Assembly: GCA_964016885.1 (NCBI GenBank)
Contig: OZ024750.1
Coordinates: 11,594,001 to 11,658,000 of the forward strand
Length of the DNA: 64,000 nt
Origin: Eledone cirrhosa
Taxonomy: Eukaryota
Direction of reading: 5' to 3'
Of this stretch, positions 1 to 64,000 are shown in pieces (positions within the stretch are counted from its first letter, which is position 1; the number at the start of each line of letters is the position of its first letter). The position numbers were made by a program, and so were the translations under genes. The notes under the pieces were generated by a model. That model was not told the origin of the DNA. It searched no databases and worked only from the letters and a program-made list of their open reading frames with translations.

Positions 1-57
1 TTTTGATCATAGGTTTGCTCACAATTGTAATTAATTTTGGCTTAAATAAGACAACAT

Positions 58-205
58 ATGACTGCTACCGCTACTACTATTGCTACTGATGCTATTACTA
101 CTGTTGCTACTACTACTACTGATGCTGATGCTACTACTACTACTACTACTACCACTACTAATGCTACTACTACTGCTACTGATGCTATTACTACTACTAC
201 TGATG

Positions 206-257
<52 letters not shown>

Positions 258-343
258 CACTACTACTACTACTGATGCTATTACTACTACTACTGATGCT
301 ACTACTACTACTACTGTTGCTACTACTACTGCTGCTGCTGCTG

Positions 344-378
<35 letters not shown>

Positions 379-470
379 GCTGGTGCTGCTACTACTACTA
401 CTGTCACTACTCCTACTGATACTGCTACTTCTACTACTGGTGGTGATGATGCTGATGGTGGTGGTGGTGG
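58..470. repeat. (ACT/GCT)n trinucleotide repeat
   Basis: Directly visible. Confidence 0.95.
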
Positions 471-1059
471 TGCATCATTGTTCATTCTTATGCAACTGCT
501 TTTAAACACAAGTTAAGACTTCTTATTCCCGAGCCACTTCCTTCAATTATTTCCATTCATCCTTTCTTGTAAATTAATGGTTCATGTTTAAACAGACAAT
601 ACTCAGTATATTCTTCCTCCTATCACTGTTGGTCATCTGTGTTTATTAATGACAGCTTTGTACATACCTCATATAAGGCAGACCTTTAGTATTGAAAATA
701 CAGAACCTTTATATTCATGAGAGCTAACTGCTCTACCAATGTGTTTCCCCTGCCCCTACTCTATTCAAACCCACCCTACTTTCTTCCCTCTGCATGCTGC
801 TTTAGAGAGAGAGCCTTTTAAACAGAAAGTATAAATTCTCCCAACATTTCCACACTGTTCACACCCTAACCCCTTATTCTCTCTTATACATGCCTCATTA
901 GAGACTGCTTTTGTATGGAAAAAAAGAAAGCCTTTATTTCCAACACAGCTCTCAATTTTCTCAATCTTGTTCACACCCTAGACATTATATTTTCACTACC
1001 CTACCACACTCCGTTAAACACTATTTATATCACATAGCTTGCAAAACTTATCTACTATT

Positions 1060-1810
1060 TCGCAAGTACCAACTCAACACCCTGTGGTTGCCTACTGTTC
1101 ATGTTGTTAACTACCGATGCAACTTAAGTTGCTTTCTCTGCTATCAATCTGTCATAAAGACCAAAGTACTAACTCAATGAAATCTTGACAAACTGGTTGC
1201 CTATACGAGTTGCTAACTACTAATGCAACTTAAGTTGCTTTCTCTGCTATCAATTTATCATAAAGACCAAAGTACTAACTCAATGAAATCTTGACAAACT
1301 GGTTGCCTATTATTCGAGTTGCTAACTACTAATGCAACTTAAGTTGCTTTCTCTGCTATCAATTTATCATAAAGACCAAAGTACTAACTCAATGAAATCT
1401 TGACAAACTGGTTGCCTATTATTCGAGTTGCTAACTACTAATGCAACTTAAGTTGCTTTCTCTGCTATCAATTTATCATAAAGACCAAAGTACTAACTCA
1501 ATGAAATCTTGACAAACTGGTTGCCTATTATTCGAGTTGCTAACTACTAATGCAACTTAAGTTGCTTTCTCTGCTATCAATCTCTCATAGACACCACAGT
1601 ACCAACTCAATGAAATATCAACACCCTGTTGCTAACTAGTGATGCATTTTCTTGTCTTTCCTATCAATCTCTCATAGACCTCACTGTACCAGCTCAATAA
1701 AATCTTGACAAACTGTAGTTAGCTACTGTTTATATTGCTAACCCCTGATGCAATTTGAGTTGTCTCCTATCAATATGTCAGACCTCACTGTACCAGCTCA
1801 ATGAAATCGC
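1060..1810. repeat. 109-bp tandem repeat, ~6-7 units with degenerate ends
   Basis: aaactggttgcc recurs at 1296, 1405 and 1514. Confidence 0.9.
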
Positions 1811-1934
1811 TCCAGCAGAAAAACTCCATAACTATGAACATGGAGATGATAAAAGACAAATAATCTAAGCATACACACACACATACATACACACATTACA
1901 CACACACTCATACACACATATACACTTGAACAAA

Positions 1935-2352
1935 ATAATGGTTTCTTATATAGGCACAAGGCCAGCAATTTTGGGGGAGGGATAAGTCAATTAAATCGAC
2001 CCCAGTGCGTGACTGGTACTTTATTTTATCGACCCCCGTAAGGATGAAAGGCAAAGTTAACCTCGGCGGGATTTGCACTCAGACTATAAAGGGGCGTAAC
2101 TCTATGCTGCAAAGCCTGGCGTCTGACCGTCTACCGATACTGCCAATCACCCTCCCTCTTGTTCATACTAATTAATTGTTTCTACTTTTGGCACAAGGCC
2201 AGCAATTACCCAGTGCATTACTGGTACTTTATTTTATCGATCCCATAAGGATGAAAGGCAAAGTTAACCTCGGCGGGATTTGAACTCAGAATGGCAAGGG
2301 CCGTAACTCTATGCGTCAAAGCATGGCATCCGACCCTCTACCGATACTGCCT
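1935..2352 (-). mobile_element. Two tandem tRNA-derived SINE family A copies (partial third at ~2585-2735)
   Basis: Reverse complement of ttggcagtatcggtag...gagttcaaatcccgccgaggttaactttgcctttcatccttacggggtcgataaaataaagtaccagt. Confidence 0.85.
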
Positions 2353-3139
2353 ACTAATTAATAATAATTGTTTCTAATTTAGGCACATATACCATTATTA
2401 ATATCTAAAGACACTAAACTTATTTATCAGGGTTTCTTGTAGAACCCCTAGCAACTACTTACAGATCCCTAGGGTTCTGGGAAACTCTGGTTGAGAAATA
2501 TTGATCTAGACTATTGATTATATAATATTGAATAACTATACATAAAAGAACATACTCTTTCTCACAAATTTGTATAATAATAATAATTGTTTCTGGTTTA
2601 GATACAAGGCCAACAATTTTTGGGGACAGGGAAGTCGATTAAATCAACTCCAGTGCATGACTGGTACTTTATTTAATCTACTCCGTAAGGATGAAAATCA
2701 AAATTAACCTCTGGGATTTGAACTCATAACGTAATTCTGTGTGTGTGTATATGTATATATATATATATATAGGTGTGTGTGTGTTTGTGTATATGTATTG
2801 AGATGTATGTTTGTGTGTGTGTATAGAGAGAAATACATACATACATATACATATATACACACACACACATATACATGTGTGTGTATATATATATACACAC
2901 ACACACAGATACAGACTCACTGATTTAAAACTCAGTGAGGTCTCTACAAACAATCTCATACAGCGTCAACTGTTTTTCAATTACAGCTTTTGAAATCTCT
3001 TGCTGTTTAATTATGTGTGCAGACACCCCAGAGACTTGGTCTGTGTTGATAAAAGTGAAAGCACTGGAACAATTCTGAGAGAAACTTGAAGCTTGTTGAA
3101 GAAAATTTAGAAATCTAGGATTCTAGTTTGATCTATTAG

Positions 3140-3515
3140 TTATTGGCAATAGACGTCACAACTGCTAATAGGTTGGTGGGTGGGTGAGGTCCTGTTTTTG
3201 GCAATGAATGTCACAACTGCTAATAGGTTGGTGGGTGGGTGAGGTCCTGTTTTTGGCAATGAATGTCACAACTGCTAATAGGTTGGTGGGTGGGTGAGGT
3301 CCTGTTTTTGGCAATGAATGTCACAACTGCTAATAGGTTGGTGGGTGGGTGAGGTCCTGTTTTTGGCAATGAATGTCACAACTGCTAATAGGTGGGTGGG
3401 TGAGGTCCTGTTTTTGGCAATGAATATCACAATTGATAATAAGTTGGAGGGGGTCCTGTTTTTGGCAATAGACGTCACAATCGATAATAGGTTGGGGAGG
3501 GTGAGGTCCTGTTTG
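3140..3515. repeat. 55-bp minisatellite, ~7 units
   Basis: gaggtcctgt at 3186, 3241, 3296 and 3351. Confidence 0.9.
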
Positions 3516-3908
3516 CACTGTACATAAAAGAAGTTAGTAATATTACGTTACAGTGTAGGTTATGCTACCATCAGGTAAATATGCAGAGCAACATCAATAT
3601 GTATTTGTGATCAACTTGCATATAAGTAACAGATCAAATTGTGCTCAAGGTTGCCACTAGGATCAGATAACAGGTGGTGGGGTGGAGATATGTTGATGCA
3701 GTTGTTTGATCAGCTAAAGATAGCAGCCAAATCTTGCTGAAATCACACCTAACTGTTTTATAAAAGGGAACAACTGTATTTGGATAATGTAATCTCTGGA
3801 ATGTTTTTTTGATTAGAGGATTATTCAGTCAGTGATAACCTGGAACTAAACAACAATAACAACAACAACAACAGTAACTAGGGTCAACTATAAGGATATG
3901 CCATGTGT

Positions 3909-3959
<51 letters not shown>

Positions 3960-4229
3960 CATACATAGGTAAAGAGTCAGGACCCCGACAGCTGAGCTCC
4001 GAGCGTTTCGACAGCTAGATTCGAACTAATGGTCCACCTGGTTCCTTACCACACTTTCTTTGTTTTATATATATATATATATATATATATTTCTGCCTGG
4101 ATTTGTGACTGGTAGATAGTATTTGCAATTGGAAAGACCAATGGAAACATTGTTTCCATTGGTCCCAATTTGACAAGCTCCACCCCTCTTGTTAAGTGAG
4201 TGATGACTGGGATCTTTTCAATCGATTGT

Positions 4230-4262
<33 letters not shown>

Positions 4263-5196
4263 ATGTATGTGTGTGTGTGTGTGTGTGTGTGATACGATTC
4301 CTAGATTCCCCAAAATTAAATACATTCAATGCTATTGTCACCAATATTGATAACATAGAACCAACAGCTAGTAAATAATCTGATACCACAGTTGATAGGA
4401 TATTTGGCAATATAGGAAAGTGGTGTGTGACTTTGGGATTAGAGAACAATCAGGAATATATTTACAGGGTGTGACAGATAATTAGTTGCATAATAATAGT
4501 GGGCTAGGGTGTTAACCAGAAGCTGTGGGGCTCAATTACCAGCTGTCCTTCATTATTTATGAGTTTAGAAGGTATATCTTACATTTTAGATTATTCAAAA
4601 ATATAGAGTAATATGTTCTTCACCCCCTTCGGTTATGAATGGCCAAGGGATTTGTACCTAGAAAGTTCCCCTCTGAGACCAAAAGTCGAAGCAAGATTGT
4701 TTGTGGAAAGCCAGCAGTCACCCATAAGTACCAGTCTCCATCTTCCACCTCACCAATGTTGTCCAAGGGGAAGGTAATGGCCAATACAGCTTGACACCAA
4801 TGACATCACAACTCATTTCTTTCTACAGTTGAGTAAACTGGAGCAATGTGAAATAAAGTGTCTTGCTCAAGGACACAACATACAACGTAGTCTGGGAATC
4901 GAACTCACAACCTCACGATTGTAAGCCCTTTAACCTGTGTGTGTATATATATACATATATACACACACATATATATATATAACAAAGAGGGTGTGGTAAG
5001 TTACCAGGCAGACCATAACGCACCAGAGTACTCGATACTTAGGGTAGTAGAGTGGGTAATATGAAAAGATTCAGGACCCCAACGGCTGAGCTCCGGCCAT
5101 TTCGACAGCTAGATCCAAACTGTTTGGATCTAGTTGTCGAAATGGCCGGAGCTCAGCCATCGAGTTCCTGAATCTTTTCATATATATATCTATATA

Positions 5197-5530
5197 TGGA
5201 GGCACATGGCTTAGTGGTTAGAGCATTGGCCTTGCAATCGAAAGGTTGTGAGTTCAATTCTCAGACCGGGTGATGTGTTGTTTCCTTGAGCAAGACACTT
5301 TATTTCACATTGCTCCAGTTTACTCAGCTGTAGAAATGAGATGATAGGGACTCGGGTCCCTACCATTCCACTGCAAAGTGGTCGTGGAGTGCCACCCAGC
5401 ACTCACTGTAAATGAGGTTGGTGTTAGGAAGGGCATCCAGCTGTAGAAATCAAGCCAGAATCAGTTCCCGTCCCACCCTTGCAAGCAGGGAAAAAGCGAA
5501 CGTAAAATGAAATGATGATGATGATGATAT
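5197..5530 (+). mobile_element. tRNA-derived SINE family B, full length
   Basis: A-box tggcttagtgg, B-box gagttcaattc, CORE-like ccttgagcaagacactt, RTE-like tail and (ATG)n end. Near-identical copies at 32682, 42137 and 56108. Confidence 0.85.
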
Positions 5531-6046
5531 ATATATAAAATATGGATGAGAGGAGGGGCTGTGTGGTTACTGGTGTTAGAAGGTAAGGAGACACAAACAA
5601 GAGGTGGACAGTCTCCCTTCGTCAGTAATTAACTACGGGTCATGGATGTTTCGGTGCATTAGAAACTATACATTATCCGTAGTGTACCCATTGTCTTTGA
5701 GTTAGCTGATTGTCAGTGTTGAATTTAATATATCACAACTAATCATCATATTTTGAGGCCATATTGCTGTGACCTGCCTAGCAAAACCACACCACTCTCT
5801 CTCTCTCTCTTCTTCCTCACTCTCTATCTCCTTCTTTCTCTCTCTCTCTCTCTCCATATATATATAAATAACAGATTAAGCAAAGAATCGCTGCTTTCAC
5901 CCTTAACAGGATCTTCTTAAGCGATTCCTTGCTTAAACTTTAATCTGTTATTTTAATAAATATTTGCACTATGGTATTCATATATTTGATACATATATTA
6001 TCCTTATTGAGAATTCGGATTTTAGTCTTCACATTTATTATTATTG

Positions 6047-6080
<34 letters not shown>

Positions 6081-6649
6081 GCACAAAGACATTATGTAGC
6101 TGTTCTTCTCTTTCCAATACACAATTCCACAGCCTTTCTATATCACCATTCTCCATTCTTAATTCTACAAACCTTACCCTTAGCAAACGAGAACATTGTG
6201 TTTAGTTAGAGATTAAACTATTATATGAAAGTAAGCATTTTCCTAATTAGTCACAGTAATTAGTCACTGGTAATTTCAGCTCAAACTCATTCTTATGGAA
6301 TATAATAATCCTTTTTAAATCACATCCACTTTTGATTTTCATTTTATTATTTGTTTTGTTTTTATGTATTTATTTCTTTCCTTCATTGTTGATGTTGTTT
6401 GTCCACAAATGCTATTATTGACTAACACAACCTCTACCTTTGCAAACCTTTATGTGGACGCACAGTCAGCTAGAAATAACAGCAAAATCTACTCAAATTA
6501 TGAAACGAACAATAGCACCCTAGATAATTTAGATCTATTAAACAGTCCTATATGAGAAAGACATGGTCACCCGACCCAACTTGCCTCAAGTGGGACAAAC
6601 CCATGCTAGCGTGGAAGATAGACGTTAAATGATGATGATGATATATTGT

Positions 6650-6976
6650 GATACAGTTTGTCTTGAAAACAGTGCAGTGACATCGTTCTTGACCTCCAGA
6701 CTTGTTGCTGCAATCATAAACCTCAGCTCTGTTGCTCACAATGCAGAGAAGAAGATAATCAAATATTGGATCCTGACTGACCCCTTCTTCTTTGTACTGG
6801 TTTCTATCAAGAGCCCTGATGTCCTTGGTCCTCGCACTGCTGATTTCCTCCATAAAGTCAGAAAGACGGCGGCCTACTTGAAGAAGGAGCCCCATGGGGG
6901 ATGGCTGTTATGGCAGGTGTCTCTAACCATTTTCTGTGGTAACACTTTTGCCATTTTCTCTGCAGGGCACTGCTAA
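6650..6976 (+). mobile_element. Degenerate CRE-like (restriction-like endonuclease) non-LTR retrotransposon C-terminus
   Basis: AHNAEKKIIKYWILTDPFFFVLVSIKSPDVLGPRTADFL...VSLTIFCGNTFAI resembles the CRE pattern AE..K..KY..L...F.P...E..G..G..A..FL...S.AI.RGNA. Recognised by eye. Confidence 0.55.
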
Positions 6977-7124
6977 GGTAGCACTCAGACTGGGGTGCAG
7001 TAACTGTCCCTCCCCCTCTCTCTTTCTTTTGCTACATGACCCTTCTTTCTTTTTCTCTTTCTTCTTTCTTCCTGCTCAATTATTTTTATATAATGTCAAT
7101 CAATATGTTGGTACCACAACATCC

Positions 7125-7390
7125 AGGCCAAAACAAATGAGGTCGTGTAGGTGTCACGACAAAAAAACACACAGTCCACGCTGTAATGTGGCCGTGTAGG
7201 CAACACGGTAAAAATCTCCCAGTCCCACACTGTAAACGTGGTTGGTGTTAGGAAGGGCATCCAGCAGTAGAAAACCTGCCAGACAGTCCTATACGAGCAA
7301 GACAACCAATCTTGCCTCAAGTGGGAAAACTCCCGTCCAAACCCATGCAAGTGTGGAAGATGGACGTTAAACGATGATGATGATGATGAT
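7125..7390 (+). mobile_element. SINE-like family C (5'-truncated; shares the ttaggaagggcatccagc tail block and (ATG)n end)
   Basis: Near-identical copies at 10890-11158 (-), 35989-36315 (+, with an internal ~113-bp duplication) and 48563-48806 (+). Confidence 0.75.
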
Positions 7391-7859
7391 ATATATATAT
7401 TCATATCATGAGAGAAAAGTAAGAAGTTTAAAGTTGTTGACTACAAAATGAAGGACATATGCTTGATTTCTTAGAAAGAAAATAGTTTAATTAAAAATAA
7501 ACAAATGAATATCACAATTCCTTCTTCACACAAAAAAGTTTTTAAAATATTTTTAAATATATTTTAGAATATAAAAAATATATAAAATAATAGTAAATAA
7601 ATTAGTTTAGAAACATATAAATACATGAAAGGAGAGAAAGGTTGAGAAAATATACAAGGAAAGATAATATAAGTGAAGAAAGGCATCAGTAGCACCTATA
7701 ACACTTGTAATACTATGAATAGTGGTTGTTTGACTTGTTGGAAATAGTAGCTATATCACCATCAAATTACACCCTACTGACTGTTTTATCAAAGGAAAGT
7801 ATCAGTAACACTTATACCACTTGTAATACTATGAATAGTGATTTGTTTGTTTGATTTAG

Positions 7860-8185
7860 TAATAATAATAATAATGATAATAATAATGAAATTATTGTGT
7901 ACAGTGCTCAGGTGCACTACAACTCATCAAAGGTGCATGTATAGTACATAGAATAATATACAAATGTCAGGGAAGTGAATTGTGTATGAGTCATGATATA
8001 CAAGTGTGCGTGTGTATGGAGGGGGAATATTAGGTGTAGTGCTAGCAAATTTCAGGAAGCATGGAGGTTTTAAAGGATGCAGTGTCCCAGTAGCTAACAA
8101 CTGATGCAGGTAGTTTGTTCCATGCTTCGGCAACTCTGAGCATGAAAAAATGTTTCCGAAAGTCATGGGAGCTGTTGCTGTTTTC
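7860..8185 (-). mobile_element. CR1-clade LINE 3' fragment
   Basis: Reverse-complement match to ~19935-20235. Confidence 0.8.
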
Positions 8186-8928
8186 CTATGTGTGTTAGAA
8201 ATAGCAGCTGAATCACCATTGAATTACACCTACTGCCTGTTTTATGAAAGGAAAGTATCAGTAACACTTATACCACTTGTAATACTATGAATAGTGGTTG
8301 TTTGATTTGTTAGAAATAACAGCTGAATCACCATCAAATTACACCTTACTGACTGTCTTATGAAAAGAAAGAACACAGATGACTTTGATCCCAGGCTTGC
8401 ATTATCAGGCCTGACCTGTGGATGGTCAATGTTGGGATGATCCCAGGATTACATCATCGGAACTAACCTATGTGTAGTCAGTCATGATGATATAACCTTG
8501 CAGCTTATTTCCAATGGCCCTCCTCCATATACATCACATATCCATACCAGTACAGTCTTTTCTCTTTTTCACACTACATTTGATTCCTCTTATACTCAGT
8601 TTCTTTCTCAACTCATTCATAATTTACTGTCCATACACATTAACATCGCACATTCATTGTAGCATGCTCACTTTGTTTCAAACCTATTAAATGCACCTGA
8701 GTGTATGAAGGGTTTAGGTGTTGACCTCATTGGCACCAACATTATGGTTATCTGAGATTTAGATTTGACTCAAGAATGGTCTTTGTTTTTCTATGGATTT
8801 TCTTTTCTCTGAATTAAACAATGAATAAACAAAGTAAATTAATCAAAATATATGCACCAACTTATATATATATATATATATACGTATATAGACATACAAA
8901 CACAAACACATATATATATATGCAGCTA

Positions 8929-8971
<43 letters not shown>

Positions 8972-9483
8972 TTATATACACATACATACATACACTCACA
9001 CACACATATATATATAAATATATATATATATACACACACACATTCATAGACATACATGCATACACATACATATATACACAAAATATGTGCACATACTTAC
9101 ATACTTACATATTTTTAAACATAGTTATATTTATAAACATGCATATGCATGCAAAACATGTATATATATATATATGTGTGTATATATGAGTGTATGTATG
9201 TATGTGTATGCATGTCTGTGTTTGTATATACATAGACATGCATACACATACATACATACACTCATATATACACACAGCCATACATATATACCCGCACATA
9301 CATAAACACACACACACACTCATTTTACTGAAATAATTTTCTGTCAGCATGCCTTATGATTAAATACATTCTTGAATTGCATTCTACTAAAATGGAATTA
9401 AAGAAAGATATCAAGATAGAGAGAAAAACAGAACTAAACTAGTTATGTATGTATATATATGTATGTATGTATATATGTGTATA

Positions 9484-9525
<42 letters not shown>

Positions 9526-9808
9526 TACACACATATATACACACATATATTTATATATATATAGATATGTGTGTGTGTGTGTATTTATATATGTGTGTAT
9601 ATATGTGTGTGTGTGTGTATGAAGAAAAACAAGACTAAACTAGTTAATAGGGTGGGGGACAAAGAGAAGCTTTATTTTTAAAATAATAATAATAATAATG
9701 ATGTCCATTTGTTTTGTATATTTAATATTTTTCTGTAGTAACTTAATTATTATCAAATATATATATGTATGTATATGTGTTTATACATATATATATATAT
9801 ATATATAC

Positions 9809-9839
<31 letters not shown>

Positions 9840-9840
9840 C

Positions 9841-9883
<43 letters not shown>

Positions 9884-10046
9884 TATGTATATATATATAC
9901 ACACACACACACATATATATATACATATATATATATATTGAAATCTCAAAATGTTATTACAAACAGACTTTCAAAAAAAAGTTTCTTTTTCTTTTAATAC
10001 ATAAGCATATGTTCACATACATGCACATGTGTAATTACAAGTATAT

Positions 10047-10107
<61 letters not shown>

Positions 10108-11330
10108 TACACACCATGTCTTTCCAAAAATGGAACATATGAACAAGACATGATTCTCCGACCCTCTTTGTCTCAGACCATGACAACCAGTCCGACCCAT
10201 GCCAGCATGGAAAACAGATGTAAACCAACAATGATGTTGATGATAATGATTTATGTATATTTATAGGTACTAATGAGAAAAAGAGTATTCAATACATATT
10301 GTAGAGCATATATATATATATATCATCATCGTTGTTTAACATCCATCTTCCATGGGTTATATATATACCATTACAAAATTGCAATTTTAATTTTCTAGTG
10401 CATTGTATGGTTTCTAAAATTATTTAAATTTTTGTTTCATATATACACACACATATATATATAATATACACACACATATATATATATTTATACACATATA
10501 TATATATCATCATCATCATTATCACTGTTTAACGTCCATTTTTCCATACTAACATGGGTTAGATGAGTGGTCCCATTGTGACACAAGCCAGGTCAGGTGA
10601 TCATGTCTTGCTCATACAGAACTGATTCTGTCTTGGTTTCTACAGTTGGGTGCCCTTCTTAATGCCAACCACACACACACACACATGTGTGAACAAAATT
10701 GGCTAGACAGTACTTCAAAATGAGTTGAAAATCCATTTTGAGGATCCAAATAAGGTGAAACATTTGTTCTAACTGTTGAACTAACTTCTACTAAACTTGT
10801 CCCATGGACTGAGTGCTGTACTTCTGCAGATATAACCCACTAGTGTTCTACTATTATATAAATATATATATATATACAAATATATATATCATCATCATCA
10901 TCATTGTCATCGTTTAACGTCCATGTTCCACGCTTGCATGGGTTTGGACGGGAGTTTTCCCACTTGAGGCAAGAGTGGTTGTCTTGCTCGCATAGGACTG
11001 TCTGGCGGGTTTTCTACAGCTGGATGCCCTTCTTAACACCAACCACATTTACAGTGTGGGACTGGGAGATTTTTACCGTGTTGCCTACACGGCCACATTA
11101 CAGCGTGGTCTGTGTGTTTTTTTGTCGTGACACCTACACGACCTCATTTGTTTCGGCCAACATATATATATAGTTATAGTTAATTTTTAATTTTTAAGAC
11201 ATTATGTGCATCATGTATTATGTCTTTTTCCATATAGCGCTAGCCTCGGGACCCCCCTGTTGGTCATTTAACCTTGTTCTGGTGACGCAACTCGATGGAG
11301 CATGCAACTACTGATATACTCATGTTTATA

Positions 11331-11377
11331 GACTCTGAAGATTCCTGCCATGGTGTATGGATGAAACACTGTTAGTT
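11331..11377 (+). ncRNA. Degenerate type-I hammerhead-like motif
   Basis: gact CTGAAGA t-tcc...gga-t GAAAC act GTT agtt followed by aataaa. Stem I is gact/agtt. Lies in a (TA)-flanked segment at ~11170-11530. Confidence 0.45.
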
Positions 11378-11529
11378 AATAAAACAATGTATTTCTAAGC
11401 ACTCTTTGGTTATTCCTATAACTATAATGGCTCTGTAGTATACTAGTTATCCTACATTGAGCTAAAACCACACTGTCATACCAAGGGCAATATATCTACA
11501 TGTATAGGCATATTGATATATTTGTCAAC

Positions 11530-11582
<53 letters not shown>

Positions 11583-12409
11583 TCGATTTTACCCACATTT
11601 TTTACCAGTATTCTAGAAGAACTCTGTTGTGAGTCTGTACTGGAATGTCTTGGTTATCAAATAACCCTACAACTGCCACCACCAGAGTTATCCTCTCCCC
11701 TCTACCTCCACCACCACAGTCATACTCACCCCTCTACCACCACCACTACCACCACAGTCATCCTCACCCCTCTCTACCCCCCCCCCCCCCTCCCCACCCA
11801 GCCCCTATTTATTTATATATTGTTTATGTTTATTTCTTTGTTTTATTTACTATGGCTGCCTTCCTTAGCAGCTGAAAACAAAGTTGGAAACAAAAAATAT
11901 AAAGAAAAGAAATGAAACAAAACAAAATACAAAGGATAAAAAATAAAATGAAATAAAAGGAAAGGAAAATGATAAAAGCAACAAACCTCAGAGAAAGGTC
12001 AGATTTGTTGAGGGAGGGTGAGAGGGGGGAGTGTGAGGTATAAAGAACAGCTTGGATAGAGAGGGAGAGAGAGATTGGGACTAATCGAGAGAGAGAGAGT
12101 GAAGATTGGTAGTGAGGTGGTAAATAGAGAGGGGGAGAGGGAGATAGAGATTGAGACAAATTAATAGAGAGAGAGAGGGAATGATTGATAGGAAGGTGGT
12201 AAATGAGTGGGTGAGAGGGAGGTGGTAAATAGGGAGAGAGAGAGGAGTGTTAGGGAGGTGGTAAAGAGGGAGAGGGGTGCTAGGGAGGTGGTAACTAAGA
12301 CAAGGTAAGGTAGAGGGAGTATAATGCAGTGAAATGATATAAATCCAAGTCAGTGAGGTTATCTTTCTGGCAAATTATGTCTCCAAAACAGGAATAATCA
12401 GGAATGGTT

Positions 12410-12805
12410 TGGGTAGGTCAGTGGTTAAGGTAGGGCAGTATTTAGGTAGGTCAGTGGTTAGGGTAGGGCGGTATTTAGGTAGGTCAGTAGTTTGGGTAGG
12501 TGGGTAGTTAGATAGGTAGTTAGGGTAGGTCAGTGGTTAGGTTGGTGGGTAGTTCAGTGGTTAGGGTAGGTGGGTAGTTGGTTAGGTCAGTAGTTAGGGT
12601 AGGTGGGTAGTTAAGTAGGTCAGTAATTGGGTAGGTTGGTAGTTGGGGTAGATCAGTATGTAGGTAGGCCAGTAGATAGGTAGGTCAGTAGTTGGGATAG
12701 GCTGGTTGTTGGGTAGGTCAGTAGTTAGATAGGTCGGTAAATAGGTAGGTCAGTAGATAGGTAGGTCAGTAGATAGGTTGGTAGTAAGATTGGTGGGTAG
12801 TAAGT
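12410..12805. repeat. Degenerate G-rich (GGTAGGTCAGTA-like) repeat
   Basis: Directly visible. Confidence 0.8.
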
Positions 12806-12839
12806 AGTGTTTTAGTCATATTATATATTATAATACTAC

Positions 12840-13290
12840 GGTGGATTGGCAGTATCGGTAGAGAGTCGGACACCATGCTTTGAAGCATAGAGTTACGTCC
12901 CTTTACGGTCTGAGTTCAAATCCCGCCAAGGTTAACTTTGCCTTTCATCCTTAAGGAGTCGATAAAATAAAGTACCAGTAATACACTGGGTAATTTGCTG
13001 GCCTTGTCCCCAAAGTAGAAACAATTATATATTATAATACTTACTGTTCATATTGTTAGTCTTATTGTTATTATTGCTCATGTTAGCTTTGTGTTATTAG
13101 TCGATTTAATCGACTTTCTCCTCCCCAAAAAATTGTTGGTCATGTGCCTCAGCATAGTTACGTCCCTTTACGGTTTGAGTTCAAATCCCGCCGAGGTTAA
13201 CTTTGCCTTTCATCCTTACAGGATCAATAAAATAAAGTACCAGTAATGCACTGGGATAATTGCTGGCCTTGTCCCAAAAGTAAAACAATA
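12840..13290 (+). mobile_element. SINE family A, two copies
   Basis: A-box tggcagtatcgg, B-box gagttcaaatcc and the conserved central domain. A diverged minus copy follows at ~13590-13755. Confidence 0.85.
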
Positions 13291-13804
13291 ATTATTAGTG
13301 ATGGTGGTGGGGTGGGGTATTCTTGTTTCTTCTAGGCTCAAACAATAAAGATCAGAGTATATCCAATATTTAAAAATATAAATTATTAGTTGACCTCAGG
13401 AAGGGCATTCAGCCCTAAGATGATATAGTATGGACCTGTAACTCCCGGGGGAGTATTAGGGGCACCATATTAACATACAGCATTTCTAGGACATTTTAAA
13501 AACCTGCTGGAGTTCATCTCCTCTCCAGGTCTGAATATGACAGATTTCTTCCAGAGAAAGATGGAGAGTGAGAGAAATGGAATGAGCAGGAGATATAGAG
13601 GAAGATCAACCCTAGTACTAGGCTGGTACTTTTTTTAGTGACCTTGAATGGATGAAGGGCAAAGTTGACCTTGGCGGGATTTGAACTCAAAAAAGCAGAA
13701 ACAAATACTGCAAAACACTCTATATGATGCTCTACTGACTCTGCCAACTCATTGGCTTAGGATACTGCCTAAAACATCTCATCCAGACCAAGCTAACATA
13801 GAGA

Positions 13805-14945
13805 ATGATGATGATGACGACGATGATGGTGATGATGATGATGATGATGATGATGGTGATGATGGTGGTGATGATGATGATGATGATGACGGTGATGACG
13901 GTGATGATGATGATGACGATGATGATGGTGATGACGATGATGATGGTGATAATAATGATGATAATGATGGTGACGGTGATGGTGATGACGATGATGATGG
14001 TGATAATAATGATGATAATGATGATGATGACGATGATGATAAGGACGATGAAAACAATGATGATGATGATGACGGTGATGGTGATGACGATGATGACGGT
14101 GATGGTGATGACGGTGATGGTGATGACGATGGTGATGACGATGGTGATGGTGATGAGGGTGATGGTGATGACGATGGTGATGGTGATGACGATGGTGATG
14201 GTGATGGTGATGGTGATGGCGATGGCGATGGCGATGACGATGGTGATGGTGATGGTGATGGTGATGGTGATGAGGAGGATAATGGTCTTCTTGTCATTGC
14301 TACTGTTTGTGTTTCACTAAGTTTTGTGATTATATTTACTATGTACAATAAGTTACAGACGTGTGTGTGTGAGAGTGTGTGTGTATGTGTGTGTGTTTGT
14401 GAGAGAGTGTGTGCACGTGTGTGTGTGTGAGAGAGCGTGTGTGAGAGTGTGTATGTGTGCGTGTGAGTGTGTATGTATGTATGTGTGTTTGTGAGAGAGT
14501 GCGTGCACGTGTGTATGTGTGAGTGTGTGTGTATGTTTGCGTGTATGAGAGAGTGTGTGAGTGTGTATGTATGTTTTGAGAGAGTGCGTGCACGTGTGTG
14601 TGTGTGTGTGTGTGAGAGAGAATGCATGCATGCGTGTGTGTGTGTGTGTGTGTGTGTGTGAGTGTGTGTATGTATGTATGAGAGTGTGTGTGTGTATATG
14701 AGTGTGTATGTGTGAGAGTGTGTGTGTATATGAGTGTGTATGTGTGAGAGTGTGTGTATGTATGTATGAGAGAGTGTGTGTGTGTGTGAGAGAGAATGCA
14801 TGCATGTGTGTGTGAGTGTGTGTATGTGTGTGTGTATGTATGTATGAGAGAGTGTGTGTGTATATGAGTGTATGTGTGAGTGTGTGTATGTATGTATGAG
14901 AGAGAGTGTGTGTGTGTGTGCACGTGTGTGTGTGTGTGTGTGTCC
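13805..14945. repeat. (GAT/GAC/GGT)n tract followed by a compound (GT/GA)n tract
   Basis: Directly visible. Confidence 0.95.
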
Positions 14946-15338
14946 AGACACAAGCTGCCATCTATATTTCTACACATTTCTACATGTTCTATCAGTTCTT
15001 AGTAGCTAAGATAAGGTTCCATTTGTTTATTCAAAAGCTCAACTTCTCCAAGAACTCTATTTAGCTATAAATCTTAGATATCTCCCCCCCCCCCCCCCCT
15101 ACTGCCAGCTCCTAAAACATCCACCCTTTCTAAACAAAATCAATAGAAGAAATATAAATAAATAAATAAAATAAAAGATTTCATCAAGAACTGTGTTTCC
15201 TTTTCCCAACCACCTTGTTCCAAAGACTTCTAGAATTTCACCATTTTGATAAGACATCTTTGGTTCTTGAAATTTGGTCACTTGGTCACTGTGTATCTGT
15301 ATATTTGTTTTGTGTCTTTCCGTCAATCCCTTTCTTTC

Positions 15339-15386
<48 letters not shown>

Positions 15387-15392
15387 GTTATC

Positions 15393-15434
<42 letters not shown>

Positions 15435-16049
15435 CTCCCGCTATCCCTTTCTCTCTCTTTCACACATCCTCTCTATCCCTTTCTCTCACCCTCTCTATCC
15501 CTCTCTCTCTCTCATTCTCTATCCCTTTCTCACTCTCTATTCCCTCTCTCTGTCTCTCTTTCTCACCTCTCTCTCTGTCTCTCACCTCTCTCTCTGTCTC
15601 TCTTCTCTCTATTCCCCATCTCTCTCACCATTCTTCCTCTAAATTTAATTCCATCTGATCAGTTGTTAACCTTTTTACCCTAAACTATATTTGTGTATGT
15701 ATACATATATATATACACACACACATACATACACACCTAAACACACACACACACACACACACATACACACACATATATATATATATACACATACACACAT
15801 AAACACACACTTCACCCCTAATCTAATCTTTCACTATATGAGCCAGGGGGAGAGAGCCTTTATGTAGTTAAAGTCATAGCCAGTGTCAGTGGCAATTAAA
15901 TGTTTTTAAATAAGGTTTTTAACACAACACAACACTGTTTTTTTAATTGACAATATTGTGTTAAACACACACATACAATCTCACACATACATACATATAT
16001 CATTATCACCACCATCATCATTTTACATCTGCATATATTAGAGTTGACA

Positions 16050-16245
16050 TTGCACTCAGTGCTCCTTTGGGAGCCCCTACATGGACACACTAGAAGAGGA
16101 AGACCAAGGTTAACGTATGTTGATGCCCTAAGGACAGACACTGGTCTGTTGGAGACGCAGGACATGGCAGCGATAATGAGGGACAGAGACCGCTGGAGAG
16201 AACTCGTCCATGGATCTCGGGAATTTTACCCGCCTTAGATGTAGA
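16050..16245 (+). mobile_element. RTE/RTEX-type LINE 3' fragment
   Basis: VLLWEPLHGHTRRGRPRLTYVDALRTDTGL...MRDRDRWRELV is the typical RTE-superfamily C-terminus. Confidence 0.75.
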
Positions 16246-16519
16246 TATATTAGGCATCGGCACAGTTTCCATCTACCAAATTGCATTCATATGGTATTAA
16301 GCAACCTGCAGCACACTGAGATCATTCTGGTGATCATTGCCCTGAATATGGTAATAAGATATGTATCTTACCTTAAAGACAAGTAAGGGTTAACACCAAG
16401 AAAGGCATTTGGCTATAGAGTACTGCTTCAAAAATGTCTTGTCTCACCCATTCTAACAAGGAAAAACAGATGTAAAAATAATGATCTGGATGGTGATAAA
16501 ACCACAACTAGTCTTCATT

Positions 16520-16855
16520 ATTGGCAGTATCGGTAGAGGTTTGGACGCCATGTTTTCTAGCATAGTTACGTCCCTTTACGGTCTGAGTTCAAATCCCACC
16601 AAAGTTAACTTTGCCTTTCATCCTTACGGGGTCGGTAAAATATAGTACCAGTAATGCACTGGGGTAATTGCTGGCCTTGTGCCAAAAGTAGAAACACCTA
16701 TTAAGGAGTCGGTAAAATAAAGTACCAGTAATGCACTGGGGTAATTGCTGGCCTTGTGGTAAAAGCAGAAACAATTATTACGGGATTGATAAAATAAAGT
16801 ACCAGTAATGCTCTGGGGTAATTGCTGGCCTTGTGCCAAAAGTAGAAACAATTAT
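16520..16855 (+). mobile_element. SINE family A with triplicated 3' ~75 bp
   Basis: The segment ...taaaataaagtaccagtaatgcactggggtaattgctggccttgtg...agaaaca occurs three times in tandem. Confidence 0.85.
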
Positions 16856-17134
16856 TTTATTTTTTTCAGACAAGCAATATAAACCTTCCCTGACAACTCT
16901 AATGTTCAAGGTTAATATCAGACATTAATAAGTACAATATTATTTAGTAGAAGATAGATATAAACACTAGGTTTCTACCGTAGTGAATAAACTGGTTGGT
17001 TTATTTGTCATTGAAAGAAAGACATATACACTCCTGTTTCTCTTGTTATATGCAACCTACTGTCTGGTTTTACATAGTACATACACACTATTACATCACA
17101 TATAACCCTCGTACACTAACAAAATGTCAAGTAA

Positions 17135-17850
17135 ATTGTACCTCTAATACACATTAACACACTTTCTGTACCTCTACTACACACTAACATAGTTATGTTG
17201 TAGGTTTGTACCTCTACTACACAGTAACATTCAATCATGTCACAGGTTTGTACCTCTACTACACACTAACATCTGGTCATAATGTCGTGGGTTTGTACCT
17301 CTCCTATACACTAACATGCAATCATATTGTCATAATGTTATGGGTTTGTACCTCTCCTATACACTAACATCTGGTCATAATGTCGTGGGTTTGTACCTCT
17401 CCTATACACTAACATCTGGTCATAATGTCGTGGGTTTGTACCTCTCCTATACACTAACATCTGGTCATAATGTCGTGGGTTTGTACCTCTACTATACACT
17501 AACATCTGGTCATAATGTCACATGTTTGTACCTCTACTATACACTAACATGGTCATAATGTCACATGTTTGTACCTCTACTATACACTAACATCTGGTCA
17601 TAATGTCACATGTTTGTACCTCTACTATACACTAACATCTGGTCATAATGTCACATGTTTGTACCTCTACTATACACTAACATATGGTTACAATGTCATG
17701 GGGTGTACCTTTAGTACACACTAACATGCAATCATATTGTCTGAGGTTTGTACCTCTACCATACACTAAGGTTAGTACCTCTACTATACACTAATATACA
17801 ATCATAATGTCGTGGGTTTGTACCTCTACTACACATTAACATATGGTCAT
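17135..17850. repeat. 45-bp minisatellite
   Basis: Unit gtttgtacctctcctatacactaacatctggtcataatgtcgtgg with degenerate flanking units. Confidence 0.9.
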
Positions 17851-18934
17851 AATTGTTTCTACTTTTGGCACAAGGCCAGCAATTATCTCAGTGCATTAAG
17901 GCAAAATTAACCTTGGCGGGATTTGAACTCAGACTGAAACGGCCGTAACTCTGTCATTAACATATAGTCATAATGTTGCGGGTTTGTACCTCTGCAACAC
18001 ATTAACATAAAAAGTGGCATTGGCATCAAGAATTCTGCCTCAAAATAAAGAACATGTCTTGTCCAACCCTTGCCAACATGATGATGATGATGATGATGAT
18101 GGTGTTGGCGTTGGTGGTGGTTCACTTACCATTTCTATCCAAGATAACATTATATCAACCACCTAGTTTGTTCTAATCTGCAGCCCACATGAAGGGATAA
18201 AACAACTTCCACATCCTACATAAGGAGACAGAACAGCTTGAAATTGTCACAAGAAGTCAGAATATTCTATCTGCCACTAGAAAGGAATGGTCATCAGTAG
18301 AAATATTCTATTTCTACCATTTTTGTTTTTTTTTACTTTATATTAGTATTTTTATTCTACTATCTGCTTCAAACCTATGTGTAGTTCTTAACCTTTCATG
18401 CAAACAAGGGTTTTTTTCTTTGCTTCAGTTTCTGACAAATCGTTGGTTGTTCTGAAGTAAGTTAGTATGAACGTGTGTGTGAGTGTCTGTGTGTGAGTGT
18501 GTGAGTGTGTGTGTTGGAGGCATGAGTAAGAGATTGGAGGGGGAGTGTTGTAATCAGCCAAGCTGATAACCCTTTGATTTATCAGCTTCAGTAGCTTCAA
18601 GGCAAACACTGGCTGGAATCTTTGTTTTCAGGTTAGCTAAGAAAACCCTTCTGCACACACACACACACACACATATACATACACGCATGCACACACACAC
18701 ATGCATATACACACACGCGCGAATACATACACACACACACGCACACTACAAGACCTTATTCTTGGAAATAAGAGCATAAGTAGAAATGTGTACTAGAAAT
18801 GTGTACTAGAAATGTGTACTAGGTCTTTATATCATTTGGTGTTCCTTATCTTTAGATATGTGGTGGGAGGTATTGGTGGTGGGTTGGGTGGTGGTTTTAA
18901 TATATCATGTCCCTATTGTGTGTGTATATGCATG

Positions 18935-18965
<31 letters not shown>

Positions 18966-19196
18966 GTGTGTGTGTGTGTCTTGTTACAAATCATTTATCA
19001 GTAAAAACTTCTTTTCCTGTTTCTTCTTCCCCAAGGAAGAGAATATATAAGTCAAAGGTCCCCCAAAATATCAGATTGTGTTTCCTAAGGAGTTAGGATA
19101 GTAAAGTGTAAATTCAAACAGGTTGTTTCAAGTTCAAGAATCGGGTATTTAAATCAGTTTTAAGCATTATCTTTTAGTACATGCTGTTGTTCATGT

Positions 19197-19530
19197 GGAG
19201 GTACATGGGTTAGTGGTTAGAGGGATTAGTGTTGGGCTTGCAATTGTGAGGTTGTTAGTTCGATTCTCAGACCAGATGATGTGTTGTGTCCTTGAGCAAG
19301 ACACTTTATTTCACGTTATTCTAGTTCACTCAGCTGTAGAAATGAGTTGCGACATCACTGGTGTCAAGCTGTATTAGCCATTGCCTTTCCCTTGGGCAAT
19401 ATTGGTGGCATGGAGAGTGGAGACTGGTATGTATGGATGACTGCTGGTATTCCACAAACAACGTTGCCTCACTTGTGCCTTGGAAAAAGGAACTTTCTAG
19501 GTGCAAAACCATCTTAATTCATGACCAACG
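19197..19530 (+). mobile_element. Older SINE sharing the family-B head but with a different body
   Basis: Head and CORE-like region match family B. The body matches ~4625-4930 (-). Confidence 0.65.
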
Positions 19531-19793
19531 GGGACCTACGGTGTGGTTTAGTCCCTAGTCATCCTTAAATATGGTAAATAGATGTAGTAAATACTACTGT
19601 AATGATGTAGAAAAAAATTATTTAAATACAGATTTGTTAATTGAAATGTTTAAAGTATCTTTCTTTACTAGTGGACAGATCATTGTGAAAATTTGTATTA
19701 AAGTAAAGATTCTATTCCATGTTTAACCCTTTAGCATTTACCTTACTCTATGCTCTGTATCGTATTTTCACAGTAAACACTTTATCTCACATA

Positions 19794-20237
19794 TACAGTT
19801 CCAACATCTGGTAACTGACTTGGTAAACACCCACAAAATTATTAACCATCTTGCCAACAACAACCCTGAGTACCTTTTTGATTTCCATATGTCTAATACA
19901 CATGGGCATGCCAACAAAGTCAGAAGACAGCACAGCTCCCATGACTTTTGGAAACATTTTTTCACGCTCAGAGTTGCTGAAGCATGGAACAAACTACCTG
20001 CATCAGTTGTTAGCTATCGAGACACTGCATCCTTTAAAACCTCCATGCTTCCTGAGATTCGCCAACACTACCCCTAATATTCCCCCTCCATACACATGCG
20101 CGCATGTATATCATGACTCATACACTATTCACTTCCCTGACATTTGTATATTCTATGTACTATACATGCACCTTTGATGAGTTGTAGTGCACCTGAGCAC
20201 TGTACACAATAATTTCATTATTATTATCATTATTATT
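19794..20237 (+). mobile_element. CR1-clade LINE 3' fragment
   Basis: Translation HGHANKVRRQHSSHDFWKHFFTLRVAEAWNKLPASVV..DTASFK is the CR1-type ORF2 C-terminus. Followed by a 3'UTR and (TTA)n tail. Confidence 0.8.
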
Positions 20238-20238
20238 G

Positions 20239-20422
20239 CGGTGGATTGGCAGTATCGGTAGAGGGTCGGACGCCATGCTTTCCAGCATAGTTACGTCCCT
20301 TTACGATCTGAGTTCAAATCCCGCCGAGGTTGACTTTGCCTTTCATCCTTACGGGGTCGATAAAATAAAGTACCAGTAATGCACTGAGTAATTGCTGGCC
20401 TTGTGCCTAAAGTAGAAACAAT
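20239..20422 (+). mobile_element. SINE family A inserted in the CR1 (TTA)n tail
   Basis: Family A sequence flanked by (TTA)-rich tracts on both sides. Confidence 0.85.
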
Positions 20423-20996
20423 TATTATCATTATTATTATATATCTCGCATAATATTGAATCGTCGAGATTTTGACATCATTTATTTTGAGAAGAATTCC
20501 CTAACATAAATATGAGCAGCTGGTTACAGCCGGTTTGAATAGAAAGAGGTGAGGGATGGTCGGAATCGGCCGGTTTAAATGCTCAAAGGTTAAGTCATGT
20601 AGTCATTGTGCTGTTTTGTGCTTTTTCAAAAATGTCTTTCTAACATGATTTCATGTAGTAGAGGATATTAAGAGTTAAATACAAGAATTTATGTTTAACA
20701 TTAGTTAACTGATGGGAACTGGTATTTGTAATACTAGTTGCCTTACTGACTCATGGGTTAGTGTGGTGTGTATTATTTCTCAACATAGTAAACAGCTGAA
20801 TTCTTTTCCGATTTACATGCGTATAATCATGAACTTGCGTGAGCATGCATGCATGCATGTGTGTGTGTATGCAAATGTGTGTGCGTATATACATATATAT
20901 ATATATACGCGCGCGCGCGCACACACAAACACATATATATACATATATACAGATAGTGAGATTAAACCAGTGCCTGACTACTAAGACCATCATTCA

Positions 20997-21043
<47 letters not shown>

Positions 21044-21145
21044 AATGAATAAACATATACATACATACAAACATGAAAACAGCTGTTAATTGATGATGAT
21101 GATAATGTATATATTTATGTGTTTGTAAATATTTGTTGTGTATGC

Positions 21146-21183
<38 letters not shown>

Positions 21184-23119
21184 ACGTGTGTGTACGTGTG
21201 TGTATGTGTGTGTAGCAGTGAAGTCTTCTGACTAAAAAGGAAGTTATCTTCATGACATAAAGAAATTATTCTAGATTTTTCTCTATTATTTCATCCAGTA
21301 AAAACCAAACTTTATAATTATGATATTTTTATATACAAAGATTGCAATGCCTATTTCAGAGATACAGTCCAAACATCGCAGTAAACTACAAGTTGTATCT
21401 ACTGGTTTACAGCTTGGACAGAATTTGACATGTTGTTTATGTCAGACATAAACAAACATCACCATATGCAGAGACAGACAGCCACACACACACACACATA
21501 TCTGCATACACACGCACACACACACACACACTTAGCCCAAGTCTATTGTAGATGACATTTGTCCATGGAACTATGGAACCCCAAATCACTTGGTTCTGGA
21601 ACCAATATCTTAACCATATTACCATTACTGTATTTCTATCTAAATTAAAATATTCCATCATGCAAGAATTTCTTGTTATGAGAATTTCTAAATACTGATT
21701 TGATAATAAAACAGTTATTTTATTAAATCATTGATTATTTTATTAAATTCTTGAGGTTCAACAAACGCCATAATGTATACATAGCTGATCTCTTGGATGT
21801 TTGCGAAGTGCTGAGGAGATAAAATTAATATAAAGAATGGTGTGTTTCTTCACAGAGATTCTATAAAATAGCTTAGAAAATAGAGTGAAGACTCTTAAAG
21901 ATAGAAAAGAAATTACCTTCAGCTGCTATGATTCTTGAATATTTTCTAAACTAATTAGTTCTCTGATTAGCTTGTTTATTTACGTGAAGCTGAAGCAGTG
22001 TAATTCATACAGGTGGTGAATTGACAAAGTCATTAGAACATCAAACAGAGTACTTTGAATATTTGTTTCAACTCTCTGAACTCTGAGTTCAAATCCTGTC
22101 ATCATCAACTTTTCCTTTCAACCTTTTGGGGCCAATAAATAAATAAAGCACCAGTCCAAGGCCAAGCATTAACAGAGTTATTAGAGTAATTGTAGCATAT
22201 TTGTGGCTCTATATGTTCATGAAGGTGTGCGGTTTAGTAGTTAGGGAATTGGATTCACAATGGTGAGATTACAAGATCCGTTCCTGGACCAGGTGATGTG
22301 ATATGTCCTTGAGCAAAACACTTTATTTAATAATACTCCTTCTGCAAGGAATTGCAAATGGTAGATAGTAGCAGCAATGGAAACATTGTTTCTTTGGTCT
22401 GATTTGACGAGTTCCACCCAAATCAATAAGCAAATGAAGTCTAGGATCTTGTCAATCAATCAAATAATCAATATGTTATAGATTTAAATTCTATCTAGGG
22501 ATTCAATTCTCACAGATGGCCAGGGCTAATCACCCAACCATGGATCCCTAATTGATTATGAAAGTTGTAATATTTGCAGAAGGATTGCGACTGACTTTTA
22601 CATACTTCTACATAGTTGATCTATGATGATGATGATATGTTTCTTTAGAAATGTGACCATCTAAGAGTTAGATAGAACTTTCTAGAGATCACATTGAAGA
22701 TATTTAATCAATAGCAGCTGGGAATTCTCTCTTCAGATCTCTCTCAGCAATATTCAGCATGCTAGTAATACTAATTCTCAAACCCCACCAAATACTGCAA
22801 TATTCCTTACTATCATTGAGTTGAGATAGTCATCTTCTAGTTTACATGTGTTGCTTCTAGATAACCTTCTTCACTCCATGAAAGAGTTGATTATCATGAT
22901 AGAGATAGTGTGGGATGGTAGGGTTGAATAAGTTGGCACCAATGAGAACTAAGTCTATTTGTTTATTCGTTGTTAAACCTCAAATCAGTTCTTATCAAGC
23001 AAACCTACTGATTAAATACATTCCTGCAATGACCATCCCGTCTTTTCTATATTTGTTATTTTTGTTTGTTTGTTTCTGGCTATTAGTATATCTATGGTAA
23101 TGTGTCTATCCTCTTTTAA

Positions 23120-23340
23120 CCCTTTAGCTTTTACATTACTCTATATATACTATTGTATTTTCACGGTAAAGGCTTTACCTTGCATAATTATTTCATATAA
23201 TATTGAATCTATGAGATTTGGATTTTATTTATTTTGAGAACAATACCTTAATGTAGGTATTAGCGGCTGATTACAGCTGATTTGAACAGAAAAAGGAGAT
23301 AGAATTCTGGCTGGATATGGCCGGTTTAGATGCTAAAGGT
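23120..23340 (+). mobile_element. 221-bp TTAA-flanked MITE (piggyBac-type)
   Basis: TTAA|ccctttagc...tgctaaaggt|TTAA, with homologous copies elsewhere in the window. Confidence 0.75.
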
Positions 23341-23858
23341 TTAAAATGATCAGGTGGTATTTAAGAGAGAGATTTGCCTGCTATTTCTAGCAGGTTAAGT
23401 GAGTGTATAGAGGCCCCTTCATTAGGAAAAATACACCCAGTCCACCCTGTTAAGTGGTCATTTCAGTGCCACAATAAAAAGCACCCAGTCCACACTGTAA
23501 TGTGATTGGCGTTAGGAAGGGCATTCAGCTATAGAAACCAAGCCCAAAATACAGAACCATATGAACTAGGCATGGACTTTGGACCTGAATTATCTCATAA
23601 TGTGACAACCTGTCTCCCCTATGAGAAATGAGCTGAAATTAACGCATGCAAGATTTCACAGCTCTATCATCACTCCTTCATAGTGAGCCTATGAACTTTT
23701 CAGTCGACCCTCGTAAGTAAAGTGCATACCCCTCACACACATATACACAATACACAACCGTGTGTGTATATGTATGTATGTATGCATGTATGTGTGTATA
23801 TATGTATGTGTGTGTGTGTGATCATATGGAAACAATTTAACTATAAGTACAATATATT

Positions 23859-24484
23859 ATACGATGGTTGCTAAGCACTGTACAGCTTAATTCGGGATGT
23901 TTGTTTACAAACAAACCGGGCATTATAATAAATGTTCAGTAAATCCATACGTACATATATATATGTGTGCATGTATGTATATATATATATACATACTACT
24001 GTGCGTCTGTATTCATATATGTATGTATGTATGTACGTATACATACTTATATTTAAGTAACAGCCGTACTAAGAGTGAAAAATGAAATTTCGTTTCATTT
24101 TTTCCATTTATCGTTTTCGGTGCGCCCGGCCAATTAACTCACTCGATATGCAAATTAGGCTGCTCAGCCGTTAATATGCATATGGAAAGTATATACTTTC
24201 AGACGTTCAATCATCTGGCAGGAAGGTATACGGTGCTGACGATAGCTAATAAGCTTGAAACTAGTACATCGTTCCTTTGTCAGTGTTGAACAAAAGGGCA
24301 ACGATGGTTGCTAAACACTGTACGGCTTAATTCGGGATGTTTGTTTATATACAAACCGAGCATTATAATAAATGTTCGGTAAATCCATACGTACATATAT
24401 ATATGTGTGCATGTATGTATATATATACATACTACTGTGCGTCTGTATACATATATGTATGTATGTACGTATACATACTTATAT
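23859..24484 (+). mobile_element. Non-coding retroelement with hammerhead ribozyme, terminal direct repeats and 11-bp TSD (retrozyme/Penelope-like)
   Basis: tacaatatatt flanks both sides (23848-23858 and 24485-24495). Direct repeats at 23861-24052 and 24301-24484 (period 440). Hammerhead at 24231-24271. Confidence 0.75.
24231..24271 (+). ncRNA. Minimal type-I hammerhead ribozyme
   Basis: cggtg CTGACGA t-agct-aata-agct-t GAAA CTAG TA catcg. Stem I is cggtg/catcg, stem II is agct/agct, stem III is the palindromic ACTAGT, and the GUA cleavage triplet is at 24264-24266. Confidence 0.75.
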
Positions 24485-24816
24485 TACAATATATTCTTCT
24501 AATTAAAATCTTAGTAATTAAAGTTTTCTTTGTTTCAACATTCCAAGTTACTATAATTAGATGGAAATAATAGAATCTACATTATGTTGTAATATTGTTT
24601 TGTTTTTTTTGTTTTTTGTCATTTATTGTTTTTGTTCTTATTTATTTATTAATTTATTTATTTATTCATCAGATCAAATTTCTACAACTTATATGTTACC
24701 AAGACTAAAAACAAAAATTCAGTCTGTGTTGTTTTAGCTTTTAATGCTAAGATTTTCTTCTTTTAATTTAGGTTGTTGTTGTTATTATTATTATTATTAT
24801 TACTATTATAAGGGCG

Positions 24817-25032
24817 TTGGATTGGCAGTATCGGAAGAGGGTCGGACACCATGCTTTGCAGCAGAGTTACGCCCCTTTGCAGTCTGAGTTCAAATCCCGC
24901 CGAGGTTAACTTTGCCTTTCATCCTTACGGGATCGATGAAATAAGCCACCAGTAATGTACTGGGGTCGATTTAATCGACTTTCCCCTCCCCTTTAAAAAA
25001 TTGCTGGCTTTGTGCCTAAAGTAGAAACAATT
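24817..25032 (+). mobile_element. SINE family A (long variant)
   Basis: Family A sequence within (TTA)n. Further copies at ~28742-28925, 30080-30290, 33355-33475 and 62845-62997 (+). Confidence 0.85.
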
Positions 25033-25354
25033 ATTATTATTATTTTTATTATTATTATAGGCTTAAGTAACTTAATATTTTATCTTTAATGTTGTTCCTT
25101 CTGTTTGTGTGTGGGCTGCTATTTTAAAGCCACTTTGCAACTTATAGAAATAAGCATCAATTGATGTCATTTTATCCTTTCAAAAATTTGATAAAATTGG
25201 AAATTTGAGAAAGTAGGTAAAGTTGTAAATGGAAAGCTGCATGTTTTTTCCAAACATATATTAACTAATTGGATAGTTTTTATTTTGTCATTTTGGCTGG
25301 ACATAAAATGTTATAGTCTTCTCATGGATGATCGCAAATACAAGGGGTTCCTCC

Positions 25355-25725
25355 AAAAGGTCTTTGGAGTAACATTACTCAGAGTGTGTAGCTTGGAGAT
25401 CAGAGAGTCACTCCATGTATCAGCTGCTGCTTCTCCGAATTGAGAGATTACAGCTCCGATACTATGGGCATGTGGTTAGAATGTCTGTCAGGAAAGAATT
25501 GCCGGATAGATTTTACAGGCAAAACCAACCAGCAGGAGACCCAGGGGTAGACTCTGAGCAAGATGTTTGAATAACATCCATGAGCTCTGCTGGTCTCACT
25601 TGGGGATCCAGCTGGATCAGTTGGAGGCAGTTGTTTCTGACAGGACCCAGGACCCACTGGATGGAGTGTTTGAGGACTCTGTCCCAACGATCCTCTCAGG
25701 AATACGTGGGAGAAGAAGAAGAAAG
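25355..25725 (+). mobile_element. Degenerate RTE-type LINE 3' fragment with (GAA)n tail
   Basis: Homologous to 38750-39030 in the opposite orientation. Frameshifted RTE-like C-terminal coding remnants. Confidence 0.55.
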
Positions 25726-26815
25726 AGAAGATAAATATCATATATTTTTAGAAAATTGGGAAATTGTGATGTTCATGCCTTTCCAAAGGACATTAGCAGT
25801 ATAAAGTAAGTGAATTTAGATACAATTGGGGTTTAAAAGCAAATGTTGAATATTACTTGCTGGACCATAAACATACTGATGGCTAATCCAGTTTTTAGTT
25901 TTCAAGTATCATATTTCTGAGGAAATGTTTTATTTACTGTATATAATATAGCCTATCACATGTTTGTTTACTTCTATATAAGAATATATATTTAACCTTG
26001 CTTGAAAAATAAACTGGGATCTATAACCTTGTGGTGAATTAGCAGAGGCGTTACAACATAGAAGAAAATGACTTGCAGTATTATTTCTGGCTCTTTATGT
26101 TCCGAGTTCAAATCCTGCTGAAGGTAGATTTTATTTTGCATCCTTCCAGGGATATTGGTTAGCATCATCATCATCATCATACGTCCACTTTTCCCTGCTT
26201 GCAAGTGTGGGGCATGTCCTGTTCAGCACAGCATCTCTCCATTTGTCACAGTCTTTTGTCATCTCGAGCTTCAGTGATCTGAGGTCAGCTCTCACCACCT
26301 CCGTCCATGTTTTTTGTGGTCTTCCTCTACTGTGTCTTTCTTCTACAGTATTATGATAATGGTAGACAAGTTCATCATCATCACTACATCCATTTTTCCT
26401 CGCTTCCTTGAGTTGGACAAGTTACTTTGTAATATTTGTTCCAGCTCCTTATATTCTGAATTCAAATACCATAGCATTCTACTCATGTAGATGACTTAAT
26501 CTGTTGCAAGTTTAACACCACCACTTAGTCTTTGGGTGACTTTTTGGCAGAGTTCACTCTGTTACAAGTATTAAGGTCAGGTCTCTGTTTTGAAGATTCC
26601 TTTCTCCCACAGAAACTGTTTGGAAGCCTGTTGGATAGACTTTACCTGAAATTCAAAGTGTTGGTCTAGTTAAACACTGTGTCATGCTGAATCTCCTTGA
26701 GATTTATGTGTCTACGGAATACTCAGCCACTTACACATTAATTTAATGAGTAGGCTATCCATTGACTGAAGAATTGGAACACTCATATATAGTTCCATTT
26801 CTCATTTTCTTTTAA

Positions 26816-27036
26816 CCCTTTAGTATTTAAACCAGCCATATCCAGCCAGAATTCTCTCATCTCTTTTTGTTCAAACTGGCCGTAATTGGCCACACATACT
26901 TATGTTAAGGTATTGTTCTCAAAATAAATAATATCAAAATCTCATAGATTCAATATTATGCGAGATAATAATGTGAGGTAAAACCTTTACCATGAAAATA
27001 AAATAGTAAATATAGAGTAATGTAAATGCTAAAGGG
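26816..27036 (-). mobile_element. 221-bp TTAA-flanked MITE (piggyBac-type), reverse copy
   Basis: TTAA|ccctttagtattta...taaatgctaaaggg|TTAA. Reverse-complement homologue of 23120-23340. Confidence 0.8.
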
Positions 27037-30000
27037 TTAAATATAGTGAATTTTCAATTAAGAAAGTAAATCTGGTTTAGTGATGAGAAACAAGAAAATG
27101 GTAGATGATTTCAGCCACTTTTCTCTGTAACACTATCAAATTTTGAAAATGAATTTTATTAGTTGAAAAATGAATTTGCAACTGAGAGTAAGTAATTAAT
27201 TTTACAATTATGGCAAGTTGGCTGAATTCTATTTTGTTTTTAGGCCATTTATTTTCAGAAAATAGATATGTCTCACAAAAATGTTTTAAGTCATGTCTAT
27301 ATTATAGCTTATCACTTGTTATTTAATAGCTTCACTTGCAACAAAATTGTATTCACTACTGTGAAAAGACACTGCACAATTTTAAGATATTGCATAAAGA
27401 TTATTTTATATCAAGATATAGTAATATTAATTACATCAAATTACATTTTATCATGAACTGGTCATAGAGAATCACTTCTATGTTCTTGTGGCTACTTCTC
27501 AGAAACTCTTTGGCACTATTTGTTCCAATGTAAAAACTATCAGTCTGAGAGAGAGGACATATTGAAGCCATGATTGGAGATACAATATATTGTCAAAGAT
27601 CTACCAACTATAAACTAAATCTTTGAGTACATGGAGGTTACTAAAAGACTCAACAACCGAACCTCCTAGATGCTTTACAGCTTTTCTTGCTTCCCATTTT
27701 TCCTCAAGCCATATTACAGATCCAAGATCGATATGAGCATGATGTGGGTCACCATATTGTGTACACAGAGCTAATTTCTCAGACTTTTATGAAGCACTGA
27801 GGAGATTGAGCTGATATAAAAGATGGTGTGCTCATGTGCAGAGATACTACAAAAGAGCTTATAAAATAGGATGAAGACCTTAAAGATAGAAAAAGAAGTT
27901 GCCATTGGGAGAGTCCTTCCTCTATTTTATAGCATCTCTGTGCATGAGCACACAACTCTTTATATTGACATTATCGTTGTTATTAGTATTATATATTAAA
28001 AGCTCCATTTTGTTTAAGTTTCTATAAGGCCTACAATGTTTAAAGACTGAATAATTCTTTCTCTTGTGTCACAGAGAGCCGTTATAATAGCAAGGTTTAA
28101 AAGTCAAGTGTTTATTGAACTGAAAGCAGTGATTAAACCCTTCTCACTAGCTACTTTCAACAAAGTCTGTTTGCCTGACATTTACAACTGGCTATAATCA
28201 CCATTTATTGTGCATCAACTTTGGACGATTGTGTTTTATGGCAGATCTTATAATTGAACACATTTGCCATTTTCTGCCTGCCAATGTTTGTGTGTGTGTG
28301 CGTGTGTGTGTGTGTGTGTGTGTGCGTGCATATGTGACTGCATGTATATATGTTTAGATTTATACACACACACACATATACAGATACACAAATAAATATA
28401 AGGATATCTATGTGTATGTATACATGCATGAGTATATATATAATGTGAGAGAGAGAGAGAGTCTGTGTGAGTGTATTGAGTGCTGCCGGTGGTTTCTGCC
28501 TTGATTATTTATAATCTTCTGAATGGAATTGAATTTTATTTACATAAATATAAATATTTCAGACAATAAATAAGAAGAGAGGAGAAGGAATTAAATAATG
28601 AAAAAAGGGAGCCCTTCCTCAGACGGGATGAACTCTTCCTGATTTTGTAGGGGAAAGGGCAGGTCAGAGACAAAGGATACTGGCTGTCAGCAACTGGTAC
28701 TATATGACTCATACACTGTTCACTTTCCTAACATTTGTATAGTGGATTGGCAGTATCGGTAGAGGGTCGGACATTATGCTTTGCAGCAAAGAGTTACATC
28801 CCTTTACGGACTGAGTTCAAATCCCGCTGAGATTAACTTTGCTTTTCATCCTTACGGGGTCGATAAAATAAAGTACCAGTAACATACTGGATATTTGCTG
28901 GCCTTGTGCCAAAAGTAGAAATAATTATTCTATTTGACGAGTTGTAATGCACCTGAGCACTGTACACATTAATTTTCATTATCATTGAACTGGGTAATTG
29001 CTGGCCTTGTGCCTAAAGTAAACACAAATATTATATAAAAGTCAAGGATATGAAATTATTATTTATTCTTTCATTTCTACATGCATAGAATAAAGTACCA
29101 GTAATACACTTGGGTTGATTTAATTGACTTTCCCCTCTTTCTCCAAAAATTGTTGGCCTTGTGTCTAAATCAGAACCCATCATCATACAGATTCTTACTG
29201 ATTATTCTTGAAACATTAGCATCATTTTTCATCCATTTTCATCCATTTTTTTGTCCCATTTTCTTACCCTCTTTGTACATTTTTCGTACCTCTTTTGTCC
29301 CCTTTTCATACCCTTTTTTGTCCCCTCTTCATACCCTTTTTATGCCATTTTTTCGTCCCCTTTTCATGCCCTTTTTTCGTCCCCTTTTCATGCCCTTTTT
29401 TCGTCCCCTTTTCATACCCTTTTTGTGCATTTTTCATACATTTTAAGTCCATTTGCCATCCATGTTTCCATGATTGTAAGGATTACACAGGTTTTCTTCA
29501 GTACAACACTTCTTCACTTGTCACTTTACTTTAACACACACAAACAAAATCAAAATGAAATCCAGACCTATCAATAATTAAAATTAAATTTCATTCAAAT
29601 ATCACATCTATGTCATTGTTCAACTGTGTATTTTTACTCCCCACTCAAGACATCTTCTGCTAGATAAATGTGTCAGTTTTTTAATAGCCTGTTGCAAAGG
29701 GTTGACCTTTCGTAACTGCTTCTTGTAATTAATCACACTCAACTCTCTACCGCCATTTTTTTTTTTTTTTTTGTAGCGTTTTTCAAAATACAGAATTTTT
29801 TCTTTTTTTTTTCTCCAGTTCTGATATGTGTGTGTGTGTGTATATATGTATGTGTGTATGTGTGTGAGTGTGTCTGTGTGTTTGGTAAAAGATACATCCG
29901 CAGAATCTTCCTGTCATTGCTATTGTCATCGGATGTTTTGTTTTTGTTCCTGCATACTCTTGATTCTTCTTGTTGTTGTTGTTATATGTTGTTTGTGTAA

Positions 30001-30309
30001 AAATACATGATAATCTGTGTTGTATTTAAATATCAGTTGCAACAGTGTCATTGCATCTTTATTTATTTATTTAGTTGGTACTATTGGCAGAATTGGTAGA
30101 GTGACAGCCAAAATGCTTTGTGGTTTTTAGTTACAACTTTCTAACATTCTGAGTTCAGATCCTGCTGAGGTCAGCTTTGCTTTTCAACCTTACAGAGTCA
30201 ATAAAATAAAGTACCAGTAATGCACTGGGGTCAATTTAATCGACTTTCTCCTCCCAAAAAATTGTTGGCCTTGTGCCTAAATCATAAACCATTATTAATA
30301 TTATTATTA

Positions 30310-30803
30310 CTAGCAGAAAACCACCCTTTGGGTGGTTTTTTGCTAGCATGTGTAGTGTGTATATTGATATTATACACAAGTATATATGCATGTAGATATG
30401 ATACATCAAATAAAATTGTAATTGACAATATACACAGAAATTGAATGAAGTCTGTTACACTGTCTTATGTAATCAGTAAAGTAATCCATGATACATTAAA
30501 AAAAGACGATATTATATATAAACTGCATTAGGAGAAAATTAGCAACGGAAATATTTGCGATATTTTTACAAGTGTTATAATACAATGGGCGCTAACCAGA
30601 AGTGTTGACATTTGAACATTTTAAAGAAGTGAATCTTTAAATAAGCTATAAAATATATTTAATCAACAGCCACGAAATTTAGCACATAAATTATGTAATA
30701 TTCATTCATTATTTATTCAAAGTAATCCAACTTATTTTACAAACGGGGTAAAAAAATATATTCTGGACGCAGTCCTGTACTCCTTTCTTTATTATAGTTA
30801 AGA
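30310..30803 (-). mobile_element. Non-autonomous Helitron-like element (~494 bp)
   Basis: The minus strand reads A|TCTTAACTATAATAAAG ... CTAG|T, with a 17-bp-arm hairpin (30310-30346) at the 3' end and no TSD. Confidence 0.55.
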
Positions 30804-30816
30804 TTTTATAAAAGGT

Positions 30817-31302
30817 GGTGGATTAGCAGTTTAAGTAGAGGGTCAGACAGCATGCTATGCAGTATAGAGTTACGGCCCTTTACATGTTGAGTTCAAATCC
30901 CGCCAAGATTAGCTTAGCCTTTCATCCATACGGGATGGGATTAATAAAATAAAGTACCAGTAATGCACTGGGGGCGATTTAATCAACATTCCTGTCCCTC
31001 AAAATCAAGATAAGCAACAGACTGAGTTCAAAACACCATCCAGTCTGGGAATCAAACTCACAACCTCACAATTATGAGCCCATCACTCTAACTACGAAGC
31101 CATAAATATCATTACTTCAATTTCAAAGGCAGTAATAAGGCCAGCAATTATCCCAGTGCATTACTGGTGCTTTATTTTATCGAACCTGTAAGGATGAAAG
31201 GCAAAGTTAACTTCAGCGGGATTTGAATTCAGATCGTAAAGGGGCGTAACTCTATGCTGTAAAGCATGGCATCTGGCTCTCTACTGAAACTGCCAATCCA
31301 CT
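30817..31302. mobile_element. Inverted pair of SINE family A copies
   Basis: A plus copy at ~30817-31005 and a minus copy at ~31135-31302. Confidence 0.8.
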
Positions 31303-31827
31303 ATATATAAGCCAATTGTACTTGAAACAGTTGTTTGAAAGTCTATGACATCTAATCAGTTGTAGCTCTCATTACAATAAAGGTATTATTTTTGTGAATG
31401 GTTAGTAAGCAAAAATAGTAATATTTTTGTCAAATTTGCAACATAACCTTCTTGTGTAATAAGAAGCAGCTTTAGTTCTCCAATTCCTGGAAGTTTTTAG
31501 GGTAGGAGTGGACATGGTCATCAGAGATGAAATAGAAGGAAGATAGGATGTAATGTGTTGTGGTGTAGGTGATATCATGTGGAAATAGTCGTACAGTAGT
31601 ATGTCAAACAACCTATACATGAACGAGTGTTGGGGGTAATATAATATATATCTACACACACACACACACACACATACACTCACTTACACACATATACACG
31701 CTTGCACGCATACATACATACATACACATACATACCACCCAGTGAGGCGAGGGGGAAGGTATATTCCTCTAACTAATAGCTATGACTAATCATATTAATG
31801 CAAGTATGATTGCATATGTATGAGTGT

Positions 31828-31864
<37 letters not shown>

Positions 31865-31983
31865 ATATATATCACATATATTAATATATACATGCATACA
31901 CATATGTAAATGACATTAAACTATATGATATATATACACATATATATCATCATCATTGTAACGTCCACTTTGCCTGCTATATA

Positions 31984-32015
<32 letters not shown>

Positions 32016-32238
32016 ATATACATACACATATATACACATATATACATGACATTAAACTAATGATATATATATACTGTGTATATATAACACAGTCATATAT
32101 ATATACATACACACACATATCTACATCTATATATATATATACACATACATACACATATATACACATATTTGCATGACATTAAACTAATGATATATATACA
32201 TATATATATACTGTGTATAACACAGTCATATACATATT

Positions 32239-32292
<54 letters not shown>

Positions 32293-32334
32293 TATCTACA
32301 TCTATATATATATACACACACACATATCTACATA

Positions 32335-32405
<71 letters not shown>

Positions 32406-32639
32406 ATATACATCTCCAGCTGTTTTTTCTGCTGACCTTTCATAGTAATTTTCTATTGTCTAATTATCCCAACTTTACACACCTCATAAGTACTATTACT
32501 TTGCATGTGACTGTTCATTGCCAGAAATTACCAATATTTCATTTAACTAAATCACTGGCAATTGCTCAGTCTTCTATGACTTTTATTCTTTGTTTCATAT
32601 ATATATATATATTTATATATATATCATTAGTTTTATGAA

Positions 32640-32679
<40 letters not shown>

Positions 32680-32681
32680 AT

Positions 32682-33016
32682 GGAGGCACATGGCTTAGTG
32701 GTTAGAGCAATGGCCTTGCAATCGAAAGGTTGTGAGTTCAATTCTCAGACCGGGTGATGTGTTGTTTCCTTGAGCAAGACACTTTATTTCACATTGCTCC
32801 AGTTTACTCAGCTGTAGAAATGAGATGATAGGGACTGGGGTCCATATCATTCCACTGCAAAGTGGTCGTGGAGGTGGCACGGCAAAAAAAGCACCCAGCC
32901 CTCACTATAAATGAGGTTGGTGCTAGGAAGGGCATCCAGCTGTAGAAATCAAGCCAGAATCAGTTCCTGTCCCACCCTTGCAAGCAGGGAAAAAGCGGAC
33001 GTAAAATGATGATGAT
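32682..33016 (+). mobile_element. SINE family B
   Basis: Near-identical to 5197-5530. Confidence 0.85.
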
Positions 33017-33744
33017 GTGTGTGTGTGTGTGTATTTATGTATGTTCCTTAGAAAGTCTATTTAGTCACAATTAACCTAGTTGTTTTCAATGTTCCTTTAT
33101 GGTTGGTTAAAAGCTTCATCAGGCATCTGTTTAACTTAGGTTTATTACACTGATTTGTCAAAAAATGTTGTTGACTCCCACCCCTCTCTCTCTCTTTCTA
33201 CACACACAAACACATATATATATACATATATATATAATTAATACATTAACAGAGAAAGCCTTAAGCGATACTCTGACCAACTCCATCTCGCTCAACAAAC
33301 ATTAGAATATACCTAAGTATTTGGGGTGCTAACTAATCAGTATTTCGTCGTACTGCCCTTGCCATTCTGAGTTCAAATCCCGCCGAGGTTAACTTTGCCT
33401 TACGGGGTCGATAAAATAAAGTACCAGTAATGTACTGGGTAATTGCTGGCCTTGTGCCAAAAGTAGAAACAATTATTTTATATGAGACATAATTAAATAA
33501 ATATCTCTTTCCTTCCAGGCAATCGTTTCGTTATAAGATTTGGGATAAATAATGTCCAGGTTATGAAGAAACTTGTATATAATCCAGAGTCTTATACACA
33601 AGCAGGCTCTTATAAACTCTTATACATATATATATATAACAATATATATATATATATAACACGTGGTTCAGAAGATTTGTGTTTTTCTCTATTTCTTTCT
33701 ATCTCTATATATATTATTATCATCATGGCTTAATGTCTATTAAA

Positions 33745-33780
<36 letters not shown>

Positions 33781-34244
33781 AAATCTGTATGTATGTAATA
33801 TATATATATATATATAAAATCTTTATATATATATAAATATCATTGTTTAATGCCTGTTAGTGATATATATATATCCCACCCTTGCAAGCAGGGAAAAGCG
33901 GACGTAAAATGATGATGATGATATATATATAATCTTTATATGTATATCATCATCATCATCATATATATTTATTAAAATAACAGATTAAAGTTTAAGCAAA
34001 GAATTGCTGCTTTCACCCTTAACGGAATCTTCTGAACTTGAGTTTCAGAAGATCCCATTAAGGGTGAAAGCAGCGATTCTTTGCTTAAACTTTAACCTGT
34101 TATTTTTATAAATATTTGCTCTAGGGTTCTTATATATTTGATATATGTTTATCCTTACCGAGCCCTCTTTGGATTTTAGTCTTCACATTTATTATTATTA
34201 TTACTATGTATATGTATATAAATATCATTGTTTAATGGCTGTTA

Positions 34245-34301
<57 letters not shown>

Positions 34302-34359
34302 TTATATATATATATATATATACATATACATTTTATATATATATATATATACACATATA

Positions 34360-34412
<53 letters not shown>

Positions 34413-35799
34413 TCATTGTTTAATGCCTGTTAGTGATATATATAATTATCATTGTTTAATGCCTGTTAGTGATATATATATATATATATATATATATCCC
34501 TCCGGTTTTTATTTATTTATTCATTAATTCATATTCTTATTTATCTACTTATTTTTATTTTGTTTTGATCCAATCTCTGACCTAATTCCCCCCCCCCCCC
34601 GCCCCCTATTTCAAACAATAATTGTTTAACAGATGCTGTTTAGAATGTCACTAGATTTGGAACTCTACTCAGTGATTGTCATCATTAATACACAGGAACA
34701 CAAACAACACAGATTTCTTTATTTGGTGTAGCTCATATGTCTATGTTGTTACCTCTTGACATACATATTAATCCTAGTTGTTCATACAATGAACATATTC
34801 TGATGTTCTACTTATAAATTCACTACACTAGTACTTTCAGTCCCATAAACACACACAGATTCCTGATCAAGTGGTTGTTTATGTAGTTCAGCCCCAGGCC
34901 AGTTCTAAACATCAAGCAGTCCTATAATCAAAGGTATTCCATCTTGTTCTTATGTGAAGTGACCCTAGAATCTCATTATTCAACATGTTCTTTTCCAAAA
35001 TAGTAATATTTGTTTTGAAATACAGTGAGGTCTACTTCCATAGTTTCAAATTATTTTGGCAGAATTAATTTTTTTTTTTTTCAGAGAAAAAGAATTTATT
35101 CATTAATAACAATGGGTTAGGAGATTCCTTCAGTTTGTGTCAAAAGATATGACATCTCTTCTGCACTCGATATGACCATATATAAGTGAGATACAGAACT
35201 CCTCAGCCTGTCTGGGATATCAGTGGACAATGGGAAAGCGGACATTAAATAATGATGGTGATTATATATATATATATATTAGATAGTGAAATTCTCCACT
35301 GTTTGTAAACAAAGCTAATTTTCAAAACAATGTTAATCTCTGTATCTTATATATATATATAATAAATGTAATCTGAGTTTTTCGAATATTAATAATAATA
35401 TTCGATTCGTTTTCAATTATGCAAACACTCATTTTTAAAGCCATGTCAGTAGAATGAGCCCCTCATTCTTGCTCTTGTGTTGGCATGTAAACAGAACTGC
35501 AGACACTAGTGTTTCTTTTATATATTTATTTATTTATTTATTTATATATATAAATTATGCATACAAACTAATCGAAGCAGAGATATAAGAGATTAGTTTT
35601 TATGTGAAGGGGACAGTGTGCTCAATGCATATTAGATGCCAGACAAGTGAACAATGTGAGTAAGCCTGAGAAATAATGTCAAGCAAAAAATTGTATAAGC
35701 AAAACATGAATACAGAAATTCAGGTATTCTTCACGTTTTACATTTATTGTAGTCTCTATTTTCAGTATTTTTGAAATTTTATATTTATTTGTTCTTTCC

Positions 35800-35925
35800 G
35801 GCTCTGATGAGGAGACCATATCAAACTTTTCTTTTTAATATCATTTACTATTATCGATTATATAATCAGTAATTATTATCTGTATGTGAAGAATACTGAT
35901 ATGGTTCCTGAAACAATTGTCAGCC
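35800..35925 (+). ncRNA. Type-I hammerhead ribozyme with long stem II loop
   Basis: ggct CTGATGA ggagaccatatca ...~73 nt... tgatatggttcct GAAA C AATT GTC agcc. Stem I is ggct/agcc, stem II has a 9-bp core accatatca/tgatatggt, loop III is the palindrome AATT, and the cleavage triplet is GUC. Confidence 0.7.
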
Positions 35926-36314
35926 ATTAAATATATTTGTTCAAGAATTTGGTATTGTTTTCTCTAACATTTAATTTATATATATATAGTCCACGCTGTA
36001 AATGTGCCCGTGTAGGCAACATGGTAAAAACCTCCCAGCCCCACACTGTAAATGTGGTTGGTGTTAGGAAGGGCATCCAGCTGTAGAAAACCCGCCAGAC
36101 AGTCCACGCTGTAATATGGCCGTGTAGGCAACACGGTAAAAACCTCCCAGCCCCACACTGTAAATGTGGTTGGTGTTAGGAAGGGCATCCAGCTGTAGAA
36201 AACCCGCCAGACAGTCCTATGCGAGCAAGACAACCACTCTTGCCTCAAGTGGGAAAACCCCCGTCCAAACCCATGCAAGCGTGGAACACGGACGCTAAAC
36301 CTGATGATGATGAT

Positions 36315-36468
36315 ATCATCATTGTTTTTATGTCTGGTTTTCCACACTTGCATTGGGTTGGACGGTTCCTTCTCAGCATGGCATCTCTCCACTTGTTGCA
36401 CTCCTTCGTAGTCTCCTCTGCCACTCTTAGCAATTTGAGGTCAGCTCTCACAACCTCTTCCCAGGTCA
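36315..36468 (-). mobile_element. RTE LINE 3' end
   Basis: TWEEVVRADLKLLRVAEETTKECNKWRDAM followed by a tail shared with local SINEs. A related copy lies at ~26165-26345 (-). Confidence 0.65.
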
Positions 36469-37028
36469 TATATATATATATGAAATCAGAAACAGAAGCC
36501 TTCGCCGTATCTGGACCCCACTATCAGGCTAAAATTTCTTTAGTCAAAGATATGGTGAAGGCTTCTGTTTCTGATTTCAAATTTGCTCGCTGTTTCAAAA
36601 CAAGCTTGCTTGTCATATATATATACATATTATATGTATATATATATATGAATAAATTTAGTCCTTCATTTAGTCGTTGGGACACGTAAATAGGGGATCC
36701 CCCTATTTACGTGTCCCAATGACTTTCTTTAGCCGTTGCTCGCACCAACCAGAGGTATATGGTCTTTAAAGCGATGAAATACCAATGAAGGTTGGAAGAT
36801 CACTGATGAAGGACTAAATTTATTCATATGTAACCCATTTGCAACCAGCAGCATGCCATGTTTTCATATATATATATATATAAGTTTATCCCAGGTTCAA
36901 TCGGGGGTAACCACAGTAAGTAAGGTACTCAATACAAAACAGAGTATAAATATTTAATATAGAAATGACTTCTACAGGACTAATCATCAATGTCTCCCAA
37001 ATGAAACAGTTCTAGTCCTGTAGAAGTC

Positions 37029-37074
<46 letters not shown>

Positions 37075-37881
37075 ATGTGTGTGTATACATATATTTTTTA
37101 TTACACTTTATTGAAAGATCTTTTATATCACAAAACCCCAGAATTTTGTTGCGGAAGCCCAGAAATTTTAGTAAAAACCAACTTTAAGAAACATACCCAG
37201 AGATTAATAGATTATGCACAGTCCACCAAAGACTACAGTTAGTTAATGTATACATGCACACAGATCTTTATTTAATCTAACATAGTAAGATAAAGCACTA
37301 TTTAGTTTGTTTATCTAGTTTTTGTTATTGTTTCTCGTGATGGGATGGGGTGGGGCTGGGTGAGGGTGGGGTATGGGTTCCTCTACTCTTGCTTTGGTAA
37401 CTTTCTTCAACCAATAAGCAAAACAAATACTTTTATTCTGTTTTTTCTTCTATTTTCTATTATATTTTCTTTAAAATGACCCTCCCCCCCCCAAAAAAAA
37501 ATCAACAAAAAGTTAACTACTTTGAATGGAATTCTTTCACAAAAAACACTTGTTAACTAAATACTTAAAACACTGTGGGCCCTTCACCTACCACCTTGCT
37601 TTTGGGTCTTTTGACATTTCTGTTTTTAACTATTCCAAGACTAATCATTGCTGTTTAAAAAGTTTTTCTTTTATTTGCCAGTTTTTTGGGTTTTTTTTCT
37701 TTCCTTACCCAATTTTTTTTTCTATTATTTTTATTCCTATTCCGATAGGATTTCACCCCCCCCCCCCCCTACCTTTATATAAACAAATGGGTCCTGTTTC
37801 ACTGAGTTGTAGCCATTTTTCAGGCTACAGCCCTTCCTCTCTCTCTCTCTTCCTCTCTCTCTCTCTCTCTCTCTCTCTCAC

Positions 37882-37966
<85 letters not shown>

Positions 37967-38749
37967 ATATCAGTGTGGCTGAGTGTGACTATGTACATAT
38001 AAGTTGTGTGTGTGTCATTGTAGACTTGTACAGTACATTTTGTATTTTAAGGAACATTCTAAAAGGACCGAAGTATATAAACACCTCTCTTCTCCCCCCC
38101 CCCCACCTCCGTACTTTCCTTCTCCCTATTTCACCTCTCTCTCTCTCTCTCTCTCTCCAAAACAACCACCCAGTCCAACCATCCACTTAGAACCTGTATA
38201 CTGCTACTGATTGAGGTATCATGAACAGAACCCTGTCCAATTCAATGTTTTCTTTATCAACTAGATTAAATGACTTTACTGTCAATTCTACTTGGAAAAC
38301 AGTCTCACTCTTATCTCTGATATACAAAGAGACATTTTTCAATCTACTTCCACACTATAGCTGTGCCTTTCTTCATTCTCCACACTCCCATTTCACTCTC
38401 TCACACATACACACACACACACACATATATATATATACATTACATTTATGTATATATATATATATACACACATGTATGTATAAAGAAAGGTAAACAGTTT
38501 CAGGCATAAACACCACCTCAACCTCACCAATACCCTCAAACCCAGATGTAAACACCCACACACTGGTACCATAAATCTCAAGCCAACATCCATTTAGTCA
38601 CTGGCACCATTTACTATCATCTACTTCCATTAAAATTGATTGAATTATTTACCAAACTTAATTCAATAACACTATAGTGCCTACAACTTTACACAACAGA
38701 AAAATAAATCTAGAAACTTAAAGACAGAGACGACTTTCTTCATGTTTAT

Positions 38750-39030
38750 TTCTTCTTCTTCTTCTTCTTCTTTGCCCACTTATTCCTGAGAGGGCCGTGG
38801 GGGCAAATTCCTTAAACACTCCTTCCATCAGGTTCTGTCAGAAGCAACTGTTTCCAACTAATCCAGCTGGATCCCAAAGCGAATCCAGTCAAGCTCATGG
38901 ATGTTATCCAACCATCTTGTTCAGGGTCTACCCCTAGCTCTCCTGCCGGTTGGTTTTGCCCATAAAATCTGTCCAGTGATTCTTTCCTGAGACATTCTAA
39001 CCACATGTTTATAGTATCAGAGCTACAAAT
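38750..39030 (-). mobile_element. Degenerate RTE-type LINE 3' fragment with (GAA)n tail
   Basis: Remnant RGRP.TRWLD-like coding. Reverse homologue of 25355-25725. Confidence 0.6.
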
Positions 39031-39411
39031 TTAATTCATTTATTTGTTTTACCTTTATTATTTGGCAGAAGCAGGAGAGTGCTGGGTTAAATTCCTTCCA
39101 TTATTTATTTTTGTCCCTTAATGTTCTGAGTTCAAATCCCACTGGAATCAGTGTTTCTATTCATCTCTCTTTGATGTTGAAAAAATAAACATACATTTTC
39201 AGTAATAGGCTGAGAGTTTGTTTTGTGTCCCTCCTGAAAATATTGGCTTTGTTTCTATCCAAAAGGAATATTTATTTAATGAAGTATAAATAGTTGGGGA
39301 AACAAAAGAAACTCAGGATTTTCTTAAAAGTGAGATTTTGTTGTTGGTTATTACATGAAGGGAAGACCTGATTTAACCACTCGAAATATGCCCATGAAAA
39401 TTGACAGATTA

Positions 39412-40175
39412 ACTACCAGACAACACAGTTTTACCCCACTAGCAGACAAAACACAGTTTTATCTCACTAGCAGACAACACAGTTTTATCTCACTAGCAGA
39501 CAACACAGTTTTATCTTACTAGCAGACAACACAGTTTTATTTCACTAGCAGACAACACAGTTTTATCTCACTAGCAGACAACACAGTTTTATCTCACTAG
39601 CAGACAACACAGTTTTATCTCACTAGCAGACAACACAGTTTTATCTCACTACCAGACAACACACAGTTTTATCTCACTACCAGACAACACACAGTTTTAT
39701 CTCACTACCAGACAACACACAGTTTTATCTCACTACCAGACAACACACAGTTTTATCTCACTACCAGACAACACACAGTTTTATCTCACTACCAGACAAC
39801 ACAGTTTTATCTCACTACCAGACAACACAGTTTTACCTCACTAGCAGACAACACACAGTCCCATCTCACTACCAGACAACACACAGTCCCATCTCACTAC
39901 CAGACAACACACAGTCCCATCTCACTACCAGACAACACACAGTCCCATCTCACTACCAGACAACACACAGTCCCATCTCACTACCAGACAACACACAGTC
40001 CCATCTCACTACCAGACAACACACAGTCCCATCTCACTACCAGACAACACACAGTCCCATCTCACTACCAGACAACACACAGTCCCATCTCACTACCAGA
40101 CAACACACAGTCCCATCTCACTTGTAGACAGACAACACAGTTTTATCTCACTACCACACAACACAGTTTTACATC
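39412..40175. repeat. 26-28-bp minisatellite
   Basis: cagacaacacagttttatctcactag grading to cagacaacacacagtcccatctcactac. Confidence 0.9.
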
Positions 40176-41182
40176 ACTTAAAACAAGTTTATCATACACA
40201 AAATGCCAGCATCAACAGTATTCTTAGAGATGGTGATGAGAATGGACCTGTCATCTTTCTCTAAAAAATTATTTTCCATTTCCACCACTGCCTGTCTCCT
40301 CAATCTTTCTATTTCATCTTTAATTTCTTATTCTTTCTTCTGGTGAAGGATTAGTGTCTGAAACATTGACTCTTTTCCAACTATATCAAGAGTAAAAGTA
40401 GTAATATATTTCAGCATTGTACTGTGGCGTTGGCTTTGTTATTTCTATTTGGATTTTGCAACTCCTACATTTATTCATTTGTGTATGTATATATATATAT
40501 ATATATATATAAATCAAGGTGGATTCAATTACAAAATGGTTAGACCATTATTCAACAGAGTACTCGATACTTGGGTTAGTAGAGAATGGTTATATTATAA
40601 AGAGTCAAGACCCGATGGCTGAGCTTTTGCCGTTTTAACAGCTAGTATATATTCATACAGACCCAGTGGTCTTATGAGGTTTAACAGGATTAACTGTAAA
40701 GTAAAGACATATATTTTAGAGTTAGTGCATCTGCCCAAAAGACATTTTCCAGTTATCCCACAACAAGTAGAGATACAGTTTTCATTTGAACCAATCCCAA
40801 TAAAAATTATCATCTTTGAACAGTCCGATCCATCAACATTCTCCTGTAAATAACAACTAAATTCATTTAATCTAGAAAGATCTAACTTCTACTTTATAAT
40901 AGGTACCTACTTACAAATGAGATACCTACTTTAAACTGATATCAAGGGGTGTCATTTGACAAGTAGCAAATAACAAATTCACTAACGATTATTGAATGAG
41001 TTTTGGCAAGGTTGTTCTGTATGCTGGAAATAGCAGCCAAATGTTTTTTTTTTTAGTCATAAAATCACAGCCTATCATTTTTATGACTGAAATGCTATTG
41101 TTGGTGTTAAGTCTGTTCATTCTGGGCTAAACAACAACAACAACACTATATCTCTTTCTAATTATGCGCAAACACATACACA

Positions 41183-41680
41183 CAGGGTGGATGTGACTCC
41201 TATATCAACTGTAGCAGTAGAGATAGGGTGGATGTGACTCCTATATCAACTGTAGCAGTAGAGATAGGGTGGATGTGACTCCTATATCAACTGTAGCAGT
41301 AGAGATAGGGTGAATGTGATCCCTTATCAACTGTAGCAGTAGAGATAGGGTGGATGTGACTCCTATATCAACTGTAGCAGTAGAGATAGGGTGGATGTGA
41401 CTCCTATATCAACTGTAGCAGTAGAGATAGGGTGGATGTGACTCCTATATCAACTGTAGCAGTAGAGATAGGGTGGATGTGACTCCTATATCAACTGTAG
41501 CAGTAGAGATAGGGTGAATGTGATCCCTTATCAATTGTAGCAGTAGAGATAGGGTGGATGTGACTCCTATATCAACTGTAGCAGTAGAGATAGGGTGGAT
41601 GTGACTCCTATATCAACTGTAGCAGTAGAGATAGGGTGAATGTGATCCCTTATCAATTGTAGCAGTAAGGATAGGTTGGA
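41183..41680. repeat. 41-bp minisatellite, ~12 units
   Basis: Unit tagggtggatgtgactcctatatcaactgtagcagtagaga with an interspersed 40-bp variant. Confidence 0.9.
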
Positions 41681-42136
41681 TAAAGAAAATACGACAACAC
41701 CCAACTCTCTCAGCCAAAAGACTGACTCTGTTTTGCTTTTTTTGGCTCATTTCACAATAACACAGCTCTTTTATATCTAAAGCAGTTAAAATACTAAAAC
41801 AGAGGTTAGGTTAGGATAGTTTGGTAGATAACATAATAAAACAGATGCAAATTGTTTGCCAATATATTTCATTCTAGAACTATATCTATATGGTAAAATA
41901 CAGACATAAAAGGGTTATACACACACACACATGCATCAGAAAAGAATCAGAATTCTGGCGGCTGAGCTCCGGCCGTTTCGACAGCTAGATCCGATCTAGC
42001 TGTTGAAACGGCCAGAGCTCGGCCATCGGGGTCCTGACTCTTTTCCTATTACCCACTCTACTACCCTAAGTATTGAGTACTTTGATGCATTATGGTCCAC
42101 CTGGTTTCTTACCACATTTTCTTTGTTTATATATAT

Positions 42137-42477
42137 GGAGGCACATGGCTTAGTGGTTAGAGAATTGGCCTTGCAATCGACAGGTTGTGAGTTCAATTCT
42201 CAGACCGGGTGATGTGTTGTTTCCTTGAGCAAGACACTTTATTTCACATTGCTCCAGTTTACTCAGCTGTAGAAATGAGATGATAGGGACTGGGGTCCCT
42301 ATCATTCCACTGTAAAGTGGTCGTGGAGGTGCCATGGCAAAAAAAAGCACCCAGCACTCACTGTAAATGAAGTTGGTGTTAGGAAGGGCATCCAGCTGTA
42401 GAAATCAAGCCAGAATCAGTTCCCGTCCCACCCTTGCAAGCAGGGAAAAAGCGGACGTAAAATGAAATGATGATGAT
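42137..42477 (+). mobile_element. SINE family B
   Basis: Near-identical to 5197-5530. Confidence 0.85.
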
Positions 42478-42562
42478 ATATATAGGAAAAGAGTCAGGAC
42501 CCCGACAGCTGAGCTCCAGCTGTTTCAACAGCTAGTTCGGATCTAGCTATTATCCATATATA

Positions 42563-42908
42563 TCATCATCATCATCATTTTACGTCCGCCTTTTCCATGC
42601 TTGCAAGGGTGGGACGGGAACTGATTCTGGCTTGATTCCTAACACCAACCTCATTTACAGTGAGTGCTGGGTGCTTTTTTCCGTGGCGCCTACATGTCCA
42701 CTTTACTGTGTGGGCTGGGTGCTTTTTTGCCATGGCACCTCCACGACCACTTTGCAGTGGAATGATAGGGACCCCAGCTGAGTAAACTGGAGCAATGTGA
42801 AATAAAGTGTCTTGCTCAAAGACACAACACATCACCCGGTCTGAGAACTGAACTCACAACCTTTCGATTGCAAGGCCAATGCTCTAACCACTAAGCCATA
42901 TGCCTCCA
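42563..42908 (-). mobile_element. SINE family B, inverted copy with internal indels
   Basis: Reverse complement of 42137-42477 with an extra internal ~45-bp unit. Confidence 0.85.
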
Positions 42909-43315
42909 TCTATACATATAATTAATGGTTTAGCAAAACGGGGAGAAAGGGTAGTTGCTATGCTGTTTTTCCCTGATACCAAGACTGGAGAAAGGAAATT
43001 ATCCTCAAACTAAAGATCTGCCCCAAATGCAACAAAGTAGACTCTGGTATAAACACTCCATTACCAAATACTGTCATTAAATTGACCAACAATCAAGTCT
43101 GCAACCCAAAAATGTTTGATAAAAAATAACAACACTGTATTACCATTGTTTTTTTAAATTTTAATAGTACACAAAAAATCTTTAGAATAAAACAAAGAAA
43201 AATAATTCTCTTTCAAAACAGCATTACATATAGCATTCATTATTAACATCCTGTACCACATGAAACAACATTAGCAAGACGTTTTTAAAAAGTATAAAAC
43301 CGCTATAACTACATA

Positions 43316-43920
43316 ATAATGATAATAATAATTAAATTGTGTACAGTGCTCAGGTGCACTACAACTCATCAAAGGTGCATGTATAGTACATAGAATAATA
43401 TACAAATGTCAGGGAAGTGAATAGTGTATGAGTCATGATATACATTTGTGCGTGTATATGGAGGGGGGATGTTAGGTGTAGTCTTGACGAAGCTTGGAGG
43501 TTTTAAAGGATGCAGTGTATCGACAGCTAATAACTGATGCAGGTAGTTTGTTCCATGGACGTTTTAAAAGATGCAGTGTCTCAACAGCTAACAACTGATG
43601 CAAGTAGTTTGTTCCATGCTTCAGCAACTCTGATCATGAAAAAATGTTTCCGAAAGTCATGGGAGCTGTGCTGTTTTCTGACTTTGTTGGCATGCCCATG
43701 TGTGTTAGATACATGGAAGTCAAAAAGGTGCTCAGGGTTGTTGTTGGCAAGATGGTTAATAATTTTGTGGGTGTTTACCAAGTTAGTTGCCAGACGTCAG
43801 AGATTCAATGTATCCGTGCCCAGGGAAGCAAGGCGTTCAGAGTATGGTAGATGCCTGATGGAGAGTATTCGCTTGGTTGCACGTCTCTGAACAGTTTCCA
43901 GGCAGTCAATGTTCTGAATC
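43316..43920 (-). mobile_element. CR1-clade LINE 3' fragment with internal ~60-bp duplication
   Basis: Same family as 19794-20237 but extends further 5' (LETVQRRATKRILSIRHLPYSERL). Confidence 0.8.
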
Positions 43921-44809
43921 ATTACTCAAAATACTACAAGAAAAATTTGAATCGTTACTCTAATACTACAAATTTTCATAGCAATTTTCTGCCACTATAA
44001 ACATTTGAATTAACAAACCTGTTTTGTTTATTTTTTTGTTGTTTATGTTATTGTTCTTTTTAGATGTTTCCTGCTAAATCATTACAGGATGTTAAGAATT
44101 AACTGATAACCTCAAAAAGTCAATGAAGGCTAGTTTATATTGAATCTGTATAAGGGCAATTTGGTTCAACTTTTGATCAGCTGGAGACTTTAAGTTAAAA
44201 TAAACCCCAACAAAATAAATTCAAAAATGTGATTCTTATCTGCAGAAGGAAATCTTTCTTGATCACATACACACACATACACAATCATTTGTCTGTTTTC
44301 TTCCAGTAAAACAAGGGACTATTCTTAACTCTCCTACAATAAGCAGGCAACATAGTTTAACATTTCTTGGTGTTGTTTTTCTTTCAGATAGTTTGTGAGT
44401 TAGTATTAGTTGTGTGCATATATGTGCGTGTATGTGTGTGCATAAGATAGTATTAGTTGTGTATATCTAAGTGTGTGTCTCTCTCTCTATCTCTCTCTCT
44501 CCTGCCTTCTTAACAAACACTTACCAGAATATTCAGTTCAGATATACAGTGATACCAAAGACATAGATCTGTTGCGTGTTTGTTTAAGCTCTATCACAGT
44601 CAATCAACAATGGTATTAATAATAATAATAACAATAATAATAATGACAACTTCACCATCTACAACAACAACAACAGCAACACCCTGTAAGAGTTAATGGA
44701 TAAGAAAGGAAGAATTGTGATGTTGAGACAATATGTGTAAATATTCTAAAAAGGAATCAAAATTGGATAAAAAGTTACATTTATCTTTGTATAAGTGTCT
44801 ATACTAATA

Positions 44810-45235
44810 ACTATTTCTACTTTTGGCACAAGGCCAGCAATTACCCCAGTGCATTGCTGGTACTTTATTTTGTCGACGCCCCCCCCCCCCTCGTACGTAT
44901 GGATGAAAGGCAAAGTTAACCTCGGCAGGATTTGAACTCAGAACGTAAAGGGCCATAACTCCATGCTGCAAAGCATGGCATCTGATGTTTTACCGATACT
45001 GCCAATCCAATAATAAGGATAGTGGTTTCTGATTGAGGCACAAGGCCAACCATTTTTTTAGGGGGGGGGGGTGATTAAATCAACCCCAGTGTGTTACTGG
45101 TACTTTATTTTATCGACCCCATAAAAATGAAAGCCAAAGCTAACCTAGGCGGGATTTGAACTCAGAACGTAAAGAAACATAACTATACACTGCAAAGCAT
45201 GGTGTCTGATGTTCTACCGATACTGCCAAACCACC
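44810..45235 (-). mobile_element. Two tandem SINE family A copies
   Basis: Reverse-complement family A sequence. Another minus copy at ~55790-55968. Confidence 0.85.
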
Positions 45236-45845
45236 ACCCTTGTTCATAATAATTATAATGGTTATTACTAGTAGTAGTAGTAGCAGTAGTAGTATCAGCA
45301 GCAGCAGCGGTAATATAAGGATAGTGATGATGATAAATGACAGTGAACATTTGACAATCTGTTATAGCAATGAAAGAAAACAAACACCAAAAAAACCTTC
45401 TCCTATTCATTGTAGAAAGTTTACAAGGTTTCTGTTGTTGCAATTATCATTGTCCTTTCTTTCTATTCAAGATTTGAGAGTCAAGATTCACCAACCAGCA
45501 ACAAGACTCCAGTAATATACACTAAGAAGTGTATTTAGAAAAGAACAAAGAAAGAATTCTGTAAGTTTTCAATATCATGGTTCTCTCTCTTATACAAATC
45601 TTGTAGTCACACTTGTAAGCAGAATTTACAAACAACTTTGTCGATAACAAAGAATGTCTTGTTTATTGAGTACAAGACACTTATTTTTTTAATTATATGT
45701 GGGTCATATGGGTGGATAGTAAATTTAATTAAATATATTACAATATTTCACTTCTCATTTTAATAAAAAGAAATGTACTTTCTTCCACTCTTGTTAGATA
45801 AAATATAAAGTTGTCATAGTAGAATTTGAACTTAGAAAAATTTGG

Positions 45846-46915
45846 CACTGTAAAGTGATAGTGTAGGTGTCATGACAGAATGTGCCCAGTCCACACTGTA
45901 AAGTGATAGTGTTGGTGTCACAATAAAATGTGCCTAGTCCACACTGTAAAGTGATAGTGTAGGTGTCATGACAGAATGTGCCCAGTCCACACTGTAAAGT
46001 GATAGTGTTGGTGTCACAATAAAATGTGCCTAGTCCACACTGTAAAGTGATAGTGTAGGTGTCATGACAGAATGTGCCCAGTCCACACTGTAAAGTGATA
46101 GTGTTGGTGTCACAATAAAATGTGCCTAGTCCACACTGTAAAGTGATAGTGTAGGTGTCATGACAGAATGTGCCCAGTCCACACTGTAAAGTGATAGTGT
46201 TAGTGTCACAATAAAATGTGCCTAGTCCACACTGTAAAGTGGTTGTGTAGGTGTCATGACAGAATGTGCCCAGTCCACACTGTAAAGTGATAGTGTTAGT
46301 GTCACAATAAAATGTGCCCAGTCCACACTGTAAAGTGGTCATGTAGGTGTCATGACAAAATGTGCCCAGTCCACACTGTAAAGTTGTCGTGTAGGTGTCA
46401 TGACAAAATGTGCCCAGTCCGCAATGTAAAGTGGTCGTGTAGGTGTCATGACAAAATGTGCCCAGTCCACACTGTAAAGTGGTCGTGTAGGTATCATGAC
46501 AGAATGTGCCCAGTCCACACTGTAAAGTGGTCATGTAGGTGTCATGACAAAATGTGCCCAGTCCACACTGTAAAGTGGTCATGTAGGTGTCATGACAAAA
46601 TGTGCCCAGTCCACACTGTAAAGTTGTCGTGTAGGTGTCATGACAAAATGTGCCCAGTCCACACTGTAAAGTTGTCGTGTAGGTGTCATGACAAAATGTG
46701 CCCAGTCCACACTGTAAAGTTGTCGTGTAGGTGTCATGACAAAATGTGTCCAGTCCACACTGTAAAGTTGTCGTGTAGGTGTCATGACAAAATGTGCCCA
46801 GTCCACAATGTAAAGTGGTCATGTAGGTGTCATGACAAAATGTGCCCAGTCCACACTGTAAAGTGGTCATGTAGGTGTCATGACAAAATGTGCCCAGTCC
46901 ACACTGACAAGTGAT
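45846..46915. repeat. 45-bp minisatellite (~24 units) derived from a SINE internal unit
   Basis: Unit cccagtccacactgtaaagtggtcgtgtaggtgtcatgacaaaatgtg runs directly into a SINE tail at ~46915-47130. Confidence 0.9.
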
Positions 46916-47469
46916 AGTATTGGTGTCACGTCAAAAAGCATCCTGTTCACACTGTGAAGTAGTTGGCATTAGGAAAGGTATCCAGCCATAGAAACTAAGC
47001 CAAAATCAGTTTTATGTGAGAGAAACACGGTCCTCCGAGTTGATCTCTCACAAAGGGATAACCCATCCTACCCATGCTATCATGGAAAATGGACGTTAAA
47101 CGATGACGATGATGACGACGATGATGATGATATATATATATATAAATAAATAAAAGTCTGTCATAATAAATTCTGAGTTTCTATTCTGATGACATTTTCA
47201 GCTTCTAAATTATTCTTCCTGTTTCTTGATTTTCTGACAGATCCGTATTTAATTTAGGTTAAATATTTATTATCTCCCTTGATTGTTTCCTCACTTAGCC
47301 ACTTGCAACCAGCTATTGTTGTTGTTATTGTTGTTGTTAGTTATTTTATTACACTTTCCCTCTATTTTGTATTTTGTATTTTCTAAAATAAACTCCCAAT
47401 GGTTTGCTTTGATGCTCTTTCCCTTTCTCTTTCTCATTCTTTTATTTTCTTTGTTCTTTGTGTTAGGAT

Positions 47470-47601
47470 TATATATATATATATATGTGTGTGTTTGTTT
47501 GCGAGTATATGTGTGCGCGTGTGTGTGTGTGTGTGTCTGCAAGTATATATATGTGTGTGTGTGTGTCTGCAAGTATATATGTGTGTGTGCGTGTCTGCAA
47601 G

Positions 47602-47632
<31 letters not shown>

Positions 47633-47713
47633 CTGACTGCAAGTATATATTTATATATATATATATGTGTGTCTGCGAGTATATATATATATATGTGTGT
47701 GTGTGTCTGTGAG

Positions 47714-47748
<35 letters not shown>

Positions 47749-47755
47749 CTGCAAG

Positions 47756-47790
<35 letters not shown>

Positions 47791-47846
47791 CTGCGAGTAT
47801 TTATATATATGTGTCTGTCTGCAAGTATATATATATGTGTCTGCAA

Positions 47847-47885
<39 letters not shown>

Positions 47886-48067
47886 CCTGTATATATATAT
47901 GTGTGTCTGTATATATGTGTGCCTGTATATATATATGTGTGTGCCTGTGTATATATATGTGTGCATGTATATATGTATGCCTGTATATATATATATATAT
48001 GTGTGTGCCTGTATATATATATGTGTGTGCCTGTGTATATATATGTGTGCATGTATATATGTATGCC

Positions 48068-48100
<33 letters not shown>

Positions 48101-48187
48101 CTGTGTATATATATATATATATATGTGTGTGTGCATGTATATATGTGTGCCTGTATATATATATATGTGTGTGTGCATCTATACACA

Positions 48188-48232
<45 letters not shown>

Positions 48233-49227
48233 ATATATATATATAACTTTTCTTTTGTTTTAGTTTAATCTCAACAGGATTTGTTGAGTATGCTGTTGGT
48301 GGGTGTAAGAACTATTAATATTATAGTTTGAAGAAAGTATGTTATGTTAAAGTTTGTCTGTAAAAGGCGTAGGTAAGAGTGACAGGAGAATGTGAACGAG
48401 ATAGATTTCCAGGGGGAGACAGTTTGGGGAATAAAGATTTCCGTAATGTATTTATGTGTGTATTTATATATATTTTGACATGAAGAAACTCACAACACTG
48501 CAACAAGTACTTAAGAATTAAACAAAACAAAAAAATGTCTCTGTTCACACATACTTACATACTAGGAAGGGCATCCAGCTGTAGAAAACCTGCCAGACAG
48601 TCCACGCTGTAATGTGGCCGTGTAGGCAACACGGTAAAAACCTCCCAGCCCCACACTGTAAATGTGGTTGGTGTTAGGAAGGGCATCCAACTGTAGAAAA
48701 CCCGCCAGACAGTCCTATGCGAGCAAGACAACCACTCTTGCCTCAAGTGGGAAAACCCCCGTCCAAACCCATGCAAGCGTGGAACACGGACGCTAAACCT
48801 GATGATATTTATGTATTTAGCATTAGCAATCATTTTATTTCCCACTCTACTACCCTAAGTATTGAGTACTCTGGTGCGTTATGGTCCATCTGGTTCCTTA
48901 CCACAATTCCTTTGTTATATATATATATATATATGTGTGTGTGTGAGCATGTATATGTGTGTGTGTATGTGTGTATGTATGTGTGTGTGCATGTGTATGT
49001 GTGTGTGTGTGCATGTATATGTGTGTGTGTGCATGTATATGTGTGTGTGTGTGTGTGTGTGCATGTATATGTGTGTGTGTGCGCATGTATATGTATGTGT
49101 GTGTGTAAGTATGTGTGTGTGTGTAAGTATATGTATACTTGTATTCATGTGCATGTATATATATATATATGTATGTATATGTCTACTTGTATATATGTCT
49201 CTGTGTGTGTATGTGTAAATGTGTATA

Positions 49228-49263
<36 letters not shown>

Positions 49264-49322
49264 GTATGTATATGTCTACTTGTATATATGTCTGTATGTG
49301 TGTAAATGTGTATATATGTGTG

Positions 49323-49353
<31 letters not shown>

Positions 49354-49491
49354 ATGTCTACTTGTATATATGTCTCTATGTGTGTATGTGTAAATGTGTA
49401 TATATATGTGTGTGTGTATATATATATATATATAATGTATGTATATGTCTACTTGTATATATGTCTGTGTGTATGTGTAAATGTGTATATA

Positions 49492-49532
<41 letters not shown>

Positions 49533-49579
49533 CTACTTGTATATATGTCTGTATGTGTGTATGTGTAAATGTGTATATA

Positions 49580-49610
<31 letters not shown>

Positions 49611-49663
49611 GTATAGGTCTACTTGTATATATGTCTCTATGTGTGTATGTGTAAATGTGTATA

Positions 49664-49699
<36 letters not shown>

Positions 49700-49741
49700 A
49701 TGTATGTATATGTCTACTTGTATATATGTCTGTATGTGTAA

Positions 49742-49785
<44 letters not shown>

Positions 49786-49840
49786 ATATATGTATGTATA
49801 TGTCTACTTGTATATATGTCCGTATGTGTGTATGTGTAAA

Positions 49841-49871
<31 letters not shown>

Positions 49872-49937
49872 GTATGTATATGAAATGATGATATGTATGT
49901 CTGTATATATGTCTGTATGTGTAAATGTGTATATATG

Positions 49938-49972
<35 letters not shown>

Positions 49973-50077
49973 ATGTCTACTTGTATATATGTCTGTATGT
50001 GCATGTGTAAATGTGTATATATGTGTGTATATATGTATATGTCTACTTGTATATATGTCTGTATGTGTAAATGCGTA

Positions 50078-50144
<67 letters not shown>

Positions 50145-50250
50145 ATGTCTACTTGTATATATGTCCGTATGTGTGTATGTGTAAATGTGTATATGTGTGT
50201 GTATATATATATATATGTATGTATATGAAATGATGATATGTATGTCTGTG
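47470..50250. repeat. Compound (TA)/(TG) microsatellite-minisatellite region
   Basis: Recurring anchors gtctgcaagta, gtgcctgta and atgtctacttgtatatatgtc...gtaaatgtgta between variable dinucleotide runs. Interrupted at ~48250-48915. Confidence 0.85.
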
Positions 50251-50791
50251 TGTACTTGTATCTTAGCCAGAGGTATGAACCTCATCTAACGTAACCTCAA
50301 CTATTTGCACTGTACAACACTGAATGTTAGAAAAGATATCAAACTATTTAAAAGCCATGTTAAAGATGCCAATGTCTTGGTGAATATTTACTTAAAGAAC
50401 CAACCAACCAACCCATTATTCACACCAAACTAGGGACAAGTGGCACTGGTTCTGTAGCATAAGTTACAAGATGTATAAGGGTGTATATTGGTATATATAT
50501 ATATATATATATATATTGGTGTATCGAGGACATTAAGTCCAGGAAAACATGAATTGTAGTGTTGGTGGAGCTACAATAAATACACCTGCTTCTACTTGAC
50601 TGGTTCAATGGTTTACAGATATACAAGTTAACGAGTAAAACACCTGATTTATTCAAGTGAACCACTATTTTATATCATAAGAGACATTTAACACTCACAT
50701 AAGAAACATATGAACATGTGGAGGGTAGGGTTAACGTGGCATGTCTGTGTGTGTGTTTGTGTGTCTGTATATATGTGTGTGTGTATTTGTT

Positions 50792-50875
<84 letters not shown>

Positions 50876-50891
50876 TATATATATATATATA

Positions 50892-50924
<33 letters not shown>

Positions 50925-50939
50925 GCGTGTCTGTGTGTA

Positions 50940-51160
50940 TAATAATAATAATAATAATGAAATTATTGTGTAAAGTGCTCAGGTGCACTACAACTCGTCA
51001 ATATAGTACATAGAATAATACACAAATGTCAGGGAAGTACATGTTTGTATGTGTTAGCTGTAGTGTTGGCGGATCTCGGGAAGCATGGAGGCCTTAAAGG
51101 ATGCAGTGTCTCGACAGCTAACAACTGATGCAGGTAGTTTGTTCCATGCTTCAGCAACTC
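50940..51160 (-). mobile_element. CR1-clade LINE short 3' fragment
   Basis: Same tail (gtgctcaggtgcactacaactc) and WNKLPASVV-coding segment. Confidence 0.7.
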
Positions 51161-51344
51161 TATTTGTGTGTGTGTGTATTTGTGTGTGTTGGATCTGAAT
51201 AATTAGAGTTCACTTCAAAGGTGGTTTGTCAGTGTGTGTGTGTCTGTCTGTTTATGTCTGTTTGTGTGTGTGTGTGTGTCTGTCTGTCTATTTGTGTGTG
51301 TGTATGTGTGTGTCTGTCTCTATGTGTGTCTGTGTTTGTGTGTG

Positions 51345-51606
51345 TAATCAAAATAAAACCTACATCCCACCACCAGTTAACCACACTGTCCCATGTGGTC
51401 AAATTAAAACATACATCCCACCACTAGTCAACCACACTGTCCCATGTGGTCAATTTAAAACATACATCCCACCACCAGTCAACCACACTGTCCCATGTGG
51501 TCAAATTAAAACATACATCCTACCACCAGTTAACCACACTGTCCCATGTGGTCAAATTAAAACATACATCCCACCACCAGTCAACCACATTGTCCCATGT
51601 GGTCAA
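51345..51606. repeat. 54-bp minisatellite, ~5 units
   Basis: Unit aaaacatacatcccaccaccagtcaaccacactgtcccatgtggtcaaatt plus linker bases. Confidence 0.9.
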
Positions 51607-52297
51607 CACCTATATCCCAAACCAAACCAAGAAGCTTCAGGGGTGAATTCCAAGAGTCAACAAAATATTGATGTCTTCTTTCCACCATGCCAGTGCTGTA
51701 TCTAGAATTGTAAGCTTATGAAACAATTATAGAATGCTGTCTTCAGTTATAACATTTACCCCAATTAGATAAAAACATAATAAATTTGATGGCCACCTCC
51801 TCTGTATGTTATAACCACACCTACTATTATATCATTAATTACCAACCAATCACAGTATATTATTATCTCATTAAGCCAGCCAATCAGAACACAATAGCTA
51901 CTCGTTAAAATAATGTACTATATGTTTACACCCTTCTCAAGTTATTAGAGAACATTCAGACATTATGTGAAGACAAACTTACATATTTCACCCCATATCA
52001 GGGTTGTGATTAGTAACCCCTGAACTTGCCAGAAACTGACCCTTGGTTCAACTTTACTAAGCTGTTGTTTCTTTTTAAAGGGTTTATATTTAACTAAAAA
52101 CCTGTTATCGTAATTCTGTGTTAGAACCTTTAAGTTATGCTCCAAAAATCAGATAATCTTTATTACAGATAATTAATTAAAAATATCTCTAAATCTCTTC
52201 ACATAATTGATTATTTTCAAAATTATTTGAAAATTAGCTTGTTTTCATTAGAAATATTGTAATGAATGGGTTGACATCATTCTATAGCCTGTTTATG

Positions 52298-54523
52298 TCA
52301 CTGACCAGGTGACCAATCTGTTCAACTATGTTACTAACCAGGTGATCAGGCTGTAGTGACCAGGTGAGCAATCTGTTCAACAATGTTACTGACCAGGTGA
52401 TCAGGCTGTAGTGACCAGGTGACCAATCTGTTCAACTATGTTACTGACCAGGTGATCAGGCTGTAGTGACCAGGTGACCAATCTGTTCAACAATGTTACT
52501 GACCAGGTGATCAGGCTGTAGTGACCAGGTGACCAATCTGTTCAACAATGTTACTGACCAGGTGATCAGGCTGTAGTGACCAGGTGACCAATCTGTTCAA
52601 CAATGTTACTGACCAGGTGATCAGGCTGTAGTGACCAGGTGACCAATCTGTTCAACAATGTTACTGACCAGGTGATCAGGCTGTAGTGACCAGGTGACCA
52701 ATCTGTTCAACTATGTTACTAACCAGGTGATCAGGCTGTAGTGACCAGGTGACCAATCTGTTCAACAATGTTACTGACCAGGTGATCAGGCTGTAGTGAC
52801 CAGGTGACCAATCTGTTCAACAATGTTACTGACCAGGTGATCAGGCTGTAGTGACCAGGTGACCAATCTGTTCAACTATGTTACTGACCAGGTGATCAGG
52901 CTGTAGTGACCAGGTGACCAATCTGTTCAACAATGTTACTGACCAGGTGACCAATCTGTTCAACTATGTTACTGACCAGGTGATCAGGCTGTAGTGACCA
53001 GGTGACCAATCTGTTCAACTATGTTACTGACCAGGTGATCAGGCTGTAGTGACCAGGTGACCAATCTGTTCAACTATGTTACTGACCAGGTGATCAGGCT
53101 GTAGTGACCAGGTGACCAATCTGTTCAACAATGTTACTGACCAGGTGATCAGGCTGTAGTGACCAGGTGACCAATCTGTTCAACTATGTCACTGACCAGG
53201 TGATCAGGCTGTAGTGACCAGGTGACCAATCTGTTCAACTATGTTACTGACCAGGTGATCAGGCTGTAGTGACCAGGTGACCAATCTGTTCAACAATGTT
53301 ACTGACCAGGTGATCAGGCTGTAGTGACCAGGTGACCAATCTGTTCAACTATGTCACTGACCAGGTGATCAGGCTGTAGTGACCAGGTGACCAATCTGTT
53401 CAACAATGTTACTGACCAGGTGATCAGGCTGTAGTGACCAGGTGACCAATCTGTTCAACAATGTTACTGACCAGGTGATCAGGCTGTAGTGACCAGGTGA
53501 CCAATCTGTTCAACAATGTTACTGACCAGGTGATCAGGCTGTAGTGACCAGGTGACCAATCTGTTCAACTATGTTACTGACCAGGTGATCAGGCTGTAGT
53601 GACCAGGTGACCAATCTGTTCAACAATGTTACTGACCAGGTGATCAGGCTGTAGTGACCAGGTGACCAATCTGTTCAACTATGTTACTGACCAGGTGATC
53701 AGGCTGTAGTGACCAGGTGACCAATTTGTTCAACAATGTTACTGACCAGGTGATCAGGCTGTAGTGACCAGGTGACCAATCTGTTCAACTATGTCACTGA
53801 CCAGGTGATCAGGCTGTAGTGACCAGGTGACCAATCTGTTCAACTATGTTACTAACCAGGTGATCAGGCTGTAGTGACCAGGTGACCAATCTGTTCAACA
53901 ATGTTACTGACCAGGTGATCAGGCTGTAGTGACCAGGTGACCAATCTGTTCAACTATGTTACTGACCAGGTGATCAGGCTGTAGTGACCAGGTGACCAAT
54001 CTGTTCAACAATGTTACTGACCAGGTGATCAGGCTGTAGTGACCAGGTGACCAATCTGTTCAACAATGTTACTGACCAGGTGATCAGGCTGTAGTGACCA
54101 GGTGACCAATCTGTTCAACTATGTTACTGACCAGGTGATCAGGCTGTAGTGACCAGGTGACCAATCTGTTCAACAATGTTACTGACCAGGTGATCAGGCT
54201 GTAGTGACCAGGTGACCAATCTGTTCAACAATGTTACTGACCAGGTGATCAGGCTGTAGTGACCAGGTGACCAATCTGTTCAACTATGTTACTGACCAGG
54301 TGATCAGGCTGTAGTGACCAGGTGACCAATCTGTTCAACAATGTTACTGACCAGGTGATCAGGCTGTAGTGACCAGGTGACCAATCTGTTCAACAATGTC
54401 ACTGACCAGGTGATCAGGCTGTAGTGACCAGGTGACCAATCTGTTCAACAATGTTACTGACCAGGTGATCAGGCTGTAGTGACCAGGTGACCAATCTGCT
54501 CAACAATGTTACTGACCAGGTGA
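52298..54523. repeat. 55-bp satellite, ~40 highly homogeneous units
   Basis: Unit gaccaggtgatcaggctgtagtgaccaggtgaccaatctgttcaac(a/t)atgttact. Confidence 0.95.
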
Positions 54524-54865
54524 CTAGGACTGGTGGTGGTGTTGATGATGATGGTTTGTTAATCAGTGGGCGAGAGGGGGGGGGCATTAGAGTACAACAG
54601 CTGCTATAGTAACAGTAGTATTAGTGGTGGCAGTAGTAGTAGCAGCATTAGTAGTAGTAGCAGCAGCAGTAGTAGTAGTAGTAGTAGTAGGAGTAGTAGG
54701 AGTAGTAACAGCAGGAGTAGTAATAATAGCCATGTTAACTATACATAACAGGAAGTTATGAAGGAAGGAGTCTGAACTGTAAAGATAAGTCCAACACAGC
54801 CTCTGTTTACTAGTGTCAGCTTCAGACTTGTTTATAGGATTGGCTTATATTAAGGCAGACCAGTC

Positions 54866-55690
54866 TGGTGGTGGTGGTGGTGTTAATGGTGGTGGTGGTG
54901 GTCCTGATGGTGAAGGTGGTGGTGGTGTTAATGGTGGTGGTGGTGGTGATGGTGGTGGTGGTGGTGGCGTTAATGGTGGTGGTGGTGATGGTGGTACTGA
55001 TGGTGAAGGTGATGGTGGTGTTAATGGTGGTGGTGGTGGTGATGGTGGTGTTAATGGTGGTGGTGGTGGTGGTACTGATGGTGAAGGTGGTGATGGTGGC
55101 GTTAGTGGTGGTGGTGATGGTACTGATGGTGGTGGTGTTAGTGGTGGTGGTGGTGGTGGTGGTGGTACTGATGGTGAAGGTGGTGGTGGTGTTAATGGTG
55201 GTGTTGGTGGTGGTGGTGGTGGTGGTATGCTGGTGGTGGTGGTGGTGGGGGTATGCTGCTGGTGGTGGTGGTGGTGGAGGTATGCTGGTGGTGGTGGTGG
55301 AGGTATGCTGGTGGTGGTGGTGGAGGTATGCTGGTGGTGGTGGTGGTGGGGGTATGCTGCTGGTGGTGGTGGTGGTGGAGGTATGGTGGTGGCGGTGGAG
55401 GTATGCTGGTGGTGGTGGTGGAGGTATGCTGGTGGTGGTGGTGGAGGTATGCTGGTGGTGGTGGTGGTGGGGGTATGCTGCTGGTGGTGGTGGTGGTGGA
55501 GGTATGGTGGTGGCGGTGGAGGTATGCTGGTGGTGGTGGTGGAGGTATGCTGGTGGTGGTGGTGGAGGTATGCTGGTGGTGGTGGTGGTGGGGGTATGCT
55601 GCTGGTGTGGTGGAGGTACACTGATTCTGGTGGTGGTGTTGGTATGCTGGTAGTGGTGGTGCTGGTATGCTGGTGGTGGTGGTGGTGCTG
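54866..55690. repeat. (GGT)n-based compound repeat
   Basis: Directly visible. Two sub-domains with anchors gttaat/actgat and aggtatgct. Confidence 0.95.
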
Positions 55691-56107
55691 GTGGCAGACA
55701 GCAGCTACAGTAGGGGAGGGGAGCTATTGCTGCAGCAAGGAACTTGAGATATGTTTTTCTCTTATATTACCCAGTGAGAATAAAAATAATTGTTTCTATT
55801 TTAGGCACAAGGCCAGCAATTACCCAGTGCATTACTGGTACTTTATTTTATCGACCCTGTAAGGATGAAAGGCAAAGTCAACCTCGGCGGGATTTGAACT
55901 CAGATCATAAAGGGACGTAACTATGCTGGAAAGCATGGCGTCCGACCCTCTACCGATACTGCCAATCCAAAAAATAATAAATAAACAAATAGTTTTAATG
56001 ATAAATACAGAAATCACCTTGAATTTTTAAGGCCTTGTGTTGATGTAAGAAACTATTAATGGTAGAACTGGTAGATAGCCAGGTAGAATTGGTTTAACTG
56101 GTAGATA

Positions 56108-56453
56108 TGGAGGCACATGGCTTAGTAGTTAGAGCATTGGCCTTGCAATCGAAAGGTTGTGAGTTCAGTTCTCAGACCGGGTGATGTGTTGTTTCCTTGA
56201 GCAAGACACTTTATTTCACATTGCTCCAGTTTACTCAGCTGTAGAAATGAGATGATAGGGACTGGTGTCCCTATCATTCCACTGTAAAGTGGTCGTGGAG
56301 GTGCCACGGCAAAAAAAGCACCCTGCACTCACTGTAAATGAGGTTGGTGTTAGGAAGGGCATCCAGCTGTAGAAATCAAGCCAGGTATCAGTTCCTGTCC
56401 CACCCTTGCAAGCAGGGAAAAGGCGGACGTAAAATGAAATGATGATGATGATG
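56108..56453 (+). mobile_element. SINE family B
   Basis: Near-identical to 5197-5530. Confidence 0.85.
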
Positions 56454-56489
56454 TTGATACCTGGATAGAACTGGTATAATATTCGGTAG

Positions 56490-56875
56490 AATTGGTAGTG
56501 GTAGATATCCGGGTAGAATTGGTTGAATATCAGGTAGAATTGGTTGAATATCAGGTAGAATTGGTTGAATATCAGGTAGAACTGGTTGAATATCAGGTAG
56601 AATTGGTTGAATATCAGGTAGAACTGGTTGAATATCAGGTAGAACTGGTTGAATATCAGGTAGAACTGGTTGAATATCAGGTAGAACTGGTTGAATATCA
56701 GGTAGAACTGGTTGAATATCAGGTAGAACTGGTTGAATATCAGGTAGAACTGGTTGAATATCAGGTAGAACTGGTTGAATATCAGGTAGAATTGGTTGAA
56801 CATCAGGTAGAACTGGTTGAATATCAGGTAGAACTGGTTGAATATCAGGTAGAACTGGTTGAATATCAGGTAGAG
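56490..56875. repeat. 21-bp minisatellite, ~17 units
   Basis: Unit caggtagaactggttgaatat. Confidence 0.95.
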
Positions 56876-57076
56876 TTTGTATATATATATATAATAGTAG
56901 AACACTGGTGGATTATATCTGTAATAGTAGAGCACTCAGTCCATGGGACGAGTTTGGTAGAAGTAGTAACAACAGTTAGTTTGCCATACCGAGAACAAAT
57001 GTTTCACCTTATTCAGATCATCAGCTTGGTTTAACAATTGTTCTCGGTAATGGTGAACTAACCGTTGTGCAACTAC

Positions 57077-57166
<90 letters not shown>

Positions 57167-57252
57167 GAGGTTATATTTAATTTGTTGGGATTCAATAAGG
57201 TTGTCTTTTTTCAGGGTATGTCAATATTTATTTATAAAACTAATCTGTATTG

Positions 57253-57318
57253 TATTTTATCTGATGAAAGCGCACCATAATTTGCCTTGGTGGCCCTTGA
57301 AATATGTATAATAAAATA
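57253..57318 (+). ncRNA. Type-I hammerhead ribozyme
   Basis: tattttat CTGATGA aag..cacca..tggtg..ctt GAAA tatgta TA ataaaata. Stem I is 8 bp, stem II is aag/ctt plus cacca/tggtg, and stem III is short. Lies between two (TA)n tracts. Confidence 0.6.
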
Positions 57319-57358
57319 AATATGGTTTTATAAATATAGTTTCCATTTGTTAATATAT

Positions 57359-57402
<44 letters not shown>

Positions 57403-57699
57403 GAGAGAGAGAATGAGAGAGTGTGTTCCGGGTTCAGTCAGAGGTAACCACAGTTAGTAAGGTACTCAATACATTAGTAGAGTGTAAACATCATGTTTAA
57501 TATAGAAATAGCTTCTATAGGACTAGAACTGTTTCATTCAAAAGAAATCGTCACAGCTTTCCTGATGATTTCTCATGAATGAAACAGTTCTAGTCCTGTA
57601 GAAGCCATTTCTATATTATGTTTATATTCATGTGAGTGCATGTCTATGTGTATATTTGTATTTATCATGTTTTTCAATGTGTGTGTGCACGTGTATATA

Positions 57700-57749
<50 letters not shown>

Positions 57750-57775
57750 CTCATTAATTACCATGTCTATGTGTA

Positions 57776-57808
<33 letters not shown>

Positions 57809-59659
57809 GTGTGTGTGTGAATGGGTACATAATGTTTTGCACATATTTGTGGTATTGTATGTCCACTATATTAGTGGTATGTGTATGTGTGTTTGAGTTA
57901 TGTGTGTGTATGTGTTTGTATAAGATAGCAAGATTAGAAGTCTTGAAATGAAATTTCCAATCTGTTAGCTTCTACTCCTCTCCCCCACCAAACACACCCC
58001 ACCCAGCACCACCACCCAACACTCTATTTATCTGTATGTGACCCCCCCCCCCTCCTATCTGCCTACCAACCACCCTATTTATCTGTATGTGAGTGTAACC
58101 TAATCCAAACCAACCACCCAGGCCAGATGTTCTGTGAGCTGTGAGGAGACATAAGCTATCTGTTAAAGAAACTAACAACAACAACAACAGCAACAACAAC
58201 AATTTCTGGCTTTGACCAAGAAATTATTCTGATGCAAAGATAATTTCTCAATAAAACCTCTCCTAACAACAGAGGGGACCCCTTGAAAGACAACCACAAC
58301 AACAGCAACAACAATGATAAAAACAACCAACTACAAGAATATTTTGGGGTGGGAAGTTTCAGGTGATGGGGTTTTTTTTGTTTTCTTTTGGGTTGGGTGT
58401 TAAACAACCTATGCTTCCCCCTCCCCTTCTTGCATGGGTGCTGGTGTTTTGTTGGAAATATTGTTGTTGCAGCTGAGATTTGCTGTTCTTTCTTCTGGGA
58501 ACCATTCAGCTGTGAAGTATGTGAAGTATGTGGACATAGACATGGCTGGGTGCTTAAAGAAGTTTGCTTTGTAACCATGAGGTTTCAGGTTTGATACTGC
58601 AGCATAGTATCTTGAACAAGTGTCTTTACTGTAGGCCAGGACCGGATTTCATGGGGAGCAAGGGGGAAATTGCCCTGGACCCCACTAGCGATGGCCGTAG
58701 CAATTTATTTGTGCCCTCAGGTGGGCCTTTTAGTTTTAGGTTGGTCAGAATTTTTTAATTTAATACCTGTATGTATAACTTTTCAATTCCAATTGCTTGT
58801 GCTAAGCTAATTTTGATATGTTATATTGGGGGGGGGGGGGGTGCTGTGTATTCTAATGTTTTGTGTATTGTATGAGCCTCTCCCCCCCCCCCCCAAAAAA
58901 AACTGAAGCGCCCCTCACCATTGCCTATGGTGGTGAGTAGGGAGGTAGCCCTAGGGCCGAGGACACCAGAAGTCTCCACTGCCAAGGGTGTGGATTGTCT
59001 TTCTGTTGACTACTGACTGCTGGTCTCTGTCCTCTGGGGCATTTTTGCCCATTGCTGTCTTTGACAGCATTTAGCTGTTTTAATGGCTGTTCTAGCGATG
59101 AGTTTTCTCTTTTTTATATGAATTTTTATGTTTGATAACAAAGGAGATTTTTCATAGTCATAGTCTTTTAACCTACTAGAAATAGAAACTAAATCTCCCT
59201 CAGATCACACCCTACTGTATTAAAAAATGTATATGTTTGAGAATGTGGTATTAGGTTACCTGCAGAAGGAAAAAGATAGCGTGGGTCACAGCTGGAATGC
59301 CTTTGATCATAGGTCTGCACAATGAGGGCTAACCAGCATCTAAATATGAACAACAACAACAATTACTAGTTCCAATTTCATTATCCCACTACCACCACCG
59401 CCTCCCTCACCACCATCACGTCAACCACAACCACCACCGCCACCCCCCACCTCCAACACTAAACCCCCCCCCCACATCCTCACCACCATCACCACCTCCA
59501 CTACCACAGCCCCCATCACCACCACAACCACCACTATCACCACCACCATCACAACCACTACAACCACCACCACTACCATATCATATAGAGAAATTACTGG
59601 TCATAAAATACACTTCAGTCCCAGCCCTTCTTATTAAACCTATTTTCTATCATGTGGGT

Positions 59660-59855
59660 GTGACAGACAGACAGACAGACAGATATCTTCCTTCCAGCGA
59701 TTACCCCAGTGCATCACTGGTACTTTATTTATCGACCCCGTAAGGATGAAAGGCAAAGTTAACCTCGGCGGGATTTGAACTCGGAACGCAAATGGCCATA
59801 ACTATGTTGCAAAGTATGGCGTCTGACACTCTACCGATTCTGCCAAACCACAGGC

Positions 59856-59952
<97 letters not shown>

Positions 59953-59973
59953 GTACTCTTATTATAATATAGA
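59660..59973 (-). mobile_element. Helitron-like 5' end with (TCTG)n microsatellite, interrupted by a SINE
   Basis: The minus strand reads A|TCTATATTATAATAAGAGTAC(TGTC)n. A SINE at ~59700-59848 splits the (GACA)n tract. The 3' end was not identified. Confidence 0.4.
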
Positions 59974-60734
59974 TTATTTTATTGTTGTTGTTGTTATTGC
60001 AAACGAAAGTATTCATCTTACTCGTCAACACATTGTCGTTGTCATTATTATTTCGCGAATTATTCTTAATCTCCGGCAGCTGACCCCACAAAGCCTTATG
60101 TAGAGAAAGGTCAAAAGCTTCTATTTTTCAACTATTTCTAGGGTGTTCCACAAATAACTTCACCATTCCTCAAATTTAACTGACATGTTGTTGTTTTCTT
60201 GGAATCTAAATATTTCTGTGTGTGTGTGTCACCATATGAGTGTATGTGTATATATATATATGAACATGTGTGTGTTTGTGTATATATATGAACACGTGTG
60301 TTTGTGTATGTATGCCTATGAACATATGAGTATGTTTGTGTATATATATATATATATATATATATGAACACGTGTGTTTATGTATGTATATCTATGAACA
60401 TATAAGTATGTTTGTGTATATATATGAACATATAAGTGTGTTTGTGTATATATATGAACATATGTGTGTTTGTGTATGTATATATATATAATATATATAT
60501 ATAACTTTTTTTAGTTTAATTATTTTTATATTAAAATATATTTTTGCTTAATTATTTTTATATTATTTACCTTTTCTTTCTTTTACAGATATTCCCCTGC
60601 CGTTGGGTTTATCCTCCTCATTGAAAAATTAAATTTTCTTATGCCTAGGCCGGCCTTCGTTCATGTTTTCTTCACATCATAATTATTCTTATATTCAGAG
60701 CCACATCAACTATCAGTGTTGACCTGCACTAACA

Positions 60735-61676
60735 ATGAGGTCCCTATTAATTCTATGGGGTTGTTTTACCCTTGTCACAAGCTCATTGACTTGGCTCCGC
60801 TCTTTTAAGTCTGGACATGGAAAACTCACCAAAATTGCGATAAATTCTCAAACCAATGATGTCTATGTTGGTGGTATGAATGCAATTTACCATTTAGATT
60901 CTGAGCTGAAGGAAAAACAGTATCTAAATATTAAAACAACAACATTTACCAACAACATTGTAACTGTTTTAGAAATTGAACCAAATTTAGAATATCTTCT
61001 TTCTTGTGGAACAATAAGACAAGGAGTCTGTGAAATTCACGGATTGAAAAATATCACTAATAAAACATCCACTTTTGATAACAAAGTTGAAAGTTTGATT
61101 GGAAGCCGAAAATCAGTTGTTGCTTTTTTTGGAAGATCTCGTACTGCCATTCCTTACTTATATGTTGCTATGGCATATGATGGCCGTACAACTAATAAAT
61201 ATCCATATGCAATATCTGAACGTAAAATTCAGAAAAGTAATTCCTTTTATAAGATTTCTTACAGAGAAAACTTTGATTATATTACTGCTAATACCAGCTA
61301 TTCAACTGAATTTGTCTATGGTTTCGAGTATAACAACTTTATCTTCTATGTTTCGGTAAGATTTGGTAATTCAACATTCCTTCTTCGTGTTTGTGAAGCT
61401 GAAGGCAGTTACTATTACATTGAAATGAAGATTAACTGTTGGGTTGATGAACACGCACTTCATTACAGTACTGCTGCGCGCTTTACCTATCTTAATGGGA
61501 AACCAACATTGATAGTGAGCTTCTGGAAGGAACACAAGACATCAGCTATTTGTCATTATAACATGGAGGAAATAAAAAGAAGAATGAAGCGTCAAATAAA
61601 AGAATGTAGTAGCCATACAAATGGTTTTCAAAAAGCATCTCGTTGGGTTGTTACTGACAAAGAATGTACAGAAGTG
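60735..61676 (+). CDS. Plexin-like receptor, first coding exon (signal peptide plus most of the Sema domain)
   Basis: Non-repetitive 314-codon frame with a hydrophobic N-terminus (MRSLLILWGCFTLVTSS). It has Sema-type motifs VYVGGMNAIYHL, YLLSCGTIRQGVC, FVYGFEYNNFIFYV, LLRVC..EGSYYYIEMKINC and SAICHYNMEEI. Acceptor ttttacAG at 60587-60588 (exon starts 60589, 5'UTR) and phase-0 donor GTATGT at 61677. Confidence 0.85.
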
Positions 61677-61712
61677 GTATGTTAACATCTTTCCTCCATA
61701 TATATGTTTTAA

Positions 61713-62490
61713 CCCTTCAACATTTACATTACTCTATATATACTATTATATTTTCATGGTAAAGGCTTTATCTCACATAATATCTCACATAACATTTACA
61801 TTACTCTATATATACTATTATATTTTCATGGTAAAGGCTTTATCTCACATAATATCTCACATAACATTTACATTACTCTATATATACTATTGTATTTTCA
61901 TTGTAAAGGCTTTATCTCACATAATATCTCTCATAACATTTACATTACTCTATACATACTATTGTATTTTCATTGTAAAGGCTTTATCTCACATAATATC
62001 TCACATAACATTTACATTATTCTATATATACTATTGTATTTTCATTGTAAAGGCTTTATCTCACATAATATCTCACATAACATTTACATTACTCTATACA
62101 TACTATTGTATTTTCATTGTAAAGGCTTTATCTCACATAATATCTCACATAACATTTACATTACTCTATACATACTATTGTATTTTCATTGTAAAGGTTT
62201 TATCTCACATAACATTTACATTACTCTATATATACTATTGTATTTTCATTGTAAAGGCTTTATCTCACATAATATCTCTCATAACATTTACATTACTCTA
62301 TACATACTATTGTATTTCCATGGTAAAGGTTTTATCTCACATAACATTTACATTACTCTGTATTTACTATGGTATTTTCATAGTAAAGGCTTTATCTCAT
62401 ATGATATCTCACATATCTCACATAACATTTACATTACTCTATATATACTATTGTATTTTCATGGTAAAAGCTTTATCTCACATAATATCT
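61713..62490 (+). repeat. 72-bp (some 60-bp) minisatellite, ~11 units, derived from the MITE left end; in the plexin-like intron
   Basis: Starts TTAA|cccttcaacatttacattactctat. The unit matches the first ~80 bp of the MITE. Confidence 0.85.
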
Positions 62491-62568
62491 CTTGTTCCTA
62501 TACTAGAAATCATTGCTTTCAGTATAATTCCCATTATTCAGAAACTTGTATCTTCTTTTTTTTAACAG

Positions 62569-62754
62569 GCTGTGGACACTATCACCGAGGATACCTGTGG
62601 CATTGCAGACAATGTATACTCTTCTATTGTGAACCCATTTGCATTGACTGCTAGACTTGAACAAAAGAAATATATAACTGCAATACAAATATATACGCTT
62701 GATCACATCCCAGTTCACCTTCTTGGAACAAATGATGGTCATTTACTGAAAATT
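62569..62754 (+). CDS. Plexin-like receptor, second coding exon (Sema C-terminal part); gene continues beyond the window
   Basis: Polypyrimidine tract plus aacAG at 62567-62568, phase 0 matching the upstream donor. Reads AVDTITEDTCG...ITAIQIYTLDHIPVHLLGTNDGHLLKI, matching the plexin pattern CG...TA...FLGT.DG.L.K. The donor GTAACT at 62755 is less certain. Confidence 0.8.
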
Positions 62755-63084
62755 GTAACTTTTATTTCTTTTTTACTCTTCTTCTTGCTGCCATGTTTAA
62801 GTATTAAATTCGTTTTCAAATTAAAATCTGCAACAGAAGATGATTGCAATGGTAGTATCGGTAGAGGGTCGGACACCATGCTTTGACGCAGAGTTATGGC
62901 TCTTGCCATTCTGAGTTCAAATCCCGCCGAGGTTAACTTTGCCTTTCATCCTTACGGAGTCGATAAAATAAAGCACCAGTAATTCACTAGGTAATTCCTG
63001 TTTGCTTTCACTTTTAAAACAACTGCCAATATACTTTACATGTATGGTATTTTACCTTTAATTCTCAAATGAATTCAGCTATAA

Positions 63085-63390
63085 GGACTAGTCGTCAACA
63101 TACAGGACTTCCCATGAAGTACCAGTTTTAATCTCCTCATTGATGACCTGAAAGACAGTAATAAGTAGAAGTGGACTGAGGTCTGATCCCTGATAGTCCC
63201 CACCACCATCACCACCACGTGCATTTCAAATTCTTCACTGTATTTATTGCCAAATCTCACATTGCTGGTTGTACCTTTATAAATAGATTACACAACCCTC
63301 GGTCTACACCTAGCTTCCTAAGTGCCCACAAGATTACAGAACATGGGATCCAGTTGGAGTCCTTTCTGTCCTTTCCCAGATCTATAGCTA
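63085..63390 (-). mobile_element. Decayed RTE-type reverse transcriptase fragment, antisense in the plexin-like intron
   Basis: Frameshifted remnants ILWALRKLGV, KYSEEF and SWEVLYVDD (YADD-type catalytic motif at ~63091-63117). Confidence 0.65.
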
Positions 63391-63786
63391 AGTAGTCAGA
63401 CATTAAAAAAATCAGTACTTTATTTATAAACAAGTAAAAGTTGGCACCAAGATGGGCCACCGACTATAGAATGCTGCCTCAAAAAAGTCTCATCTAATTC
63501 AATCCATCACATGAGGAAAGCAAATGTAAAACCAATGAGAACGATGACCCAAGTTATCGAAAATAATTAGCTGAAGTGTTTTTTCTCATTAAGATTTTTC
63601 CATTTTTAATTTAATTTTATAAGTTTTCAGATATGTAGCTTGAGTCCTCTCAGGGCTTCTTATTAGTATCTGCCTATGTTTTTAATATCTAATATCACTT
63701 CAGTGTAAAAATGTTATTTTTACAAATGTCTCACATGTGTGATATATATCCTCTATATTTGTATCAACTTTCGCATTTTCTTTTAA

Positions 63787-64000
63787 CCCTTTAGCATTTA
63801 CATTACCATATATATACTATTGTTTTTTTTTGTGGCAAACACTTTACCTCACATAATTATCTCACATAATATCGAATCTATGAGAATTTGATATTATTTA
63901 TGTTGTAAACAATACCTTAATATCAGTATGAATGGCTAGTTACAGCGGGTTTGAACAGAAAGGGGTGAGAGAATTCTGGCCAGATATTTCCGGTTTAAAT
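63787..64000 (+). mobile_element. Same TTAA MITE, running off the window end (inside the plexin-like intron)
   Basis: TTAA|ccctttagcattta start, colinear with 23120-23340 up to ccggtttaaat. Confidence 0.75.

Follow-up and report, generated by a model that had tools for sequence, protein, structure and literature searches.

A high-copy, ORF-less tandem element of Eledone cirrhosa with a predicted type I hammerhead: a copy with one 5′-truncated arm, likely inserted by a Penelope-like element in trans

Introduction

The closest described counterparts of the element reported here are the metazoan non-LTR retrozymes, for which Cervera and de la Pena (2020; PMC7229834) give units of 350–390 nt and ~5,000 ribozymes in Mytilus, and demonstrated circular RNAs by northern blot in mussel, coral, and axolotl. 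The non-LTR retrozymes of Xenopus are described as non-autonomous derivatives of Penelope-like elements (PLEs) in a preprint whose accessible portion includes no mollusc (Li, Clavereau, Pollet; bioRxiv 10.64898/2026.07.22.740005); at least two complete ribozymes in tandem serve there as the criterion of activity, and eight of nine retrozyme dimers stayed uncleaved in vitro. PLE integration itself has recognizable hallmarks: partial tandems, an inverted truncated arm or pseudo-LTR (pLTR), a tail at one end, and a bias toward (TA)n targets (PMC8557442; PMC3846280). With purified Poseidon, a PLE of the anole, the tail proved to be the interval between two internal reverse transcriptase (RT) start sites, and both strands are nicked and extended; a dimer is predicted, and ribozyme cleavage is dispensable for insertion (PMC11167929). 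Among hammerheads, helix proportions of the 6/4/2 type are those of canonical type I, whose monomers cleave poorly and whose dimers are active, and the minimal hammerhead of PLE type, known from Schistosoma, has a helix II of 7–8 bp, a helix I of 4–5 bp, and a poorly defined loop 1 (PMC4209133). For cephalopods, the giant squid genome paper reports 235 hammerhead-1 matches, in its accessible part as a count only (PMC6962438). Our search of the literature, with repeat databases outside its scope, returned no paper on a cephalopod retrozyme, and the family may be catalogued as an unnamed repeat.

By the criteria that sequence can address, the element described here is a metazoan non-LTR retrozyme with a predicted ribozyme. 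On the accessible portions of the papers cited, it resembles the retrozymes of PMC7229834 in its short, ORF-less, AT-rich tandem units with one type I hammerhead each, its target site duplication (TSD) of more than 4 bp, and the coexistence of autonomous PLEs; unlike them it contains an internal microsatellite and has a unit of 420–440 nt, above the 170–400 nt of that study and within the 51–972 nt reported by Li, Clavereau, and Pollet (10.64898/2026.07.22.740005). As in Xenopus, monomers, dimers, and multimers are dispersed and dependence on PLEs is proposed, although the Xenopus evidence is co-occurrence and pLTR homology (24 of 57 families), with no mapping of ends in the accessible text, whereas here we find no homologous pLTR in the nine PLE families sampled and ends that match PLE behaviour. 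With the EN+ PLEs themselves (PMC8557442; PMC3846280; PMC11167929) the element shares partial tandems, a head-to-head inverted 5′-truncated arm, a tail at one end, a pair of internal RT starts, a target that is AT-rich or (TA)n, and a hammerhead; unlike them it has no ORF, and its tail measures 56–70 nt rather than 30–40 nt. Non-autonomous Chlamys elements such as MRC1 are likewise ORF-less PLE dependants with pLTRs and head-to-tail multicopy insertions, but at the 3′ end they are similar to their autonomous partner and, in the part of that account available, most Chlamys have no canonical hammerhead (PMC8557442). The LTR retrozymes of plants, which have type III hammerheads in LTRs and a 4-bp TSD, differ from our type I element, its 11-bp TSD, and its circularly permuted repeats.

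The window analysed is a 64,000-nt stretch of E. cirrhosa DNA. We interpret the insert that it contains as a copy with a single, 5′-truncated arm, likely inserted in trans by the RT and endonuclease of a PLE and belonging to a high-copy tandem element that has no ORF and carries a predicted type I hammerhead, and we put the probability of this reading at about 80%.

Results

The insert is flanked by the 11-bp direct repeat that the original prediction described (Table 1). An 11-mer common to two random 16-nt junction windows was met in 37 of 182,723 trials in this window with tandem arrays masked (1,206 of 102,442 without minisatellite masking), and because such sharing is rare after masking we take the TSD to be real; two non-matching bases (AT) separate its left copy from the element. 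Realignment agreed with the internal repeat proposed from inspection (~1.4 units, about 7 substitutions, two indels): 23861–24052 and 24301–24484 differ by 7 substitutions and two 4-nt gaps (8 nt in total) at a spacing of 440, and the 625-nt insert therefore comprises 1.42 units. The predicted 440-nt monomer holds as the length of this copy and not as that of the family, since neighbouring cores in arrays are mostly 420–433 nt apart. Similarly, the 5′ boundary, placed ~35 nt past the cleavage site, does lie 34 nt past it in this copy, yet this is no family feature; 5′ ends in the main family are scattered, none of 115 arms begins at the cleavage site (q404–410), and the boundary seen here is a random truncation, set by chance. 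No ORF of at least 120 codons overlaps the insert, and local GC is 0.34–0.35. No bridging piece of an empty site was found at the locus among the best-supported joints, in contigs of four of five runs, and the assembly holds no second full copy of the insert's right flank; related sequence is present at low depth in contigs of organisms B and C.

Table 1. Features of the insert and its flanks, in window positions (unit coordinate q = window position minus 23860)
Feature	Position	Strand	Remarks
Left TSD, 11 bp	23848..23858	+	TACAATATATT
One full unit, 440 nt (q1–q440)	23861..24300	+	start = random 5′ truncation point
TA/TG microsatellite, internal, self-complementary	23946..24055	+	accounts for most variation in unit length
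Site A, first fixed 3′ end (putative RT start; read through in first unit)	24050..24055	+	40/115 arms end here
Predicted hairpin between sites A and B	24077..24104	+	retained by each of the three families
Site B, second fixed 3′ end	24104..24117 (mostly 24111)	+	46/115 arms end here
ATGCAAAT octamer	24148..24155	+	identical in all three families
Palindrome with TATATA (24190–24195), ~40 nt 5′ of ribozyme core	24185..24200	+	candidate TATA box
Type I hammerhead, predicted cleavage after A24266	24230..24272	+	motif scan, fold, covariation
Partial second unit (q1–q192)	24301..24484	+	terminates at site A = 3′ end of insertion
Right TSD	24485..24495	+	TACAATATATT again

The element is multicopy, as had been supposed. 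An exact 31-nt ribozyme core matched the genome 10,573 times (a reversed-pattern control, 0 times), which at 55 cores per 40 loci corresponds to at least ~7,700 loci, and copies are dispersed over many chromosomes. The unique part of the unit gave 1,209 first-look candidates, 40 of which were scored and are 95–100% identical. Our main-family sample of 69 loci consists of the 30 most like the window copy, minus one duplicate, and 40 in order along one chromosome; it contains at least four subfamilies, and segments lie a median of 3.8% from the column majority. A diverged subfamily with units of ~480–510 nt and an AACA loop II forms a 3–4-unit array at L073:7200-9000; contigs of organism A often show the same loop variant.

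Two sister families, both colinear with the main unit, were reached via side hits. The older (L121–L150; hits 89–93% identical to the query) has stem II GGGU/ACCC and stem III ACAUGU. In at least seven of its loci a SINE-like sequence, which we take to be of tRNA type, occupies the same (ATT)n stretch within the unit, although its 5′ junctions differ. The other family is very young: its ~465-nt units (463–470), with 1,633 exact ribozyme cores and a G-C-closed stem II, form inverted arrays whose arms reach 17 units (loci L171–L190 and L221–L240, e.g., G000:C1:117901200-117911199), and private divergence is ~0.4% per unit. Possibly it is still moving. Young and main units are 62% identical over their full length (score 199 against a shuffled maximum of −17), with sites A and B at homologous positions.

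A motif scan of the window refound the complete hammerhead of the original prediction, first placed at 24231–24271, as the one convincing match; the other is a weak AT-rich match at 52227. Stem I is formed by 24230–24235 and 24267–24272, CUGACGA occupies 24236–24242 and GAAA 24257–24260, stem II (AGCU/AGCU, loop AAUA) stands on a U.U mismatch, stem III is the palindrome ACUAGU, and a longer predicted stem (24205–24291) bears the ribozyme at its tip. The label "minimal" does not suit this structure, which with helices of 6/4/2 bp and a palindromic loop III has the canonical type I proportions given in the accessible part of PMC4209133; its helix I of 6 bp plus a predicted extension, helix II of 4 bp, and helix III of 2 bp depart from the minimal PLE type. 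No Rfam hammerhead model matched the ribozyme. Rfam miRNA matches were discarded as microsatellite-driven artefacts, all below the gathering score.

In an alignment of 10 units, hand-picked as representatives of three families and, being related, recording few independent events, the core is conserved except for N7 and one G8 change, as expected from the original prediction. Stem I is 100% paired, with four of six pairs changed on both sides; three pairs of stem II are changed on both sides; stem III remains a palindrome in all three families (ACUAGU or ACAUGU); and paired cells amount to 93%, versus 24–43% for slid partners. The covariation of stems I and II is a handful of events of the kind that a functional ribozyme fold would predict. 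Within the main family, the pair q373:q409 is G.U in 48, U.G in 38, and A-U in 16 of 111 cases, which represents three subfamily states and not 102 events. Core conservation among our own loci is not counted as evidence, because 40 of them were chosen by an exact core match; in unselected contigs, core-region variants fall only at N7 and in loop II among the 40 of 59 rows listed.

The base of stem II is U.U in the main family, A.A in the older sister, and G-C in the young one, and U.U is also seen in ribozymes of autonomous PLEs of the same genome. Together with the 2-nt loop III, the U.U mismatch predicts weak activity of the monomer, and in a circular monomer the predicted pairing of stem I is only 0.1–0.4. 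A hairpin at 24267–24306 that might block stem I after cutting was rejected (predicted probability <0.01 in the circle). Having a single hammerhead, the window copy cannot release a monomer; of the 40 family loci sampled in genome order, 8 carry at least two complete ribozymes in tandem.

Upstream of the ribozyme, the hairpins noted earlier at 24146–24183 and at the TATATA palindrome both appear in the predicted fold. The ATGCAAAT octamer, a putative promoter element, and a TATA-like box precede the ribozyme in all three families, an arrangement that suggests an internal promoter. A transcription start could account for a weak cluster of 5′ ends at q349–380, a signal confounded by structure-induced stops and by our having selected loci through the ribozyme core. 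In the young family, 7 of 74 5′ ends fall at r47–53, beside a hairpin.

Of 115 arms at the 69 loci, 86 terminate at A (q190–199) or B (q244–257), ~56 nt apart, and the remaining 29 elsewhere; among the 40 loci taken in genome order the figure is 49 of 68 arms, and the two homologous sites of the young family terminate 63 of its 74 arms. The stretch from A to B is a Penelope-type tail, and the predicted hairpin between them may be a protein-binding signal. Partial tandems with an inverted 5′-truncated arm, the Penelope arrangement, are present in the family, as is the preference for AT-rich or (TA)n targets, (AT)3+ following 65 of the 86 A/B ends. Most junctions lie in (AT)n and their TSDs are unreadable; clear ones were found in two arms only, here (11 bp) and at L003 (9 bp), both longer than 4 bp as in non-LTR retrozymes. 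Head-to-head pairs with both 3′ ends outward are frequent and nearly always join one A end to one B end. When only pairs with both ends at A or B are counted, the combination A+B accounts for 18 of 21 in the main family (p = 7e-4; the exceptions are two BB and one AA) and for 26 of 26 in the young family (p = 1.5e-8), where half of the loci were chosen for having arrays, a choice that affects the frequency of inversion and not which ends pair. Two fixed internal 3′ ends, one per arm, are the diagnostic feature that the original prediction lacked.

Main-family arms continue circularly from q440 to q1, for up to 4.4 units. The original proposal of target-primed reverse transcription from a template spanning unit junctions is supported, as is that of a non-autonomous, ORF-less, hammerhead-bearing retroelement of the non-LTR retrozyme or Penelope type. 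Local DNA-level duplication clearly happens within arrays, and one might therefore see the family as a satellite or a rolling-circle (Helitron-like) repeat spread at the DNA level, its ribozyme motif incidental. Fixed 3′ and ragged 5′ ends, inverted arms, the 11-bp TSD, dispersal over many chromosomes, and ribozyme covariation point instead to an RNA intermediate; the DNA-level reading is largely refuted, and we find it scarcely credible.

The genome contains at least nine PLE families, several with intact RT and GIY-YIG frames, sampled as ~50 stretches out of 10,597 GIY-YIG candidates; no N-terminal-endonuclease (Naiad) copy is among them. The unit shares no non-microsatellite sequence with the nine families (the best stray match has E = 0.035 over 21 nt), nor, in this small part of the candidates, does it resemble an autonomous partner's pLTR or 3′ end. 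The element also lacks the single RT plus GIY-YIG ORF of an autonomous PLE, and the suggested linkage to such an ORF did not materialize: tblastn with seven PLE ORFs matched four of 100 loci, the fragments being parts of neighbouring PLEs where inspected (L030, L107, and L094, each neighbour with its own ribozymes and ends). A further 30 loci were screened by tblastn only.

These searches bear on the idea that the unit is a solo pLTR of an unseen autonomous PLE, left by 5′ truncation. Promoter-like motifs, ribozyme, and tail do follow one another as in the pLTRs of the genome's autonomous PLEs, and Xenopus retrozymes derive from pLTRs (10.64898/2026.07.22.740005, in the portion available). Yet arms run circularly through several units (17 in the young family), the ORF matches belong to neighbours, and no common upstream sequence was seen by eye at the 5′ ends. 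We regard a solo pLTR as very improbable, although ancient pLTR ancestry of the unit is possible.

A control PLE-like family behaves as the retrozyme does. It has open frames of 753–758 codons with YRDD and GIY-YIG-like motifs (Pfam GIY-YIG at E = 0.019 only; blastp matches to the ORFs of other PLEs at E 1e-6 to 5e-3), two ends ~65 nt apart, and the A+B combination at seven of eight pair-yielding loci among 42 examined. Frames of this length mark an abundant PLE-like family at L281, L298, and L233 whose own hammerhead has a 4-bp stem III. At L233 a young retrozyme arm is fused behind the end of another PLE and the two are duplicated together, which is suggestive and does not identify the driver. 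Several autonomous PLE families at L061–L080 each carry a different pLTR hammerhead variant, with UUGA and CUGA among the cores, and CCAAT- and TATA-like boxes precede these ribozymes.

Discussion

The class to which this element belongs, that of the non-LTR retrozymes, here probably moved by a PLE, is known, and so, qualitatively, is the one-ended tail. What our analysis adds is that on a retrozyme with no ORF the tail takes a near-strict A+B form, which a young family makes it possible to test; PMC8557442, PMC3846280, and PMC11167929, in their available portions, call the tail optional or often one-ended, and our literature search did not find the A+B rule. The finding bears on which enzyme moves animal retrozymes: in the accessible part of PMC7229834 PLEs are a strong candidate driver only, whereas here the PLE insertion signature is counted directly, on the retrozyme itself. 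The rule of one A plus one B is also a clue to the origin of head-to-head structures in PLE insertion, testable in an existing in vitro system, and it fits an asymmetric dimer that primes two strands better than the antisense-template self-priming discussed in PMC3846280 (on the portion available). The young family offers near-pristine substrates for activity tests and possibly polymorphic insertions.

We suggest the following cycle. Tandem arrays would be transcribed, probably from the octamer/TATA stretch just 5′ of the ribozyme. The A–B hairpin would be bound by a PLE protein, probably acting as a dimer, that nicks AT-rich DNA; cDNA would then start within the RNA, with one strand primed at A and the other at B, and the RT would copy back over unit junctions until it falls off, leaving partial tandems and inverted pairs. 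The window copy would be one arm, primed at A and stopped after 1.42 units. Probably the hammerhead cuts multimers to unit-length RNAs, acting as a dimer through the palindromic stem III, and these RNAs may circularize, so that arrays are regrown and the promoter lost by linear copying is restored. With an internal promoter, linear copying would lose ~1 unit per generation, and arrays must therefore regrow; possible routes are rolling-circle copying, with a monomer that has been cut and ligated as template, jumps between templates, and duplication at the DNA level. That circles take part in the cycle we rate at about even odds. An ambitious version, unlikely as it stands, would have asymmetric PLE dimers prime two nicked strands at two sites flanking one RNA hairpin, and would make these retrozymes self-cut circles of 420–465 nt that carry promoter and signal, a minimal and still-active cargo that a single event lays down as inverted arrays with as many as 17 units per arm.

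PLEs could also drive a cycle that has neither cut monomers nor circles, in which a few master arrays supply uncut linear multimers as template, DNA duplication restores the arrays, and the ribozyme only trims transcripts or is a passenger. The lack of 5′ ends at the cleavage site (none of the 115 main arms, and none of 74 young arms within 2 nt) would fit such a cycle, although a ligated circle predicts the same. In two young arrays (L228, L234) the two terminal units have position-matched variants in common that the inner units lack, and three others (L171, L223, L224) show higher-order periods of 5, 6, and 4 units; these patterns imply multimeric templates or DNA-level duplication and argue against a monomer circle as sole template, the periodicity reflecting multimeric circular templates or early unequal crossing-over. 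Neighbouring units are identical in L095 and L106 and near-identical in L023, and ribozyme mutants of the anole PLE still insert, unprocessed RNA being the main substrate (PMC11167929, accessible part). Against linear masters, subfamily variants are common to all units and both arms at most loci (exceptions L014, L029, L109), and young arrays, long as they are, bear array-wide variants. Seven locus-private substitutions at five loci occur in every covering unit, against 18 in subsets and 143 singletons, a count that sets aside L222, a divergent subfamily with 16 more. The ribozyme fold, moreover, is conserved between families only 62% alike. Distances within loci (3.0–5.4%) are only slightly lower than those between loci of the same subfamily (4.0–6.0%), and this small gap therefore does not separate circle from linear master. 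We consider linear masters a serious alternative that falls somewhat short of an even chance; insertion by a PLE is common to both.

At ~7,700 loci or more, the family makes up a sizeable share of this octopod's repeat landscape. Abundant SINE-like repeat copies lie beside the element (24812–25030 and 23430–23560), and a 48-nt minisatellite of 22.7 copies at 45846–46936 resembles part of one such repeat. Farther along, 60723–61685 (+), where the window has its one clear coding exon, is a large exon of an HGF-receptor/plexin-like (Sema domain) gene, best matched by HGF-receptor-like proteins of Argonauta hians and Octopus vulgaris at 57–60% identity.
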